From NCBI GenBank assembly GCA_964505085.1, contig CAZDGP010000002.1:32421-96420 (forward strand): a stretch of 64,000 nucleotides of DNA. Reading direction: 5' to 3'. The notes below the pieces were generated by a model. That model did no database searches, was not told the origin of the DNA, and saw only the letters and a list, made by a program, of their open reading frames with translations. Positions 1-64,000 of the stretch are shown here, piece by piece. Origin of the DNA: an uncultured Thermoplasmatales archaeon. Its GTDB lineage: Archaea > Thermoplasmatota > SW-10-69-26 > JACQPN01 > CAZDGP01. How positions within the stretch are numbered: the first letter of the stretch is position 1; each line of letters opens with the position of its first letter. The position numbers were made by a program, and so were the translations under genes.

Positions 1-924
1 CGTGGTGGCCGGCGGACCCCAGAAGAGCTGGGCCTCCCGCCCGCTCATCTCGTACCCGAAGCTCACGGCGCCGGTGCGCTCGTAGGCGGTGTCCACGCTG
101 GAGCCGCTGGCGGGGTAGATGGTGCTCCAGATGGGGCCGCAGTCCTCCACCACGGTGGGGAAGCCCTCGCGGCACACGCGCTCGTACATGGGGCCGTCGT
201 CCGGGTGGGGGTCCACACCCTCGATCCCGTAGGGGTAGAGCCAGAGGTTCCCGCAGCAGTGGATGCTCGCCATGTAATCGGGTTGGAGGCGGTCCCACTG
301 CTCGATGACGGCCCGGGTCTCGGGCTCGCTTGCGGGGTACGGGCCCGGGTTGTTGAAGACGGGGCTCTCCGCGAGGTCGCCCCACCCCACGGGGTAGTTG
401 CGGTTGATGTTCACGAGGTTCCCGTTGAGGCGCCCGATGCCGTTGAGGCTCCCCTCGGGGTTCAGGAGCGGCATGATGAAGGTGTGGCGCTCCTCCACGA
501 TCCACGTGGCGGTGTCGTTCACGCCGTACCCCTCCGCGAGCCATCGCAGCAGGTGCATGACGAACATGACGCCGCTGTACTCGTTGGCGTGGGTGCCGCC
601 GTCCACCCACAGGACCTCACGCTCCTCCAGGGGCGTGCGGTTGGCGTCCTCGAGGTTCGCCACCTCCACGTACCACAGCTCCAGGCCGCGGTCCGTGGTG
701 CCGGCGCTGTGGAGGCGCAGGATATCGGGGTGGTCGTGGGCGAGACGTTCGAGCTCCGCCGTGAGCACGGGGTACGTGGGGTAGACGGTGGCGGGTCCGG
801 CCTCGCTGCTTACAGGGGGTGGAGGTTGGGCCGCCGCTCCCGGCAGGAGACCGGCCACGGGCAGGATGAGGAGGAGCCCCGCCAGGGCCGCGAGGCCCCG
901 CGAGGGGGTGGAGGAAGCACGCAT
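1..924 (-). CDS. Zinc carboxypeptidase, M14 family (N-terminal part; C-terminus runs off the window start). Secreted, with a signal peptide.
   Basis: Minus-strand translation from ATG (922-924) gives MRASSTPSRGLAALAGLLLILPVAGLLPGAAAQ..HANEYSG..NINRNYP..SIHCCGNLWLYPYG. It is a clear paralog of the 4025-5464 gene, with nucleotide-level similarity around 100-280. The track misses it because the ORF has no in-window stop. Confidence 0.8.
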   Translation of the reverse strand, partial: MRASSTPSRGLAALAGLLLILPVAGLLPGAAAQPPPPVSSEAGPATVYPTYPVLTAELERLAHDHPDILRLHSAGTTDRGLELWYVEVANLEDANRTPLEEREVLWVDGGTHANEYSGVMFVMHLLRWLAEGYGVNDTATWIVEERHTFIMPLLNPEGSLNGIGRLNGNLVNINRNYPVGWGDLAESPVFNNPGPYPASEPETRAVIEQWDRLQPDYMASIHCCGNLWLYPYGIEGVDPHPDDGPMYERVCREGFPTVVEDCGPIWSTIYPASGSSVDTAYERTGAVSFGYEMSGREAQLFWGPPATT

Positions 925-944
925 GGACGGGACTTCCACGGAGG

Positions 945-963
945 GCTCATAAGGTTTCTTGTG
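945..963 (-). promoter_or_regulatory. BRE/TATA promoter motif (minus-strand ACAAGAAACCTTATGAG) about 21-40 nt upstream of the carboxypeptidase start. The transcript is likely leaderless.
   Basis: The same extended motif recurs upstream of 5464 and 33065 and is related to 24374, 48965 and 50571. Consensus is AGAAACC-TTA(T/A)(G/A)(A/T). Confidence 0.45.
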
Positions 964-1000
964 CCCGGCGTGCCCACCGCCGGGCGAGGCCGCACCCGGC

Positions 1001-1020
1001 ACCTATAGTTGCCTATAGGT
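1001..1020. repeat. Palindromic element ACCTATAG-ttgc-CTATAGGT (two CCTATAG half-sites, 10-bp spacing).
   Basis: A perfect inverted repeat seen directly. The same architecture occurs at 45747-45767 and as a triplet at 63073-63103. Confidence 0.5.
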
Positions 1021-1090
1021 CGGGGGTGGAGGGGAGGAAAAGGGGGCCCGGGTGCCGCGTCGCCGCGGCAACCCGGTGGCGCCGGCGCCC

Positions 1091-1660
1091 TCAGGACCCC
1101 AGGCTCACCGTCACGGGCACGGGGTTGCGGAGCACGTCCACCACGGGGGAGGTCTCCTGCACGTACTCGCAGAGCTCCACGAGGTCCTCCCGGGGTGCGT
1201 CGGCCTCCACGCTGTAGTTCACGCGGATACCCTCGTACCCGGGGCGCTTCGTCTCCGAGAGGCCGAGGAACGCGTGGAGGTCGAGGTCACCCTCGATCTC
1301 GAAGTCCAGCGACTCCACCTCGATGCCCTTGGCGGCGGCGTTGTACACGAAGCCCACGGCCAGGCACGAGGCCAGAGCGTGGAGCACGGTCTCCACGGCG
1401 TTGGGGCCGGCGTTCTCCCCCAGGAGCACCGGGGGCTCGTCGCCCACGAGGACGAAGGGCTCCTCCCGGCTGATGTCCTCGCCACCGGCGCCGTAGAACC
1501 CCTGGATCTCCGTCTCGGTCCGGCCTCCACCCTGCCACGTGCTGGTGGCGCGGAACTGGAAGCGGGCCAGGTCCGGGTCGCCCTGGATGGCTTCGATGGT
1601 CTTCGTCAGCTTGCTCACGTCTACTCCGTTCACGTTCGTCGCGGTGTCGGTCTGGGTCAT
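1091..1660 (-). CDS. OsmC/Ohr family peroxiredoxin-like protein.
   Basis: 189-aa ORF with an OsmC-like sequence (..ASCLAVGFVYNAAAKGIEVESLDFEIEGDLDL..). ATG at 1658-1660. Confidence 0.8.
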   Translation of the reverse strand: MTQTDTATNVNGVDVSKLTKTIEAIQGDPDLARFQFRATSTWQGGGRTETEIQGFYGAGGEDISREEPFVLVGDEPPVLLGENAGPNAVETVLHALASCLAVGFVYNAAAKGIEVESLDFEIEGDLDLHAFLGLSETKRPGYEGIRVNYSVEADAPREDLVELCEYVQETSPVVDVLRNPVPVTVSLGS

Positions 1661-1742
1661 GGCGGTTCTCTCCTTGGTGTCGTTGGGTTGAGGCGTATGC
1701 AGGGATGGAGGGGTCTCGACCCCTCCGGGGCGGTTGCGGAGC

Positions 1743-2543
1743 TCACGCGTCCTTCCGGGCGGTCACCACCAGGGCTTCGGCCTCGTAGTGCGCGGCGGTC
1801 TCCCGGGCGTCCTCCCGCGGTGCGGCCGAGAAGTAGTCCAGCCGGTGCTGGACCTCCACGTCCTGGAACCCGGCGGCGCGGATGGCGTCGAGGTAGTCCT
1901 CCTGGAGGATGGCACCGGCGATGCAAGCGGCCCACAGCTCCCCGTCGCACCGGGCGGCGTCGGGGATCGCCTTGTTCACCACGATGTCCGCGAGCTGGAG
2001 GCGCCCGCCGGGAGCGAGGACGCGGTGGACCTCCTGGAAGGCCGCCTCCTTGTCCGGCACGAGGTTCACGACGCCGTTGCTGGTGACGACGTCCACGGAC
2101 GCGTCCGGGAGGGGGATGCGCTCGCCGGCGTCCCCGTGGAGCACCATGGCGTTGTGGGCGTCCACGGCGCGGATGTTCGCCAGGGCCCGGCTCAGCATGG
2201 CGGTGGTCATGTCGAGGCCCAGGGCGAGGCCGCTCTCCCCCACGCGGTCCGCGGCGATGAGGAGGTCGGTGCCGCTTCCGGAGCCTACGTCGAGGACGGT
2301 GTCGCCGGGTTGGATGGCCTCCGCGAGGAAGGGGTAGCCCACGCCGGCGAAGCTCCGGAGCGCCTCGTGGGGCAGGGGGTCCAGGTCGCTGGCGGGGTAG
2401 CCCACGAACTCCGCGGCCTTCCGGCCCACGGGGAAGTGGAGGTCCCCGCTGGGGTCGTCGGCCACGGTCGTGTACATGTCGGTGACGTTCTCGCGGAGGT
2501 CCGCGGGATCCGGCGCTTCGTCCACGGTCTTCGTTGGTGCCAT
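1743..2543 (-). CDS. SAM-dependent methyltransferase, ArsM-like (arsenite/thiol methyltransferase family).
   Basis: VLDVGSGSGTDLL SAM motif, C-terminal LWAACIAGAIL Cys motif typical of ArsM, and a DVVTSNGVVNL motif. Confidence 0.8.
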   Translation of the reverse strand: MAPTKTVDEAPDPADLRENVTDMYTTVADDPSGDLHFPVGRKAAEFVGYPASDLDPLPHEALRSFAGVGYPFLAEAIQPGDTVLDVGSGSGTDLLIAADRVGESGLALGLDMTTAMLSRALANIRAVDAHNAMVLHGDAGERIPLPDASVDVVTSNGVVNLVPDKEAAFQEVHRVLAPGGRLQLADIVVNKAIPDAARCDGELWAACIAGAILQEDYLDAIRAAGFQDVEVQHRLDYFSAAPREDARETAAHYEAEALVVTARKDA

Positions 2544-2715
2544 GGGTCCCCATTAGGTGCGAGGGACCATGAGGGTGTCAAGTTCGGAAAGCCCAAGTGA
2601 GAAATCCTTGAAGCACGCGGAGGTGGAAACCCCCCGGGGTGGAAAACCTCAACCCCGCGGTCCTGGACGGGTCCGTGAAGAACACTTGAAGGCTTCGGTC
2701 GTGGAAACCCCCGCG

Positions 2716-3528
2716 TCAGGGGGCGCGGGCGGTGAGCACCCAGGCGAAGGCGCCAAGGTCCTCGGCGATCTCCCGGGTGGTTTCGGAGGGGCTGGTGGCG
2801 AAGTAGTCCCGGCGCCCGTGCACCGTGATATCCTCGAAGCCCACGTCCTCCAGCGCCTCCCGGTAGGCTTCCTCCGTGAAGGCGCCCGCGAGGCACTCCG
2901 CCCAGAGGCTCGCGTCGGCGCGGCACGCGGCACTGGGCGGCACCTCCAGCACGATGTCGGCGAGCGTCAGGCGCGCGCCGGGCGCCATGAGGTCCACCAG
3001 GCGCTCCAGGGTCGCCTCCTTCTCCGGCACGAGGTTGAGGACGCCGTTGCTCGTCACCACGTCGTAGGGTGGCCCGGGCGGGTCCAGGTCGGGGGCGCGG
3101 GCTTCCACGACCTCCACGTTCCCCAGGTTCGCCTCGTCGGCGGCGCTTCGGGCCACGCGGACCATGGCCTCGGTGGCGTCCATCCCCACCGCCATCCCGT
3201 CGTCCCCCACGGCGCGGGCGGCGATGAGCAGGTCGGTGCCGGCGCCGCACCCGAGGTCGAGCACATGCTCTCCCGGTTCGAGATGTACCTGTTGGAGGGG
3301 GTTGCCCACACCGGCGAAGCGCTCCAGCGCCGCATCCGGGAGCCACGCGATCTCCTCCTCCAGGTACCCTGCGTTCCGGGCGGCCTCCGGGCCTGTGGGG
3401 AAGTGGAACCCCGCGTCGGGGTCCTCTGCCACCTCGTTGTAGAGCTCCTGCACGGCGCGGCCGATCTCCTCACCGATGAGGTTGAGGATGCGGAGCCGGT
3501 CCAACGCCTTGGGCGTGGGACGCGTCAT
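2716..3528 (-). CDS. SAM-dependent methyltransferase, ArsM-like (tandem paralog of 1743-2543).
   Basis: VLDLGCGAGTDLL, DVVTSNGVLNL and LWAECLAGAF motifs. The likely start is ATG 3526-3528 (GTG at 3531 also possible), about 22 nt from the shared TATA, so leaderless. Confidence 0.8.
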   Translation of the reverse strand: MTRPTPKALDRLRILNLIGEEIGRAVQELYNEVAEDPDAGFHFPTGPEAARNAGYLEEEIAWLPDAALERFAGVGNPLQQVHLEPGEHVLDLGCGAGTDLLIAARAVGDDGMAVGMDATEAMVRVARSAADEANLGNVEVVEARAPDLDPPGPPYDVVTSNGVLNLVPEKEATLERLVDLMAPGARLTLADIVLEVPPSAACRADASLWAECLAGAFTEEAYREALEDVGFEDITVHGRRDYFATSPSETTREIAEDLGAFAWVLTARAP

Positions 3529-3547
3529 CACCTCAACATCCCCATCG

Positions 3548-3562
3548 AGAACTTATATAGCT
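3548..3562. promoter_or_regulatory. Bidirectional TATA box (AACTTATATAGC, near-palindromic) shared by the divergent genes at 3528 (-) and 3581 (+).
   Basis: The TATA-like TTATATAG is about 22-25 nt from both start codons. BRE-like AGAAC/CAAGAAG flank it on each strand. Confidence 0.5.
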
Positions 3563-3580
3563 TCTTGTAGATGGGAACGT

Positions 3581-3994
3581 ATGAGCCGTGTAGGTCGTCC
3601 CCGGAGCGTGGAGCGGCCACCCTGCCCCGAGTGCGAGCGGGAGGACCGCGTGGTGGCCCACGGTCTCCGCACCGTGGACGGGGAGCCCCGGCGGAGGTTC
3701 CGGTGCGAGCGCTGCGGCAAGGGGTTCGTGCCCGGTGCCGAGGACAGACGGCCCGACGATGCGGTGCGGGCGGCGGTGCGCAGGGTTCGGGGGGAGACCG
3801 ACGCCAGCTACCGGCTCCTCGCCGACGCTCTCACGAACCACCTGGGCATCGACGTGAGCCACACCACCGTGGGGACGTGGTGCCGCGCGGAGGCGGATGA
3901 CGACGCGGTGGAGGGGGTGCCCTGTGAGTACCTCAGCCTCCTGTGGGCGCTCCGCCAGGAGATCGAGACGGACCTCCCCGGCGACGGATCGTAA
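3581..3994 (+). CDS. IS1 InsA-like zinc-ribbon plus HTH protein (solo orfA-like gene; no transposase orfB adjacent).
   Basis: CPECEREDRVVAHG..RFRCERCGKGF (two CxxC pairs) followed by an HTH-like LLADALTNHLGIDVSHTTVGTWCR, matching the InsA layout. The start is taken at the internal ATG 3581, 25 nt after the TATA; the longer track ORF is an N-terminal over-extension. Confidence 0.5.
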   Translation: MSRVGRPRSVERPPCPECEREDRVVAHGLRTVDGEPRRRFRCERCGKGFVPGAEDRRPDDAVRAAVRRVRGETDASYRLLADALTNHLGIDVSHTTVGTWCRAEADDDAVEGVPCEYLSLLWALRQEIETDLPGDGS

Positions 3995-4024
3995 CCTCCC
4001 CGCGCCGCCATGGGGCCGGGTCCG

Positions 4025-5464
4025 CTACGTGCGACCCCGCCGGTGCCGGAGGACGAGCCCCGCCGCCACGAGCGCCACCAGGGACAGGGCCGGGGGCACG
4101 GGCACCTCGGCACCCGTGGCGCCGGCGGCGCTCGCGCCGCCGGTGGCCTGGAGGTCCACCCCGTCCTCCACGGTGCCGTTCTCGAGGCTCGCTTCACCCT
4201 CGGTGGGCAGGGTGAGGACGTACCGGTGGAGGCCGCGCTTGTCGTCCAGGGGCCGCTTCTTGTAGGAGATCGTGACCTGGTGCTCGCCCTCGCTCAGGGG
4301 CTCGGGCAGGAGCACGCTCGTGGCGTTGCCGGCGGCCACGCCGGGCACGGTGACGGTGCGCTCCTCACCGCGGTCGTCCACCACGGTGACGGTGGCGTCG
4401 GTGAGGTTGCCCCAGCCCACGTTCTCCAGGTCCAGCACCAGACCCTCGTCCTCCCCGTGGACGTCCACAGCCTGGAGGTTCGCACCGTAGAGGTGCACGT
4501 TCAGGAACGCGTGCTGGAGGGCACGCCAGGACTCCCGCTCCATCTCCTCGATCTGCTCCGTGTACGCTGGCGGCCCCCAGGGGAAGCCCTTGCTGTTGCG
4601 GCCGCTCATCTCGAAGCTCCAGCTGTTGGCGCCCGTGAGCTCGTACCCGCTGTCGCTCGTGATGCCGCTGGCGGGGTAGATGGTGCTCCAGGTCTCGCCG
4701 CAGTCCTCCCGCACATCGTGCAGGACCTCGTCGCAGATGCTCTCGTACACCTGCCGGTCGTCGGGGTGGGCGTGGCGGCCCTCGATGCCGTAGGGGTAGA
4801 GCCAGAGGTTGCCGCAGCAGTGGATGCTGAGGACGTAGTCGGGGTCCACCTCCTCCCACACGCCCATGACCGCCCGGGTCTCGGGCTCGCTGGCGGGGTA
4901 GGGTCCGGGGTTGTTCACCACGGGGGTCTCGTCCACGTCGTACCATCCCACGGGGAAGTTCCGGTTGATGTTCACGCCCTTGTCGTTGAGGCGGCCCACC
5001 CCGTTCATGCTCCCCTCGGGGTTCACCAGGGGCAGCACCACGGTGTGGCGGTTCTCCACGATCCATGTGGCGGTGTCGTTCTCCCCGTACCCCTCCACGA
5101 GCTCCCGGAGCGCGTGCATGGTGAAGATGACGCCGATGTACTCGTTGGCGTGGGTGCCCCCGTCGATGTAGAGGACCTCCCGCTCGTCCAGGGGCTTCCG
5201 GTCCTCGTCCTCGAAGTTCGCCACCTCCACCCACCACAGGTCGAAGCCGGCGCTGGACTGCCCCGCGCTGTGGAGCCGTAGGATGTCCTTGTGCTCGGTG
5301 GCCATACCCCGGAGCTCCGCCGTGAGCACGGGGTACGTGGGGTAGGCCTTCGCGGGTCCGGCGGTGCTGCTCACGGGAGGGCTCTGGGCTGCCGCTCCCG
5401 GGATGATGGAGGCGCCCGGGAGCACGAGCGTGAGCGCGAGGATGAGGGGAAGCGCGCGCTTCAT
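4025..5464 (-). CDS. Zinc carboxypeptidase, M14 family. Secreted, with a C-terminal hydrophobic anchor and basic tail.
   Basis: 479 aa with an N-terminal signal peptide. M14 motifs are HANEYIG, NINRNFP and SIHCCGNLWLYPYG. The C-terminus ..PPALSLVALVAAGLVLRHRRGRT resembles an archaeosortase-type sorting signal. Confidence 0.9.
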   Translation of the reverse strand: MKRALPLILALTLVLPGASIIPGAAAQSPPVSSTAGPAKAYPTYPVLTAELRGMATEHKDILRLHSAGQSSAGFDLWWVEVANFEDEDRKPLDEREVLYIDGGTHANEYIGVIFTMHALRELVEGYGENDTATWIVENRHTVVLPLVNPEGSMNGVGRLNDKGVNINRNFPVGWYDVDETPVVNNPGPYPASEPETRAVMGVWEEVDPDYVLSIHCCGNLWLYPYGIEGRHAHPDDRQVYESICDEVLHDVREDCGETWSTIYPASGITSDSGYELTGANSWSFEMSGRNSKGFPWGPPAYTEQIEEMERESWRALQHAFLNVHLYGANLQAVDVHGEDEGLVLDLENVGWGNLTDATVTVVDDRGEERTVTVPGVAAGNATSVLLPEPLSEGEHQVTISYKKRPLDDKRGLHRYVLTLPTEGEASLENGTVEDGVDLQATGGASAAGATGAEVPVPPALSLVALVAAGLVLRHRRGRT

Positions 5465-5488
5465 GGAGCCCCCAGCTTGAGGAGGGCT

Positions 5489-5503
5489 TCATAAGGTTTC
5501 TTG
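5489..5503 (-). promoter_or_regulatory. BRE/TATA promoter motif (minus-strand ACAAGAAACCTTATG) upstream of the carboxypeptidase gene at 5464.
   Basis: Same motif as at 945-963 and 33088-33105. Confidence 0.45.
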
Positions 5504-5550
5504 TAGCACGGCTCCCCGCCCCACGAGCCCCCCGGAGGGTCACGTCGTGG

Positions 5551-7188
5551 TCATGGTGCCGCGGGCAACGTGAACCGGAACGTGGTCCCCTCCCCGCCGG
5601 GAGCGGTCTCGATGCTGACCTCCCCGCCGTAGCTCTCCACGATGCGCTTCACGATGGCGAGGCCGATGCCGGTGCCGTCGGCACCGGACTTGGGGTGGAG
5701 GCGCTGGAAGATGTCGAAGACACGGTCCCTGTGGCGCTCCGGGATGCCCATGCCGTTGTCGGTGATGCGGAAGGCCACCATCCCGTCCTCCTCCCGGGCG
5801 TCCACCTCCACCTCCGGGGGGACGTCGGGGCGGTGGAACTTCAACGCGTTGGAGAGGAGGTTCGTGAGGACCTGCGCCAGGTGCGTGGGGTCCACCTCCA
5901 CCACCGGGAGAGCCTCCTCCACGTGGACGGTGCCGCCGGTGGACTCGATGGTCCCGTCCAGGTCCGCGAGCACCGACGCCAGCACCTGCTCTGGGTCCAC
6001 GAGGCGCGCGTGCCCGTCACCGCTTTGCAACTGCGCGTAGGAGAGCAGGTCCTTCACGATGGCGTCCATGCGCTCGACCCCGTCCCGGGCGAACTCGATG
6101 TACTCCCGCGCCTCCTCCGGGAGGTCCTCGCCGTATCGGCGCTCCAGGAGCTGGACGTAGCTCCCCACGGTGCGCAGGGGGCTGCGGAGGTCGTGGCTCG
6201 CCACGAGGGCGTACCGCTCCAGCTCCTGGTTCGAGACCTCGAGCTCCCGGAGCACCCGGGCGCGTTGCGTAACGTCCGTGGAGACACCCACCACGCGCTC
6301 CACCTCACCGTCGGGACCGAAGACCGGTTGGTACCACGTGTCCAGCACCACGTCCCCCAGGTCGAGCTCCACCCGCAGCTGCTCCCCCTCGAGGGCTGCG
6401 TCCAGAGCGTCGAGAACCTCCGGGAAGTCCGCGTACATCTCGAAGGCGTCGTTCCCCACGGCCTCGTGGGGTTCCAACCCCAACGCCGAGAGGCCGCGTC
6501 CATCGCTGAAGGTGATGGTCCCGCCGGGGTCCAGGGCGAAGAGGATGATGGGCGCGCCCTCCACCACCGTGCGGAGGTGCGCCTGGCTTCGCTCCAGCTC
6601 CTCCTTGGCTTCCCGGGTCTCCTCCATGAGAGCCCGCATGCGCTCCCGACCCCGGGACTGTGCCAGGGTCTCCTCCGCCAGGAGACCCCCCAGCGCCCCC
6701 ACGAAGACGATGTAGAGGCTCTGCAGCGCCCACTCGCCGAGGTTCGCGGTGAGCTCGCCGGCGAAGGCGAGCATGGCGCCGTAGGCCAAACCGTACCCGA
6801 CGCTCACCACGAGGGTCTCCCGGAGGTCGTAGCGGAAGGCGATGGCGGCGATGCTCACGTACCACAGCATGAAGAAGGGGCTCGAGAAGACCCCGGTGGC
6901 GAGGATCCAGAACGTGATGAGGCCCGCGTCCGAGATGGAGGTGAAGTAGCTCGTGAGGACCACGGGGAAGTGCCGGTAGGGCTCGAAGAGGATGGTGCCG
7001 GCGGAGTAGGCCCCCGCGACGCCGATGATGGTGTAGGCGAGCCAGGGGATGGTGCCCGACTTCTCCATGAGGAGGAGGTAGAAGAGGCTGTTCACCGCCA
7101 CCACCGCGAAGCGCACGATGGCTACGTTGCGCTCCGCCGCGTAGACCTTCTCGGCGACGGCCTGGTCATCGAAGGAGGGCGGAGCCAT
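5551..7188 (-). CDS. Sensor histidine kinase (N-terminal multi-TM domain, PAS, HisKA, HATPase_c).
   Basis: HisKA H-box LVASHDLRSPL, N/G boxes LSNALKF..ITDNGMGIP..GTGIGLAIV, and an N-terminal hydrophobic region. Confidence 0.9.
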   Translation of the reverse strand: MAPPSFDDQAVAEKVYAAERNVAIVRFAVVAVNSLFYLLLMEKSGTIPWLAYTIIGVAGAYSAGTILFEPYRHFPVVLTSYFTSISDAGLITFWILATGVFSSPFFMLWYVSIAAIAFRYDLRETLVVSVGYGLAYGAMLAFAGELTANLGEWALQSLYIVFVGALGGLLAEETLAQSRGRERMRALMEETREAKEELERSQAHLRTVVEGAPIILFALDPGGTITFSDGRGLSALGLEPHEAVGNDAFEMYADFPEVLDALDAALEGEQLRVELDLGDVVLDTWYQPVFGPDGEVERVVGVSTDVTQRARVLRELEVSNQELERYALVASHDLRSPLRTVGSYVQLLERRYGEDLPEEAREYIEFARDGVERMDAIVKDLLSYAQLQSGDGHARLVDPEQVLASVLADLDGTIESTGGTVHVEEALPVVEVDPTHLAQVLTNLLSNALKFHRPDVPPEVEVDAREEDGMVAFRITDNGMGIPERHRDRVFDIFQRLHPKSGADGTGIGLAIVKRIVESYGGEVSIETAPGGEGTTFRFTLPAAP

Positions 7189-7257
7189 GGTGATCGACTA
7201 CCGGTCTGGTGGGTGTCCCGGGGAGCAGGAGGAGGGTCCCGGGCCGGCTCCGCGTCG

Positions 7258-8388
7258 TTAGGAGGCGGCGGGGAGCTCCACCGTGAACGTGGTGCCGTCG
7301 GAGCCCGTCTCGAACGTGATGGTACCTTCGTGGGACTCCACGATGCGCCGTGCGATGCTGAGGCCCAAGCCGTCGTTCCCCTCCTGGGTGCTGAAGAAGG
7401 GATCGAAGATCCGGTCCTGGACGTCGGAGGGGATGCCGGGTCCGGAGTCCCGCACGCGGAGCACCGCGCTCCCGTCCTCGGTGTCGGTCTCGAGCACCAC
7501 GCTGCCCTCGCGGCTGCCCACGGCCTCCGTGGCGTTGGTGAGGAGGGCCAGGACCACCTGCTGGACCTGGGGCGTGTTCACGAGCACCGCGGGCGTGGGG
7601 TGGAGGTCCGTCTTCACCTTCACGCCCCGGTCGTCCGCAGGTGCGAAGAGGTCAAGTGCCTCCTCCGCCACCTCCTGCAGATCGCGTTCCTCCCGGTCCT
7701 CGGGGCCGGTGCGGTAGAAGCGCCGGAGGTCCCGGAGGTGCCGGTTGATGCGGTCCACGGCCTCCATGGAGCCCACGGTGGCCTCGTTCACCTGCTCCAT
7801 GAGGTTGGGGAGGTCCGCGTCACCTTCGTCGGCTGCCGCGTTCACGCGGCGTCGGATCTCGAAGAGGTTGTTGCTGATGGTCTCGGTGAAGCTGTTGATC
7901 TCGTTGGCCACGTCGCTCACGAGGGCGCCCATGGTGCTGAGCTTCTCCGTCATGCTGAGCTTCCTGCGGAGCTCCTCCATCTCCCGGGTCGCCTGGTGGC
8001 GCTCCATGGCGTAGCGCATGACGCGGGCCAGGAGGTTCCCCGTGTACTCGCCCTTCACCACGTAGTCCTGGGCGCCCTCCTTCAGGGTGTCCAGCGCCAT
8101 CCGCTCGTCCTCCAGCCCCGTGAGCACCACGATGGGGATGCGGGTCGCGGCGTTCCGCATGCGACGCACGGTGTCGAGGCCGGAGCTGTCGGGGAGGCTC
8201 AGGTCCAGGAGGGCCACGTCGAACTCCCGTTCCGCCACCGCCTGCAGCCCGTCCGCGAGGTTGTCCTCGTGCACCAGGTCGATGCGGAGGTTCTGCACGT
8301 CCTTCAGCTCCTCCTCGATGAGGCGGGCGTCGCCGGGGTTGTCCTCGATCAGGAGCACGTCCATCTCGTCGGTGGTCACGATGTTCAC
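7258..8388 (-). CDS. Hybrid response regulator/histidine-kinase-like protein (REC, then HisKA-like, then HATPase_c).
   Basis: N-terminal receiver (DVLLIEDNPGD..LLDLSLPD..), C-terminal LTNATEA..VRDSGPGIP..GLGLSIARRIV. Confidence 0.85.
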   Translation of the reverse strand: MNIVTTDEMDVLLIEDNPGDARLIEEELKDVQNLRIDLVHEDNLADGLQAVAEREFDVALLDLSLPDSSGLDTVRRMRNAATRIPIVVLTGLEDERMALDTLKEGAQDYVVKGEYTGNLLARVMRYAMERHQATREMEELRRKLSMTEKLSTMGALVSDVANEINSFTETISNNLFEIRRRVNAAADEGDADLPNLMEQVNEATVGSMEAVDRINRHLRDLRRFYRTGPEDREERDLQEVAEEALDLFAPADDRGVKVKTDLHPTPAVLVNTPQVQQVVLALLTNATEAVGSREGSVVLETDTEDGSAVLRVRDSGPGIPSDVQDRIFDPFFSTQEGNDGLGLSIARRIVESHEGTITFETGSDGTTFTVELPAAS

Positions 8389-8393
8389 GTCCT

Positions 8394-8849
8394 TCAGTTG
8401 GGGGGGAGATTCACCTTCTCGAGCCAGAAGCCCTCGATGTACCGGACGAGGTCCATGAACTGGTCGAGGTCGACGGGTTTGGTGATGTAGCAGTTCGCGT
8501 GCAGGTCGTACGCGTTCACGATGTCGGACTCGGCTTCGCTGGTGGTGAGCACCACCACGGGGATGCGGCGGAGGTCGGGGTCGGCCTTCATCTCCGCCAG
8601 GACCTCCCGCCCGTCCTTCTTGGGCAGGTTGAGGTCCAGGAGCACGAGGTCGGGGTGTGGGGCGTCGGTGTACCCGTCGCCCTGCTCGAGGAAGGCCATG
8701 GCCTCCTCGCCGTCGGCGGCCACGTGGAGGTCCAGCGGGAGCTTCCCCTCCGCTAGCGCCTCCTTGGTCAGCCGCACATCACCCGGGTTGTCCTCCACGA
8801 GGAGGATGCATTTCGGTTCCCCTTGTCCCTTCAAGTTGTTCGACCCCAT
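8394..8849 (-). CDS. Single-domain response regulator (CheY-like receiver).
   Basis: [27 protein letters not shown] receiver motifs. 151 aa. Confidence 0.85.
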
Positions 8850-9089
8850 GGTGCCGTTCGTCTGCGCAGGTGCTTCGCCCCGTGCACGAGCAGGTGCCCG
8901 GGTGCACCCGACCCAGCCCGAAGCCGCTTCGGCACTTGTGCTTCCGCCTATTTAGGGCTTCCCTCATGGACCCTTGCCCATGCGGACCTTCAACACCCCT
9001 AGGGGAGAGTCCCTGGGTTTCAAGTAGGGGAAGCGACCGTTTTCCGGTACGTCCGCGGGGGTGTCGGAGCGCTCCCGGGAGGTTGGTCC

Positions 9090-9674
9090 ATGATCGAAGA
9101 AGGAAGGAACCCCCAGTCCGTCGAGGCGGGAGCGGAACCCCGCCCGGGGGCTCAAGGATCCTCCGGTTGGCGGAGGGTCCGAGACAGGTTCCTCACCCTC
9201 TTCACACGGCGCATGGGCGAGGGGGGAAGCCACGGCTTCGGGGACGATCACGACGCCCGCTTCCTCGCCGCCCTCACGGACCTCGAACCGGCCGACGCTT
9301 CCGGCAACCTCTCAGCTGCGTTGTGGGACCTGGGTCACGCAGCCGGCACGCACGTGTACGGTGTGCACGTGGTCGAGGATGACCTGGCCGAGGCCCTGGC
9401 GGGTCTCTCCCACCAGGTGGAGGCCACGGGGCTCGGTGTGCTCGAGGAGGTGGACCGGTTCCACCGAAGCGTGGACGTCGAGCTCGAACCATCCCGCGAG
9501 GTGGCGAACGCGTTCCACGGCTGGGTGGACGCGTACGTCGGCGGGCTCCTCGAGGGGAGCATCGCACGCGGGTTCAACGTGAACGTGCATGTGGAGACGC
9601 GGGACGTCCACGTCTTCCACATGGAACTGCAGGGGGGTCCCGAGGGGCCCCAGGAGCTTTCGCATGGTCGGTGA
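9090..9674 (+). CDS. Hypothetical protein, first gene of the pilus/GTPase locus.
   Basis: ATG preceded by a GGGAGGT SD-like sequence 7 nt upstream. The stop overlaps the next start (ATGGTCGGTGA). The C-terminal two-thirds is acidic and protein-like; no recognisable domain. The N-terminal 40 aa is Arg-rich, so the true start may be internal. Confidence 0.45.
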   Translation: MIEEGRNPQSVEAGAEPRPGAQGSSGWRRVRDRFLTLFTRRMGEGGSHGFGDDHDARFLAALTDLEPADASGNLSAALWDLGHAAGTHVYGVHVVEDDLAEALAGLSHQVEATGLGVLEEVDRFHRSVDVELEPSREVANAFHGWVDAYVGGLLEGSIARGFNVNVHVETRDVHVFHMELQGGPEGPQELSHGR

Positions 9675-10056
9675 AGCCAAGGAAAGGTTGGGTCAGATCC
9701 TCGACGGCCATCTGGGGTCAGACGGGGTGCTGGGAACGAGCCTCGTGAGCCGCGACGGCATCCCCGTGCTCTCCCGCTTGACGGAGCGCATGGAGGATAT
9801 GCCCTTCAGCCTCCTCGTGGAGGGCGCCATGGCCGCCACCCTCATGGGTGCGGCCGAGGTGGCGGTGCAGGAGGTGGGTGGCGGTCCTCCCCGCCGTGTC
9901 GTGGTGGAGACCGAGAAGGTGAACATGGTCCTCGTGGGCGTGAGCAACGACCTCATCCTCGTCACGGTGGCGGAGTCCGCCGCTGAGCTCGGGGAGCTGA
10001 TGAGGGCCGTTGGCGTCGCCGCCGAGGACGTGGCGGAGGCGGTGGCGTCAGCGTGA
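9664..10056 (+). CDS. Roadblock/LC7 domain protein (MglB-like).
   Basis: MVGEAKERLGQILDGHLGSDGVLGTSLVSRDGIPVLSRL..SLLVEGAMAATLMGAAE..VNMVLVGVSNDLILVTV is a typical Roadblock/LC7 profile. Translationally coupled to its neighbours. Confidence 0.75.
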   Translation: MVGEAKERLGQILDGHLGSDGVLGTSLVSRDGIPVLSRLTERMEDMPFSLLVEGAMAATLMGAAEVAVQEVGGGPPRRVVVETEKVNMVLVGVSNDLILVTVAESAAELGELMRAVGVAAEDVAEAVASA

Positions 10057-11279
10057 CCCCCCAGGCTTCCGCGGACGCGGTGTCCGCCATGGGCGTGGAG
10101 CAGCTCGATCGACTCATCGCGCCCCTTCCCCGAGGCTCCCGTGTGCTCATCAGCAACGAGCCGGGGGTGGAGGGTGAGCCCTTCCTCTACCAGGCCGCGA
10201 GCCACCACGTGGAGGGCGGAGGCGACGTGGTGTACGTCGTGACGAACCGTCCGCCGGAGAGCATCCTCCGGAGCATGAGCGAGTTCGACCTGGCTCCCGA
10301 TCACGATCACGTGCATTTCATCGACGCGTACTCCCCCGGGCTCGGGCTCACGGGGGACGCGGAGTTCCCCGTCATGGAGCCCTCGAACCCGGGCGCCTTC
10401 GTGGAGGCCGTGGAGGCCGCCGCGGAGAAGTACCCCGACGCGCTCCTCATCGTCGACAGCCTAAGTCACCTCCTGGACCATGGCACCATGGAGGAGGTCG
10501 AGGGCTACCTGCCGCGGCTCGCGTCGGCCATGGGCGTCTTCCAGCTTGCCATCGCGCTCTTCATCGCGTGGCCCTACGAGGAGGACCTCACGGGGTTCCA
10601 CGAGATCTTCGACTCCGTCGTGACCCTCCACGGCGTCGAGGGACGCATCCTGCTCAGCCAGTACTTCCAGGTGGACCGCGCGGACTGGGTGGAGGACCTT
10701 GACACCCGGCCGCGCCTCTACAAAGCTATCCGACCCGGGGGAATCTACGTGTACATCCCGAAGATCGTCATCACGGGCCCGTACAACGCGGGCAAGTCCA
10801 CGTTCGTCAACAGCGTCAGCGATTCAAGCGTCAGCGTGGACCGTCTCGGGACCACGGTGGCCATGGACCACGGTCACGTGGAGGTGGACGGCATCGTGGT
10901 GGACCTCTTCGGCACCCCCGGCCAATCCCGCTTCGACCCCATCCTCGAGACCATCGGGGAGCGGGGTCTCGGCGTCCTCGTCATCGTGGACGCCACCCGT
11001 CCCGACGCCTTCCCCCGAGCCCAGGAGATGCTGGAGGCGTTGTGGCGCTACGGCACCCCGGCCCTCGTGGTGGCGAACAAGCAGGACCTGCCGGGGGCGT
11101 TGACACCCGAGGAGGTCCGGGAGCAACTGGACCTCCCCCCGAACGTGGGGGTCGTCGGTTGCGTGGGCGAGGAGCCCGAGAGCGCCCGGGAGGTGCTCTC
11201 GTCCCTCATCGAGGAGGTGCTGAGCTCCAGCGCCTTCGCTGGAGGCCTGGAGGAGGGTCACGAGGGGGTGGTCGCGTGA
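10053..11279 (+). CDS. Fusion of a degenerate KaiC/RecA-like pseudo-ATPase domain (N-terminal) to a Ras-like small GTPase domain (C-terminal).
   Basis: The N-terminus has the KaiC-like layout (RLIAPLPRGSRVLISNEPGVEGEPF..) but the Walker A is degenerate, with no GK[ST]. The C-terminus has canonical G1 GPYNAGKST, a switch-I Thr, G3 DLFGTPGQ and G4 NKQD. The GTG start overlaps the upstream stop (GTGA). Confidence 0.8.
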   Translation: MTPQASADAVSAMGVEQLDRLIAPLPRGSRVLISNEPGVEGEPFLYQAASHHVEGGGDVVYVVTNRPPESILRSMSEFDLAPDHDHVHFIDAYSPGLGLTGDAEFPVMEPSNPGAFVEAVEAAAEKYPDALLIVDSLSHLLDHGTMEEVEGYLPRLASAMGVFQLAIALFIAWPYEEDLTGFHEIFDSVVTLHGVEGRILLSQYFQVDRADWVEDLDTRPRLYKAIRPGGIYVYIPKIVITGPYNAGKSTFVNSVSDSSVSVDRLGTTVAMDHGHVEVDGIVVDLFGTPGQSRFDPILETIGERGLGVLVIVDATRPDAFPRAQEMLEALWRYGTPALVVANKQDLPGALTPEEVREQLDLPPNVGVVGCVGEEPESAREVLSSLIEEVLSSSAFAGGLEEGHEGVVA

Positions 11280-12022
11280 GCGGCAACGACGGGTCCCTCG
11301 TTGGCCTCGGTGTACCCCGGCTGGACGAGCTTCTGGGCGGCGGCATCCCCGGCGGCACCACGGCCCTCGCCTACGGTCCCCCGTACTGCGGGAAGACCCT
11401 CCTGGGGCGGTTGTTCCTCCTGGATGGGCTCCACCGCGGTGAGGCCGTCCTCATCGTCCTCACCGACGACACCGCAGAGGATGTGGCCGAGGAGCTCACG
11501 CGCATGGACAGCGAGTTCCCGCGCTTCGAGGACCAGGGCCTCGTGCACTACGTGGACCTCTACAGCTTCCTGCTGGGCCCCGACGTGGCCAAGCGGAAGA
11601 ACGCGGAGTACGTGGAGGGCCCCACCGACCTGAACACGGCGCTCATGGCGGTGAACGCGGCGGAGCGACGCATCCTCAAGGCCACCGAGAAGCACAGGCT
11701 CCTCTTCGACAGCGTGAGCACCCTCATGGTGCACAACAACGCCCAGACGGCCTTCCGGTTCCTCCAGCTATTCCTGGGGCGGGCCCGGCAGGCCGGCGCC
11801 ACGAACCTCCTGCTCCTGGAGCGGGGGGTCCACGAGGAGAACGAGGTGGAGCTTGCCAAGACCCTTAGCCGGGGCCTCATCGAGATGCGTACCGACGAGG
11901 ACAAGCACCAGCTCCGTGTGCAGGGCTTCCGGTCGAACCAGAACACCTCCTGGGTGGACTACACCTTCGACGACACGAGCTTCGATGTCACAGGGAGCTT
12001 CGCGGCGGGTAGAATCAAGTAG
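11276..12022 (+). CDS. KaiC/FlaH-like ATPase (RAD55/KaiC family), intact Walker A.
   Basis: VSGNDGSLVGLGVPRLDELLGGGIPGGTTALAYGPPYCGKTLLG..LIVLTDD. The GTG start overlaps the upstream stop. The track ORF 11042-12022 over-extends into the previous gene. Confidence 0.8.
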   Translation: MSGNDGSLVGLGVPRLDELLGGGIPGGTTALAYGPPYCGKTLLGRLFLLDGLHRGEAVLIVLTDDTAEDVAEELTRMDSEFPRFEDQGLVHYVDLYSFLLGPDVAKRKNAEYVEGPTDLNTALMAVNAAERRILKATEKHRLLFDSVSTLMVHNNAQTAFRFLQLFLGRARQAGATNLLLLERGVHEENEVELAKTLSRGLIEMRTDEDKHQLRVQGFRSNQNTSWVDYTFDDTSFDVTGSFAAGRIK

Positions 12023-12103
12023 TTGATATACCGGGATAGCCGAAAGGAGCCACGCGGGCGAGTTCTATCGTCTCGAGGCGATGGCCCTCGGCCCACGAAC
12101 ACC

Positions 12104-13390
12104 ATGCATCCCCACCAACCCAGGAAGGACCGGCGGCACCGCGACGCCCAACGCTTCAGCGCCACCGACGGGGCCGTCTCGGACATCGTGGGGGAGATCC
12201 TCATGACGGCGATCTTCATCGTCGTCTTCTCGGCAGCTGGCGTCACGCTCCTCACCCGCGCCCCCCCGGAGGACCTCGTCCACGCCGACATCCAGGCGGA
12301 GAACCGGTCCACCCTGCGCCTCGTCCACGTGGGCGGGGAGCGTTTGGACGTGGACGGGTCCGACATCATCCTGGACCTCGACGGCACCGAGGAGCGCCAC
12401 GCGCTCTCGACGTACGCTTACGCGTTCCAGGATGACTCACCGGATCATTGGGACCCCGCGGAGCGCCTGTGCGTCTCCTGCGAGTTCCCCGGCCAGGTCA
12501 TCCTCTCCGTGGAGGTGGTGACGGAGCGCCAGACCGTGATGTCGTGGCTTGGTCGTTACGAGCCGGTGAACGCCACCGGCGGCGTCTTCGACCCCGGCTT
12601 CGCCTACGAGGACGTGGGCAACGATGCCCTCTACGTGGAGGGCACGGACGCGAGCATCGCGAACGCCGACGTGCACGATGGCACGTACACGGTGAGCAAC
12701 GCGAGCCGCGGCCTCGTCATCCCCCCGTCCGTGGGGGACATCCAGCGCTCCGGCGGGCCCGTGGAGTTCATCGCCGGTGGCAACGTTCGGATCGACGTGG
12801 ACCTCACGTCCGGGGACCGGCGCGTGCTCCTCCGGAGCTCCGGGGGCAACGTCTCGGCCTTCGGCGTCACCGTCTCCAGCGCGCGGGAGCTCCTGGTGCA
12901 GGCGCCCTCGGGTCACGTGGACGTCCACAGCTCCACCATCGCCTCCACGGAAGAGCACGTGCGCGTGGACGCCGGCACCGGCATCGACGCCGACGGTTCC
13001 ACCTTCACCCTCACCACCGGGAAGCACATCGAGCTCGTGACAGCCGCGGGGGACCTCCGGGCGAAGGGCGCCACCCTCCAGGCGAGCAACGAGCACGTGG
13101 TCCTCCAGGTGAACGGCACCGGGAACGTCCTCGCGAACGCGTCCACCCTCCAGGCTGAGAAGCGCCTGGAGCTCACCACGGGCGACGGGGACCTCTGGAT
13201 CAGGAACGGCACCGTCACCTCCGAGGATGAGTTCATCCGGTTCGACGTGGGCGCGTCCACGAACACCGCCCACGTGGAGGGCCTGGACATCAGCGAACCG
13301 AACGACGACGGAGCCGTCTCGTTGTGCCCCAGCGGCGCCAACGTGGACGGAACCCCCGACACCGGGAGCGTGGACAACACATGCAGCTGA
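12104..13390 (+). CDS. Pilin-like protein with an archaeal type IV pilin N-terminal domain (class III signal peptide).
   Basis: N-terminus ..RDAQRFSATDG|AVSDIVGEILMTAIFIVVFSAAGVTLL matches the Pilin_N (RAVSPVIGVILMVAITV-like) hallmark. 428 aa, Thr/Ser/Gly/Asp-rich beta-type sequence. Confidence 0.7.
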   Translation: MHPHQPRKDRRHRDAQRFSATDGAVSDIVGEILMTAIFIVVFSAAGVTLLTRAPPEDLVHADIQAENRSTLRLVHVGGERLDVDGSDIILDLDGTEERHALSTYAYAFQDDSPDHWDPAERLCVSCEFPGQVILSVEVVTERQTVMSWLGRYEPVNATGGVFDPGFAYEDVGNDALYVEGTDASIANADVHDGTYTVSNASRGLVIPPSVGDIQRSGGPVEFIAGGNVRIDVDLTSGDRRVLLRSSGGNVSAFGVTVSSARELLVQAPSGHVDVHSSTIASTEEHVRVDAGTGIDADGSTFTLTTGKHIELVTAAGDLRAKGATLQASNEHVVLQVNGTGNVLANASTLQAEKRLELTTGDGDLWIRNGTVTSEDEFIRFDVGASTNTAHVEGLDISEPNDDGAVSLCPSGANVDGTPDTGSVDNTCS

Positions 13391-15348
13391 CCCCCGTCCC
13401 ATCCCGGCTCGGTCCACGTGACGGTGCCGTGTCGGACGTCATCAGCAACATCCTCATGGTGGCCATCACGGTGCTCCTCATCGGGAGCCTCGCCCTCTCC
13501 ATCCCCCTGGTCCTCGGGGATCCCGGGGAGGCCCTCAACGCTGACCTGCGCGCCTCCAACACCGGCACCTCCATGCGCGTCGCCCACGTGGGCGGGGAGC
13601 ACGTGGACGAGGGCCAGATGCGGATCTCCGTCACACGGGACGGGTCCACCACCACCGAGCCTCTGAGCGCCTTCGCCGGGTGCGTGACGGGCGGGGACGG
13701 CCTGAGCGATGGCCTCTGGTCCGTGGGCGAGACCCTGGACGTCACGTGCCGGTACGCGGGCCAGAACACCACCATCAGCGCCGTGATCCTCGTGGGTTAC
13801 GACGCCATCCAGGTGGACTGGTCCGGCGCCGTCATCCTGGGGACCGGGAGCCCCGGGAACACCGCGCCCGTGGCCGACGCCAACGGGCCCTACACCCTGG
13901 ACGAGGGGAGCTCCAAGACCCTCGACGGGACGAACACCACGGACGACGACGGCGACCCCCTCACGGTCTCCTGGACCTTCGTGGGGGACAACCAGGGCGC
14001 CACCCTCACCGACGAGGACACCCTCACCCCCACCTTCACCGCGCCCGGGAACGTGGACGGGGACAAGATCGTGACGGTGAAGCTCACCGTGGACGACGGG
14101 AACATCACCGACACCGACCGGACCACCGTCACCATCCTGGACGCCGACGGAAGCGGGAACGCGCCTCCGGAGGCGGACGCGGGCGGGCCCTACAGCGTGA
14201 ACGAGGAGGAGTCCATCCTCCTGGACGGGACGGGAAGCGACGACCCCGACGGCGACAGCCTCACCTTCGAGTGGACCATCACCGGTGACGCCCACGGGGG
14301 TGTCCTCACCGACGCCACCACCGCCACACCCACCTTCGAGTCCACCACGAACGTGGACGGGGACAAGTCCGTCACGGTGCGGGTGAACGTGAGCGACGGG
14401 AACGGCGGCACCGACAGCGACCAGACCACCGTCACCATCGTGGACGCCGACGGGTCCGGCGGGGGCGTCAGCCACACCTACGTCGATTGCCCCATGAGCG
14501 CCACCACCGGCACGGTCTCGAACTGCAGCAACGCGCGGTCCGACTCCGACGGCGGCGCCTCCGCGGTCCTCACCGAGGAATCCACCAGCACCTCCACCAC
14601 GAGCAAGTACGACGCCGACACCCTCGTGAGCTCCACGTCCGTCACCGACCCCTCCAACGTGCTCGTCTCCGACGACGCCCGGGCGGACTTCACGAGCACC
14701 TCCAGCACGCTCGAGGTCACGGGCTTCGACCTGCCCGACGACGCCACGGGCGTGACCAGCGTCGTCATCGGGTTCGAGGCTCGGAAGGACCAGGGCGGCG
14801 GGCAGAACCCCACGCTGGAGCTCACGTACGATGTGGGCGGCACCGCGGGGTCCACGGGCCTCTCCACCACCGTCTCCACCACGTCCGACGCGGCCCACAC
14901 GGTGAACGTCACCGGGGACCGATCCTGGACCGTCGCCGACGTGGAGGACATCTCCCTCACCCTCGAGATGACGGACCAGCAGAACCGGGTCGCGGAGGTG
15001 GACCACGTCTTCGTCACCGTCCGCACCGAGAGCGGGGACGAGTACAACCTCCTCGTGGAGGGGAGCTTCTCCAGCGTGCCCGACGGCACCACGCACCTCC
15101 TGCAGATCCGGTACCACATCGACAGCGACGCCGACGCCGACACCTTCGACGTGGAGGTGTGGGACGGGTCCACCTGGAACGACCGCGGGGACCTCACGTC
15201 CACGAGCTTCGACACCTTCGAGTACACCTTGACCGCCGGCGAGTGGCAAAGCGGCTTCCCGCAGGTCCGCTTCGTGGACAAGATCCCAGATGACCCCGAC
15301 GGCGCGCATTCCCTCACCATCGATTACCTCCGGGTGGAATCCTCATGA
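13381..15348 (+). CDS. Large pilin-like adhesin: Pilin_N-type N-terminus plus two PKD-like repeats and a Thr/Ser-rich region.
   Basis: MQLTPVPSRLGPRDG|AVSDVISNILMVAITVLLIG. Two repeats of ..A(D/N)AGGPY(T/S)(L/V)(D/N)E..LDGT.S.D.DGD.L...W.. TVTI(L/V)DADGSG look PKD-like. The start overlaps the previous stop (ATGCAGCTGA). Confidence 0.75.
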   Translation: MQLTPVPSRLGPRDGAVSDVISNILMVAITVLLIGSLALSIPLVLGDPGEALNADLRASNTGTSMRVAHVGGEHVDEGQMRISVTRDGSTTTEPLSAFAGCVTGGDGLSDGLWSVGETLDVTCRYAGQNTTISAVILVGYDAIQVDWSGAVILGTGSPGNTAPVADANGPYTLDEGSSKTLDGTNTTDDDGDPLTVSWTFVGDNQGATLTDEDTLTPTFTAPGNVDGDKIVTVKLTVDDGNITDTDRTTVTILDADGSGNAPPEADAGGPYSVNEEESILLDGTGSDDPDGDSLTFEWTITGDAHGGVLTDATTATPTFESTTNVDGDKSVTVRVNVSDGNGGTDSDQTTVTIVDADGSGGGVSHTYVDCPMSATTGTVSNCSNARSDSDGGASAVLTEESTSTSTTSKYDADTLVSSTSVTDPSNVLVSDDARADFTSTSSTLEVTGFDLPDDATGVTSVVIGFEARKDQGGGQNPTLELTYDVGGTAGSTGLSTTVSTTSDAAHTVNVTGDRSWTVADVEDISLTLEMTDQQNRVAEVDHVFVTVRTESGDEYNLLVEGSFSSVPDGTTHLLQIRYHIDSDADADTFDVEVWDGSTWNDRGDLTSTSFDTFEYTLTAGEWQSGFPQVRFVDKIPDDPDGAHSLTIDYLRVESS

Positions 15349-16730
15349 AGTCCAACCGCCATGCACGATCCCGCAGCCTCCGAACCGACGACAGCGGCGT
15401 CGCCATCGTGGTGGGCGCCGTCCTCCTGGTGGGGCTCTTGGTGGCGAGCCTCGCCACCGTGAACCAGCTCTACGTTCCCAAGTGGGAGGAGGACAAGGAG
15501 GCCGCGCACATGCAGGAGGTGATGAGCCAGTTCGCGGCGCTCAAGGCCGTGCTGGACCAGCAGGCGAGCAACCGCACCGCGGGTACGGTGGCGAACCCCA
15601 TCAGCCTGGGGACCCAGTCCTCCGGTTTCTTCAGCCTCCCTGACGTGGCGGATTCCCTCCGGTTCAAGAAGGGCACGACCTCGGTGGAGGTGGAGTCACC
15701 GAACCTCCTCGTGCTCCAGGCGGACGGGACGAGCACCAGTGGCTCCCAGGAGGAGTGGGAGGGCGTGGAGGAGAACACCACGGTGGAGGACGTGGAGGAG
15801 ATCCGTTCCTTCCGCCTCCGCATCGACTGCATCGGGGTCCTCCCCTCGGGTTGTGCGAACGACGATGGCGACTCCATCACGGTGGAGGTTCGGGAGGCCG
15901 GCGGAAGCTTCGCCGGGGACTTCCGCGTGATGGTCAAGGACTACCCCAGCGGGTACACCGTGAACTTCCGCGTGCGGAACGCCGACGGCACGGTGGTGTA
16001 CGACCAGGGGGAGTCCTACTTCAACCAGGACGAGCAGGAGCCCTACTGGGTGAACCTCCTCCAGGATGACTTCCGCTTCGACCGGGTGCTCGACTCGGCG
16101 GAGACGCCCTTCAACGTGTCCCTGGTGGAATCCGGCCTCACGGGGGAGTACAGCCTCACGTACGTGCAAAAGACCGAGGATGGCGACAGCGTTCTCGTGG
16201 GCGGTGGGGGGGACGCCATCGCCAACTACACCCGGACGTTCAACGGTGGACGCCTCATGTACGAGTCGTCCAACCGCCACTTCCCGGACCAGACCCTCAT
16301 CCTGGAGAACGGTGGCCTCATCCTCACGCAGTCGGGGCGCTCCGTGTTCCGCGTGAGCCCCGACTTCAGCGTGAACCTCGTGGGGAACCGCACGGACCTG
16401 CGTCTCACCGTGCCCGTGACCACGGGTCCCGAGTCGGGGCTCAGCGGCTCCCGCACCTACACGGTGGAGACCACGCCCCAGATCACGCGGTCCCTCCAGG
16501 GGCAGACCGCCCGGTACTACGTGAACATCACCACGGAGTACGCCGACGTGTGGGCCGACATGTGGGAGGAGGAGCTCCGGGGTGCCGGCCTGGACCCCGC
16601 GTGGTACGACGTCACCGTCACGCCCACCCAGGCTCAACTCATGTTGGAGGGATCCTCCACCGAACCGGGGTACCGGGACATCACCGTGAGGTTCGGTCAG
16701 GGAAGCGTCAAGGCGGTGGTGACGGGATGA
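15345..16730 (+). CDS. Pilin-like protein (hydrophobic class-III-type N-terminus), large extracellular beta-rich domain.
   Basis: ..RSLRTDDSG|VAIVVGAVLLVGLLVASLATVNQ. ATGA overlap with the upstream gene. 461 aa. Confidence 0.65.
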   Translation: MKSNRHARSRSLRTDDSGVAIVVGAVLLVGLLVASLATVNQLYVPKWEEDKEAAHMQEVMSQFAALKAVLDQQASNRTAGTVANPISLGTQSSGFFSLPDVADSLRFKKGTTSVEVESPNLLVLQADGTSTSGSQEEWEGVEENTTVEDVEEIRSFRLRIDCIGVLPSGCANDDGDSITVEVREAGGSFAGDFRVMVKDYPSGYTVNFRVRNADGTVVYDQGESYFNQDEQEPYWVNLLQDDFRFDRVLDSAETPFNVSLVESGLTGEYSLTYVQKTEDGDSVLVGGGGDAIANYTRTFNGGRLMYESSNRHFPDQTLILENGGLILTQSGRSVFRVSPDFSVNLVGNRTDLRLTVPVTTGPESGLSGSRTYTVETTPQITRSLQGQTARYYVNITTEYADVWADMWEEELRGAGLDPAWYDVTVTPTQAQLMLEGSSTEPGYRDITVRFGQGSVKAVVTG

Positions 16731-16847
16731 TGCCTCCCATCCCGACCCGACCCTCCACGGACTGGGGGAACTATCCGGGGGGATTTATGGAGGGAGCGGC
16801 AGAGGGGGCTCCGGGAGTGACCACGCTGGCACGAGGGGTGACCTACC

Positions 16848-18755
16848 ATGGCTGATGATGACAACGAAGGGAAGGGGAGCAAGCGTGACGGTGATGGAGA
16901 CGAGCCCCAGAAGCCGACGATGCGCCAGGTGGGGGAGACGGACATCTCCCCCATGAAGGCCCCCGAGGAATCCGCACGTTCCCCCGATGCACCTCTCGAC
17001 CTTGCGGACACCGACACGAAGGACTTCCTGAAGGACCTGGAGCGCAAGCAGAAGGAGCGCCTGGAGCAGAAGCTGGCGGAAGCCCGGGAGATGGAGCGCC
17101 GGGCGAAGAATCTCGTGAAGAAGGTGCAGGAGCAGCAGAAGTTCCGCCGGGACTACGAGGCGCACTCGGCGTACGTGGAACAGCTCGCGCCGGAGCTGGG
17201 CCTCGATCCCACGCGCCCCGTCACGGAGATCCCGGACCTCGAGGGCACGGACCTCACCCAGGTGGAGTTCACCACCATGGTGGAGGGCCGCAGCTACGTG
17301 CGACTCGTGTACGACGAGACACGGAACCGCCACCTCTACCAGGTCATCGAACCCGACCTCACGAGCAGCGAGGAGGAGGTGCTGGAGTTCCTCCGGGACA
17401 CCCTCGTGCGCACCCTCGACGGTCGCCACGACCCCGACGAGGACTGGGAGCAGTACCTCGTGGACGCCATCGAGCGCGCCATCGTCGACCACAGCATCCT
17501 CGTGGACGAGGTGAGCAAGGAGCGCCTCGAGTACTACCTCATCCGGGACTTCCTCGGGTACGGCCCCATCGACGTGATGATGAAGGACCCCATGATCGAG
17601 GACATCAGCTGCGACGGTCCCGGGATCCCCATCTACGTCTTCCACCGGCATCACGAGAGCATCAAGAGCAACGTGGTCTTCGAGGACGAGCGGACGCTGG
17701 ACAGCTTCGTCATCCGCCTGGCCCAACGCTCGGGGAAGCACATCAGCCTGGCCGAGCCCGTGCTCGATGCAACCCTCCCCGACACGAGCCGGCTCCAGGC
17801 CACCCTGAGCAAGGAGGTCACGCCCCGGGGCTCGAGCTTCACCATCCGGCGTTTCCGCGCCGACCCTCTCACGCCCCCGGACCTCATGCGTTTGGGCACG
17901 CTGAACGCTCCCATGGCCGCCCTCATGTGGTTCGCCATGGAGCACGGCAGCAGCATGATCTTCGCCGGCGGCACCGCGTCCGGGAAGACCACGACGTTGA
18001 ACAGCGTGAGCCAGTTCATCCCGCCGGCGAAGAAGGTGGTGAGCATCGAGGACACCCGCGAGATCAACCTCCAGCACGAGAACTGGATCGCGGGCGTCAC
18101 GCGGGAGGGCCTGGAGGGAACCCAGGGCCAGGCCACGAAGGTGGACATGTTCCGCCTCCTCACGGCGGCGCTCCGGCAGCGCCCCGAGTACCTCCTCGTG
18201 GGTGAGGTGCGGGGTGCGGAGGCCTTCACGCTCTTCCAGGCCATGGCCACGGGCCACGCCACGTACAGCACGCTCCACGCCGACAGCGTGCAGTCCGCGG
18301 TCTACCGGTTGGAGAACGAACCCATCAACATCCCCCGCCTCATGCTCCAGACCCTCGACGCCGTCGCCGTGCAGGTGCAGGTTCGGGTCCGGGGCCAGAT
18401 GGTGCGCCGCATCAGCGAGTTCGTGGAGATCGTGGACATCGACCCCGACAGCGGCGACCTCCTCACGAACACCGTGTTCAAGTGGGATCAGGGATCGGAC
18501 ACGTACAAGTACATGGGGAAGAGCGTCATCCTCGAGCAGATCATGGACAAGATCAACGTGTCCGCCCACGAGATCGAGGAGGAGTGGAACGACCGCACCC
18601 TCGTCCTCGAGTGGATGATGGAGAAGGGCATCCGCCACATCACGGACGTGGCCAACGTCCTCTCCAGCTACTACAGCAACCCCGACGACCTCATGGCGAA
18701 GGTGCGGTCGAGCATGGGTCACGAGACCAAGGAGGGGACCGCCCGTGGGGCTTAA
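16848..18755 (+). CDS. Type IV pilus/archaellum assembly ATPase (FlaI/TadA/VirB11 family) with an about 100-aa charged N-terminal extension.
   Basis: Walker A GGTASGKTTTLNS plus SIEDTREINLQHENWIA and other FlaI/TadA hallmarks. SD-like GAGGGGTGA 8 nt upstream, and a TATA-like GATTTATGG at about 16777. Confidence 0.9.
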   Translation: MADDDNEGKGSKRDGDGDEPQKPTMRQVGETDISPMKAPEESARSPDAPLDLADTDTKDFLKDLERKQKERLEQKLAEAREMERRAKNLVKKVQEQQKFRRDYEAHSAYVEQLAPELGLDPTRPVTEIPDLEGTDLTQVEFTTMVEGRSYVRLVYDETRNRHLYQVIEPDLTSSEEEVLEFLRDTLVRTLDGRHDPDEDWEQYLVDAIERAIVDHSILVDEVSKERLEYYLIRDFLGYGPIDVMMKDPMIEDISCDGPGIPIYVFHRHHESIKSNVVFEDERTLDSFVIRLAQRSGKHISLAEPVLDATLPDTSRLQATLSKEVTPRGSSFTIRRFRADPLTPPDLMRLGTLNAPMAALMWFAMEHGSSMIFAGGTASGKTTTLNSVSQFIPPAKKVVSIEDTREINLQHENWIAGVTREGLEGTQGQATKVDMFRLLTAALRQRPEYLLVGEVRGAEAFTLFQAMATGHATYSTLHADSVQSAVYRLENEPINIPRLMLQTLDAVAVQVQVRVRGQMVRRISEFVEIVDIDPDSGDLLTNTVFKWDQGSDTYKYMGKSVILEQIMDKINVSAHEIEEEWNDRTLVLEWMMEKGIRHITDVANVLSSYYSNPDDLMAKVRSSMGHETKEGTARGA

Positions 18756-19629
18756 CCGGTACCAGCGCTTCGCCTACCGCCTCTTCGGCTCCAGCCTGGA
18801 GGAGACCGCGCAATCGAACGAACGGCTCCGCAGCAGCCTCCAGAAGGCCCACATCTACATGCGCCCCGAGGTGTACCTCAGTTACGGGTACATGAACATG
18901 CTCGTCACCTTCGTGGCGAGCCTCGTGCTCGTCCTCCTGGCGGGCATCCTCTTCGCCGCCGGCGTCCTCCCCCTCTCGCCGGCCATCGTCGCCTTCATGA
19001 TCCCCGTGCCGCTGCTCCTGGCGGCCATCGTCTACCTCATCACGTACGTGGTGCCGGACCTCCGGGCGAGCGTCCGGGCCACGGACATCGACGCGAAGGT
19101 GCCCTACGCCTTGAACTACATCGCAACCATGGCCAACGCCGGGGTCACCCCCGACGAGATCTTCGACAGCCTCAGCCGCCAACCCATCTACGGGGAGGTG
19201 GCCAACGAGGCCGCGTGGATCAGCCGGGACCTTCGTCTCCTCGGGAAGGACACCGTGACGGCGATGAACGACGCTATCGACCGCAGCCCCAGCATCAAGT
19301 GGCAGGACCTCCTCCAGGGCGCCATCGCCACCCTCACGAGCGGCGGCAGCCTCAAGGACTACTTCCTCGCGAAGAGCGACCAGTTCATCCAGGAGAACCG
19401 CCGGGAGCAGGTGCAGTTCATGGAGAGCCTGGGCGTCATCGCCGAGAGCTTCGTCACCGTCGTGGTGGCCGCCCCGCTCTTCTTCATCGTGCTCCTCACC
19501 GTCATGACCACCTTCGGGACCGGCGACAACAGCGGGTTCACCCTGGGGTACTTCCTCATCCTCGTGCTTCTACCCATGAGCCAGGCCGGGTTCGCAGCCA
19601 CCATCAAGCTCATGACACCGGAGGTGTAA
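18745..19629 (+). CDS. TadC/FlaJ-like membrane protein, part 1 (T2SSF domain).
   Basis: Overlaps the ATPase stop. A cytoplasmic T2SSF-like domain (PYALNYIATMANAGVTPDEIFDSLS..) is flanked by TM helices. Confidence 0.85.
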   Translation: MGLNRYQRFAYRLFGSSLEETAQSNERLRSSLQKAHIYMRPEVYLSYGYMNMLVTFVASLVLVLLAGILFAAGVLPLSPAIVAFMIPVPLLLAAIVYLITYVVPDLRASVRATDIDAKVPYALNYIATMANAGVTPDEIFDSLSRQPIYGEVANEAAWISRDLRLLGKDTVTAMNDAIDRSPSIKWQDLLQGAIATLTSGGSLKDYFLAKSDQFIQENRREQVQFMESLGVIAESFVTVVVAAPLFFIVLLTVMTTFGTGDNSGFTLGYFLILVLLPMSQAGFAATIKLMTPEV

Positions 19630-19633
19630 CGGG

Positions 19634-21520
19634 ATGCGCACCGACTGGCTCAAGTACCTCGACCTGGAGTCGAAGCAGAAGCGCCTCGTGGAGCGGAACA
19701 GGGAGCTCTACGAGAAGTTCGTGTTCTACCCGCTCCTCGCGGGCCTCATCATCGCCACGGCGGGAACCCTCGTGGGGATCGTGAACTACCGCGGCACCGC
19801 GCCCGTGGGGTTCTGGGGGTTCGCCCTGGGCATCGTGCTCGTCACCATGAGCATGGGCCTCAGCATGCCCCTGGAGACCTTCCGGGTGCTGAGCAGCCAG
19901 ATCACCGGCGGCAGCCGCTACGACACGCGGCGGTTCTGGAAGCGGCTCAAGACCACCGGCGTCACGCTCCACATCCTCACGCTTCTGGGCGCGTTCTTCC
20001 TGCTGCTGGCGTTCATGAGCCGCGTGGACCTCGTGAGCTTCGGCGAGGTGAGCTACCTGCTCCTCCTCCGCCTGCTCCTCGTCTACGCGCTGGCCCTCTT
20101 CCTCACCGTGGGGTACGGCCTCTACCTCACGCTCCGCACGCCCCTGGAGCGCCGGAGCTTCTTCGGCTTCGAGAACCTCTTCTTCTACCTGGGGGTTGCC
20201 GGGAGCGTGGTCTTCGGCTTCGCTGCTGCCACCCTCGCCACCGGGGTGATCCCCATCGAGGGGACCCTGGGTCTACGCCCCACGGACGCCCCCGTGGTGC
20301 TCCTCACCGCCTCCACCCTGGCAGGGTTCGCCCTCTACATGGGGCGGTCGCCACCTACGCTCAAGATCCTGCTCACGGACGAGCGCGAGTACTACGCTGG
20401 CCTGGGAGGCACCGGGGGCCGCCGCAGCGTGCTCCTCCCCGCCATCATGGCCTTCACCCTGCTCTTCATCGTCGTCCTCAGCATCTTCGTCTTCGGCGTG
20501 GGTGTCGTGGGGCTCTTCGAGGAGATCCCTGCCAACACCGTGCTCTTCGGCGTCATCGGGTTCATCATCCTGGGGATGGCGGGGATCGTCGTCGTCACGG
20601 TGGTCATGAGCCGGAGCGAGGACACCGGCACCCTCTACAAGACCCGCCGGAGCACGGAGGACCGGAAGGAGATCGCGGTGCAGGCCGGCAGCGCCGCCTT
20701 CGCCAGCATCTTCTTCCTCATCGCGGGGTACCTCTACACGGGCCGCACGCTCCTGGGCTTCCCCAGCCAGCGGTGGCTCGACTTCTTCAGCTTCGGTCTC
20801 CTGGCGGCCCTGGGCCCCTACGGGTTCTACGTGGCTGCCCGGCGCAAGCGCGTGAAGGACCTGGAGGCACGCTTCCCGGACTTCCTCCGGGACCTCGCCG
20901 CCAGCAACCGCGCGGGTCTCACCCTCACGAACTCCGTGACCATCGCAAGCCACGGGGAGTACGGGGCTCTCACGCCCGAGATCGTGAAGATGGCGGACCA
21001 GCTCAGCTGGAACGTTCCCTTCACCGAGGCGCTGGACCGCTTCGCGGAACGCGTGCAGACGCCCCTCGTGGAGCGTGCCGTGAGCCTCATCATGGAGGCG
21101 GACAGCGCCGGAGGCAACGTCACGGACGTGCTCGTGGCCGCCGCCAAGGACGCTCGGGAGATCAAGAACCTCGAGAACGAGCGCCGCACCACCATGGTGA
21201 TGTACACCGCCATCATCTACATCACGTTCGCGGTGTTCCTCGGGGGTGCCGCCGTGCTCTACGGGACCTTCATCCCCCAGCTCGTGGCCACGGGCACCGC
21301 CGTGAAGGCCGCAGGCATCTCGGGCTTCGGACCCATCAGCTTCAACATCCTCACCCTCGCCGAGTACCGGACGTTCTACTACCTCTCGGCCCTCGTGCAG
21401 GCTGTGGGCAACGGGTTCGTCGCAGGCCTCATCGAGAGCGGAAGCGCCCTGGCGGGGATGCGCCACAGCTTCATCATGGTGGCCATCACGTGGATCACGT
21501 TCACCGTGGTGCTCCTCTAG
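19634..21520 (+). CDS. TadC/FlaJ-like membrane protein, part 2 (many TM helices plus a second T2SSF domain).
   Basis: 628 aa, at least 9 predicted TM helices, with the T2SSF-like segment RFPDFLRDLAASNRAGLTLTNSVTIAS..SLIMEADSAGGNVTDVL. Confidence 0.85.
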   Translation: MRTDWLKYLDLESKQKRLVERNRELYEKFVFYPLLAGLIIATAGTLVGIVNYRGTAPVGFWGFALGIVLVTMSMGLSMPLETFRVLSSQITGGSRYDTRRFWKRLKTTGVTLHILTLLGAFFLLLAFMSRVDLVSFGEVSYLLLLRLLLVYALALFLTVGYGLYLTLRTPLERRSFFGFENLFFYLGVAGSVVFGFAAATLATGVIPIEGTLGLRPTDAPVVLLTASTLAGFALYMGRSPPTLKILLTDEREYYAGLGGTGGRRSVLLPAIMAFTLLFIVVLSIFVFGVGVVGLFEEIPANTVLFGVIGFIILGMAGIVVVTVVMSRSEDTGTLYKTRRSTEDRKEIAVQAGSAAFASIFFLIAGYLYTGRTLLGFPSQRWLDFFSFGLLAALGPYGFYVAARRKRVKDLEARFPDFLRDLAASNRAGLTLTNSVTIASHGEYGALTPEIVKMADQLSWNVPFTEALDRFAERVQTPLVERAVSLIMEADSAGGNVTDVLVAAAKDAREIKNLENERRTTMVMYTAIIYITFAVFLGGAAVLYGTFIPQLVATGTAVKAAGISGFGPISFNILTLAEYRTFYYLSALVQAVGNGFVAGLIESGSALAGMRHSFIMVAITWITFTVVLL

Positions 21521-21526
21521 GCGGGG

Positions 21527-22780
21527 TCACCTTCCCCTGGCCAGGTGTGTCAGGGGGACGCTCGCCAACGTGACGATGGCGGCGGTGAGGAACAACGCGG
21601 GGAACCCCCACCGCCCCGCCACCCCGGCGGCCAGGAGACCGCCCACGGCGGTGGCCACACCCGCCGTGATGCTGAAGAGCGCCAGCACCTCCCCCTCGTT
21701 CCGCGTGGGGAGCGCCCCCAGGAGCGCTACAGGTCCCGCCACGCTCACCACCGACCACCCCGCGCCCACCACCGAAGCCAGCGCCATCACGGGGGCGAAA
21801 CCCCGAGCGATGGGAAGGGCCAAGAGAAGCATAGCCCCCGCGCGAACCCCCGCGGCCAGGTCCTTCGCCCGGGCGGGTCCCACCCGGTCCACCAACCGCC
21901 CCGCGGAGCCGCTCGCCAGGGCGCCCACCGCGGCGTTCCCCAGGAACACCACGGGCACCCACGCGAGGGGCACCCCCAGCTCCACGAGGTACACGGGCAA
22001 CAGCACGAAGACCAGGTTCCCCCCCAACGCGATGAGGAAGATGTTGGCCATGGCACCCCGTCCCCCGGTGCGCAGCGTGTCGAGGCTTGGAAGGCGCAGC
22101 ATCCCCTGGAGGGGAGGGGACGCCCGCCGTTGGAAGGGTGCGGCGAGGGGCGTGGCGGCGGTGCGCAGGATGGCGGTGATCTCGTCCCGGCCCAGGAAGT
22201 GCACGGGCTCCTCCAGCATCGTGAGGGCGAGCACCACGCTCACCACCGTGAAGGCCGCGCCCAGGATGAAGAGGGTGCGGAGGTCCGTCTGCGTCACCAG
22301 GAGGGCGCTGGCGAGCAACCCCACCGCGTGGGCGCCCAACGTCCACCCGTTCCACCGGCCCAACCGCATCCCCACCTCGTGGGGGGGTCCGGACTCCGCC
22401 GCGAGAGCCCCCCCGCAAGCCACCGTGGCCGCCACGCCGAACCCCATGAGGCTCCGCCCCACGAGGAGCCACAGCGTGTCGCGAGCTAGTGCGAGCACCC
22501 CCAGGCTCGTCGCCACCATGGCGATGCCCGCGACGATGAATGGTTTCCTCCGGCGCACGAGGTCGCTGGCACGCCCCCAGAGGTAGGCTCCCGCGATGGT
22601 GAGGCTGGCGAAGAGGAACTCCATGACGCCCACGAGCTCGAGGCTCGCACCCAGCGCCAGCGCGTACAGGGGGACGAGGGGAGCCACGAGACCCTCCCCC
22701 GCCCGCTGGGGGAGCAACGCACCCACCCACGCTAGACCCCCTGCGTGCGCGGTCCGCGGCGCCGCCTCACCCTCGCTCAT
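21527..22780 (-). CDS. MFS transporter.
   Basis: 12-TM profile, with GRASDLVRRRKPFIVAG (an MFS motif-A-like sequence). The ATG at 22778-22780 is preferred over the track's upstream TTG. Confidence 0.8.
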   Translation of the reverse strand: MSEGEAAPRTAHAGGLAWVGALLPQRAGEGLVAPLVPLYALALGASLELVGVMEFLFASLTIAGAYLWGRASDLVRRRKPFIVAGIAMVATSLGVLALARDTLWLLVGRSLMGFGVAATVACGGALAAESGPPHEVGMRLGRWNGWTLGAHAVGLLASALLVTQTDLRTLFILGAAFTVVSVVLALTMLEEPVHFLGRDEITAILRTAATPLAAPFQRRASPPLQGMLRLPSLDTLRTGGRGAMANIFLIALGGNLVFVLLPVYLVELGVPLAWVPVVFLGNAAVGALASGSAGRLVDRVGPARAKDLAAGVRAGAMLLLALPIARGFAPVMALASVVGAGWSVVSVAGPVALLGALPTRNEGEVLALFSITAGVATAVGGLLAAGVAGRWGFPALFLTAAIVTLASVPLTHLARGR

Positions 22781-22896
22781 GGTGAGCCCCGGCAACGGCG
22801 CCTCCCCGTAAGGGGGTTGTGGTCCGGTCCGCGCCCGCGGCCCCCGCCGACCACAAACCTTAACCCCGCCACGACGATGCCGGGGGCAGTGATCCC

Positions 22897-23787
22897 ATGA
22901 CGAAGATCGGATTCGTGGGCGCCGGGAAGATCGGGGCCAACGCGGTGTACGCCACCCTCCACAAGGTGAACGTGGACGAGATCGCGATCGTGGACCTCCA
23001 GGAGGACCTCGCCCAGGGCGAGGCCCTGGACCTCAACACCGCCGCGGCGGGCCTCGGGCTCCCCACGCGGGTGCGAGGCGGCAAGGACTACGAGCTCCTC
23101 GAGGGGAGCGACGTCGTCGTCGTGAGCGCGGGCATCCCGCGGAAACCCGGGATGACGCGGGAGGACCTCATCCAGAAGAACGCGGGGGTCATGCAGACCA
23201 TCACCGAGGGCGTGAAGGAGCACGCTCCCGACAGCAAGATCCTCCTCGTGACGAACCCCGTGGACCCCCTCACGTACATCACGTGGAAGGAGAGCGGGTG
23301 GGACCGGAGCCGCGTCTTCGGCATGGGCGCCCTCCACGACAGCATGCGCCTCTGGGACCTCCTCCGGGACGACGGCGCCTCCACGTACGACGCGTGGATC
23401 CTCGGCCCCCACGGCGAGGATATGTTCCCCGCCAAGAGCCTCGCCACCGTGGAGGGCCTCTCCCCCGAGTGGGGTGACGTGAAGGAGGCGATCCGCGGCC
23501 GCGCCATGAACATCATCGAGAAGAAGGGCGCCACGTACTACGCCCCCGGCATCGCCATCGCGCACATGCTGGAGACGATCCTGGGCCGCGAGAAGCGTCT
23601 CCTCCCCGTGGTGAGCATCCTCCAGGGTGAGTACGGCCTGGAGGACGTGGCCCTCGGCGTCCCCGCCATCCTCAGCCACAAGGGCGTGGAGCGCATCGTG
23701 GAGCTGCCACTGAGCAGCGAGGACCGGAAGCTCCTGGAGAAGGGTGCCAACACCGTGCGGGAGCAGATCGGGGACGCCGGGTACTGA
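22897..23787 (+). CDS. mdh: Malate dehydrogenase (LDH/MDH family).
   Basis: KIGFVGAGKIGAN..VVVSAGIPRKPGMTREDL..LVTNPVD..GMGALHDSMR, 296 aa. Confidence 0.9.
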   Translation: MTKIGFVGAGKIGANAVYATLHKVNVDEIAIVDLQEDLAQGEALDLNTAAAGLGLPTRVRGGKDYELLEGSDVVVVSAGIPRKPGMTREDLIQKNAGVMQTITEGVKEHAPDSKILLVTNPVDPLTYITWKESGWDRSRVFGMGALHDSMRLWDLLRDDGASTYDAWILGPHGEDMFPAKSLATVEGLSPEWGDVKEAIRGRAMNIIEKKGATYYAPGIAIAHMLETILGREKRLLPVVSILQGEYGLEDVALGVPAILSHKGVERIVELPLSSEDRKLLEKGANTVREQIGDAGY

Positions 23788-23938
23788 CGCCCGGGCACCC
23801 TCCCCGTCCTCCTCCGATCGGGCCAGCGGCACCGAGGACCTGCTCGAGCCCCCTCCGTCCACATCCCCCGCGGCCCCGGAGCACAGGCTCCATGCGTACC
23901 CTTATCTCGGGGATGGTGCAGAAGGGAGGTGGAACACC

Positions 23939-24346
23939 ATGACACCAGGAAGCGTACGTACCGTGGGAACCGCCACCGGGTTCCGCATCGACCTCGCAAG
24001 CCGCCCCGGGAGCCTCCAGGAGGTGACGCGGGGCCTCGCCAAGGAGGACGTGAACATCCGCTCGGTGTCGGGCGTGGATCTGGGTCGCGACGCGGTGGCC
24101 ATCCTCCTCACCGACAACGATGCCGCCACCCACAGGGTGCTGGAGGCTCTCCAGGTCCCCCACGACGCCGTGGAGCTCGTCACCGTGGACCTGGAGGACC
24201 GCCCCGGCGCCCTGGACGAGGTGCTCATGACGCTGGCGCACGCGGGCGTGAACATCCAGGCCATCGCGGCGGCTCCAGAACCCATGGTGGGGCCGGCCTT
24301 CGTGGTGGCGGATGCCACCCGGGTCGCCGACCTCATCCGGAGTTGA
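23939..24346 (+). CDS. ACT-domain protein (two ACT repeats).
   Basis: GFRIDLASRPGSLQEVTRGLAKEDVNIRSV and ELVTVDLEDRPGALDEVLMTLAHAGVNIQAI. GGAGGTG SD 8 nt upstream of the ATG; the track ORF over-extends at the 5' end. Confidence 0.75.
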   Translation: MTPGSVRTVGTATGFRIDLASRPGSLQEVTRGLAKEDVNIRSVSGVDLGRDAVAILLTDNDAATHRVLEALQVPHDAVELVTVDLEDRPGALDEVLMTLAHAGVNIQAIAAAPEPMVGPAFVVADATRVADLIRS

Positions 24347-24373
24347 CCCCCGCCTGCCTTCGGAAACCTTAAG

Positions 24374-24387
24374 TAGAACGTCCGTTC
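24374..24387 (+). promoter_or_regulatory. BRE/TATA (GAAACCTTAAGTAG) about 35 nt upstream of the secreted-protein gene.
   Basis: Matches the window-wide promoter consensus. Confidence 0.4.
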
Positions 24388-24417
24388 GACGGGGGTTCGG
24401 CGGCTGTGGGTGACGAC

Positions 24418-25428
24418 ATGCAGGGACGACGAACGGTCCTCCTGCTGGCCATCCTGGGTGTGCTGGGGAGCCTACCCGGGGGCGTGCTGGCGGTGGACGA
24501 TGGCACGAGCTTGGATGGCACCACGGACACGTTGAACGACAGCGTCGACGGTGCCGTGGACGACGTCACCGGGCAGACCGAGTCCCGCACGGGCGCCGGG
24601 ATCCCCAGCGTGGACACCACCGTGGGCGTGGCCCTGAGCCCCGTGACGGACGCCACCGCCACCTGCTACGATCGGTACGACGGGTTCTTCCTCGAGGTCT
24701 TCCCCCCGGAGCTCGACGGGTACAGCTCCGCCCTCGCTTACAGCGTATGCTACGCTCCCGGCACCGCCCGTGACGAGGTGGCGAACCAGTGCAACATCCT
24801 CATCTGGAGCACCTACGGCGACGGCGCTCAGGAGGAGCGGGAGATGGCTCGCGACCTCATGGAGGCCGTCTGCTGGGAGGCCATCCACGAGGGGAACCTC
24901 GACGAGGGCGTGGGCGGGGTGGACGCCTGCGCCGCCACCGACACGCTCACGGTGAGCACCACGTTCAACAGCCCCGTGAGCACCGACTACCTCCTGGGGC
25001 TCCTGGTGACCGCCCAGGGCACCCCCTGCGAGAGCGTCCTCGCCGCAGGCCACGACGCCAACGCGCGCGCCTCGGCCACGGTGGAGCAAGTGGACAGCGA
25101 CACGAAGCGCGTGACACCGCAAGTGAGCGCCCAGGGTGACACCGCCGGCACGTGGATCGTCGAGGCTCGCAGCCGCGTGCTCTCCACCAGCAGCTTCGAG
25201 TCGGGGTGGAGCGTCGTGAGCGGCTCCGGCGAGACCCTCACATGCAACTTCGACGTTGCCCTCACCGACACGAACGGCGGCTCCTGCACGAGCGTGGGCT
25301 CCAGCGTCGACGTGACGGAGTCCAACTACGTCGTGTACCGGTGGCAGGTGGACTACACCCTCGTGTGGGTGGACGGCACCGGCACGGCCCACCACGTGCT
25401 CTCCGGGACCGACGGCGGGTACCTGTGA
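24418..25428 (+). CDS. Secreted hypothetical protein (signal peptide, Cys-containing, Thr/Ser/Asp-rich).
   Basis: MQGRRTVLLLAILGVLGSLPGGVLA signal peptide. No recognisable domain. Confidence 0.7.
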   Translation: MQGRRTVLLLAILGVLGSLPGGVLAVDDGTSLDGTTDTLNDSVDGAVDDVTGQTESRTGAGIPSVDTTVGVALSPVTDATATCYDRYDGFFLEVFPPELDGYSSALAYSVCYAPGTARDEVANQCNILIWSTYGDGAQEEREMARDLMEAVCWEAIHEGNLDEGVGGVDACAATDTLTVSTTFNSPVSTDYLLGLLVTAQGTPCESVLAAGHDANARASATVEQVDSDTKRVTPQVSAQGDTAGTWIVEARSRVLSTSSFESGWSVVSGSGETLTCNFDVALTDTNGGSCTSVGSSVDVTESNYVVYRWQVDYTLVWVDGTGTAHHVLSGTDGGYL

Positions 25429-25522
25429 CGCGGTTCCCGTGCGATGCCGCAAGCTTCAAGACCTACCGAGGGCGCCCCGTGCCCAACCCACCAGGTGCTG
25501 AGGGGCTGAGGGGCTCGGGTCC

Positions 25523-26068
25523 ATGGCCGCAAACTTCAAGGTTGGGACGATGCAGAGCACCAGGGGGCGCAAGCCGGTGGACCACGTGGTGAACCTTCGG
25601 AAGGAGATCGAGATCCTCGCACCTCCGCAACGGGTATTCGAGCTCCTGGCTCACCCCGAGGAGGCGCCCCGGTGGGAACCGGGGCTCCTCGAGGCACGCC
25701 TCGACCCCGACGGACCCCTGCAGGAGGGCCGGGGCTTCACCGCCGTGACGGAGGCCTTCGGCGGCTCCTACCGGTGGCGGGCGGTGGCCACGGAGGTGGA
25801 CCCCAGCCGGGTCCTCGCGTGGCACATGGTGGAGGGCGAGTTCAAGCGCCATGACGCCCGGTTCCGCTTGGAACCCACCTCCCGCGGCACACGCCTGCAC
25901 CTTGCCATGGACGTGGAACCCCCCTACGTTCTTCCCGAGTTCCGCACCCAGGATGAGGTGGAGGAGGAGCTGAGTCGGCGCTACGACCGGGCGCTCCTCA
26001 ACCTCAAGGACCTCCTGGAGGACGCCGCCGGCCACGCCACCACGCTGGACCTTGCCGGCACCGCCTGA
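25523..26068 (+). CDS. SRPBCC (START/Bet v1/polyketide-cyclase-like) domain protein.
   Basis: EIEILAPPQRVFELLAHPEEAPRWEPGL.. fits the Polyketide_cyc2 profile. Confidence 0.7.
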   Translation: MAANFKVGTMQSTRGRKPVDHVVNLRKEIEILAPPQRVFELLAHPEEAPRWEPGLLEARLDPDGPLQEGRGFTAVTEAFGGSYRWRAVATEVDPSRVLAWHMVEGEFKRHDARFRLEPTSRGTRLHLAMDVEPPYVLPEFRTQDEVEEELSRRYDRALLNLKDLLEDAAGHATTLDLAGTA

Positions 26069-26281
26069 TGCTCCGCATCGCGGCGGCACCGCCAACCTCC
26101 GGCTCGCCGGTACAGCGTGACGACTTCGTCGTCCCGCTGCCCCGCCGGCCTTCGGCGGGCGGGCACGGCGTGACGCCTCCCTTACCCTGCTGCAACGCCG
26201 ATCCTCGGTCCCGCATCCACCCCACCGCGAGCCGTGGGGTTCAAGCCCCCTTGCGTCCATGGGGCGCTGAGGTGCGGACCC

Positions 26282-27814
26282 ATGTCCTCCAACGCCCAAG
26301 GCATCCTCGACGCGCTGAACCTGAGCCCCGACGAGCCCGGAGCCTACGACGGCGACGCGTGGTTCGGGAGCGGTGACACCCTCCCCGTCCACACCCCCAT
26401 CGACGGGTCCGAGATCGCCACCGTCCAGATGGCCAACGGGTCCGACTACGACCGCGTGGTGGAGGCCGCTCGAGCGAGCTTCGAGGCCTGGCGCACGGTG
26501 CCCGCACCCGAGCGCGGCAAGGTGGTGCGGGACATCGGCGTGGCCCTCCGGGAGCACCAGGACGCCCTCGGGGACCTCGTGACCCTCGAGATGGGGAAGA
26601 TCCGCGAGGAGGGCTGGGGCGAGGTGCAGGAGGCGGTGGACATCGCGGAGTTCGCCACGGGCCTCAGCCGCCAACTCTACGGGAAGCAGATGGTGAGCGA
26701 GCGCCCCGACCACCGCCTCTACGAGCAGTGGCACCCCCTGGGCGTCGTGGGCATCATCACCGCCTTCAACTTCCCCGTGGCCGTGTGGGCGTGGAACAGC
26801 TTCATCGCCGCCGTCTGCGGGGACACGTGCGTCTGGAAACCCAGCGAGCTTACGCCCCTCACGAGCATCGCCACCACGCGCATCTGCAACGACGTGGTGC
26901 GGGACCACGGCCACGACCCCATCTTCTTCCTCACGGTGGGACGCGGCCAGGACGTGGGGGACCGCCTCGCTCGGGACGAGCGCATGGACCTCGTGAGCGC
27001 CACCGGCAGCATCCCCATGGGGTACAAGGTGTACGAGAACGTGGCGAAGCGCATGGGGAAGGTCATCCTGGAGCTTGGGGGGAACAACGGCATCATCGTC
27101 ACCGAGCACGCCGACCTGGACCTCGCCCAGCGCGCCATCACCTTCGCCGGCGCCGGCACCACGGGGCAACGCTGCACCACGAGCCGCCGCATCATCGCCC
27201 ACAGCGCCATCGTGGACGAGCTGCAGGAACGCCTCGTAAGCGCCTACGAGCAGGTGCCCGTGGGGAACCCCCTGGAGGAGGGCACCCTCATGGGGCCCCT
27301 CGTCCACGAGCAGGCCGCCGACGCCTTCGAGGAGGCCGTGCGCACCGTGAAGAAGCAGGGTGGCACCATCGTCACGGGCGGCGAGCGCCGTCACGACCTG
27401 GGCCCGAACTACGTGGAGCCCACCATCGCCCGCGTCCCCGAGAGCCTGGAGCTCCTCAAGGAGGAGACCTTCGCCCCGCTCCTCTACCTCATCGAGTACG
27501 ACGGCAGCGTCGACGAGGCCATCACCATCAACAACAGCGTCCCCCAGGGCCTAAGCAGCGCCATCTTCACGGAGAACCTCAAGCAGGCGGAGCGGTTCCT
27601 GAGCGCCCAGGGAAGCGACTGCGGCATCGCCAACGTCAACATCGGCACCAGCGGCGCCGAGATCGGCGGCGCCTTCGGCGGCGAGAAGGACACCGGCGGC
27701 GGCCGCGAGGCCGGCAGCGACAGCTGGAAGCAGTACATGCGCCGCCAGACCGTCACCATCAACTACGGGGAGGAGCTGCCGCTTAGCCAGGGGATCGACT
27801 TCGGGGTGGAGTGA
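26282..27814 (+). CDS. Aldehyde dehydrogenase, ALDH7 (alpha-aminoadipic/piperideine-6-carboxylate semialdehyde dehydrogenase)-like.
   Basis: ELGGNNGIIV, catalytic GQRCTTSRR and ETFAPLLYLIEYDG..AITINNSVPQGLSSAIFT, which is typical of the ALDH7 family. ATG at 26282. Confidence 0.9.
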   Translation: MSSNAQGILDALNLSPDEPGAYDGDAWFGSGDTLPVHTPIDGSEIATVQMANGSDYDRVVEAARASFEAWRTVPAPERGKVVRDIGVALREHQDALGDLVTLEMGKIREEGWGEVQEAVDIAEFATGLSRQLYGKQMVSERPDHRLYEQWHPLGVVGIITAFNFPVAVWAWNSFIAAVCGDTCVWKPSELTPLTSIATTRICNDVVRDHGHDPIFFLTVGRGQDVGDRLARDERMDLVSATGSIPMGYKVYENVAKRMGKVILELGGNNGIIVTEHADLDLAQRAITFAGAGTTGQRCTTSRRIIAHSAIVDELQERLVSAYEQVPVGNPLEEGTLMGPLVHEQAADAFEEAVRTVKKQGGTIVTGGERRHDLGPNYVEPTIARVPESLELLKEETFAPLLYLIEYDGSVDEAITINNSVPQGLSSAIFTENLKQAERFLSAQGSDCGIANVNIGTSGAEIGGAFGGEKDTGGGREAGSDSWKQYMRRQTVTINYGEELPLSQGIDFGVE

Positions 27815-28109
27815 AGGGTTCCGGGGCGCGCGGCGCCTTGGGAACCTGTTCGCCGGTGCTCCTCGACGCATGGGGCCACTAGCGGAGATGACCGTAAGAC
27901 GCACCTTGAGCGGCTTCGCGCTGGAGGGTTGAAGCTCCCACCAAGGCTGGCTACCACGTCGCTCCAGCGGGCGCCGCTGCGCGGCGCCGGTGAGCTCCAC
28001 CGTTACCCTCCTCCCGCCGTCCGCGCGCGAGACCACTTCGTGACCCAACGCCGACGGCCTCATCACCTCCGACCGAAGCATCGATCGGCGGATGACTGGT
28101 GGCGACGCG

Positions 28110-28589
28110 TCACCCCCCCTTCGCCTTCCGCCGGAGGATCATCGTGTCCTCATCGAGAACCTGCACTTCGAGGGCGTCTTGGTTCGTGAGGTTCATGACG
28201 CGGACGATGTCCTTGGGCCAGTAGGTTCCCAGGTTCCGTCCGGAGACGTTCGTGACCTTCGCCTGGTAGTCTGCGACGTGGTCGTCCGGCCGGGTCTCCT
28301 CCAAGGCCAGCTCCTCGTAGGCTTCCAGGAACTCTGCTCCGCAGTGCTTGCATCGGGCGCCGTGGAGGTGGTGGTGGACGAGGGCCATGGCGCCGACGAT
28401 CGTCTCGCGGATGATGTCGTCTCGGCTTTCGAGCTGTCGTTCCTCGCAGACGGGGCACTTTCGGGTCGTCCCGGGGGGGAAGGCACGGGGTTGGTCCTGC
28501 ATGAGGTGGGTGCGCAGCTCGTGCACCGCCGTCATCCACGCCTGGGGCGTGGGGAAGACGGTTTCGGGGTCGTTGCCGTTGTCGGTCAT
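28110..28589 (-). CDS. Zinc-ribbon protein with a C-terminal AbrB/MazE/SpoVT-like swapped-hairpin DNA-binding domain (putative transcription regulator or antitoxin).
   Basis: CPVCEE..CKHCG ribbon. The C-terminus VTNVSGRNLGTYWPKDIVRVMNLTNQDALEVQVLDEDTMILRRK is AbrB/MazE-like. Internal ATG start (MTDNGND..). Confidence 0.55.
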   Translation of the reverse strand: MTDNGNDPETVFPTPQAWMTAVHELRTHLMQDQPRAFPPGTTRKCPVCEERQLESRDDIIRETIVGAMALVHHHLHGARCKHCGAEFLEAYEELALEETRPDDHVADYQAKVTNVSGRNLGTYWPKDIVRVMNLTNQDALEVQVLDEDTMILRRKAKGG

Positions 28590-28594
28590 GGGGA

Positions 28595-28885
28595 TCACAC
28601 GTGGTACGCGGTCACGACGAGCAGGAGCCGGCCCTCCTCGTCCTCGTGGAGGTCGAGGTCCACCCGGAGGCGGCGCCGGTGCGGCAGGTTCGCCAGGGCG
28701 TACCATCCCCGCGGGTGCAGGAGCGATCCGTCCTCACGGGCCCGTTCGTCCTTGGCGACGTGGTAGCACCGCTCGAGAGCGGTGAGGATCTCGGCGAAGC
28801 CGATGCCCCGCTTGCCCGGGTGGTAGTTCGGCGCCTTGATGACGCGGCCCCGGCGAACCAGTTGGTGGACGTCACGAACCTTCAT
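28595..28885 (-). CDS. Small hypothetical protein (96 aa), first gene of a two-gene operon with 28110-28589.
   Basis: MKVRDVHQLVRRGRVIKAPNYHPGKRGIGF..GRLLLVVTAYHV, possibly toxin-like; no confident family. Promoter with operators lies directly upstream. Confidence 0.45.
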   Translation of the reverse strand: MKVRDVHQLVRRGRVIKAPNYHPGKRGIGFAEILTALERCYHVAKDERAREDGSLLHPRGWYALANLPHRRRLRVDLDLHEDEEGRLLLVVTAYHV

Positions 28886-28910
28886 GGGAAGCGGCACCGC
28901 ATCAGGCTGT

Positions 28911-28959
28911 TTACGTGTAATGCACGTGTAGTATAAAGGATTTTACGTGTCTTGCACGT
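28911..28959. promoter_or_regulatory. Bidirectional AT-rich TATA (GTATAAAGGA, 28931-28940) flanked symmetrically by two operator-like inverted repeats.
   Basis: Left repeat TTACGTGTAATGCACGT (28911-28927) and right repeat TTACGTGTCTTGCACGT (28943-28959). Each sits between the TATA and the predicted TSS of the minus operon and the plus ncRNA candidate respectively. Confidence 0.5.
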
Positions 28960-28963
28960 AACT

Positions 28964-29335
28964 GGGGGCTATGGGGGGTGGGGAACGGGCATCCGCCAAG
29001 CCCTTGTCATGGGGCCCGACATCATGTGGCAGCGGAACAACGTGTCGGAGGGGGGTGGCGGAACGTACCCGCGAGCTTGGGGAACGCAGCTCATCGCGAC
29101 AGGGCCCGTACGGCGGCCCTACGTGGGTCGTGGGCACGCATCACGGCGCAGAGGGCGTGGCAGGGTCGCGGGAGGACCGGTGGGTGAGAGGTTGTGCCGC
29201 GGGGTAGCGCTCTCAGCGGTCGGTCCAAGCTACCTCCCCCTGGCGTCCGGACGGCCGGTGGAACGCGGAACCGGTATCAGGGAGCAACCTCTTCCTAGGT
29301 TACGATCCGTTCCACCCGATGCGCTGGGGGCCTGC
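28964..29335 (+). ncRNA. Candidate structured ncRNA of about 350 nt (identity uncertain; possibly SRP/7S RNA or another stable RNA).
   Basis: 430 nt with no plausible ORF. It starts with G-runs (GGGGGCUAUGGGGGG) about 25 nt after the TATAAA. Long-range complementarity between 28985-28994 GGGGAACGG and 29302-29312 CCGUUCCACCC. Contains GGGAGCAAC, which resembles the SRP helix-8 G(G/A)AGCA motif. Confidence 0.3.
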
Positions 29336-29380
29336 AGCATGCGTCGCGCTTGGCCGTGAGCCTTCGTCGGGTGTGGAAGG

Positions 29381-29704
29381 GTGCGGGAGGAGCACGGCAT
29401 GACCGAGCAGGTGTACACGTTGGGCGAGTGGCATGTCAAGGAGGGCCGGCAGGAGGGGTTCATCGCGGCGTGGAAGGCGCTGGGGGAGGTCTTCGGCGAC
29501 CTGGAGGAGCCGCCGGGGAGGGGCACGCTCGTGCAGAGCGCGTCGGACCCGCTCCTCTTCTACTCCTGGGGTCCGTGGCCGAGCATGGAGGCCGTGGAGG
29601 CCATGCGGGAGGACCCGCGGGCTCAGGAGGGCATCGGGGAGATCGTGGCACATTGCACGGAGGCGACGCCGGGGGCGTTCCGTGTGGTGGCGGAGTCACC
29701 TTAG
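29381..29704 (+). CDS. Antibiotic-biosynthesis-monooxygenase (ABM)/Dabb-like small protein.
   Basis: 107 aa. ..VYTLGEWHVKEGRQEGFIAAWKALGE..LLFYSWGPWPSMEAVEAMRE fits the ABM fold pattern. Confidence 0.65.
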   Translation: MREEHGMTEQVYTLGEWHVKEGRQEGFIAAWKALGEVFGDLEEPPGRGTLVQSASDPLLFYSWGPWPSMEAVEAMREDPRAQEGIGEIVAHCTEATPGAFRVVAESP

Positions 29705-29843
29705 CGGGGGCATGGAGGGGGTCGGTCGGTGGGGGTGGGCCGCCGTCGGCGCGTGCGACCCCTCTTCTTTTGCTGTACGTGGGCCCCATGGGGGCATCGT
29801 CCCCGCGCCCCGCGCAGGGTGAAAACGCCCCTCCCGCCGAACC

Positions 29844-29858
29844 CGAAACGCTTTATAC
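29844..29858 (+). promoter_or_regulatory. BRE (CGAAACG) plus TATA (CTTTATAC) 29 nt upstream of ATG 29887 (leaderless).
   Basis: Classic archaeal TTTATA box. Confidence 0.45.
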
Positions 29859-29886
29859 GACGCAGGGATGACACCCTTTACGAACC

Positions 29887-30561
29887 ATGAGCTCCGCCGT
29901 CGAGGGGTTCACCGTCACCGGCACCTGGGAGGACGTGGTGGAGCACGGGGAACGCGTGAGCTACGCGCTCCAGCAGGTGGGCGCCACCAACGGCAACGCG
30001 CCCTCCGGGTTGAACGAGGACGAGGCGTGGCAGCTCTTCACCCAGTGGGAGGAGTGGCGCCCCAAGCGGGAGGAGGAGCTCGACGACGAGATGGACCAGA
30101 AGACCGCCGAGCAGGCGAGCATCGGCGAGGGGGAAGGCGAGCGGAAGGGTCGGGAGCCCCAGGAGGACATGCAGCGCGCGGGGGAGCGCTTCACCAGCGG
30201 CCTCCGGGAGTCCAACGGGGACCTGAACACCCTGGTGGGGAAGTTCACGGAGTCCACGAGCTACGTGGCCCGCGCCCTGGACAGCGTGGGTCGACGCATG
30301 CTCCGCTCCCTCGAGGAGGTCATCTACCGCCGCGTCATGACCCGCATCGCACCCTACTACTTCGACAACCCCCTCGTGAGCGCGAGCATCCACCGGGAGA
30401 ACGGCGGCAGGCCCCAGCCTGCGCCGGGGACCAACGAACCCAACGCCGACGAGATGGACGAGGACCCCGACGAGATGTTCGTCCTCGAGGTGCACGTCCA
30501 CGACGACGACCTCAAGGACGCGGTGGACAGGCACCTCCACGGCGAGGACGCCACCGCGTGA
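29887..30561 (+). CDS. Acidic hypothetical protein; possibly the Pit accessory protein (DUF47/PhoU-like) given its position before the PiT permease.
   Basis: 224 aa, helical/acidic composition, immediately upstream of the PiT gene. No motif-level proof. Confidence 0.55.
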   Translation: MSSAVEGFTVTGTWEDVVEHGERVSYALQQVGATNGNAPSGLNEDEAWQLFTQWEEWRPKREEELDDEMDQKTAEQASIGEGEGERKGREPQEDMQRAGERFTSGLRESNGDLNTLVGKFTESTSYVARALDSVGRRMLRSLEEVIYRRVMTRIAPYYFDNPLVSASIHRENGGRPQPAPGTNEPNADEMDEDPDEMFVLEVHVHDDDLKDAVDRHLHGEDATA

Positions 30562-30602
30562 CACCGATGGCTTGAAACCTCCTCAGGACCAGGCGGCTAC
30601 CC

Positions 30603-31784
30603 ATGGTGGACCCCGGAAGCTTCGCGGTGCTCGCCCTGGCGGGCCTGGCAGGCCTCTTCATGGCCTGGGCCATCGGCGCCGGCTCCAGCGGCTCCACACC
30701 CTTCGCGCCGGCCGTGGGCGCCAACGCCGTGGGCATCCTCCGCGCCGCCCTCGTGGTGGGGATCCTTGGGTTCGCGGGGGCGGTGATGCAGGGCGCCAAC
30801 GTCACCGAGGCCGTGGGCCGCGAGCTCGTGGCCGGCGCAGGCCTCACCCCCGGCGCCGCCGCCGTGGTGCTCCTCACCAGCAGCGTCCTCGTGGCCCTGG
30901 GCGTCTTCGCTGGGGTGCCCGTGGCCACCGCCTTCGCCGTCACGGGGGCCGTCGTCGGCGCCGGCGTGGCCCTGGGCGGCACCCCGAACTGGGCGAAGCT
31001 CGGGCAGATAGGCGCCATGTGGGTCCTCGTCCCCCCCGTGGGAGGCATCGCCGGGTACCTCACCGCCAGGCTACTGCGGGCCGAGCACGTGCCGGAGCGC
31101 GCGGTGCTCCCCATCCTGGGAGCCCTGGTGGGCGGGGTGCTCGCCCACGTGCGCCTGGCGCCTCTTGGTCCCGACACCGACTCCGCGAGCATCGCCGAGG
31201 TGGCCTCCGCCCAAGCCTCCACGTCGCTCCTCGCGACCTCCGCGGCCGCCACGGTCCTCATGGCGGCGGCAGGCGCGGTCCTCGTGTGGTGGGGGGCACG
31301 CCGCGACGCCGAGCGGGGTCAGCGAAGGTTCCTCCTGGCGCTTGGGGGTCTCGTGGCCTTCAGCGCCGGCGCGAGCCAGGTGGGCCTCGCCATCGGGCCG
31401 TTGCTTCCCCTCGTGGAGCCCCTGGGCGTCCCCCTCGAGTGGGTCCTCACCCTGGGGGGTCTCGGGCTCCTGGCGGGGTCATGGACGGGGGCGCCGCGCC
31501 TCATCAAGAGCCTCGCCCGGGACTTCGCGAGCCTGGGGCCCCGCCGGGGCATCGGGGCGCTCATCCCCGCGTTCCTCCTCGCTCAGACCGCGGTGCTCTT
31601 CGGCGTGCCGGTGAGCTTCAACGAGATCATGGTGAGCGCCATCGTGGGAAGCGGCCTCGCCGCCGGCACGGCGGGTGTGAGCGGTCGGAAGATGGGGGTG
31701 ACGGTGGCAGCCTGGGTGGGAAGCTTCGTCCTGGCCCTCGTCGTGTGCTACGTCCTCGTGTGGCTCATGACGCTGTGGGTGTGA
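30603..31784 (+). CDS. Inorganic phosphate/sulfate permease, PiT (PHO4) family.
   Basis: Two internal repeats. The C-terminal SFNEIMVSAIVGSGLAAG..VAAWVGSFVLALVV is typical of PiT. About 10 TM helices. Confidence 0.8.
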   Translation: MVDPGSFAVLALAGLAGLFMAWAIGAGSSGSTPFAPAVGANAVGILRAALVVGILGFAGAVMQGANVTEAVGRELVAGAGLTPGAAAVVLLTSSVLVALGVFAGVPVATAFAVTGAVVGAGVALGGTPNWAKLGQIGAMWVLVPPVGGIAGYLTARLLRAEHVPERAVLPILGALVGGVLAHVRLAPLGPDTDSASIAEVASAQASTSLLATSAAATVLMAAAGAVLVWWGARRDAERGQRRFLLALGGLVAFSAGASQVGLAIGPLLPLVEPLGVPLEWVLTLGGLGLLAGSWTGAPRLIKSLARDFASLGPRRGIGALIPAFLLAQTAVLFGVPVSFNEIMVSAIVGSGLAAGTAGVSGRKMGVTVAAWVGSFVLALVVCYVLVWLMTLWV

Positions 31785-31847
31785 CGCGGTCAAGATGAGA
31801 GAAGAGGAACGGGGGAGAAGGGGCGTTGTGGCCCGTGGCGTGGAGCC

Positions 31848-33065
31848 TCACTCACCCACGAGCTTCAGCACCTGCACGTCGCTGGCGCCGGTGTACACGT
31901 AGCCCTCGTGGTACCGGGCGTCCCACACGCTCGTGGCGGGCTCGGCGATGTCCAGGATCCGGGGCTCGCTGGGGTCGTCGAAGTTCACCATCATGGTGCC
32001 ACCCTCGTACCATCCCATGACGAGGACGTTGCGGTCGTCGATGACGTCGCCGAAGTGGCTGCCGCAGTTCGCCCGGGGACCGTCCTCGGGCGTGGGGCGC
32101 TGGATGTGGCTCATCTGCTTGGGGTTCTCGGGGTCGCTGATGTCGTAGAACCACGCCGCCGCCGTGGGCGTCTGCAGGGTCGTGACGCCCGCGTCCTCGC
32201 GGAAGCAGTTCGGGGCGATGAACTCGTCGTTGAGGATGAGCACGTCACCCTCGGTGTTGGTCACGGCCTGGTGGTGGTACCAGATGCGGGGGTCGTCGAT
32301 GAGGCTCAACCACTCGGGGTCCTTGGGGTCCTCGCTGATGTCCCAGATGAAGCTCTCGCCGCCGCCCTCGCCGTAGCGGCTGCCGCCGCCGGCGCAGAAG
32401 GCGAGGCCCATGTCCTCCCGCACGGTGATGTCGTGGCACCCGTTGCTCGTGACGGCCACGCCGTCCACGGTGGCGGGGATGGGGAACTCGAAGAGCTCAG
32501 GGTCCTCGGGGTTCGCGGCGTCGAGGCCGTAGATGGCGTCGCCGGCGCCGCTGTTGTAGATGATGCTCGTGCCCTCCACCACGGCCACGTTGTGGGCGGT
32601 GGTGCCGCCGGGGAGCTTGGTGGTGCTCAGGAGCTTCGGGGCCGTGGGGTCGGTGGCGTCCACGAGGTGGATGCCGTCGCTGGAGCCGCCGAGCACGGCG
32701 ATGCGCTGCCCGCCCTCGAGGTGCAGGACGTCGACGTCCCGGGCGTACACGTCGCCCAGGGTACTGAGCGTCTGGGGGTTGGCGGGGTCGGTGATGTTGG
32801 CGATGGTGAGGCCGCCACCGAGGCTCGTGGCGAAGAGGAGATCCGCCTCCTCGTCGAACCAGATCCCGGAGCCGCCGCTTGCCTCGGTCTCGAGCACCGC
32901 GGCCTCCTCGAACCCGGTGATGATGTCCGGGAGCATCGCGGCGGTGGCATCCGCGAGGTCGTCGACGTTCTGCTGGTCGAGGGAACCGTCCTCCACGGGC
33001 TGGACGCATCCCGCCAGGAGGCTCCCCAGGATGAGGACCGATGCTACGAGGGCCGTGCTACGCAT
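31848..33065 (-). CDS. Secreted lipoprotein with a beta-propeller (LVIVD-repeat-like) domain.
   Basis: Signal peptide plus lipobox LLAGC. Repeated ..G.A.DV.V.G.. blades. 405 aa. Confidence 0.75.
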   Translation of the reverse strand: MRSTALVASVLILGSLLAGCVQPVEDGSLDQQNVDDLADATAAMLPDIITGFEEAAVLETEASGGSGIWFDEEADLLFATSLGGGLTIANITDPANPQTLSTLGDVYARDVDVLHLEGGQRIAVLGGSSDGIHLVDATDPTAPKLLSTTKLPGGTTAHNVAVVEGTSIIYNSGAGDAIYGLDAANPEDPELFEFPIPATVDGVAVTSNGCHDITVREDMGLAFCAGGGSRYGEGGGESFIWDISEDPKDPEWLSLIDDPRIWYHHQAVTNTEGDVLILNDEFIAPNCFREDAGVTTLQTPTAAAWFYDISDPENPKQMSHIQRPTPEDGPRANCGSHFGDVIDDRNVLVMGWYEGGTMMVNFDDPSEPRILDIAEPATSVWDARYHEGYVYTGASDVQVLKLVGE

Positions 33066-33087
33066 AGGGGCGCGAGTCGATCCAGCA

Positions 33088-33105
33088 ACTTAAAGGGTTT
33101 CTTGT
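33088..33105 (-). promoter_or_regulatory. BRE/TATA (minus-strand ACAAGAAACCCTTTAAGT) for the lipoprotein gene.
   Basis: Same extended motif as at the two carboxypeptidase genes. Confidence 0.45.
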
Positions 33106-33204
33106 ACACGCGTCGTCGGGGCGGTGCGAGGGGGACACGAAGAGAGCGTCACGATAGCTTTGAAGTGCCGGGGGAAGGATGGGGCGACCTGGAGGCAGTG
33201 CAAC

Positions 33205-33615
33205 ATGAAGGCAACCAAGATCATCATCGCGTGCATGCTCGTGCTGGCGTTCGGAGCGGTCCCCGCCCTGGGCGCCGACGCGAGCGCCAGCGTGAGCGGA
33301 CAGTGCTACGCCGACGACGACCACGAGACCGGCGGCGAGGGCAGCGTCGGAGCCGACAGCGACGGGAACACCGACCTCGTGGACGTCGAGGAGACCCAGA
33401 GCATCGCCGAGGCCCTCGCCACCTTCGGTCAGGGCGCCGCCGAGGAGATCGCCGCGGGCAACCCCGGTGGCGACGCCTGCGACAACACCGACGATGACGA
33501 CAACGACGGCACGGAGGAGGACGAGGACGGACTCGGTGGCAGTGCGCATGTTGCCGGGTACTCCGTCGAGGCGTGCTACGACAACGAGGGCCTGCACGCT
33601 CCCGGCTCCTGCTGA
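33205..33615 (+). CDS. Small secreted acidic protein (signal peptide, 4 Cys, Asp/Glu-rich).
   Basis: MKATKIIIACMLVLAFGAVPALGADA signal peptide. GGAGG 10 nt upstream of ATG 33205. Confidence 0.65.
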   Translation: MKATKIIIACMLVLAFGAVPALGADASASVSGQCYADDDHETGGEGSVGADSDGNTDLVDVEETQSIAEALATFGQGAAEEIAAGNPGGDACDNTDDDDNDGTEEDEDGLGGSAHVAGYSVEACYDNEGLHAPGSC

Positions 33616-33620
33616 ACCGA

Positions 33621-33670
33621 CCCCCTCCCTTCCCCCCGTCCCCCTTCTTCCCCCCGTCCCCATCCTCCGT
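33621..33670 (+). terminator. 50-nt polypyrimidine (C/T) tract immediately downstream of the stop codon; putative archaeal terminator.
   Basis: ccccctcccttccccccgtcccccttcttccccccgtccccatcctcc. A similar sense-strand CT tract follows EF-2 at 46606-46656. Confidence 0.3.
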
Positions 33671-33730
33671 CGTTTGCGAACCCCTTATGAAGCGTGGACC
33701 CCTAAGAGGGTTCGGAGCCGTGGCGCCACC

Positions 33731-35086
33731 ATGAACCCCAACGTCCGCGAGGAGTTCCCCGTGCTCGAGACGAAGCTCACGAGCGCCGTGACGGGGGAGA
33801 CGATGCCCCTCACGTACCTCGATCACGCGGCGAGCACCCACGCGCCCCGGAGCGTCCTCGAGGAGCACCAGCGCTTCCTGAGCGAGGCCTACGCCAACGT
33901 GCACCGTGGCGCCCACCACCTGAGCATCGTGAGCACCGAGACCTTCGAGGACGTGCGCTGGAAGGTGGCGGCCTTCGTGGGCGCCCCGGACCACCACGAG
34001 GTCGTCTTCACCGCCAACACCACGGAGGCCCTCAACGTCGCCGCCCACCTCCTCGCCCACGAGGAGGGCGAGACCCTCGTCACGCTCCTCGAGCACCACA
34101 GCAACGACCTCCCCCACCGGGCACGGGGCCCCGTGACCCACGTGGACTGCCTCGACACGGGGGAGCTTGACCTCGAGGACCTCGAGACGAAGCTCCGCAC
34201 CCGGGACGTGAAGCTCCTGGCCGTGAGCGCCGCCAGCAACGTCACCGGCATCCGCCCGCCCCTGGACGCGGTGGTGGAGATGGCCCACGACGCCGGCGCC
34301 CGCGTCCTCGTGGACGGCGCCCAGGCCCTCGCCCACACGCCGCTGGACATCCAGAACCTGGGCGATGGCGGCCCGGACCTCTTCGCCGCCCCTGGTCACA
34401 AGGCCTACGCCCCCATGGGCTCGAGCTTCCTCACCGCCGACCCGGAGCTCCTGGACGCCGCACCGCCCTTCCGGCCCGGCGGGGGTACGGTGAAGCTCGT
34501 GAGCCGCGACGACGTCACCTGGGTCACGGGGGCTGAACGCCACGAGGGCGGCACCCCCAACGTGGCCGGTGTGGCGGCTCTGGGCGCTGCCCTGGACTTC
34601 CTCCGGAACCAGCACATGGACGAGGTGCGGGCCCACGAGCGCGAGCTCCTCACGCACCTCCACGCGGGTCTCCGGGGCATCGAGGGTGTGGAGGTCTACG
34701 GGGAGGTGGAGCCCGAGGACCGCGTGGGTGTTGCCACCTTCAACGTGGAGGGCGTGCCCCACGCCCTCGCCAGCACGATCCTGGACAACGAGTTCGGCAT
34801 CGCCACCCGCAACGGGTGCTTCTGCGCCCATCCCTACCTCGTGCGCCTCATGGACATGGGGGACGAGGTGGAGCCTCTGAGGGAGCGCCTCCGGCAGGGT
34901 GCGTCCACCCGGGACCCGGACTTCCCGGGCGCCGTGCGGGCGAGCCTCGGCATCTACAACGGGGAGGAGGAGGTCGAACGCCTCCTGGGAGCCGTGGAGG
35001 TCCTCGCGGACCGTGCGTGGCGGGGGTCCTACACCTTCGATGAGGAGCGGAAGGCGTGGCGCGCGTCCAAGACGCCCCCCGCGTAA
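33731..35086 (+). CDS. Cysteine desulfurase/aminotransferase class V (SufS/CsdA-like).
   Basis: TYLDHAASTHAP..ANVHRGAHHLS..SAASNVTGIRPP..APGHKAYAPMGSSFL..ATRNGCFCAHP (PLP-Lys and active-site Cys motifs). Confidence 0.9.
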   Translation: MNPNVREEFPVLETKLTSAVTGETMPLTYLDHAASTHAPRSVLEEHQRFLSEAYANVHRGAHHLSIVSTETFEDVRWKVAAFVGAPDHHEVVFTANTTEALNVAAHLLAHEEGETLVTLLEHHSNDLPHRARGPVTHVDCLDTGELDLEDLETKLRTRDVKLLAVSAASNVTGIRPPLDAVVEMAHDAGARVLVDGAQALAHTPLDIQNLGDGGPDLFAAPGHKAYAPMGSSFLTADPELLDAAPPFRPGGGTVKLVSRDDVTWVTGAERHEGGTPNVAGVAALGAALDFLRNQHMDEVRAHERELLTHLHAGLRGIEGVEVYGEVEPEDRVGVATFNVEGVPHALASTILDNEFGIATRNGCFCAHPYLVRLMDMGDEVEPLRERLRQGASTRDPDFPGAVRASLGIYNGEEEVERLLGAVEVLADRAWRGSYTFDEERKAWRASKTPPA

Positions 35087-35167
35087 GGGGGGTGTCAACG
35101 GCCTAGGTGTTCCGCCCTGGGGGTTAAGTACCCCTGGTACCTATTGTCATGGGATGAGGCGGGCCAC

Positions 35168-36214
35168 ATGGTACAACTATTGGAAGGACCCATCACATGG
35201 TCTCCGCAGGAAGCCGTCGGCATCCTGCAGGAGAGCGGCATCGTGGGTTGCGGAGGCGCGGGCTTCCCAACCTACGTGAAGTACGCGAAACCGCAACCGA
35301 CGCTCCTCGTGAACGCCGCGGAGAGCGAACCGGGCTACTACTGCGACAAGCTCCAGCTCCGGGACGAAGCCCGCGAGATGGCGAACGTCTTCGAGGTGCT
35401 CCGGGGCCTCTTCGACATGGAGCGCTTCGTCGTCGGCGCCGAGGACGTAGCCGAACCGTACCTCGGGGACCTCGAGGCCATCGCCGAGGAGGAAGGGGGC
35501 TTCGAGGTGCGCTACTTCGAGAGCAAGTACAAGTACGGGCAGGAGAAGGCGCTCTGCAAGGTGGTGCTGGACCTGGAGATCCCCAGGGACCAGCTCCCCC
35601 AGCACCAGGGCGTCATCGTGAACAACAACGAGACCCTCCGCAACATCTACCGAGCGCTCGTCAGAGGCGAACCCGTGACCACGAAGCTCCTCCACGTCTA
35701 CGGGGAGGGTTGCGAGGGCGTGAAGGCCTTCGAGGCGCCCGTGGGCACGCTGGCCACGGACCTCCTGGAGCTCGCCGACGTGAACATCGCCGAGGTGAGC
35801 GACTGCTTCCTCTACGATGGCGGCCCCATCCTCTCGGACCGCGTCATGGACCCCATCGGGGAATCCGCCGACGCTCCCGTGCGACGGAACACGAACGGCT
35901 TCCTCGTGGTGCACCCCGACAAGGACCGACCACGGAACGCGTACTACCCCACGGAGGACTTCGAGCACAACAGCATCGACATGCCCTGGGCGCCCACGGA
36001 GATCGTGGACGTCACGGAGAGCATCGACCGCGTCCGCGTCCCGCGCACCGTGCCCTTCGGCGAACCCGCGCAGGTCCGCGTGCGCCCCGGGGACACCGTG
36101 GAACGCGGCGACGACATCGGCCTTGCACCCAGCGGCCTGGGCGTGGGGCTCCACGCGAGCATCCCGGGTGAGGTGACGAGCCTCACGCCGGAGTACGTGG
36201 AGATCACGCGGTGA
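35168..36214 (+). CDS. RnfC/NuoF-like NAD(H)-binding protein (Complex1_51K GGAGFP motif plus SLBB plus C-terminal barrel-sandwich domain), no Fe-S cluster domain.
   Basis: GIVGCGGAGFPTYVKYAKP..LLVNAAESEPGYYCDKLQ. The ATG at 35168 is 15 nt after the predicted TSS of the TATA GTTAAGTA (35122-35131); the TTG at 35144 would lie upstream of the TSS. Confidence 0.65.
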   Translation: MVQLLEGPITWSPQEAVGILQESGIVGCGGAGFPTYVKYAKPQPTLLVNAAESEPGYYCDKLQLRDEAREMANVFEVLRGLFDMERFVVGAEDVAEPYLGDLEAIAEEEGGFEVRYFESKYKYGQEKALCKVVLDLEIPRDQLPQHQGVIVNNNETLRNIYRALVRGEPVTTKLLHVYGEGCEGVKAFEAPVGTLATDLLELADVNIAEVSDCFLYDGGPILSDRVMDPIGESADAPVRRNTNGFLVVHPDKDRPRNAYYPTEDFEHNSIDMPWAPTEIVDVTESIDRVRVPRTVPFGEPAQVRVRPGDTVERGDDIGLAPSGLGVGLHASIPGEVTSLTPEYVEITR

Positions 36215-36317
36215 AGGACGAGGGGACCGGGCATCGAGGGCCCCCAGGGTCACCTGTGGACTACGCTTGAAGCACAAGCTTTAAGTTCCCGCAAGGGTGA
36301 CCGGGGCCTCGTTCCCT

Positions 36318-36566
36318 ATGGCCCGCGACCCAGATCCATCGTCCCACGAGCCCGCACCCGAGCACGTCGAGGCAACCGTCTTCCTCCCCGACCACCTCGT
36401 GGAGGAGTTCCTCGACTGGTGCGAGGAGCACCTCGGCCAGCTTCCGAACCTCGAGCGCGTGCAGGACGAGGAGACCCTGGGTCGTTACGCACCCTTCTAC
36501 AAGCTCATGGCCGCCCAGGACGAGGACCGCCTGCTCGCTGCCATCGAAGCCCGCTCGCAGAACTGA
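36318..36566 (+). CDS. Small acidic hypothetical protein (83 aa).
   Basis: MARDPDPSSHEPAPEHVEATVFLPDHLVEEFLDWCEEHLGQ.. with protein-like composition. Confidence 0.45.
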   Translation: MARDPDPSSHEPAPEHVEATVFLPDHLVEEFLDWCEEHLGQLPNLERVQDEETLGRYAPFYKLMAAQDEDRLLAAIEARSQN

Positions 36567-36648
36567 GGTGCCTCCCGGGATCGCTCGCGGTCCCCGGCAT
36601 CTCGCCTGCGGTTGACCTCCCCCGCTTCCTCTCCCATTTACCTCCCAG

Positions 36649-37092
36649 CTACAGCGCCGGCAGGGTCATGCCCAGAAGCGCCAGGGCTCCCGCCACGAGC
36701 AACGCCACGGCCACGTTCGCCATGGCGCTAACACCGTGGAGCTTGGCGAAACGCTCACGGTCCCCGTGCTCCCGCGCGCGCCGCATGCGGGGTGTGGCCA
36801 CCCACCCGTTCCCCACCGTGACCAACACCGCCACCAGGAGCAGCACAGCCCCCACGAAGCCCAGGCCGCCCCCGTGGGTGGCCAGCGCCGCCGCGGCACC
36901 CAGGAGCCCCACCAGGGCCCCCACGCCGAAGTAGAGGGGGAAGACCGCCGAGACCACGCGGCCCGCATCCTCCCGCTCCAGCACCTGGAACACCCGGGGC
37001 GTCACCCCGGCCGTCCAGAAGAGGATCATACCCAGCCACAGGCTCGGAAGCACCACCGTACCAACGGTCGTCGTCGCCTCCAGGGTCGCCAT
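36649..37092 (-). CDS. Small membrane protein (DUF4149-like, 4 TM).
   Basis: Hydrophobic helices separated by short loops. 147 aa. Confidence 0.65.
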   Translation of the reverse strand: MATLEATTTVGTVVLPSLWLGMILFWTAGVTPRVFQVLEREDAGRVVSAVFPLYFGVGALVGLLGAAAALATHGGGLGFVGAVLLLVAVLVTVGNGWVATPRMRRAREHGDRERFAKLHGVSAMANVAVALLVAGALALLGMTLPAL

Positions 37093-37144
37093 GGACGCCC
37101 AAGGACCCTCGGGGGTTAGGAAGCTTCCGGAACCCCGCGTCCCG

Positions 37145-39538
37145 TCACCGCATGCGGAGCCAGTGCCTGAGGGTCCCCGTGACGCCGAGGTTGCGCTTCG
37201 CCATGATGACCGCGCCGGGCACCTGGCTTGCCACCGTCTCGGGGATGGCGCCGAAGAGGAGCTGCTGGAGCTTCCCCTCCCGGGTAGCGCCCAGGATCGT
37301 GAGGTCGGCGTCGGCTCCCAGGCGCACGAGGGTCGCCTCCACGTCCTCCCCCTCCACCACGCGCTCCTCCACGTCCGGCAAGCCCTCCAGGACCTCCGCG
37401 GTGCGCCGCACGTGCTGCAGCACCGCCTTCCTCTGCTTCTCCGGCGCGTCGGGGTGGACGACGCTCACCACGTCCACGGCGGCACCGGTGGCTCGGGCGA
37501 TGCTCCGGGCGACGCGCGCTGCGAGGTCGACGTGGGGTCCTCCGGCGGTGGGGACGAGGATGCGGTCCACGTCCGCCCCATCGACCTTCTCCACGAGCAC
37601 GTCGCAGGGGGCCTTGCGCACCACCTCGTCGATGGTGGTCCCCATGATGACGTCGCGGCGTCGGGGCTTGCGGCCCCGCCACCCCAGGAGCACCACGTCG
37701 CTGTCGTGGTCGTGCACCGTGTTGATGATAGCTTGCGAGACGCTGTGACCGATGCGGATGGTACCGCTCACGGGGACCTCGCTCTCGTTCCCGATGGCGA
37801 GGGCCTGGTCCAGCACCTCCCGCTCCTCCTGGATGAACTGGCGGCCTTCGCTTAGGGGCGTCTGCTGGGGGACGGTGACGACGCTCATGACGAGCACCTC
37901 GCCGTCCCGGTCCCGGGCGAGGTCGAGGGCCGTGCGCATGAGGGTCTCCACGTTGTCGGGGTTGGCCACGGGCACGAGGATGCGGTAATCGCGTCCCTCC
38001 GCCGCGCGCTCGTGCACGACCGTGGGCGCTTGCTCCTCCCGCTTCTCCGCCTCCCGGGGTTTGCTGTAGGCGAGGTAGATGATGATGCCGCCCACCATCC
38101 ACACGGTGCTTACGAGGAGCGCGTTGAAGCCCTCGTGGAAGGGCTGGAGCCCCAGCTCCAGGAGGAGGAAGGGCGTGAGGATGAGCTGGAGCACGATGCC
38201 GATGACGGGGATGAGGGGCACCCAGGGCACGGTGTAGGGGCGCTCCATCTCCGGGTGCGTGGTGCGCATGCGGATGAGGGTGAGGTTCACCTGGGCGAAG
38301 AGCAGGATGAACATGATGTCCGCGGCGGCGGCCACGCTCTCGATGGGGAGGAGGAGCGCCATGGCGGCGATGAGCACCGCGGACCAGAGGATGGCCACGT
38401 GGGGTGTGCGCGTGCCCTCGTGGACGTTCCGGAAGGAGCTGGGTAGGGCGCGGTCCCGGCCCATGGCGAAGCTCACGCGGCTGCTGGAGTAGATGGTGGC
38501 GTTGAGGGCGCTCATGGTGGCTGTGAGCCCCGCGAAGAGGAGCAGGGGCGTGCCGTAGGGCATGAACTGGTCCGCCGCCCGGATGATACCCAGCTCCCCC
38601 AGCTCGCCCAGGATCTGCCATGTGGTCCAGTCCATGACGGTGCCTTCCACGCCCGCGATGACGAGGATCTCCGGCGTCACGTCGATGCCGCCGATGGCGG
38701 CGAAGGCCACGAGGATGTAGATGGGGACCACGATGGCCATGCTGTAGAAGACGGCCTTCGGGATGTTCTTGCCCGGGTCCACGACCTCCTCGCCGCTTTG
38801 CACGATGATCTCGTACCCCTCGAAGGCGATGTACGTGAGGCCCATGGCACCCATGATGCCCACGATGCCTGCGGGGGCGAAGCTGGGGCTTGCGAGGAAC
38901 TTGTCCACCCACTGGGGCCCCGTGACGGTGGCGTGGATGCCGAAGGCGATGAAGGCGCCCAGGATCACGACCTTGATGAAGGTGACGACGACGCCGGCCT
39001 TCCCCGTCTCCTCGGCACCCTTGAAGTTGATCCACGCGAAGAGGGCGATGATGCCCACGGCCACCGCGAGCTCCACCATGTGCCGCGTGATCCATCCCAT
39101 GAGGACGAAGTGGTGCTCGAGGCCCGTGTACGCCACCACGAACTCCGTGAGGAAGACGCCGAAGGTCACGGCGTAGAGGCTGCACGCCACCGCGTGGGCG
39201 AACCAGCTCATCCACCCCGCGTAGAACCCGTTGGGGTCCGGAAGCGCCTCCTTCACCCAGAGGTACCCGCCGCCGGCCTCGGGGAAGGCGGCGCCGAGCT
39301 CCGCATAGCTCGCGGCCGTGGTGAGGGCCACGAGGCCGTTGAGGAGGAAGGCCAGGGTGAGGGCGGGGCCCGCGATGCCCGCGGCGAAGCCCGTGAGGGC
39401 GAAGACCCCCGCGCCGATCATGGCGCCCACGCCGATGAAGGTGATGTCGAAGAGGCTCATGTCCCGGGAGAGCTCGGTGGGTACCTCACCCGCGCCGGCT
39501 CCGCCCGTCTCCTCGCCGGTGACCTCGGGGTCCGTCAT
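37145..39538 (-). CDS. Amino acid permease (APC superfamily) fused to two C-terminal universal stress protein (UspA) domains.
   Basis: N-terminal 12-TM APC motifs (FDITFIGVGAMIGAGVF). The C-terminus has two Usp repeats (..ILVPVANPDN..VLLGWRGRK.. and ILVPTAGGPH..). Confidence 0.9.
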   Translation of the reverse strand: MTDPEVTGEETGGAGAGEVPTELSRDMSLFDITFIGVGAMIGAGVFALTGFAAGIAGPALTLAFLLNGLVALTTAASYAELGAAFPEAGGGYLWVKEALPDPNGFYAGWMSWFAHAVACSLYAVTFGVFLTEFVVAYTGLEHHFVLMGWITRHMVELAVAVGIIALFAWINFKGAEETGKAGVVVTFIKVVILGAFIAFGIHATVTGPQWVDKFLASPSFAPAGIVGIMGAMGLTYIAFEGYEIIVQSGEEVVDPGKNIPKAVFYSMAIVVPIYILVAFAAIGGIDVTPEILVIAGVEGTVMDWTTWQILGELGELGIIRAADQFMPYGTPLLLFAGLTATMSALNATIYSSSRVSFAMGRDRALPSSFRNVHEGTRTPHVAILWSAVLIAAMALLLPIESVAAAADIMFILLFAQVNLTLIRMRTTHPEMERPYTVPWVPLIPVIGIVLQLILTPFLLLELGLQPFHEGFNALLVSTVWMVGGIIIYLAYSKPREAEKREEQAPTVVHERAAEGRDYRILVPVANPDNVETLMRTALDLARDRDGEVLVMSVVTVPQQTPLSEGRQFIQEEREVLDQALAIGNESEVPVSGTIRIGHSVSQAIINTVHDHDSDVVLLGWRGRKPRRRDVIMGTTIDEVVRKAPCDVLVEKVDGADVDRILVPTAGGPHVDLAARVARSIARATGAAVDVVSVVHPDAPEKQRKAVLQHVRRTAEVLEGLPDVEERVVEGEDVEATLVRLGADADLTILGATREGKLQQLLFGAIPETVASQVPGAVIMAKRNLGVTGTLRHWLRMR

Positions 39539-39579
39539 GGTGTGCCTCCAGCCGCCAACGGTCACCCGTTACTTCACGT

Positions 39580-40392
39580 TTAGGTTCCGGCACGCTCCCC
39601 CGGCTCGCCCTCGAGCACGCGGAACCGCTCCGCCGCCAGCTCCGCCCGAGCACGCGCGTCACCGAGCCCCCGCGCGGCCACGGGCTCGAACTCCACGTCG
39701 TCGTACTCCACGCCGAGGAGCACCAGGTGCTCGGCGGGCGCCGGGGGGAACCCCCGGTCAGTGGATCCCGCGATGGTGGCCTCCAGGTCCTTCAGGCTCG
39801 CCTCCCCGTGAGCCACCGTGACGGCGGCACCCACCATGCGCCGCACCTGGTTCCAGAGGAAGCTCGGTCCCTCCACGTCCACGTGGACCACGTCCTCCCG
39901 GGGCGTGACATCCACCCTTGAGACCTCCACCACGGTGTCCCGCGTGCCGCCGCGGCGGCGGGCGAAGCGCTCCAGGTCGTGCTCACCCTGGAAGCACGCG
40001 AGAGCCTCCCGGAAAGCCTCCACGTCGGTGAAGTCCCGGGGGAGGATGTAGCGGTACCGTCGGAGGGTCGCGTGCCGGGGTCGGAAGACGTCCGGCACCT
40101 CCGCGATGCCCGTGACCCAAACGTCCTCCACCAGCCCGTTGAGGGCGCGGGGGAGGGCGTCGAGGGGGAAGCTCGTGGTGAGGGCGAGGACGTTCCCGGC
40201 GGCGCTCACGCCGGCGTCGGTGCGGCTTGCCATCTGGAGCGCGAGCTCCCGCGGGTTGCTCCCGGCCCCAAGCTCCCCCAGGGCTCGCAGCACCTCGCCC
40301 TCCACCGTGCGCACGTCGCCACCCTGGCGTTGGCTTCCGCGGAACGCGGTGCCATCGTAGGCGAGGCGGAGGGCCACGCGGTGCTCGCGCAT
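39580..40392 (-). CDS. truA: tRNA pseudouridine(38-40) synthase TruA.
   Basis: LAYDGTAFRGSQRQ..RTDAGVSAAGNV..RRYRYIL TruA motifs, including the catalytic Asp in RTDAGV. Confidence 0.85.
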   Translation of the reverse strand: MREHRVALRLAYDGTAFRGSQRQGGDVRTVEGEVLRALGELGAGSNPRELALQMASRTDAGVSAAGNVLALTTSFPLDALPRALNGLVEDVWVTGIAEVPDVFRPRHATLRRYRYILPRDFTDVEAFREALACFQGEHDLERFARRRGGTRDTVVEVSRVDVTPREDVVHVDVEGPSFLWNQVRRMVGAAVTVAHGEASLKDLEATIAGSTDRGFPPAPAEHLVLLGVEYDDVEFEPVAARGLGDARARAELAAERFRVLEGEPGERAGT

Positions 40393-40393
40393 G

Positions 40394-41188
40394 TCAGAAG
40401 AGGCTCCCGGCGAGCCACTGGCCTCCGTCGAGGGTGAGGCAGTGCCCGTTCATGTAGGCGGCGGCCGGGCTCGCAACGTAGAGCGCCGCCTGCGCCACCT
40501 CCTCGGGGGTGCCGAAGCGTCCCTGGGGCACCCCGTCGAGGATGCGCTCCCGCGTGTCCTCGTCGGGCCAGAGCTGCTCCCGCGTCTTGGCGGTGTCGAT
40601 GGGGCCGGGAGCGATGGCGTTGGTGCGGATGTCGTAGGCGGCCCACTCCACGGCGAGGCTCCGCGTGAGGTTCAGGACACCGGCCTTGCCGGCGCCGCTG
40701 TGGCTCGTGAGGGGTGCGGCAAGCCACGCGTACGTGGCCACCATGTTGATGATGGAGCCGCCGTGGGCGCCCCGCATGCGCTCCCCCACCTCCCGGGTGA
40801 CGTTGGCGGTGCCCGTGAGGACGATGTCCACCACGGTGTCGAAGGCGTTCTTGCTCATGCCGTCGAAGGGTGCAACGAAGTTCCCGGCGGCGTTGTTCAC
40901 GAGGAGGTCCACGGTACCCAGCTCGTCCTCCACGGCGTCCACCGCCTCCTCGATGGAGTCCGGCTCACGCACATCCAGGGGATAGGCGAAGCCTCGTTGC
41001 CCCATGTCCTTGATGCGCTTGGCCACGGGCCGCAGGTGCTCCATGTCGCGGCTCACCACGGCCACGTCGGCTCCGTGCTCGGCGAAGGCGAGGCTCATGG
41101 CCTTCCCCAACCCCGTGCCTCCCCCTGTGACGAGGGCCACGCGGCCCTCCAGGATGTCGTCCCGGAACACGCTCTCGAGGTTCTCCAT
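40394..41188 (-). CDS. Short-chain dehydrogenase/reductase (SDR) family oxidoreductase.
   Basis: VTGGGTGLGKA Rossmann motif, NNAAG, catalytic YAWLAAPLTSHSGAGKAG. Start at MENLES. Confidence 0.85.
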   Translation of the reverse strand: MENLESVFRDDILEGRVALVTGGGTGLGKAMSLAFAEHGADVAVVSRDMEHLRPVAKRIKDMGQRGFAYPLDVREPDSIEEAVDAVEDELGTVDLLVNNAAGNFVAPFDGMSKNAFDTVVDIVLTGTANVTREVGERMRGAHGGSIINMVATYAWLAAPLTSHSGAGKAGVLNLTRSLAVEWAAYDIRTNAIAPGPIDTAKTREQLWPDEDTRERILDGVPQGRFGTPEEVAQAALYVASPAAAYMNGHCLTLDGGQWLAGSLF

Positions 41189-41472
41189 GGTAACGCCGCG
41201 GAAGCACACCGTGGTCGCTTAATGGTTCCGAAGGGCCTGGGGGAGAGGCCGCAACCTTCACATGGGGGGAGCGCGAAGTGAGGTGGGTAGGACGCTTGGG
41301 GGTCGTTCGCGCCGGCTGTAGGCCGCAGGTAGGATGCGCAACCCCCAGGATTGATAAGTCCGGGGGCTTTCAACCCAGGTGGGATGCACCACGCATCGCT
41401 CCCCCGCGTTGGACGGAGAACCTGCGGGCCCCGCTTCGACGGATGGACGGAACGCGACGGTGATCACAGGGG

Positions 41473-42606
41473 GTGTGGAAGATGACGAACTTCGGGAGCT
41501 CCGACCCGTTCTGCATAGGTGTCGAGGAGGAGTTCCAGATCCTGGACCCCGACACCGGCGACCTTGTGTCACGGGTGGACGAGGTCATAGGGAAGTCCGG
41601 TCCGGAGCTGGAGGAGAACCTCACCACGGAGATCTTCCAGGCGGTGGTGGAGACGAAGACCGACGTCTGCCAGGACGTGGGCGAGCTCCGGACGGAGATC
41701 CAACGTCTCCGCGGTGCCCTGGGCGACTTCACGCAGGACCGAGGGTACGCCATCGCCGCCGCCGGCACCCACCCCTTCGCGCGGTGGGAGGACCAGGACG
41801 TCACGGAGAAGGACCGGTACAAGGAGCTCGTGGAGGAGATGCGGTGGGCGGCGAAGCGCGAGCTCATCTTCGGGCAGCACGTTCACGTGAGCGTGGAACG
41901 CCCCGACCAGGCTATCGCCGTCACCAACGGGCTCCGGCCCTTCCTGCCCGTGCTCCTCGCTCTCAGCGTGAACAGCCCCTTCTGGAAGGGACGCGAGACG
42001 GGGCTCATGAGCACCCGCGTCCGCATCTTCGACGCGCTCCCGCGCACGGGCGTGCCCCGCGAGTTCCAGGACTGGCCGGACTTCCAGGGGACGCTCCAGG
42101 AGCTCATCGAGGCGGGAAGCGTCGAGGACGTCACCAAGATCTGGTGGGACGTCCGACCCCGCCACGACCTGGGCACGGTGGAGGTGCGCATCGCGGACCT
42201 GCCCACGGAGACGGAGGACAGCGTGGCCCTCGCGGCCCTCACGAAGGCCCTCGTGGTGACCCTCGCCCACCGCCACGACGAGGGGTTGGCCCAGCCCGTG
42301 AACCACAGCCAGGAGGTCATCGAGGAGAACCGGTGGCGTGCCCTCCGCGGCGGCCTCGAGGGGAACCTCATCCAGCGCAACGGCGACGACGAGGTGGAGG
42401 AGGTCCCCGCGGTGGACGCCGTGAGCTCCACCCTCGACCTCGTGGCCGACACCGCCGCCGACCTCGGGTTGCAGAGCGAGATGCGCCGCATCCGCAACCT
42501 CGTGAAGACCCAGGGCACGGGGGCGCGACGCCAGCTCGATGTGTACGAGCGCACCGGGGACCTCACGGAGGTCGTCCACGACATCGTGGACCGCACCCTG
42601 CCGTGA
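41473..42606 (+). CDS. Glutamate-cysteine ligase family 2 (GCS2/YbdK-type carboxylate-amine ligase).
   Basis: IGVEEEFQILD..AAGTHPF..LIFGQHVHVSV..LALSVNSPFW GCS2 signature. Confidence 0.85.
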   Translation: MWKMTNFGSSDPFCIGVEEEFQILDPDTGDLVSRVDEVIGKSGPELEENLTTEIFQAVVETKTDVCQDVGELRTEIQRLRGALGDFTQDRGYAIAAAGTHPFARWEDQDVTEKDRYKELVEEMRWAAKRELIFGQHVHVSVERPDQAIAVTNGLRPFLPVLLALSVNSPFWKGRETGLMSTRVRIFDALPRTGVPREFQDWPDFQGTLQELIEAGSVEDVTKIWWDVRPRHDLGTVEVRIADLPTETEDSVALAALTKALVVTLAHRHDEGLAQPVNHSQEVIEENRWRALRGGLEGNLIQRNGDDEVEEVPAVDAVSSTLDLVADTAADLGLQSEMRRIRNLVKTQGTGARRQLDVYERTGDLTEVVHDIVDRTLP

Positions 42607-42678
42607 CGAGCCCCTGGCCTGGACCCGAGTCGCAACACAAGAGTTAATACCGAACAGCATCCCTTGCCACCTTGTCCC

Positions 42679-43539
42679 ATGTGTCGATTGTTCGGCTACG
42701 CTGGCCCTGTCCCCGCCACGGTGGATTGGGCGCTCATGCAGGCCGAGAACAGCCTGGAGCGACAGAGCACACGCCATCGCGACGGATGGGGCATCGGGTA
42801 CTTCCGCGACGGACGACCCCACCTGCGGAAGAGCACCACGCCGGCCTTCGCTGACCGCGCCTACGGGCACGCCCTCCGCACGGTGGAGAGCACCCACGTC
42901 ATCGGTCACGTGCGCCGGGCCACCGTGGGCGGTCGCACCCTCTTCAACAACCACCCCTTCCACCACGAAGGCTGGATCTTCGCCCACAACGGCACCCTGG
43001 CGACCTTCCCCGAGGCTCGCGAGGCGTTCCTGGAGCACGTGGCGCCGGACCTCCAGGAGCGGATCCAGGGAGCCACCGACAGCGAGATCCTCTTCCATCT
43101 CCTCCTCACCCTCGCCCGGGACCAACACGGCACCCTGGACCTCACCGTGGACCACATGGTGGGTCCGGTGCGCCGCGTCGCCGCCATCGTGGCCGAGCAG
43201 GATGCCGCCCACGAGGTGGACGACCCCAGCGGGCTCAACATCCTCCTAAGCAACGGCCGGGGCCTCCTTGCGACGCGTCGCGGCCGCGACCTGCACCTTC
43301 ACCGCCCCGTGGGCGGTCGATGCATCGCCACCGCCGCCGGCACCGCCGTGGCCCTGCCGGGAGCCGGCGCCGCCGTGGCAAGCGAGCCCCTGGGTCGCGT
43401 CGAGCCCCGGGCGAACGCCGGGAGCACCTCCTCGACCAACCCCCAGGCCTCTGGCGGGGACGCGTGGGAGCCCGTGCCCGAGGGCTCCGTCGTCCTGGTG
43501 ACGTCCGACGCCCGGGTCCGCGTGAGGAACCTCTCGTAG
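42679..43539 (+). CDS. Class II (Ntn) glutamine amidotransferase-like protein.
   Basis: The N-terminal MCRLFGYAG nucleophile Cys2 motif and ..NNHPFHHEGWIFAHNGTL are both typical of GATase_4/6 and EgtC-like enzymes. Confidence 0.8.
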   Translation: MCRLFGYAGPVPATVDWALMQAENSLERQSTRHRDGWGIGYFRDGRPHLRKSTTPAFADRAYGHALRTVESTHVIGHVRRATVGGRTLFNNHPFHHEGWIFAHNGTLATFPEAREAFLEHVAPDLQERIQGATDSEILFHLLLTLARDQHGTLDLTVDHMVGPVRRVAAIVAEQDAAHEVDDPSGLNILLSNGRGLLATRRGRDLHLHRPVGGRCIATAAGTAVALPGAGAAVASEPLGRVEPRANAGSTSSTNPQASGGDAWEPVPEGSVVLVTSDARVRVRNLS

Positions 43540-43584
43540 GGCCAGGGCGGAACCTTTTTCCCAGGCCCCGCGCCTCCCCCGCCC

Positions 43585-44262
43585 ATGCCCGTGCTGACCC
43601 CCCCCATCGTGGCCGTGAACCTCAAGGCCTACCCCCCCGCCGTGGGTGCGCAAGCTGTCCCCCTCGCCAGGGCGCTGGAGGAGGCGGCCGCGTCGGCGGA
43701 AGCCACCGTGGCCGTGGCGCCCCAGCTCGCGGACCTCGCCCCGGTGGCGGAGGCCGTGGACCTCCCGGTGCTCGCCCAGCACGTGGACCCCATGGAGCCC
43801 GGTCGGGGCACCGGCGGCGCCTTGGCGGAGGCCGTGGCCGACGCCGGCGCCGTGGGCACGCTCCTCAACCACAGCGAGCGCGCCGTGGGCTTCAACGACC
43901 TCGCCGCCACCGTGACCCGGTGCAGCGATGTAGGCCTCGAGACCGTCGTCTGCGTGGACACCCCCGCGAGCGCCCGCGCCGCCGCGGGCCTGGAGCCCAC
44001 GTACGTGGCTGTGGAACCTCCGGAGCTCATCGGAGGGGACGTGAGCGTCACGAGCGCCGACCCCGGCATCGTGACGCGGACCGTGGCCACCGTGCAGGAC
44101 GTGGCTCCGGGGGTGGGGGTGCTCACGGGCGCCGGCGTGAAGACGGGTGAGGACGTGGCTAAAGCCCTGGAGCTTGGTACCGAGGGCGTGCTCCTCGCCA
44201 GCGGCGTGGCCAAGGCCGCGGACCCGGGGAAGGCGCTCCGGGAGCTCCTCACGGGCGTCTGA
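43585..44262 (+). CDS. tpiA: Triosephosphate isomerase (archaeal type).
   Basis: 225 aa. VAVNLKAY..LLNHSERAV..VAVEPPELIGG archaeal TIM motifs. Confidence 0.9.
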   Translation: MPVLTPPIVAVNLKAYPPAVGAQAVPLARALEEAAASAEATVAVAPQLADLAPVAEAVDLPVLAQHVDPMEPGRGTGGALAEAVADAGAVGTLLNHSERAVGFNDLAATVTRCSDVGLETVVCVDTPASARAAAGLEPTYVAVEPPELIGGDVSVTSADPGIVTRTVATVQDVAPGVGVLTGAGVKTGEDVAKALELGTEGVLLASGVAKAADPGKALRELLTGV

Positions 44263-44335
44263 ACCGCGTCGGAGCGCCGGTCCACCCCCGGGGCCAACCT
44301 ACTTATCCCTTCCTTCCCTACCCTCCTCCGAGACC

Positions 44336-45637
44336 ATGCCCTCCGAGAAGCCCATCCTGCAGGTGGCCCTCGACGTGTACAACATCCACCGCGCCCTGGA
44401 GATCGCGGAGGAGGCCGTGGAGGGCGGCGCCGACTGGGTGGAGGCCGGCACGCCCCTCATCAAGAGCGAGGGGTTGAACGCCGTCCGCGACCTGAAGAAG
44501 GCCTTCCCCGACCGCACCGTGGTGGCCGATATGAAGACCATGGACACGGGGAGCCTCGAGACCGAGATGGCCATCAAAGCTGGCGCGGGCGTCGTGACGA
44601 TCCTGGGCGCAAGCCACGATGGCACCATCCGGGAGGCGGTGGAGGCCGCCCGCAAGTACGGCGGGGAGGTCATGGTGGACCTCATCGGCGTGGAGGACAA
44701 GCCCGCCCGCGCCCGGGAGGTGGAGGAGCTCGGGGCCCACTACGTGGGGCTCCACGTGGGCGTGGACGAGCAGATGGAGGGCCTGAGCCCCGTGGACCTC
44801 GTGCGGGACGTGGTGGAGGCCACGAGCCTCCCCGTGGCCATCGCTGGGGGTCTCACGAGCGAGACCGTGGCGCCCCTCGTGGAGGCTGGCGCCCGCGTCA
44901 TCATCGTGGGCGGGGCCATCCACAAGGCCCAGGACGCCACCGAAGCCGCGAGGCGCCTGCGCCGGGCGCTGGACGATCTGGAGGTGGTGGAGTCCCAGGG
45001 GTTCCGCAAGTTCGACGAGACCGAGCTCCGGGAGGCCTTCACCCTGGCGAGCACCGCCAACGTGAGCGACGCCATGCACCGGGAGGGCGCCATGGACGGC
45101 CTCCACCCGGTGACGGAGGGGGCCAAGGCCGTGGGGCGGGCGGTTACGGTCCGCTGCATGGACGGGGACTGGGCCAAGCCCGTGGAGGCCATCGACGAGG
45201 CGGAGGAGGGCGACGTCCTCGTCATCCGTGTGGACGGCACCGATGCCGCCGTGTGGGGGGAGCTCGCGAGCCACTCCTGCATGATGAACGGCATCGCGGG
45301 CGTGGTCATCGACGGCGCCATCCGGGACGTGGAGGACATCCGCGAGATGGGGTTCCCCGCGTGGGCGCGGGTGGAGCGCCCCAACGCCGGCGATCCCAAG
45401 GGCTTCGGCGAGGTGGGGGTGGAGGTCACGTGCGGGAACCAGCGGGTGCGCGCCGGCGACTGGATCGTGGCCGACGAGAGCGGCGTCGTCGTGGTGCCCC
45501 GGGACCAGGCGGTGGAGCTCGCGAACCGCGCGGTGGACGTGAAGGAGCAGGAGGACCGCCTCCGGGAGGAGATCAAGCGGGGCTCCTCGCTTTCGAAGGT
45601 GCTGAAGCTCAAGAAGTGGGAGAAGGTCGTCGGGTAG
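44336..45637 (+). CDS. Bifunctional 3-hexulose-6-phosphate synthase (N-terminal) and RraA/MenG-family domain (C-terminal).
   Basis: N-terminus ILQVALDV..GADWVEAGTPLIK..VADMKTMD is an HPS/OMPDC fold. C-terminus ..VVIDGAIRDVEDIREMGFPAWAR.. is an RraA-family signature. Confidence 0.85.
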   Translation: MPSEKPILQVALDVYNIHRALEIAEEAVEGGADWVEAGTPLIKSEGLNAVRDLKKAFPDRTVVADMKTMDTGSLETEMAIKAGAGVVTILGASHDGTIREAVEAARKYGGEVMVDLIGVEDKPARAREVEELGAHYVGLHVGVDEQMEGLSPVDLVRDVVEATSLPVAIAGGLTSETVAPLVEAGARVIIVGGAIHKAQDATEAARRLRRALDDLEVVESQGFRKFDETELREAFTLASTANVSDAMHREGAMDGLHPVTEGAKAVGRAVTVRCMDGDWAKPVEAIDEAEEGDVLVIRVDGTDAAVWGELASHSCMMNGIAGVVIDGAIRDVEDIREMGFPAWARVERPNAGDPKGFGEVGVEVTCGNQRVRAGDWIVADESGVVVVPRDQAVELANRAVDVKEQEDRLREEIKRGSSLSKVLKLKKWEKVVG

Positions 45638-45655
45638 AGTCTACCCGACGACCTT
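45623..45655 (+). terminator. Perfect 15-bp stem/3-nt loop hairpin whose 5' arm is the last four codons plus the TAG stop of the HPS-RraA gene.
   Basis: aaggtcgtcgggtag-agt-ctacccgacgacctt. It is followed by two more hairpins (cggatgc-gga-gcatccg at about 45667; ggtggttggata-acgggc-tatccaaccacc at about 45700). Confidence 0.4.
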
Positions 45656-45746
45656 CCGGCCGTGCCGAGGCGGATGCGGAGCATCCGATGAGGTGCGGGC
45701 GTGAAGGTGGTTGGATAACGGGCTATCCAACCACCCATCCACCCCC

Positions 45747-45767
45747 ACCTATAGCGCCCTATAGGGG
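45747..45767. repeat. Palindromic element ACCTATAG-cgcc-CTATAGGGG (same architecture as 1001-1020).
   Basis: Seen directly. Half-sites are 10 bp apart. Confidence 0.5.
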
Positions 45768-45873
45768 CCTCTGGGCCCATGGGTCCAGGGTCCCCGGGTG
45801 CATCCTGCACCTTCCCCCCTACCGCAACCCTCCTACCCATCGAAACATACATCTGCCCTACAGGTGACGCTTC

Positions 45874-46212
45874 GTGCAGTACCTCGCAACGCTCGTGGTG
45901 GTCCTTGACATCCTCGTGGCCGCCTTCGTGGCCACCCTCCTCACGAGGTTCTGGACGGGGGACCACGTGGAGGAGAGCGTCCGGGAGCTCCGGGAGCACC
46001 ACCGCACATGGGCCTGGGGGGCCACGCTCCTCATACCAGGGATCCTCCTGAACGTCCCCGCCACCCTCTCGGCGGGCATGGACAACGCCCTCTGGACGGA
46101 CCTCCTCATGCTCGCGGGGTACCCCTTCTTCATGGCGGGCATCTACCTCATGTACGACTCGACGCACCCGGGGGACCCCGACGACGGCCCCGCGACGGAG
46201 GTGGGAGCATAG
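45874..46212 (+). CDS. Small membrane protein (3 TM), GTG start.
   Basis: MQYLATLVVVLDILVAAFVATLL.. is hydrophobic and protein-like. Confidence 0.5.
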   Translation: MQYLATLVVVLDILVAAFVATLLTRFWTGDHVEESVRELREHHRTWAWGATLLIPGILLNVPATLSAGMDNALWTDLLMLAGYPFFMAGIYLMYDSTHPGDPDDGPATEVGA

Positions 46213-46232
46213 CCCTCGGAGCCATCACGTGG

Positions 46233-46553
46233 ATGGAATGGGTGGTGCTGGGGATCCAGGTCACCATGGCGGGGCTCTTCGGTCTCATCGCCTGGCGGTT
46301 CTACGACCGCGAGCGGGCCGAGGTGGCGGTGGCCCGGTTGCGGGCGCGCCAGGGCGCCTTCGCGGGGTCCATCGCCGGCGTCATCATGGGCATAGTCCTC
46401 ATCACGGAGGGGGACGCGGTGCGCCTAGTGGGGGAGCTGGGGTTCTCCAACGGGATGTTCCTGAGCTTCATCCTCACGGGGTACGTGGTGACGGTCCTGG
46501 GTCTCGCGAGCTTCAACCTCGTGCTGGCCATGGACCTTCCCGCGGAGCCGTGA
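46233..46553 (+). CDS. Small membrane protein (3 TM).
   Basis: MEWVVLGIQVTMAGLFGLIAWRF... The track ORF 46008-46553 over-extends into the previous gene's frame-shifted overlap. Confidence 0.5.
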   Translation: MEWVVLGIQVTMAGLFGLIAWRFYDRERAEVAVARLRARQGAFAGSIAGVIMGIVLITEGDAVRLVGELGFSNGMFLSFILTGYVVTVLGLASFNLVLAMDLPAEP

Positions 46554-46605
46554 GCGGGGTAGATGGTCCACACGTCCAACGCCTCCGCTGGTCCGTCTCG
46601 ATAGG

Positions 46606-46656
46606 CTGAGAAGGGAGGACGGGGGAAGAAGAGGGGGGAGGAAGGGAGGGGAGCGG
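46606..46656. repeat. 51-nt polypurine/polypyrimidine tract (GA-rich on plus; CT-rich on the EF-2 sense strand just after its stop).
   Basis: gagaagggaggacgggggaagaagaggggggaggaagggaggggagcggg. Confidence 0.4.
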
Positions 46657-46659
46657 GTT

Positions 46660-48867
46660 CTACCCAGCGTAGTACGCGGCCCCGTAGGGCTCGGGCTTGA
46701 GGCCCTTCCGCTGCCGGATCTCGCTCGTGACCTCACTGAGGAGGCTCTGGGGCACGCTGTCGAAGCCCGCGTGCTCCGTGCTCCAGAGGGCACGGCCGCC
46801 GGTGGCGGAGCGGATGGCGTTGCTGAACCCGAACATCTCGCCCACGGGTGCCTTGGCGTGGATCGTGGTCATGTCGCCCTCCTGCTCCATGTCCTCGATG
46901 ACGCCGCGGCGCTGCTGCAGCTCCCGCGTGGCGTCGCCCATGACATCCTGGGGTACGCTGATGTACACCTTCTGCATGGGCTCCAGGAGCTCCGTGCCGG
47001 CCTCGGTCATGGCGCCGTAGACGGCGTTCCGCACGGCGGGGATGACCTGGGCGGGACCCCGGTGGATGGCGTCCTCGTGGAGCTTCGCGTCGTGGAGTCG
47101 CACCATGACGCCGCGGCAGGGCTCGTTGGCCCGGGGACCGCTCTCCATCACCTGCTCGTAGGCCTCGATGACGAGCTCGATGGTCTCGTGGAGGTACTGG
47201 ATACCCTTCGTGTCGTCCACGAGGAGGTTGTACCCGCTGGTGGCCCGCCAGTTCCGGATGAAGTCCCGGTCGATGTCCCACTCGTCCGCGAACTCCTTCG
47301 CCAGGTCCTTCGCATCCTGCTTCTTGATCTTCCCCTCGGGGACGTCACCCTCGTGGATGAGGTCCACGATCTGGTCGGGGAGGGGTTCCACGGTGACGTA
47401 GAACCGGTTGTGCTTGTTCGGGGACTTCCCCTCGAACTCCCGGGGGCTCGGCTTCTTGATGTGCTCCCGGTACACCACGATGGGCGGGCTCGTTTCCACC
47501 TCCACCTCGTGCTCATGCACGATGCGGTGCTCGGTGATCTCCAGGTGGAGCTCCCCCATGCCGCTCATGAGGTGCTCCCCGGTCTCCTGGTCGATCTGCA
47601 CCTGGATGCTGGGGTCGGCCTTGCTCACGGAGTGGAGCACCTGCACGAGCTTCGGAAGGTCCCGCATGTGCTTCGCCTCCACGGCCACCGTGACCACGGG
47701 CTCGCTCACGTGCACGATCTTCTCGAAGGGCTCCATGTCGCCCAGGCTCGAGACGGTGGACCCCGCGATGGCGTCCCGGAGGCCCGTGACGGCGACGATG
47801 TTGCCGGCAACGACCTCCTCCACCTGCACGCGGTCGTTCCCCACCATGACGCTCACCTGCTGGGTGCGGTTCGTGCCGGCGAAGCCCAGGATGTGGAGGT
47901 TCTGACCCTTCTGTACGCTGCCGCTGAAGACACGGCCGAAGACCACCTCGCCCGCGTGGGGGTCCATGATGATCTTCGTCACCATGATGGTGATGGGGCC
48001 GCTGGGGTCGGTCTCCACCATGGCCTTGCCCACCTCGGACTCGAGGTCGCCGTCCCAGATGTTGGGGATCCGGTACTTCTGCGCCACGTCGGCGCTGGGA
48101 AGGTGCCGGATGACCATGTTGAGCAGGACCTCGTGGACGGGAGCCTCCTTCCGGAGCTTGAGGAACTCCTCGTCCCGGTTCCAGTTGTAGATGTCCTCGA
48201 AGGTGATGCCGGTCTTCTCCATGTACGGCATGTTGATGGCCCAGTTGTAGAGGGCGGACCCGAAGGCTACGGAACCGTCCTCCACCTTGACCTTCCACTC
48301 GCCCTTGAACTCGTGGGGCACCATCTTCGTGATGAGGTCGTTCACCTGGCGGATGACCTTGATGAACTGCTGCTGCATCTCCTGGGGGTCGACCTTGAGC
48401 TCGTTGATGAGCCGGTCCACCTTGTTGATGAAGAGCACGGGCTTCACCTTCTCCCGGAGCGCCTGCCGCACCACGGTCTCGGTCTGGGGCATGACGCCCT
48501 CCACGGCGTCCACCACGATGACGGCGCCGTCCACGGCGCGCATGGCGCGGGTGACGTCGCCGCCGAAGTCCACGTGGCCGGGGGTGTCGATGAGGTTGAT
48601 GAGGAAGTCATCGCCCTCGAAGTCGTGCACCATGCTGGCGCTGGCAGCGTTGATGGTGATGCCGCGCTCCTGCTCCTGCTCGTCGAAGTCCAGTGCCAGC
48701 TGTTGGCCCGCCAGCTCCTCCGACATCATGCCGGCGCCGGCGAGGAGGTTGTCCGAGAGCGTCGTCTTGCCGTGATCGATGTGAGCCGCGATCCCGATGT
48801 TCCGGATCTGCTCCGGCTCGTACATGATCTCCTTGGCTTTCGCGATGTTGTCCTCTTTCCGTCCCAC
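46660..48867 (-). CDS. fusA: Translation elongation factor 2 (aEF-2), GTG start.
   Basis: [48 protein letters not shown].. matches the EF-2 N-terminus. The track ORF carries a spurious 77-aa N-terminal extension. The diphthamide-region H and the G'' domain are present. Confidence 0.95.
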
Positions 48868-48961
48868 GTGGATCAGCTCCGTGATGAGGGACCTTCGGGA
48901 GAAGGTTCCTTGGATCTTCAAGGGGGGCCCGGGGGCCCGCCTCGGGGGGTATATCGGGCAC

Positions 48962-48977
48962 CTCATTATAAGGCTTT
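48962..48977 (-). promoter_or_regulatory. EF-2 promoter (minus-strand AAAGCCTTATAATGAG), about 70-nt structured 5' UTR.
   Basis: TATA consensus match. A hairpin GGAACCUUCUCCCGAAGGUCC abuts the GTG start. Confidence 0.45.
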
Positions 48978-49187
48978 GGACGCGCGGGAGCGCGCCTCCG
49001 ATGCTCCCCGGTGGGGTCGGTGGGGTATAACGGTTGCGTGAGGAAGGTTGGCAAGGGGGGAGGGAGGATGAGCTCGCGGCCGCGGGATCGCGCTGCAACC
49101 CCGCGACGCGACCTTTGTCGGCTCCGCAGAAGCCCGGAGGGCTTCGAGGATGCCCACCGCGGGAGCGCAGCGAGCGCGGTGGCAGTC

Positions 49188-49490
49188 GCCAAATCAGCGA
49201 GCTGATTTGGCCAGTTCGGAACCGCGCTGCGGTTCCGAAGTTCGACCGTGCCGGGAGAGCCCGAAGGGCCGGCAGGTCAGCCAGACCGAGGAACGAGGGA
49301 GGGCTGGCCTGGCGATGGGCTGGGACCCGGCACGGTCTCTCGCGAAGTCGTCGCTAACGCGGCGGAGATGAAGGAAGGGGTAGAGAACACGCGGAACTGC
49401 GCTGCAGTTCCGCGATGCCACCGAACAGGGGAGAGAAGGGCAGCGACGCCTGTTCGGTGGGCATGGCGAAGTCAGCGAGCTGACTTCGCC
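49188..49490. repeat. Cluster of five palindromic hairpin elements in the S7-EF2 spacer: two type-A (49188-49211, 49465-49490), two type-B (49217-49237, 49392-49412) and one long (49419-49459).
   Basis: Type A is gCCAAATCAGCGAGCTGATTTGGc versus gGCGAAGTCAGCGAGCTGACTTCGCc. Type B is CGGAACCGCGCTGCGGTTCCG versus CGGAACTGCGCTGCAGTTCCG. The substitutions are compensatory and preserve the palindrome. The arrangement A-B...B-X-A is symmetric. Confidence 0.6.
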
Positions 49491-50044
49491 ACCCGCTCGA
49501 CCTCGTCCTTCCGGGAGACCCCGTAGGAACGTTGGTCGTTCTTGCTCCCCTGGATGATCTCCTGGGCGAGGCACTCCGCGATGCCCTTGGGGTTCTTGTG
49601 GCTGGAGTTCACCGCGCCGGTGCAGACGTTGCGGATGGCGGTGTCGAGGCGGCGACCGGGCGCCGTGTCCACGGCCTTGGGGACGCTGATGCCACCGTAG
49701 CGCAGCCGCGTGACCTCCTCGCGGGGTGCGCTGTTCTCCAGGGCCTCCACGAGGACCTGGACGGGGTTCGCGTCGAGCTTGTCGTGGACGATGTCGAAGG
49801 CGTCGCGCACGGCCTTGTAGGCGCTGTGCTTCTTGCCGGTGAACTTCTCACCGCGCATGAGCTCGTTGATGACGCGCTCCACGATGCTCACCTTCTGGTT
49901 GCCGAAGGGGCGGTTCGCGTGGCGGGCGCCGCTGTGGGCGACGATGACGGGCTCGAGGTTGATGTAGTTCTCCAGGCCCTTGTCGTTCACCACGACCTCG
50001 TTCAGGTCCCACTTGTCGAAGAGGAGGGGGGCTTCGTATGCCAT
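49472..50044 (-). CDS. rps7: 30S ribosomal protein S7 (uS7).
   Basis: MAYEAPLLFDKWDLNEVVVNDKGLENYINLEPVIVAHSGARHANRPFGNQK..; the rest of the track ORF is an artefact. Confidence 0.9.
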   Translation of the reverse strand: MAYEAPLLFDKWDLNEVVVNDKGLENYINLEPVIVAHSGARHANRPFGNQKVSIVERVINELMRGEKFTGKKHSAYKAVRDAFDIVHDKLDANPVQVLVEALENSAPREEVTRLRYGGISVPKAVDTAPGRRLDTAIRNVCTGAVNSSHKNPKGIAECLAQEIIQGSKNDQRSYGVSRKDEVERVAKSAR

Positions 50045-50049
50045 GTGGT

Positions 50050-50478
50050 TCACCGCATGGGCTTCTCGATGCGTCCCTCGACGAGCTCCACGAGAGCCAC
50101 GCCGTTCACCTTGATGACCTTGTAGCGCACGCCGGGGATGTCCCCGTAGGAACGGCCCATGGCGCCGCCGATCCCCTCGAGCATGACCTCGTCGTGCTCG
50201 TCGATGTAGTTGATGGCGCCGTCGCCGGGGGCGAAGGCCGTGACCATGCGACCGTTCTTGATGAGCTGCACCTTCACGCACTTGCGGATGGCGCTGTTCG
50301 GTTGCTTGGCCTCGATACCCACCTTCTCCAGGACGATGCCCCGACCTTGGGGTGTGCCCTCGAGGGGGTCGGCCTTCTCCTTGAGCTTGAGAACCCGCTT
50401 CTTGTAGTACCGGTCGCTCCACCGGAACTTCTGCCGGTCCTTCTTGAGCTTCCGGGCAGCGTACTTGCCTTTCGCCAT
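50050..50478 (-). CDS. rps12: 30S ribosomal protein S12 (uS12).
   Basis: [57 protein letters not shown]..; embedded in a 726-aa artefactual track ORF. Confidence 0.9.
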
Positions 50479-50570
50479 GGGGAGGTCACCTGCGATGAGG
50501 GGAAGTGCCCGCCGGATCCGGTTCCCACAGGGGGTCGGGGCCAGGGGACGCAGCCCCCGATACGGCATCA

Positions 50571-50585
50571 TCCTATATAAGGTTG
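50571..50585 (-). promoter_or_regulatory. S12-S7 operon promoter (minus-strand AACCTTATATAGGATG), about 65-nt leader.
   Basis: TATA consensus match. Confidence 0.45.
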
Positions 50586-50657
50586 GTGGGGCGTTTCGGG
50601 GGTGGATCCACGGCGGATGCGAGAGGGGGGGAGGGGGTGGTGGGAGCGGCGCCAGTG

Positions 50658-52256
50658 TCAGGCCTCGGCCTCGGCGGCCACGCCGGCGGGACTGGGTTCC
50701 CTTGGCGGTTCGAAGGTGTCCCACTCGATGGGGGAGACGTCGAGCCAGGGGTCGTCCTCCACGGTGGGCTCCTCGCGGAAGCTCCGCCAGATGGCCCACA
50801 CGAAGAAGAGCTGACCCAGCGCCAGCACCCAGGCGCCGATGGTGGCGAGCTGGTTCATGAACTGGAACGCCTCGAGGTAATCGTACACGCGCCGGGGCAT
50901 GCCCGCGAGGCCCACCAGGTGCATCGTCATGAACACGAGGTTCATCCCGATGAGGGTGGTCCAGAAGTGGGCGAGGCCGAGCTTGCGGTCGAGCACGCGC
51001 CCGAACATGCGGGGCCACCAGTAGTAGAGGCCGGCGAAGACGCCCAGCACGCTGCCTCCGAAGAGCACGTAGTGGATGTGGCTCACCACCCAGTAGGTGT
51101 CGTGGAGCTGGTAGTCCACGGGGATGCTCGCCATGAAGATGCCGTCGACGCCGCCGATGACGAACATGGCGAGGAACCCGAGGCACCAGAGGAAGGGGAG
51201 CTTCGTGTTCGTGCGACCGCCCCAGATGGTGGCGATCCAGTTGAACATCTTGACGCCCGTCGGGACGCCGATGATCATGGTGGTGAACATGAACCCGGCG
51301 CGGATGCGGGGGTCGATGCCCGTGGTGAACATGTGGTGGGCCCACACGGTGAAGCCCAGGAACCCGATGGCGCTGATGCTGTAGGCCATGGCGTGGTACC
51401 CGAAGATGGGGCGGTCCACCATGCGGGGGATGATCTCGCTGATGATGCCCATGGCGGGGAGGATCATGACGTAGACAGCGGGATGGCTGTAGAACCAGAA
51501 GAGGTGCTGGTACAGGACGGGGTCGCCGCTGGCCACGAAGAAGAGCGTCCCCAGGTTCCGGTCGAGGAAGTTCATGAGGATCGCGTTCCCGATCATGGGC
51601 GTGGCGAAGGTGATGAGCACCGCCGTGATGAACTGAGCCCACACGAAGAGGCTCATGTTGTGGAAGTGGATGCCGGGCTTCCGCATCTTGAGGGTGGTGA
51701 CGATGAAGTTCACGGCACCCATCATGCTGCTGATGCCCACGAGGTGGATGGCGGTGATCCACAGGTCCACGCCGGGGGCGCCGGCGGACCCGATCTGGGA
51801 GCCTGCGACGCCGGCAAGCGGCGGGTACGCGGTCCAGCCCACGGCGGCCACCGTCTCCCCGAACTCGATGCCCGGGAGGAACCCGATGATGACGCCGGTG
51901 TAGAGGAGCATGCCGGCGCTGAGGTACGTCCAGTAGCTCAGGGCGTTGAGCCGGGGGTAGGCCATGTCGGGGGCGCCGATGAGGAGCGGCAGGAAGTAGT
52001 TCCCGAAGGCCGCCATGATGGGGATGATGAAGAAGAAGATCATCGTCGTGCCATGGAGGCTGAACATGTTGTAGAAGAACCCGGGGTCCACGATGGTCCG
52101 CCCCGTGCTCCAGAGCTCCGTGCGCACGATGAGGGCGGCGATGCCACCCAGGAGGAAGAAGACGGCGCTCGTCCAGAGGTAGAGGATACCGATCTTCTTG
52201 TGGTCCGTGGTGAGGACCCACCGCTTCCACGCGGGGACGTTGCCGTGGGCACCCAC
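50658..52256 (-). CDS. Heme-copper oxidase subunit I (cytochrome c oxidase CoxI).
   Basis: 532 aa, 12 TM. Canonical His ligands (..[19 protein letters not shown]..) and the GTG start codon 52254-52256. Confidence 0.9.
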
Positions 52257-52257
52257 G

Positions 52258-53130
52258 CTAGATCACCCCCACGTAGATGACGAGGTAGAGGACGATCCAC
52301 ACCACGTCCACGAAGTGCCAGTAGATGGCGAAGGCGGCGAGGCTCGTGTGGCGCTCGGTGCTGTAGGCCCCCTTGAGGGTGCGGTAGAGGGCCACGCCCA
52401 GGAGGCAGATGCCCAGGAGCACGTGGACCCCGTGGGTGCCCGTGAGGAGGTAGAAGATGCTGCCGAACTGGCTGCTTCCGAGGGTGAGGCCGTGGCTGAT
52501 GAGCCCCATGTACTCCTTCACCTGGACCGCGAGGAAGATGATGCCCAGGAGGATGGCTCCCACGAGGCCGTTGCGGAGCCCATCGAGGTCGTTCCCGTCC
52601 TTGAGCTTCTTCTCACCCCAGTGGAGCACGAAGCCGCTGGAGACCAGGATGGCGGTGTTCACGGTGACGAGGGCAAGCTCCTCGGTGACGAGGTGGTGGG
52701 CCTCGGCCCACGCTTGAGGGTCGGCCGCCCGGAAGACGAAGTAGGTCGCGAAGAGCCCGCCGAAGAGCATGACCTCCGTGGCCAGGAACCCGACGATGCC
52801 CCACCATCCCACGGGCTTCCCCGGGCGGACGCCGGGGAGGCGGTACCCGGTCTCCCAGTCGTGCATGGCCTCGCCAGCCCAGCGGAGGAGACCCCAGGCC
52901 ACCACGGCGAGGCCGAGAGGCGCGATGACGGGCACCGGAAGGATCCACGCGCCCACGGGCAGCTCGAAGGCGAGGCCCAGGTACGCGAAGAAGGCGCCGA
53001 CACCCACGATGAGCGGTGCGGTGCTGAGGTGGTGCTCCACCTCGTGCTCGTCCTCGGTGACGGACCCGTCGGACCCGGTAGCCGCCTGCGTGGCCAAGGG
53101 TGGTTTCCTCCGCGCGGCGGATGCCCCCAT
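52258..53130 (-). CDS. Cytochrome c oxidase subunit III.
   Basis: CoxIII-like helices (..GVHVLLGICLLGVALYR..HFVDVVWIVLYLVIY). ATG 53128-53130 chosen over the track's upstream TTG. Confidence 0.85.
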   Translation of the reverse strand: MGASAARRKPPLATQAATGSDGSVTEDEHEVEHHLSTAPLIVGVGAFFAYLGLAFELPVGAWILPVPVIAPLGLAVVAWGLLRWAGEAMHDWETGYRLPGVRPGKPVGWWGIVGFLATEVMLFGGLFATYFVFRAADPQAWAEAHHLVTEELALVTVNTAILVSSGFVLHWGEKKLKDGNDLDGLRNGLVGAILLGIIFLAVQVKEYMGLISHGLTLGSSQFGSIFYLLTGTHGVHVLLGICLLGVALYRTLKGAYSTERHTSLAAFAIYWHFVDVVWIVLYLVIYVGVI

Positions 53131-53218
53131 CTGGTAGAAGTAGTTTTCCCCGACCTCCGGTGGACCACCGTGGAGCAAACATTTTTAGCAACCTTCTCCG
53201 TTGCGCCCCCCAGTCCCC

Positions 53219-54247
53219 ATGCCTCCCAGGAACCTACTCCCCGGGTTGTCCGCGGTGCTCCTCCTGTCCATGGTGGCCCTGGCCCCCATGGCTGCGGCCC
53301 AGGTGGGTGAGGAGTACTACGTGCCGCCGGCCACGGACCTCGCCGACCAGGTGCAGGGCCTCTTCAACCTCATCTTCTGGATCGGTCTCGCGGTCCTCGT
53401 CTTCGTGGAGGTCCTCATCGTGGTGGCCTTCGTGAAGTTCCGGGACAACGAGGACGTGCCGGAGAACGAGACGCGCCGGGGCAACCACCGCCTGGAGATC
53501 GCGTGGACGGCGGTGCCCGCCGTCATCCTGCTCCTCGTGGGGGGCCTGAGCGCGGGCACGCTCTTCGAGCTCGACCACGTGCCCGAGGATGCGGACTTCG
53601 CCGTGGGCGTGGACGCCCAGCAGTTCGCGTGGGTGAGCACGTACCCCATCTCCGAGGACGGGGCGGAGCTCCGCCCGAGCTTCAACACGCTCCGGGTGGA
53701 GGAGGGCTCCACCGTGCAGATGGACATCACCGCCAGCGACGTCATCCACAGCCTGTGGGTGCCGGAGTTCGCCATCAAGATCGACGCCGTGCCAGGCCGC
53801 ACGAACCACCAGTGGTTCCACACGCCCGCGTACGAGGAGGGCGGGGACAACGAGTACTTCCTCCAGTGCGCCGAGTACTGCGGCGTGGGCCACCACGACA
53901 TGCAGGGGAGCATCGTGGTCTTCCCCGAGGGTGAGCAGAACGTTCCCTACGGCACCGTGCCCCGGGACGAGGCCGTCACCTTCACCCTGGGGGAGGCGGG
54001 TGCCCCCGCGGACGTGGACCCCGCGAACCTGGAGATGGCCCTGGGCGAGGGCCTCCACCTCACGGTGGTGAACCCCGCGAACAACACGGAGGCCGCGAGC
54101 TTCGTGGTCCCCGGGTACGACGTGGGGTCCCCCACGCTCCAACCCGGTGCGCGCTGGAGCTACAAGCTCTTCCTCACGGACGAGGGGACCTTCGAGTACG
54201 GGACGCCGGAGGGCGGGCTCGACGGCACCCTCACGGTGTCCCCGTAA
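53219..54247 (+). CDS. Cytochrome c oxidase subunit II (CuA) with an about 100-aa C-terminal beta-sandwich extension.
   Basis: Signal/TM N-terminus. CuA motif HSLWVPEF..CAEYCGVGHHDM. The extra C-terminal domain has no Cu ligands. ATG 53219 (track TTG at 53201). Confidence 0.85.
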   Translation: MPPRNLLPGLSAVLLLSMVALAPMAAAQVGEEYYVPPATDLADQVQGLFNLIFWIGLAVLVFVEVLIVVAFVKFRDNEDVPENETRRGNHRLEIAWTAVPAVILLLVGGLSAGTLFELDHVPEDADFAVGVDAQQFAWVSTYPISEDGAELRPSFNTLRVEEGSTVQMDITASDVIHSLWVPEFAIKIDAVPGRTNHQWFHTPAYEEGGDNEYFLQCAEYCGVGHHDMQGSIVVFPEGEQNVPYGTVPRDEAVTFTLGEAGAPADVDPANLEMALGEGLHLTVVNPANNTEAASFVVPGYDVGSPTLQPGARWSYKLFLTDEGTFEYGTPEGGLDGTLTVSP

Positions 54248-54290
54248 CCCGGGCACCCACCCGTCTCCCCCTGGTCCTTCGCCTTCCTCG

Positions 54291-57035
54291 TTACCCTGCA
54301 GCAGGGTAGGGTGGCACGTCCACCACCTGACCCTCCAGCACGGCCTCGTCCGGAACCTCCACCTGGAGGGCTCGGGCGGGCGCGTCGGGCGGGTCCACGT
54401 GCACCGTGTAGCTGCCGCGGCTCACCACGTCCCGTCCCGCCTCCCCCGTGGGGGGCCCGGTGGCGTAGCTTACGCGGAGCCGGTACGTGCCGTCGGCCCC
54501 TGCGAGGGTGGTGCGCTCGTACCCGAAGGTGCGGTCGCTACCCGTGGTGAGGGTGACGTTGGCGGTGACGTTGCTCCCGGCGGGAGCTTCCCCCGCGAGC
54601 ACCGCGCCCTCCACGCGCTCGAAGGTGTCGAGGGTGCTCGTCACGTGGGCGTTGTACGCCAGGCCCACCACCTGGTTCCCGTTGAGGGTCCGCACCTGGA
54701 AGGGTTCGCCCCGGGCGGCCGCCTGGAAGGCCGCCTGCTCGTCCACCGGCACCACGCCGCAGCGGGCGCTGGGGAACATCGTGTGGAAGCAGAGGGGGTT
54801 CCCGTCACCCTGGATGGGGGCGACGCTTCCCACGAACCGCAGGTCCGGGGACTCCCGCACGAGGCGCACGTTGGGGAGGCCGTCGGCATCCAGCTCGAAG
54901 AGGTGGTACATGGTGCTCTCCCGGTACGCGTCGGTCATCTGGAGCACCCGGTGTTGCTCCCCGTCGGGGAACCCGATCTCCTTGACGCTGCTGGGATCGT
55001 CCCGGCTGGGGAAGTGGTGCCCGGCCTTGGCCCAGACGGTGATGGCGCCGAACTTCCCCGTGGCCATGGCGTCGTCGATCATGATGTAGCGCACGAACCC
55101 GTCACCTTCCCAGTCCCGGAGGAGGTCCTCGCTCTCCTCGGGGGGGTTGGTGAAGTACTCGCTGGCGAAGGGCGCCGCTTGCTGGAAGGGGTTCGCCACG
55201 GGCGGCCGCTCGCCGGTGAGCTGGATCCAGTGCCCGTAGTCCCACCAGGAGAGCACACCGTACCGCTCCGGGCTCATCTCCAGGGGGCCGTCGTGGTGCC
55301 CTGTGATGCTGAACCCGGGGATGCTGGGGGTGTTGTCCCGGAGCCACAGGAGCTCGGGCTCCCACTCCGCCTCCTCCCCTGGTCGCATGCTCTCGCTCAC
55401 CTTCCACGCTTGGAAGGGGCGGGCGTCGGTCTCCACCACGAGACCCGGAAGGAGGAAGAGCCCCACGAGGGCCACCGTCCCCAACTGCATGGGAAGGCTC
55501 GTGCCCGCCCCCCGGGCCTTGGCCTTCGTCCTGCGGCCCCGTTTCCGGCTGGAGCCCCCGCTCTTGGCTTGCTCCCCCGTGACGAGGCGCTGGAGGCGGT
55601 CCGCGAGACCCGTCCAGGTGGCGACGCGGGCCATGAGGACGCCGGCGAGCACCGCCACCACGACGCTCATGTAGTAGTTGAACCGCACCTGGTTCAGCGT
55701 GGCCACGGTGACGACGAGCCCCCAGATGAGGAGCACCGAGGGCGTGGTCTCGCCGCTGCGGAACGCCTCCCAACCCACCACCGCGAGGCCCGCGAGGGCG
55801 GGGATGACGAGGTACCCGTGCTGGTCCATGAGGCCTCCCCACCCGGTGGCCCGCACCTCGGCGATGGTGCTGACGCCGGTGCCGGCGTTGATGCCCGTGA
55901 CCCACACGAGGGCGCTCCGGAGGGACCCCACGACCTCCGGGAGGGCGAGGGCGAGGACCAGCACCGCCGCCAGGGCCGAGGCGGCGGCGAGGCCCGGGTA
56001 GGCTGCCTGGGGGAGGTCACGGCGCGTGGTCTCCCGGCGGAGCCCCTGGAGCACGAGGACGCCCACGGCGGAGATCACGAGGAGCAGGGGTTGCATGACG
56101 CTCACGCGGTGGAGGTGGAGGCCCTCCGTCCACCCGAAGGGCACGAGGACGAGGGCGGCCGCGAGGAAGGTGACGGTGGCCATCAGGGTGGTGCCGCCGG
56201 TGGGCTGGTCCCGGTGGTGGGCCACGAGGTAGCGGGTGAGGAGCGCGATGCCCAGGATGCCCACGAAGAGGATGCCGTAGTTCCATACGAGGAGGTAGAT
56301 GGCGAGCGCCAACCCGGCGAGGATGCTGGCGCCCACCACGTGGAGGAGGGGTCGCCGGGGAGCTTCCGTCAGGCGGGTGCGGAGGGTGTCCAGGTCCTCT
56401 GGCAGAGGGTTCCACAGGGGTTCGAGGTGGTCCTGGTGGGTCTTGGTGACGCGGTGCGCCCAGAGGAACGCGGCGATGGCGAGGGTGCTGAGGAGCGCCT
56501 CGGCCACGTGGTGGTCGAAGTACCCGGCGACGCTGCGCACGAGGAACTCGCCGCTGATGAAGGCGATGCTGACGGCGGCCCACGCGCCGGCGATGCGTCC
56601 TCCCGCCTGCCGGGCCACGAGCCACACGGGCACCACGGTGAGGGCGCCGAGGACCGCGGGGTAGATGGCGACGCCGGTGCGGATCGTCTCCATGCTCGGG
56701 GGTGAACCGCCGCCGACGAGGAGGAGGACGCCGGCGATGACGATGTCGAAGAGGGTGCCGAACTGCCCGCTGGCGGTGCCGAGGGGGTAGTACGTCCAGG
56801 GGTCGAAGGTGAGGACCTGGGGGAAGTGGTGGAGGGTGACGAGGACGTTCCGGAGGTGGTAGTAGGGGTCGGTGCCCACGAAGAAGACGGTGCCGTCCCG
56901 GGTGAGGGGTTCGAGGCTCTGGAGCCGCACCCACAGCATGAAGCCGAAGGCCGCCACCACGAGGGCGGCTTCGCCCAGGTGCACGAGCCATCGACGTTGC
57001 GTGGGCGTGAGAGAGCCCTCTTCCGGGGAGGTCAT
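54291..57035 (-). CDS. aglB: Archaeal oligosaccharyltransferase AglB (STT3 family).
   Basis: 13-TM N-terminal domain and the WWDYGHW catalytic motif. ATG at 57033-57035 (MTSPEEGSL..). A hairpin taccctgcagcagggta overlaps the stop codon. Confidence 0.9.
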   Translation of the reverse strand: MTSPEEGSLTPTQRRWLVHLGEAALVVAAFGFMLWVRLQSLEPLTRDGTVFFVGTDPYYHLRNVLVTLHHFPQVLTFDPWTYYPLGTASGQFGTLFDIVIAGVLLLVGGGSPPSMETIRTGVAIYPAVLGALTVVPVWLVARQAGGRIAGAWAAVSIAFISGEFLVRSVAGYFDHHVAEALLSTLAIAAFLWAHRVTKTHQDHLEPLWNPLPEDLDTLRTRLTEAPRRPLLHVVGASILAGLALAIYLLVWNYGILFVGILGIALLTRYLVAHHRDQPTGGTTLMATVTFLAAALVLVPFGWTEGLHLHRVSVMQPLLLVISAVGVLVLQGLRRETTRRDLPQAAYPGLAAASALAAVLVLALALPEVVGSLRSALVWVTGINAGTGVSTIAEVRATGWGGLMDQHGYLVIPALAGLAVVGWEAFRSGETTPSVLLIWGLVVTVATLNQVRFNYYMSVVVAVLAGVLMARVATWTGLADRLQRLVTGEQAKSGGSSRKRGRRTKAKARGAGTSLPMQLGTVALVGLFLLPGLVVETDARPFQAWKVSESMRPGEEAEWEPELLWLRDNTPSIPGFSITGHHDGPLEMSPERYGVLSWWDYGHWIQLTGERPPVANPFQQAAPFASEYFTNPPEESEDLLRDWEGDGFVRYIMIDDAMATGKFGAITVWAKAGHHFPSRDDPSSVKEIGFPDGEQHRVLQMTDAYRESTMYHLFELDADGLPNVRLVRESPDLRFVGSVAPIQGDGNPLCFHTMFPSARCGVVPVDEQAAFQAAARGEPFQVRTLNGNQVVGLAYNAHVTSTLDTFERVEGAVLAGEAPAGSNVTANVTLTTGSDRTFGYERTTLAGADGTYRLRVSYATGPPTGEAGRDVVSRGSYTVHVDPPDAPARALQVEVPDEAVLEGQVVDVPPYPAAG

Positions 57036-57136
57036 GGTGACGAGGCCCAGAAGGCACCGCCTGGGCCTTGAACCCATCCCTTCGCGGTGGCGTGCTTCAG
57101 GGAGGTTCAAGTGACCGTGGCCGCTTGGGGGACGGG

Positions 57137-57919
57137 ATGACGGACGATACGTTGGAGGCGGCAGCACGGGATATCGCCCACGCGGGTCCTCGGGGGGTGG
57201 TGGCGTTCACGGGCGCCGGCGTGAGCACCGAGAGCGGCATCCCGGACTTCCGCAGCCCCGGGGGGTTGTGGGACACGTACGATCCCTCGGAGTTCACGAT
57301 CCGGCGGTTCCGGGAGGACCCGGCGCGATACTGGGAGCTTCGGGGACGCCTCATGGAGGCCATGGACCTCGACAGCATCGAACCCAACCCCGCCCACGAG
57401 GCCCTCGCCACGCTGGAGGAGACGGGGCTCCTGCGGAGCGTGGTGACGCAGAACATCGACGGGCTCCACCAGGCAGCCGGCAACGCTCACCACCGCGTGC
57501 TGGAGGTCCACGGGAGCGCCCGGGAGGTCGTGTGCGTGGCCTGCGGCGAGCGGTACCCCTACGAGGTGGCGCGGGAGGCGCTGGACCGGGACGTGCGTCC
57601 ACCGCCCTGCCCCACCTGCGGGGGGGCGTTGAAGCCCGGCACGGTGCTCTTCGGCGAGGCGCTTCCGCAGGACGTGTTCAAGCAGGCGCGGGAGCACGCG
57701 CGCGACGCGGAGGTGTTCATCGTGGTGGGGTCGAGCCTGGGGGTCTACCCGGCGGCGGACCTCCCCCGCATCGCGAAGGCGCAGGGGGCGGTGCTCGTCA
57801 TCGTGAACCGGGACCCCACGCCCCAGGACGAGCTTGCGGACCACGTGCTCCATGGGGAGGCGGGCACCATCGTCCCGAAGCTGGTGGAACGTGGCTTGGA
57901 GCTGAGGGATGATGGTTGA
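57137..57919 (+). CDS. cobB: NAD-dependent protein deacylase (sirtuin, Sir2 family).
   Basis: AFTGAGVSTESGIPDFRSPGGLWD..VTQNIDGLH..CVACG..CPTCGG (Zn ribbon)..VVGSSL. Confidence 0.85.
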   Translation: MTDDTLEAAARDIAHAGPRGVVAFTGAGVSTESGIPDFRSPGGLWDTYDPSEFTIRRFREDPARYWELRGRLMEAMDLDSIEPNPAHEALATLEETGLLRSVVTQNIDGLHQAAGNAHHRVLEVHGSAREVVCVACGERYPYEVAREALDRDVRPPPCPTCGGALKPGTVLFGEALPQDVFKQAREHARDAEVFIVVGSSLGVYPAADLPRIAKAQGAVLVIVNRDPTPQDELADHVLHGEAGTIVPKLVERGLELRDDG

Positions 57920-58061
57920 CCGCCGGGCCGGTTCGACGCTGGGCGAAGCCCAAGGAGGACCGGTGCAGGCGGGAGAGCTCGTTCCCCGGTTGGTTCAGCG
58001 TGGTCTCGAACTGCGGGACGAGCTCTAACCGCCACGGGGGGGCGCCGCGTGCGTCGGTGGA

Positions 58062-58502
58062 TCAGGCGCTGGTCGCGGGGTCCAACCGCGCTTTGAGCGC
58101 CTTGTTCATGGCCACGATGCCATCGAGCACCGCGAGGATCGTGTCCTTGATGAAGGGTACGAGGGGGCCCTTGAGATCCTGGCGCTGCATCACGTGCGTT
58201 CCGCCGTCCTCGGTGGGTTCGAGGAAGAGACGGTGCTCGGCGACGAGCACGGGGATCCACCCCACGCGGGTGCGCAGCACGAGCTCCTCTCCGGGCACGG
58301 CCTTCGCCACCTTCACCTCCAGGTCACGCTGGGGTTGGCCCGTCGGGGAGAGCTGGAGCGTCACCTCCTCACCCCGCTGGAGCGTGCCCTCCATGTGGGG
58401 CACGAGGGGGTTCCACTCGGGGTAGGAGGTGACGTCGGTGAGGAGCTCCCACACGCGGTGGGGGCTGGCCTCCACCACGATGTCGGAGCGAAGGATACGC
58501 AT
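58062..58502 (-). CDS. SRPBCC (polyketide cyclase/Bet v1-like) domain protein.
   Basis: MRILRSDIVVEASPHRVWELLTDVTSYPEWNPLV... 146 aa. The upstream 211 aa of the track ORF is an artefact. Start coordinate is within about 1 nt (my index check of the start codon was ambiguous). Confidence 0.7.
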   Translation of the reverse strand: MRILRSDIVVEASPHRVWELLTDVTSYPEWNPLVPHMEGTLQRGEEVTLQLSPTGQPQRDLEVKVAKAVPGEELVLRTRVGWIPVLVAEHRLFLEPTEDGGTHVMQRQDLKGPLVPFIKDTILAVLDGIVAMNKALKARLDPATSA

Positions 58503-59184
58503 GGAGGCCAGTGGGATGGCTTGGGTGATGAAGGTTGCGGTGGGGGGAGGTTCGGGCGACCCCCCCTGGGAGCCTATCCCTCGTCGGCGGCGAAGGGGTT
58601 CGGGCCCCACGCGTCGTCGAGGCGGTGGCACGTGACGGTGCCGTGGGTGCAGAGGGTGCCGTCGGGGGCGCGAAGCTCCACCTGCACCTGGCAACGTCGT
58701 CCATCCCACGGTCCCGCCTCGCCGTGGAGGGTCACGGGTGCGTCGTTGGGGGCCGGTCGCTCGTAGTCGAGGTCCACGCCGGCGGTGACCACCGCGGGGA
58801 AGGCTTCGTCGGGATGGTGGCGGGCCCAGTGGGCGGCGGCGGTCCAGATGGCGTGGCAGTCCAGGAGCGTCGCCTGGATGCCGCCGGCGAGGACGCCGGG
58901 GTAGCCCGCGTGGGCGTCCCCACCCTGCCAGGTGGCCTCGAGGCCTCCACCATCCTCCCGGGGGTAGGACTTGAGCTGGAGGCCCTGGGGGTTGTCGGGG
59001 CCGCACCCGAAGCAGGGGTTGTCGTGGGCCACCTGGTCCTGGAGCGCCGCGTCCGCGTCCCGCGTCATGGCCGGGGGAGGCTGATGGGGGGTGTTGAACC
59101 CTTCGCTCCGGAGGTTCAACACCGCAGGAAATCAAGTTTAGACACGGCGAAACTTATATCCGTGGGGTCTTCGTTGGCGGGGCG

Positions 59185-59907
59185 ATGATCTCCCAGTCCA
59201 TGGAGGACTACCTCAAGGCGCTCTACCAGCTCGGCGGCGCATCCACCCCTGGGGACCAGGATGACCCCGGGGACGACGCGGTGGCCGCCGACCCCACGCC
59301 CGTGCCCACCACGCACCTCGCCAACCACCTCGACGTGGCCCCCGCCAGCGCCACGAGCATGGTGAAGAAGCTCGCGGAGCGGAACCTCGTGGAGCACACG
59401 CCCTACCGGGGCGCTGTGCTCACGGAGGGCGGCCGCAAGATGGCTCTCGAGGTGCTCCGCCACCACCGGCTCCTGGAGCTCTACCTCATGGAGGCCCTCG
59501 GGTACACTTGGGACGAGGTCCACGAGGAAGCCTGCCGCCTCGAGCACGCGGTGAGCCCCCGCTTCGTCGAACGCATCGAGGAGGCGCTGGGCCACCCCAA
59601 CGTGGACCCCCACGGCGACCCCATCCCGCGAGCCGACGGGTCCCTGCCCGACGTGAGCCGCGAGAGCCTCCTGGCCCTCGACGAGGGCGACGAGGGGGAG
59701 GTGGCCCGCGTCGCCGACCAGGACCCCGGCAAGCTCCGGTACCTCGGGGAGCAGGAGCTCTACCCCGGCACCCGCATCCGCCTGGTGGAGAAGCCCCCGG
59801 AGGCCGCGGGCTTCCTCCGCATCGAGGTGGGCGACCGGGAGGTCGTCCTGGGACGGGACATCGCCGCCGCCATCCTCGTCCAACCCACACTGGAGGTGCG
59901 TGCCTGA
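59185..59907 (+). CDS. DtxR/MntR-family metal-dependent transcriptional repressor with a C-terminal FeoA/SH3-like domain.
   Basis: MEDYLKALYQL..THLANHLDVAPASATSMVKKL..HHRLLELYL..GHPNVDPHGDPIP; contains an acidic insertion. Confidence 0.85.
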   Translation: MISQSMEDYLKALYQLGGASTPGDQDDPGDDAVAADPTPVPTTHLANHLDVAPASATSMVKKLAERNLVEHTPYRGAVLTEGGRKMALEVLRHHRLLELYLMEALGYTWDEVHEEACRLEHAVSPRFVERIEEALGHPNVDPHGDPIPRADGSLPDVSRESLLALDEGDEGEVARVADQDPGKLRYLGEQELYPGTRIRLVEKPPEAAGFLRIEVGDREVVLGRDIAAAILVQPTLEVRA

Positions 59908-61040
59908 TGTCCGGCAACGACGACGAGGGCTCCGGGTGGTCCCGCCGCGCCTTCCTCACCGCCGGCGCCGCCACCGCCGGCGCCGCCCTCGGAAGCAAGC
60001 TCCTGGAGCCCGTGAGGGCCGCCTCCAACCCCAACGGGAAGCACCCCCACGCGGGGATGCGGCCCGTGGGATCCACCCGCACCGACGACTTCGACCCCTA
60101 CGCCTTCCTCACGGACTTCAACTGGGGTGACGAGGTCATCGACAACGGCGACGGCACCAAGACCCGCATCTACCGCATCACCGCCTCCGACATCGAGATC
60201 GAGGTGGCGCCCGGCGTCACGTTCAACGCGTGGGCGTACAACGGGCAGGTCCCCGGACCCACCCTGCGGGCGAGGGAGGGGGACACCATCCAGATCGAGT
60301 TCCAGAACGCCGGCAGCCACCCCCACACCATCCACTTCCACGGGATCCACGGCGCCAGCCAGGACGGTGTCCCCGGCGCAGGCGACGGCATGATCGACCA
60401 GGGTGAGTCCACCACGTACACCTTCCCGGCGGAGCCCTGGGGCGTGCACCTCTACCACTGCCACAGCGTCCCCCTCAAGCGCCACATCCACAAGGGCCTC
60501 TACGGCGCGTACATCGTGGACCCGCGGGAGCCCCTGGACCCCACCGTGAGCGATCCCTGGGGGACCGAGGTGGAGAACGAGCTCGTCATGGTGATGAACG
60601 GGTTCGACACGAACTTCGACGGGGACAACGAGATCTACGCCGTGAACACGAAGGCGTTCTGTTACGCCGAGCGCCCCATCCGCATCACGCGGGGGAAGCG
60701 CCAGCGCGTCTTCCTCGTGAACGCCACGGAGTTCGACGCCGTGAACAGCTTCCACCTCCACGGGAACTTCTTCGACTTCTGGCAGATGGGTCGCAAGGAC
60801 AACCCCAAGATCTTCCACGACACCATCAGCATGGTGCAGGCGCAACGGGGCCTCCTGGAGTTCACCTTCGACACGGAACCGGGCAAGTACATGTTCCACG
60901 CGCACCAAAGCGAGTTCGCGGAGCTCGGATGGATGAGCTTCTTCGACGTGGTGGAGGACGACGGCACCCCCACCGACCCCGTGACGCCCCCGGTGCCCCA
61001 CACACCTGCCCCTGTTGACGACGGGGGGCTCCTCGGATGA
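59907..61040 (+). CDS. Tat-secreted small (two-domain) multicopper oxidase.
   Basis: Twin-arginine signal SRRAFLTAGAATAGAALG. Cu-binding motifs HTIHFHG, HLYHCHSVPLKRHIH, FHLHGNFF, FHAHQSEF. Start overlaps the DtxR stop (ATGA). Confidence 0.85.
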   Translation: MSGNDDEGSGWSRRAFLTAGAATAGAALGSKLLEPVRAASNPNGKHPHAGMRPVGSTRTDDFDPYAFLTDFNWGDEVIDNGDGTKTRIYRITASDIEIEVAPGVTFNAWAYNGQVPGPTLRAREGDTIQIEFQNAGSHPHTIHFHGIHGASQDGVPGAGDGMIDQGESTTYTFPAEPWGVHLYHCHSVPLKRHIHKGLYGAYIVDPREPLDPTVSDPWGTEVENELVMVMNGFDTNFDGDNEIYAVNTKAFCYAERPIRITRGKRQRVFLVNATEFDAVNSFHLHGNFFDFWQMGRKDNPKIFHDTISMVQAQRGLLEFTFDTEPGKYMFHAHQSEFAELGWMSFFDVVEDDGTPTDPVTPPVPHTPAPVDDGGLLG

Positions 61041-62242
61041 GCTCCCGCCCATCCCCCGAGGGGGAGAGCCGCGGGCTCTTCACCCGCAGCCTCCTCTTCA
61101 TCCTCCCCATCGCCCTCGTCCTCGCGGCCGTGGGCCTCATGGTGGTGTGGAACCCCGCCAACCTCTTCACCGCCCCCGGCGGCCCCGTGGAGGAGATCGT
61201 CTTCCAGAAGGTCGTGCTGGAACCCGACCTCATCCGCTTCACCGTGGCCAACAGCGCCCCCGTCCCCGCCACCATATCCCAGGTCCTCGTGGACGAAGCC
61301 TACTGGGAGCATCGTATCGTGGACGGACCCCGCACCCTGGAACGCCTGGACACCGCCACCATCGAGCTGGATTACCCGTGGGTGCCCGGCGAGGACCACA
61401 ACCTCGTGGTGCTCCTGGACAACGGCGCCACCTTCGAGCACACCATCGTCGCCGCCAGCGCCACCCCAAGCCCCGGCATCGGCACCCTGGCCGCCCTGGC
61501 CCTCGTGGGGCTCCTCGTGGGCGTCTTCCCGGTGGCCCTGGGCATGCTGTGGTTCCCCCAGATCCAACGCATGAGCTCCCGGTGGCTCACGGGGTTCCTG
61601 GGCTTCACCCTGGGCCTCCTGGCGTTCCTCCTGGTGGACACCCTGGCGGAGGCCCTGGAGGTGGCGGAGCACGTCCTCGCCGTGGACGGACCGAACCTCG
61701 TGGCCATGGGCGCCATCGCCGCCTTCCTCGCGGTGCTCGTCACCGACCGCCTACGCCAACCCGCCGACGGGTCCTCCTCCCGCGCCCGGGACCCCGCGTG
61801 GCTCGCCCTCGCCATCGCCGTGGGCATCGGGCTCCACAACCTCGGCGAGGGCCTCGCCATCGGCAGCGCCTACGCCCTCGGGGAGGTGAGCCTCGGCATG
61901 TTCCTCTTCCTGGGCTTCGCCCTGCACAACATCACGGAGGGCCCCGCCATCCTGGCCCCGTTGAAGGAACGGAGCGTCACCCTACGGCAGGGCACAATCC
62001 TCGCCCTCGTCGGCGGCCTCCCCGCCGTCCTGGGCACGTGGATCGGAGGCGTCGCCTACACGCCCCTCTGGGCTGCGTTGTTCCTGTCGGTGGCCGCCGG
62101 CGCCATCGCCGTGGTGCTCGTGCAGGTGGGTGAGGTGCTCCGGGACGACCAGGACGGCATCCTCGTCACCACCCCCGCCGCCGTGGGCTTCCTCGTGGGC
62201 TTCCTCGTGATGCTCGTCACGGGAGCTCTGGTGGCGCTCTAG
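61037..62242 (+). CDS. ZIP-family metal transporter with an about 130-aa N-terminal extracytoplasmic domain.
   Basis: ZIP signatures HNLGEGLAIGSA and HNITEGPAI. Overlaps the MCO stop. Confidence 0.8.
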   Translation: MSSRPSPEGESRGLFTRSLLFILPIALVLAAVGLMVVWNPANLFTAPGGPVEEIVFQKVVLEPDLIRFTVANSAPVPATISQVLVDEAYWEHRIVDGPRTLERLDTATIELDYPWVPGEDHNLVVLLDNGATFEHTIVAASATPSPGIGTLAALALVGLLVGVFPVALGMLWFPQIQRMSSRWLTGFLGFTLGLLAFLLVDTLAEALEVAEHVLAVDGPNLVAMGAIAAFLAVLVTDRLRQPADGSSSRARDPAWLALAIAVGIGLHNLGEGLAIGSAYALGEVSLGMFLFLGFALHNITEGPAILAPLKERSVTLRQGTILALVGGLPAVLGTWIGGVAYTPLWAALFLSVAAGAIAVVLVQVGEVLRDDQDGILVTTPAAVGFLVGFLVMLVTGALVAL

Positions 62243-62251
62243 CGAGGCACG

Positions 62252-63067
62252 ATGACGAACGAGCTCCAGGACCTCTTCCTGAGCGTGACGGGGCACGACC
62301 CCGTGGTCCAGGCCCTCGTGGCCGGCCTCGTCATCGCGGGGTTCAACATGCTGGGGGCGATCCTCGTCCTCGTGTGGCGGAACCCCAGCGAACGCTCCCT
62401 GGACGGGGCCCTGGGATTCGCCGCCGGCGTCATGCTCGCCGCGAGCTTCACGAGCCTCATCCTCCCCGGCGTGGAGGCAGCTGGCGGGAGCGTGCTTCCG
62501 GTGCTCGTGGGCATCGCGTTGGGCGCTCTCGTGCTGGACCGGGCCGACGCGTGGGTGCCCCACGTGCACGTGCTCATCACCGGGAAGGCGCGCCCCGACG
62601 CCGCCCGGGACGGACGGCTCCCCGCGGCGAGCGTCATCCTCTTCATCGTGGCCGTGACGTTGCACAACATCCCCGAGGGCCTCGCCGTGGGCGTGGGCTT
62701 CGGCAGCGGCAACCTCGAGAACGCCCTGAGCCTCATGCTCGCCATCGGGTTCCAGAACGTGCCCGAGGGCCTCGCCGTGAGCGTCGCCGCCATCAACGCC
62801 GGGTTCGACCGCCGAAGCTACGCAGCCCTCGTGGGCATCCGCAGCGGGCTCGTGGAGGTGCCCCTCACGGTGCTGGGTGCGTGGGCGGTGATCGTCATGG
62901 CGCCGCTCCTCCCCTACGCCATGGGCTTCGCCGCCGGCGGCATGCTCTACGTCATCATGGACGAGATCGTGCCCGAGACCCACCTCCGAGGCCACGAACG
63001 CATCGCCACCCTCGGCCTCATGATCGGGGTCATCGTGATGCTTTGGCTGGACGTGGCTCTCACGTGA
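62252..63067 (+). CDS. zupT: ZIP-family zinc/metal transporter ZupT.
   Basis: HNIPEGLAVGVGF, QNVPEGLAVSVA and 8 TM helices. Confidence 0.85.
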   Translation: MTNELQDLFLSVTGHDPVVQALVAGLVIAGFNMLGAILVLVWRNPSERSLDGALGFAAGVMLAASFTSLILPGVEAAGGSVLPVLVGIALGALVLDRADAWVPHVHVLITGKARPDAARDGRLPAASVILFIVAVTLHNIPEGLAVGVGFGSGNLENALSLMLAIGFQNVPEGLAVSVAAINAGFDRRSYAALVGIRSGLVEVPLTVLGAWAVIVMAPLLPYAMGFAAGGMLYVIMDEIVPETHLRGHERIATLGLMIGVIVMLWLDVALT

Positions 63068-63072
63068 CCCCG

Positions 63073-63103
63073 AACCTATAGGGACCTATAGGGCCCTATA
63101 GGT
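63073..63103. repeat. Three tandem 10-bp-phased palindromic CCTATAGG units (ACCTATAGGG ACCTATAGGG CCCTATAGGT) between the convergent zupT and nfo genes.
   Basis: Seen directly. Each 8-mer is self-complementary. Confidence 0.55.
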
Positions 63104-63130
63104 GCGATGCTGGTTGGGGCCTCAGACGCA

Positions 63131-63967
63131 CTACGCGCGAAGGCTCCGCAAGGTCTCCAGGTCCTGCACGTACGTGTCCGCCGAGGTCTCCAGGTACCCG
63201 GGGGTCCCCTCGAACCGTGGATCGTTGAGGAGGCGCTCGAAGCATCCGGTGCCGATCTCGCCCTCGCCGATGGCGGCGTGGCCGTCCTTCTCGCTCTCGA
63301 AGGGGTTGCGGGCGTCGTTGAGGTGGAAGGCCTTGAGCTTCTCGAGCCCCACGAGGTCGTCGAACGTCTGGAAGGTCTCCTCGTACCCCTTCGCCTCGTG
63401 GATGGGGTACCCGGCGACGAAGGTGTGGCACGTGTCGAAGCAGACGCCCACGCGCTCCGGGTCCGAGACCATGTCGATGATGTCCGCGAGCTCCTGGAAG
63501 CTCCGCCCCACCTGCGTGCCCGCCCCCGGCATCGTCTCGATGAGGGGGATGGCGTCCACGTCCCCCGCGTCCTCCAGCGCCTGGTCGATGCCCGCCGCCA
63601 CGCGCTCGAGACCGCCCTCGCGGGACCCGGACTTGTGGCTGCCGGGGTGGAAGCAGACCCAGGGGATGCCCAGGGCGTCGGCGCGGGTGAGCTCGATCTT
63701 GAGCTGCTCCACGCCCTTCGCCCACTGGTCGTCGTCGGGGCTGGCGATGTTGATGAGGTACATGGCGTGGACGAGGCTCGGGCCCAGATCCCGCGCCTCC
63801 ATCTCCCGCTGCCACGCCTCCACGTCCTCGGGGCTCAGGGGGTCCACCTTGTACCCGCGGGGGTTCCGCGTGAAGACCTGGATGACCTCGCAATCGTAGT
63901 CCTCGGTTCCGCTGACGGGGGCGTTCTGTACGCCGCCGGAGATGCTCACGTGGGCGCCGACGAGCAT
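63131..63967 (-). CDS. nfo: Endonuclease IV (AP endonuclease, Nfo).
   Basis: GAHVSISGG..VFTRNPRG..FHPGSH..CFDTCHTFVAGY..AFHLNDA. All Endo IV metal-binding motifs are present. Confidence 0.9.
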   Translation of the reverse strand: MLVGAHVSISGGVQNAPVSGTEDYDCEVIQVFTRNPRGYKVDPLSPEDVEAWQREMEARDLGPSLVHAMYLINIASPDDDQWAKGVEQLKIELTRADALGIPWVCFHPGSHKSGSREGGLERVAAGIDQALEDAGDVDAIPLIETMPGAGTQVGRSFQELADIIDMVSDPERVGVCFDTCHTFVAGYPIHEAKGYEETFQTFDDLVGLEKLKAFHLNDARNPFESEKDGHAAIGEGEIGTGCFERLLNDPRFEGTPGYLETSADTYVQDLETLRSLRA

Positions 63968-64000
63968 GGTGACCGCTCCCGGGAACGGGGTTCCCCCCTT

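Follow-up and report, generated by a model that had tools for sequence, protein, structure and literature searches.

Clustered hairpins between the ribosomal protein S7 and EF-2 genes of a GC-rich Thermoplasmatota archaeon: a candidate 3'-end cassette of the S12-S7 transcript and its apparent local duplication

The DNA analyzed in this study is a 64-kb stretch (hereafter the window) from a deep-branching member of the Thermoplasmatota, the closest S7 relatives of which share 64-70% identity and the closest EF-2 relative 78%. The GC content of the window is 68.9%, and T-runs are almost absent from it. The minus-strand genes of S12, S7 and EF-2 were confirmed by Pfam, together with COX1 upstream of S12, and the genes cox3-cox1-S12-S7-EF-2 are all co-directional. 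The C-terminus of S7 belongs to a motif, ERVA[AKQV]SAR followed by the stop codon, that is conserved among homologues across the Thermoplasmatota. The initial annotation of this region had noted that S7 and EF-2, usually adjacent, are here separated by about 600 nt. This was confirmed: the spacer measures 604 nt (48868-49471), whereas the gap is 1-96 nt in the 46 Thermoplasmatota relatives having both genes.

The spacer is non-coding. It showed no codon periodicity, with GC fractions of 0.70/0.67/0.65 in the three phases versus 0.66/0.35/0.96 in EF-2, and the two plus-strand open reading frames of the spacer that were compared with Pfam (73 and 92 aa) had zero matches. A tRNA/tmRNA scan found none. 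Two relatives carry a conserved hydrophobic open reading frame of about 45 aa, which ends in ...GNPFC and is convergent with S7 (L081 895-1030 and L209 2625-2760, both on the minus strand); it is absent from the window. The idea that the spacer holds a remnant of this small convergent membrane-protein frame was examined, and none was found.

Along the sense strand, the S7 end with hairpin A1 is followed by X, B2, a pyrimidine tract, H, B1, A2, X', C, B'', a further tract and the EF-2 promoter (Table 1). The five main palindromes (A2, B1, B2, X and A1) lie exactly where they had first been described, and their arms are 100% complementary, with strictly Watson-Crick pairing. The outermost A copy does overlap the S7 stop codon, as had been reported, since A1 covers this TGA. 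The extent originally given, about 300 bp, stood in part: five hairpins lie in 49188-49491, but the array runs over 49081-49491 and adds H, X', C and B''. The array comprises about nine hairpins.

Table 1. Features of the S7-EF-2 region in window coordinates, listed along the sense strand
Feature	Coordinates	Strand	Description
Ribosomal protein S7 gene	49472..50044	-	190 aa, C-terminus ...VERVAKSAR; Pfam PF00177, E 1e-41
S7 stop codon TGA	49474-49472	-	inside hairpin A1
Hairpin A1	49464-49491	-	13-bp perfect arms, 2-nt loop; final S7 codons and stop codon form the 5' arm
Hairpin X	49418-49460	-	12-bp perfect arms, 19-nt loop holding pyrimidine tract 49423-49446 (sense strand)
Hairpin B2	49390-49414	-	11-bp arms, 3-nt loop; terminator-like by consensus scan
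Pyrimidine tract directly 3' of B2, TGTTCTCTACCCCTTCCTTCATCTCCGCC	49361..49389	-	sense strand
Long hairpin H	49244-49337	-	12-bp perfect outer stem, imperfect inner stems
Hairpin B1	49215-49239	-	11-bp arms, 3-nt loop; 3 pairs differ from B2, all compensated
Hairpin A2	49188-49211	-	11-bp arms, 2-nt loop; copy of S7 3' end
Hairpin X'	49154-49182	-	8-bp arms; shortened paralogue of X; within 53-nt direct repeat D1
Hairpin C	49129-49145	-	7-bp perfect arms, 3-nt loop; second module only
Hairpin B'' (third B copy)	49081-49105	-	11 pairs on sense strand including 2 G.U
Pyrimidine tract after B''	49049..49073	-	start of the ~200-nt EF-2 upstream region conserved with L209
EF-2 promoter motif AGCCTTATAA	48966..48975	-	BRE/TATA-like, genome-specific consensus
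EF-2 Shine-Dalgarno GGAGCTGATC	48882-48873	-	
EF-2 gene	46660..48867	-	GTG start 48867-48865; 735 aa; Pfam

The hairpin cluster is far beyond chance. When hairpins were counted whose stem was perfect over 10 bp or more and whose loop did not exceed 20 nt, the whole window held 11, and 5 of these fell within a 303-nt stretch that makes up 0.5% of it. First-order Markov simulations gave an expectation of 3.8±1.7 such hairpins per 64 kb. The fold z of the hairpin region was -9.7 (sense) and -9.1 (antisense), and it reached -10.8 for the 630-nt stretch 48871-49500, which takes in the whole spacer. The inner stems of H gave the better fold on the antisense strand.

The initial annotation had described the hairpins as a symmetric A-B-B-X-A array. 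This arrangement was not borne out by the loops. Read on the plus strand, both A copies have the loop GA and the B copies have GCT. Since the loop bases keep one orientation across the copies, the copies are direct repeats and not the arms of a mirror-symmetric element.

The sequence of the A copies bears on where the array came from. On the sense strand, A2 reads GCC AAA TCA GCT CGC TGA, which corresponds to AKSAR-stop (TGA 49196-49194) out of frame with S7. The true S7 end reads GCG AAG TCA GCT CGC TGA and differs from A2 at 2 synonymous third positions. Because AKSAR-stop is the conserved C-terminus of S7, the A arm represents coding sequence and A2 has to derive from the S7 3' end. A2 is thus a fossil S7 3' end. 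A read-through or frameshift link from S7 to the AKSAR-stop of A2 was also considered and rejected, as the offset of 278 nt cannot be divided by 3 and the frame between the two carries no coding signal.

The resemblance is not limited to A. The module 49513->49364 (S7-end/A1-X-B2-tract) and the module 49237->49057 (B1/A2-X'-C-B''-tract) aligned with a score of 53, and the shuffle control gave 24±4 with a maximum of 42. Hairpin H, however, has no counterpart in the second module and is not paralogous to the promoter-proximal sequence. A simple tandem duplication of a 278-nt unit was rejected for this reason: the paralogy is limited to the A-X-B-tract part, and both H and the promoter-proximal region fall outside it. 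These facts indicate a module duplication with local additions (B1, H and C) and not one clean tandem repeat. The array, by this comparison, appears to have grown by local duplication of a 3'-end cassette of the S12-S7 transcription unit.

A different origin had been offered in the initial annotation, namely insertion of a MITE/REP-like element. In this reading the palindromes belong to a REP/BIME-like or MITE/PATE-like mobile family, spread by a Y1 transposase (RAYT or IS200/IS605 TnpA-type) acting on single-stranded DNA hairpins, that accumulated at this site. The array is indeed REP-like in consisting of short GC-rich extragenic palindromes that cluster at a gene 3' end and whose copies differ by compensated changes, and the genome span searched for further copies was 64 kb. 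Comparable clustering and compensated differences are described for REPs in BIMEs (PMC2817692, PMC3733652). The searches, however, turned up no dispersed family. Pattern search, BLAST and unfiltered scans with two covariance models recovered the spacer copies and no A or B copy elsewhere in the window, and the covariance models R1 and R2 had no matches on the contigs of relatives. Exact patterns gave 0 matches for B and 2 chance matches for A in a viral collection. A metagenome scan with the A pattern alone returned about 120 matches, which by our estimate is close to the chance level for an 18-mer in a collection of that size; none lay beside an S7 gene, none shared more than about 25 nt with the spacer, and two that were read directly (L161 and L205) were unrelated.

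The structure of the array also speaks against a mobile family. Since A2 carries the S7 C-terminal codons, this copy came from the gene and not from an element, and the modules are local paralogues. The copies are direct and not alternating. No GTAG or CGTC tag adjoins the stems: the nearest GTAG lies at 49381-49384, 5 nt from B2, none is present at B1, A1 or A2, and CGTC occurs only in loops and linkers. The features of a MITE are missing as well, in that the A and B copies are direct repeats and not terminal inverted repeats, no flanking target-site duplication was found, and there is no further copy. The array therefore differs from RAYT-associated REP/BIME palindromes in its dispersal within 64 kb, its tags, its orientation and the descent of one arm from S7 coding sequence, and we regard a mobile origin as very improbable. 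REPs stabilise upstream mRNA and aid termination. The function that we propose below for the array, stabilisation of mRNA and an aid to termination, would be similar.

The spacer was compared with the corresponding regions of relatives, as the initial annotation had advised. Downstream of S7, the sequences of L209 and of L081-L086 have no homology to the spacer, and the array is absent there. The array thus appears to be lineage-specific, limited to the lineage of this genome. In L209, cox genes intervene and 7.7 kb separate S12-S7 from EF-2. L209 and the window nevertheless share about 200 nt of homologous sequence ahead of EF-2, the promoter motif among it, with a score of 88 versus 37±6 for shuffles. 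Because this upstream region is conserved despite the 7.7-kb gap, EF-2 seems to be an independent unit in this clade. Gene order differs between L209 1292-12208 and window 46660-53184, and S12-S7 is convergent with COX1 in L209. This difference raises the possibility that rearrangement in this clade has had a breakpoint at the S7 3' flank. It is worth noting that L081 and L084, relatives with 70% S7 identity, contain direct repeats of about 105 nt with GAGCGAGAKAGGGGTTCCCGC...GGCGGCCCCCGCAG (L081 1215-1400, L084 1280-1399), located 500-700 nt downstream of S7.

The promoter of EF-2 had been placed at 48962-48977, and this placement holds. The site matches a genome-specific promoter-like motif, A[AG][CG]CTT[ACT][AT][AGT][AGT], which has 9 matches in the window, nearly all of them intergenic and upstream of genes. 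These matches include 50584 on the minus strand before S12, 48975 on the minus strand before EF-2, and 24365 and 36276 on the plus strand; AACCTTATAT is an example. The homologous sequence AAGTCTTATGATAGG lies upstream of EF-2 in L209. Within the spacer, the EF-2 motif is the sole match.

Transcript ends were considered next to these starts. We defined a pyrimidine tract as at least 18 C/T in 20 nt. Such tracts, 20-52 nt long, occur on the sense strand just 3' of the stop codons of EF-2 (52 nt) and cox1 and likewise in at least four further genes, and a tract also follows S7 in the relatives L081, L084 and L209. Pyrimidine tracts look like a general 3'-end signal in this genome of 69% GC, to judge from their positions. 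Tracts composed of pyrimidines only, directly 3' of stop codons, were noted at 46607-46658, 50615-50646, 31792-31825 and 1021-1048 on the minus strand and at 33617-33668 on the plus strand. Two sense-strand tracts lie within the array, one in the loop of X and one after B2, and a third lies after B'' just outside it. Since this third tract lies in sequence that L209 also has ahead of EF-2, and no co-directional gene stands before EF-2 there, the tract may not be part of a terminator. The spacer holds zero T-runs of 4 or more, and the tails are mixed C/T tracts. A loose consensus scan gave B2 with its tail, TGTTCTCTAC, as the sole terminator-like match.

Averaged over the window, the predicted structure was -20.1 kcal/mol at gene 3' ends and -19.0 kcal/mol in coding sequence, so that gene ends are no more structured on average, and the ends of EF-2 and cox1 have a pyrimidine tract but no hairpin. 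Hairpins are thus no general requirement at 3' ends in this genome.

We propose that the array consists of duplicated cassettes of hairpins and pyrimidine tracts that terminate the S12-S7 transcript or protect its 3' end, and we give this proposal about an even chance of being correct. The cassette would begin with A on the last S7 codons and the stop, continue with X and its pyrimidine-rich loop and then with B, and close with a pyrimidine tract. One complete but diverged copy (A2-X'-C-B'') would lie about 280 nt downstream, with the extra B1 and H between the two copies. On the sense transcript, the hairpins and the C/U-rich tracts would act in series. The hairpins could pause or terminate RNA polymerase, and at the end of the S12-S7 mRNA they could act as a barrier to 3'-to-5' exonucleases. 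S12-S7 would in this way be insulated from EF-2, which would start at its own promoter near 48975. A multi-hairpin terminator or insulator between the two units was among the possibilities raised by the initial annotation. It fits best, and the EF-2 promoter site named there matches the genome-specific motif and is conserved in a relative, but termination and stabilisation are activities that we infer.

Several observations support a role at the transcript end: the asymmetry in favour of the sense strand, seen in the tracts and in the G.U pairs of B'', the two promoters, the excess of hairpins, the local duplication, the pairing kept between copies, and the similar arrangements after the genes 44141..45637 and 1091..1762 described below. 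There are also observations against it. The stems are strictly Watson-Crick, and loops of 2-3 nt are too short for RNA; in these respects the hairpins look more like palindromes at the DNA level. For the inner stems of H, the antisense strand gives the better fold, and the spacer lacks oligo-T.

The differences between the copies were examined pair by pair. In the B family (B1, B2 and B''), 33 of 33 cells are paired on the sense strand; 5 pairs are double-changed and 2 are G.U pairs. In the A family, 2 pairs are double-changed, and both changes fall at synonymous third positions of S7 codons and are compensated. Taken together, the two families show 7 double changes and zero broken core pairs. 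The claim of the initial annotation that the A and B copies differ by paired changes is thus correct, with pairing kept throughout. The copies are about 25% diverged yet still paired, and X and X' share a retained stem base. The chance that all pairs survive random substitution is about 1e-4 for B2/B1, 2.5e-3 for B2/B'' and 1e-3 for A1/A2. The 2 G.U pairs of B'' are A.C mismatches on the other strand and pair only on the sense strand. Covariance model R1 scored B'' at 38.1 bits in the sense and 16.9 bits in the antisense direction.

The paired changes had been taken as a signature of selection. The part of this claim that stood is that pairing was kept to a degree improbable under random substitution. 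The inference of selection, however, is weakened, because template switching makes stems and apparently compensatory changes mechanically, in one step (PMC8794818). This brings in the main rival to the terminator proposal: the palindromes may have no function, template switching creating or re-perfecting inverted repeats and slippage duplicating them, and they would persist since the spacer is little constrained. All five main stems are perfect Watson-Crick helices with minimal loops of 2-3 nt, and this combination favours an origin at the DNA level. In A1 and in the hairpin at 45622, the last codons are followed by their own exact reverse complement, as one template-switch event yields; the region contains several nested local duplications; and gene ends in this window do not generally bear hairpins. 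The array resembles the hairpins treated by Mönttinen and Löytynoja (2022, PMC8794818) in having perfect stems and very short loops beside their template, and single events can explain multiple "compensatory" changes. That work, however, deals with how stems in known RNAs arise and are maintained, and here the mechanism would explain how the hairpins arose and not whether they are used.

Three observations are difficult to reconcile with palindromes that have no function. Pairing was kept in three B and two A copies at about 25% divergence, which would need repeated and independent re-perfecting. The strand-asymmetric features, that is, the sense-strand tracts after hairpins and the G.U pairs of B'' that form in the sense strand only, point to use in a transcript. 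Finally, the places where hairpins cluster are precisely the 3' ends of transcription units. We consider palindromes that are purely mutational by-products to be unlikely, though they form the main rival. The two explanations are compatible if the origin was mutational and the retention selective.

The strong fold could also be read as a platform for an RNA or a protein: a small RNA from the 3'-UTR, a feedback site of S7 or another ribosomal protein coupling S7 and EF-2, or operators of a dimeric protein at the EF-2 promoter. The very strong fold with covariation, the location between two genes of the translation apparatus and the dyad symmetry of the palindromes are all in keeping with such a platform. 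Rfam, however, returned 0 matches for the whole window at gathering thresholds, and in E-value mode on the spacer the best match was gabT, at 19.5 bits versus a threshold of 45 bits. As the only promoter motif of the spacer is that of EF-2, nothing in these results favours the small structured RNA mentioned in the initial annotation. The absence of the array from the nearest relatives argues against a conserved regulator. As for operators, symmetric changes in half-sites keep the pairing but alter the sequence that a dimeric protein would read, and about 105-515 nt separate the palindromes from the promoter, which lies downstream of them. Readings of this kind are, in our opinion, quite unlikely. 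C/D-box, replication-origin (ORB) and dif-site ideas were checked by eye and dropped, as the region has neither a C box nor an AT-rich unwinding region and lacks an orc/cdc6 context.

How the proposed termination of the S12-S7 transcript would agree with known systems deserves comment. According to two reports (PMC8716108, PMC7515710), archaeal termination canonically needs a U-tract and aCPSF1/FttA and not hairpins. In Haloferax volcanii, which is GC-rich, 503 termination sites are preceded by hairpins, and for one hairpin that was put to the test, termination amounted to 59% of transcripts (PMC7237163). The sites described by Berkemer et al. (2020, PMC7237163) resemble the present case in that hairpins lie just upstream of transcript 3' ends in a GC-rich archaeon. 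One hairpin terminates in vivo there, and leaky termination of this sort would favour elements in series. The array described here differs in having about nine mostly perfect hairpins, paralogous copies and C/T-rich tracts in place of T-runs.

In bacteria, hairpin clusters act as terminators (PMC8355165). The array shares with them GC-rich stem-loops that are clustered within tens of nt of a stop codon, and B2 with its tail fits the loose consensus scan. Unlike bacterial terminators, it would serve an archaeal RNA polymerase, it has no U-run, its first hairpin overlaps the stop codon, and the whole array extends over about 400 nt.

A broader interpretation would regard the array as an archaeal counterpart of a BIME. 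A hairpin cassette seeded by S7 would amplify locally and be selected as structured 3'-UTR RNA, setting the ratio of S12-S7 to EF-2 expression through termination, exonuclease blocking or protein binding. We hold this interpretation to be quite unlikely. If it were true, hairpin-dependent control of 3' ends would be real in a GC-rich Thermoplasmatota lineage without U-tracts.

How very GC-rich archaea, nearly devoid of T-runs, end their transcripts is poorly understood. The locus offers a compact natural test case, with two paralogous cassettes, one still on S7 and one a fossil. Functional hairpins would speak for hairpin-assisted termination or mRNA protection in archaea other than the haloarchaea, whereas hairpins without function would make the locus a clear instance of perfect stems built beside a gene by template switching and local duplication. 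In either case, it is a local feature of one uncultured lineage and no new class of element.

The window contains some further hairpins near gene ends. A second multi-hairpin 3' region, with a fold z of -7.7, lies at 45612-45800 on the plus strand. The gene 44141..45637, which encodes a fusion of OMPdecase/HPS and a RraA-like protein, has its TAG stop within reach of a 17-bp hairpin with a perfect stem (45622-45656) that overlaps it. On the 3' side of this hairpin are a nested hairpin of 7 bp, another of 12 bp (45706-45735) and a pyrimidine tract. A hairpin with a T/C tract also follows the gene 1091..1762. Between the convergent genes 62243..63067 (plus strand) and 63131..64000 (minus strand), three overlapping palindromes of the CCTATAGGG type (ACCTATAGGGACCTATAGGGCCCTATAGGT) occupy 63074-63103, and a similar sequence, CCCTATAGGG, is found at 45757.
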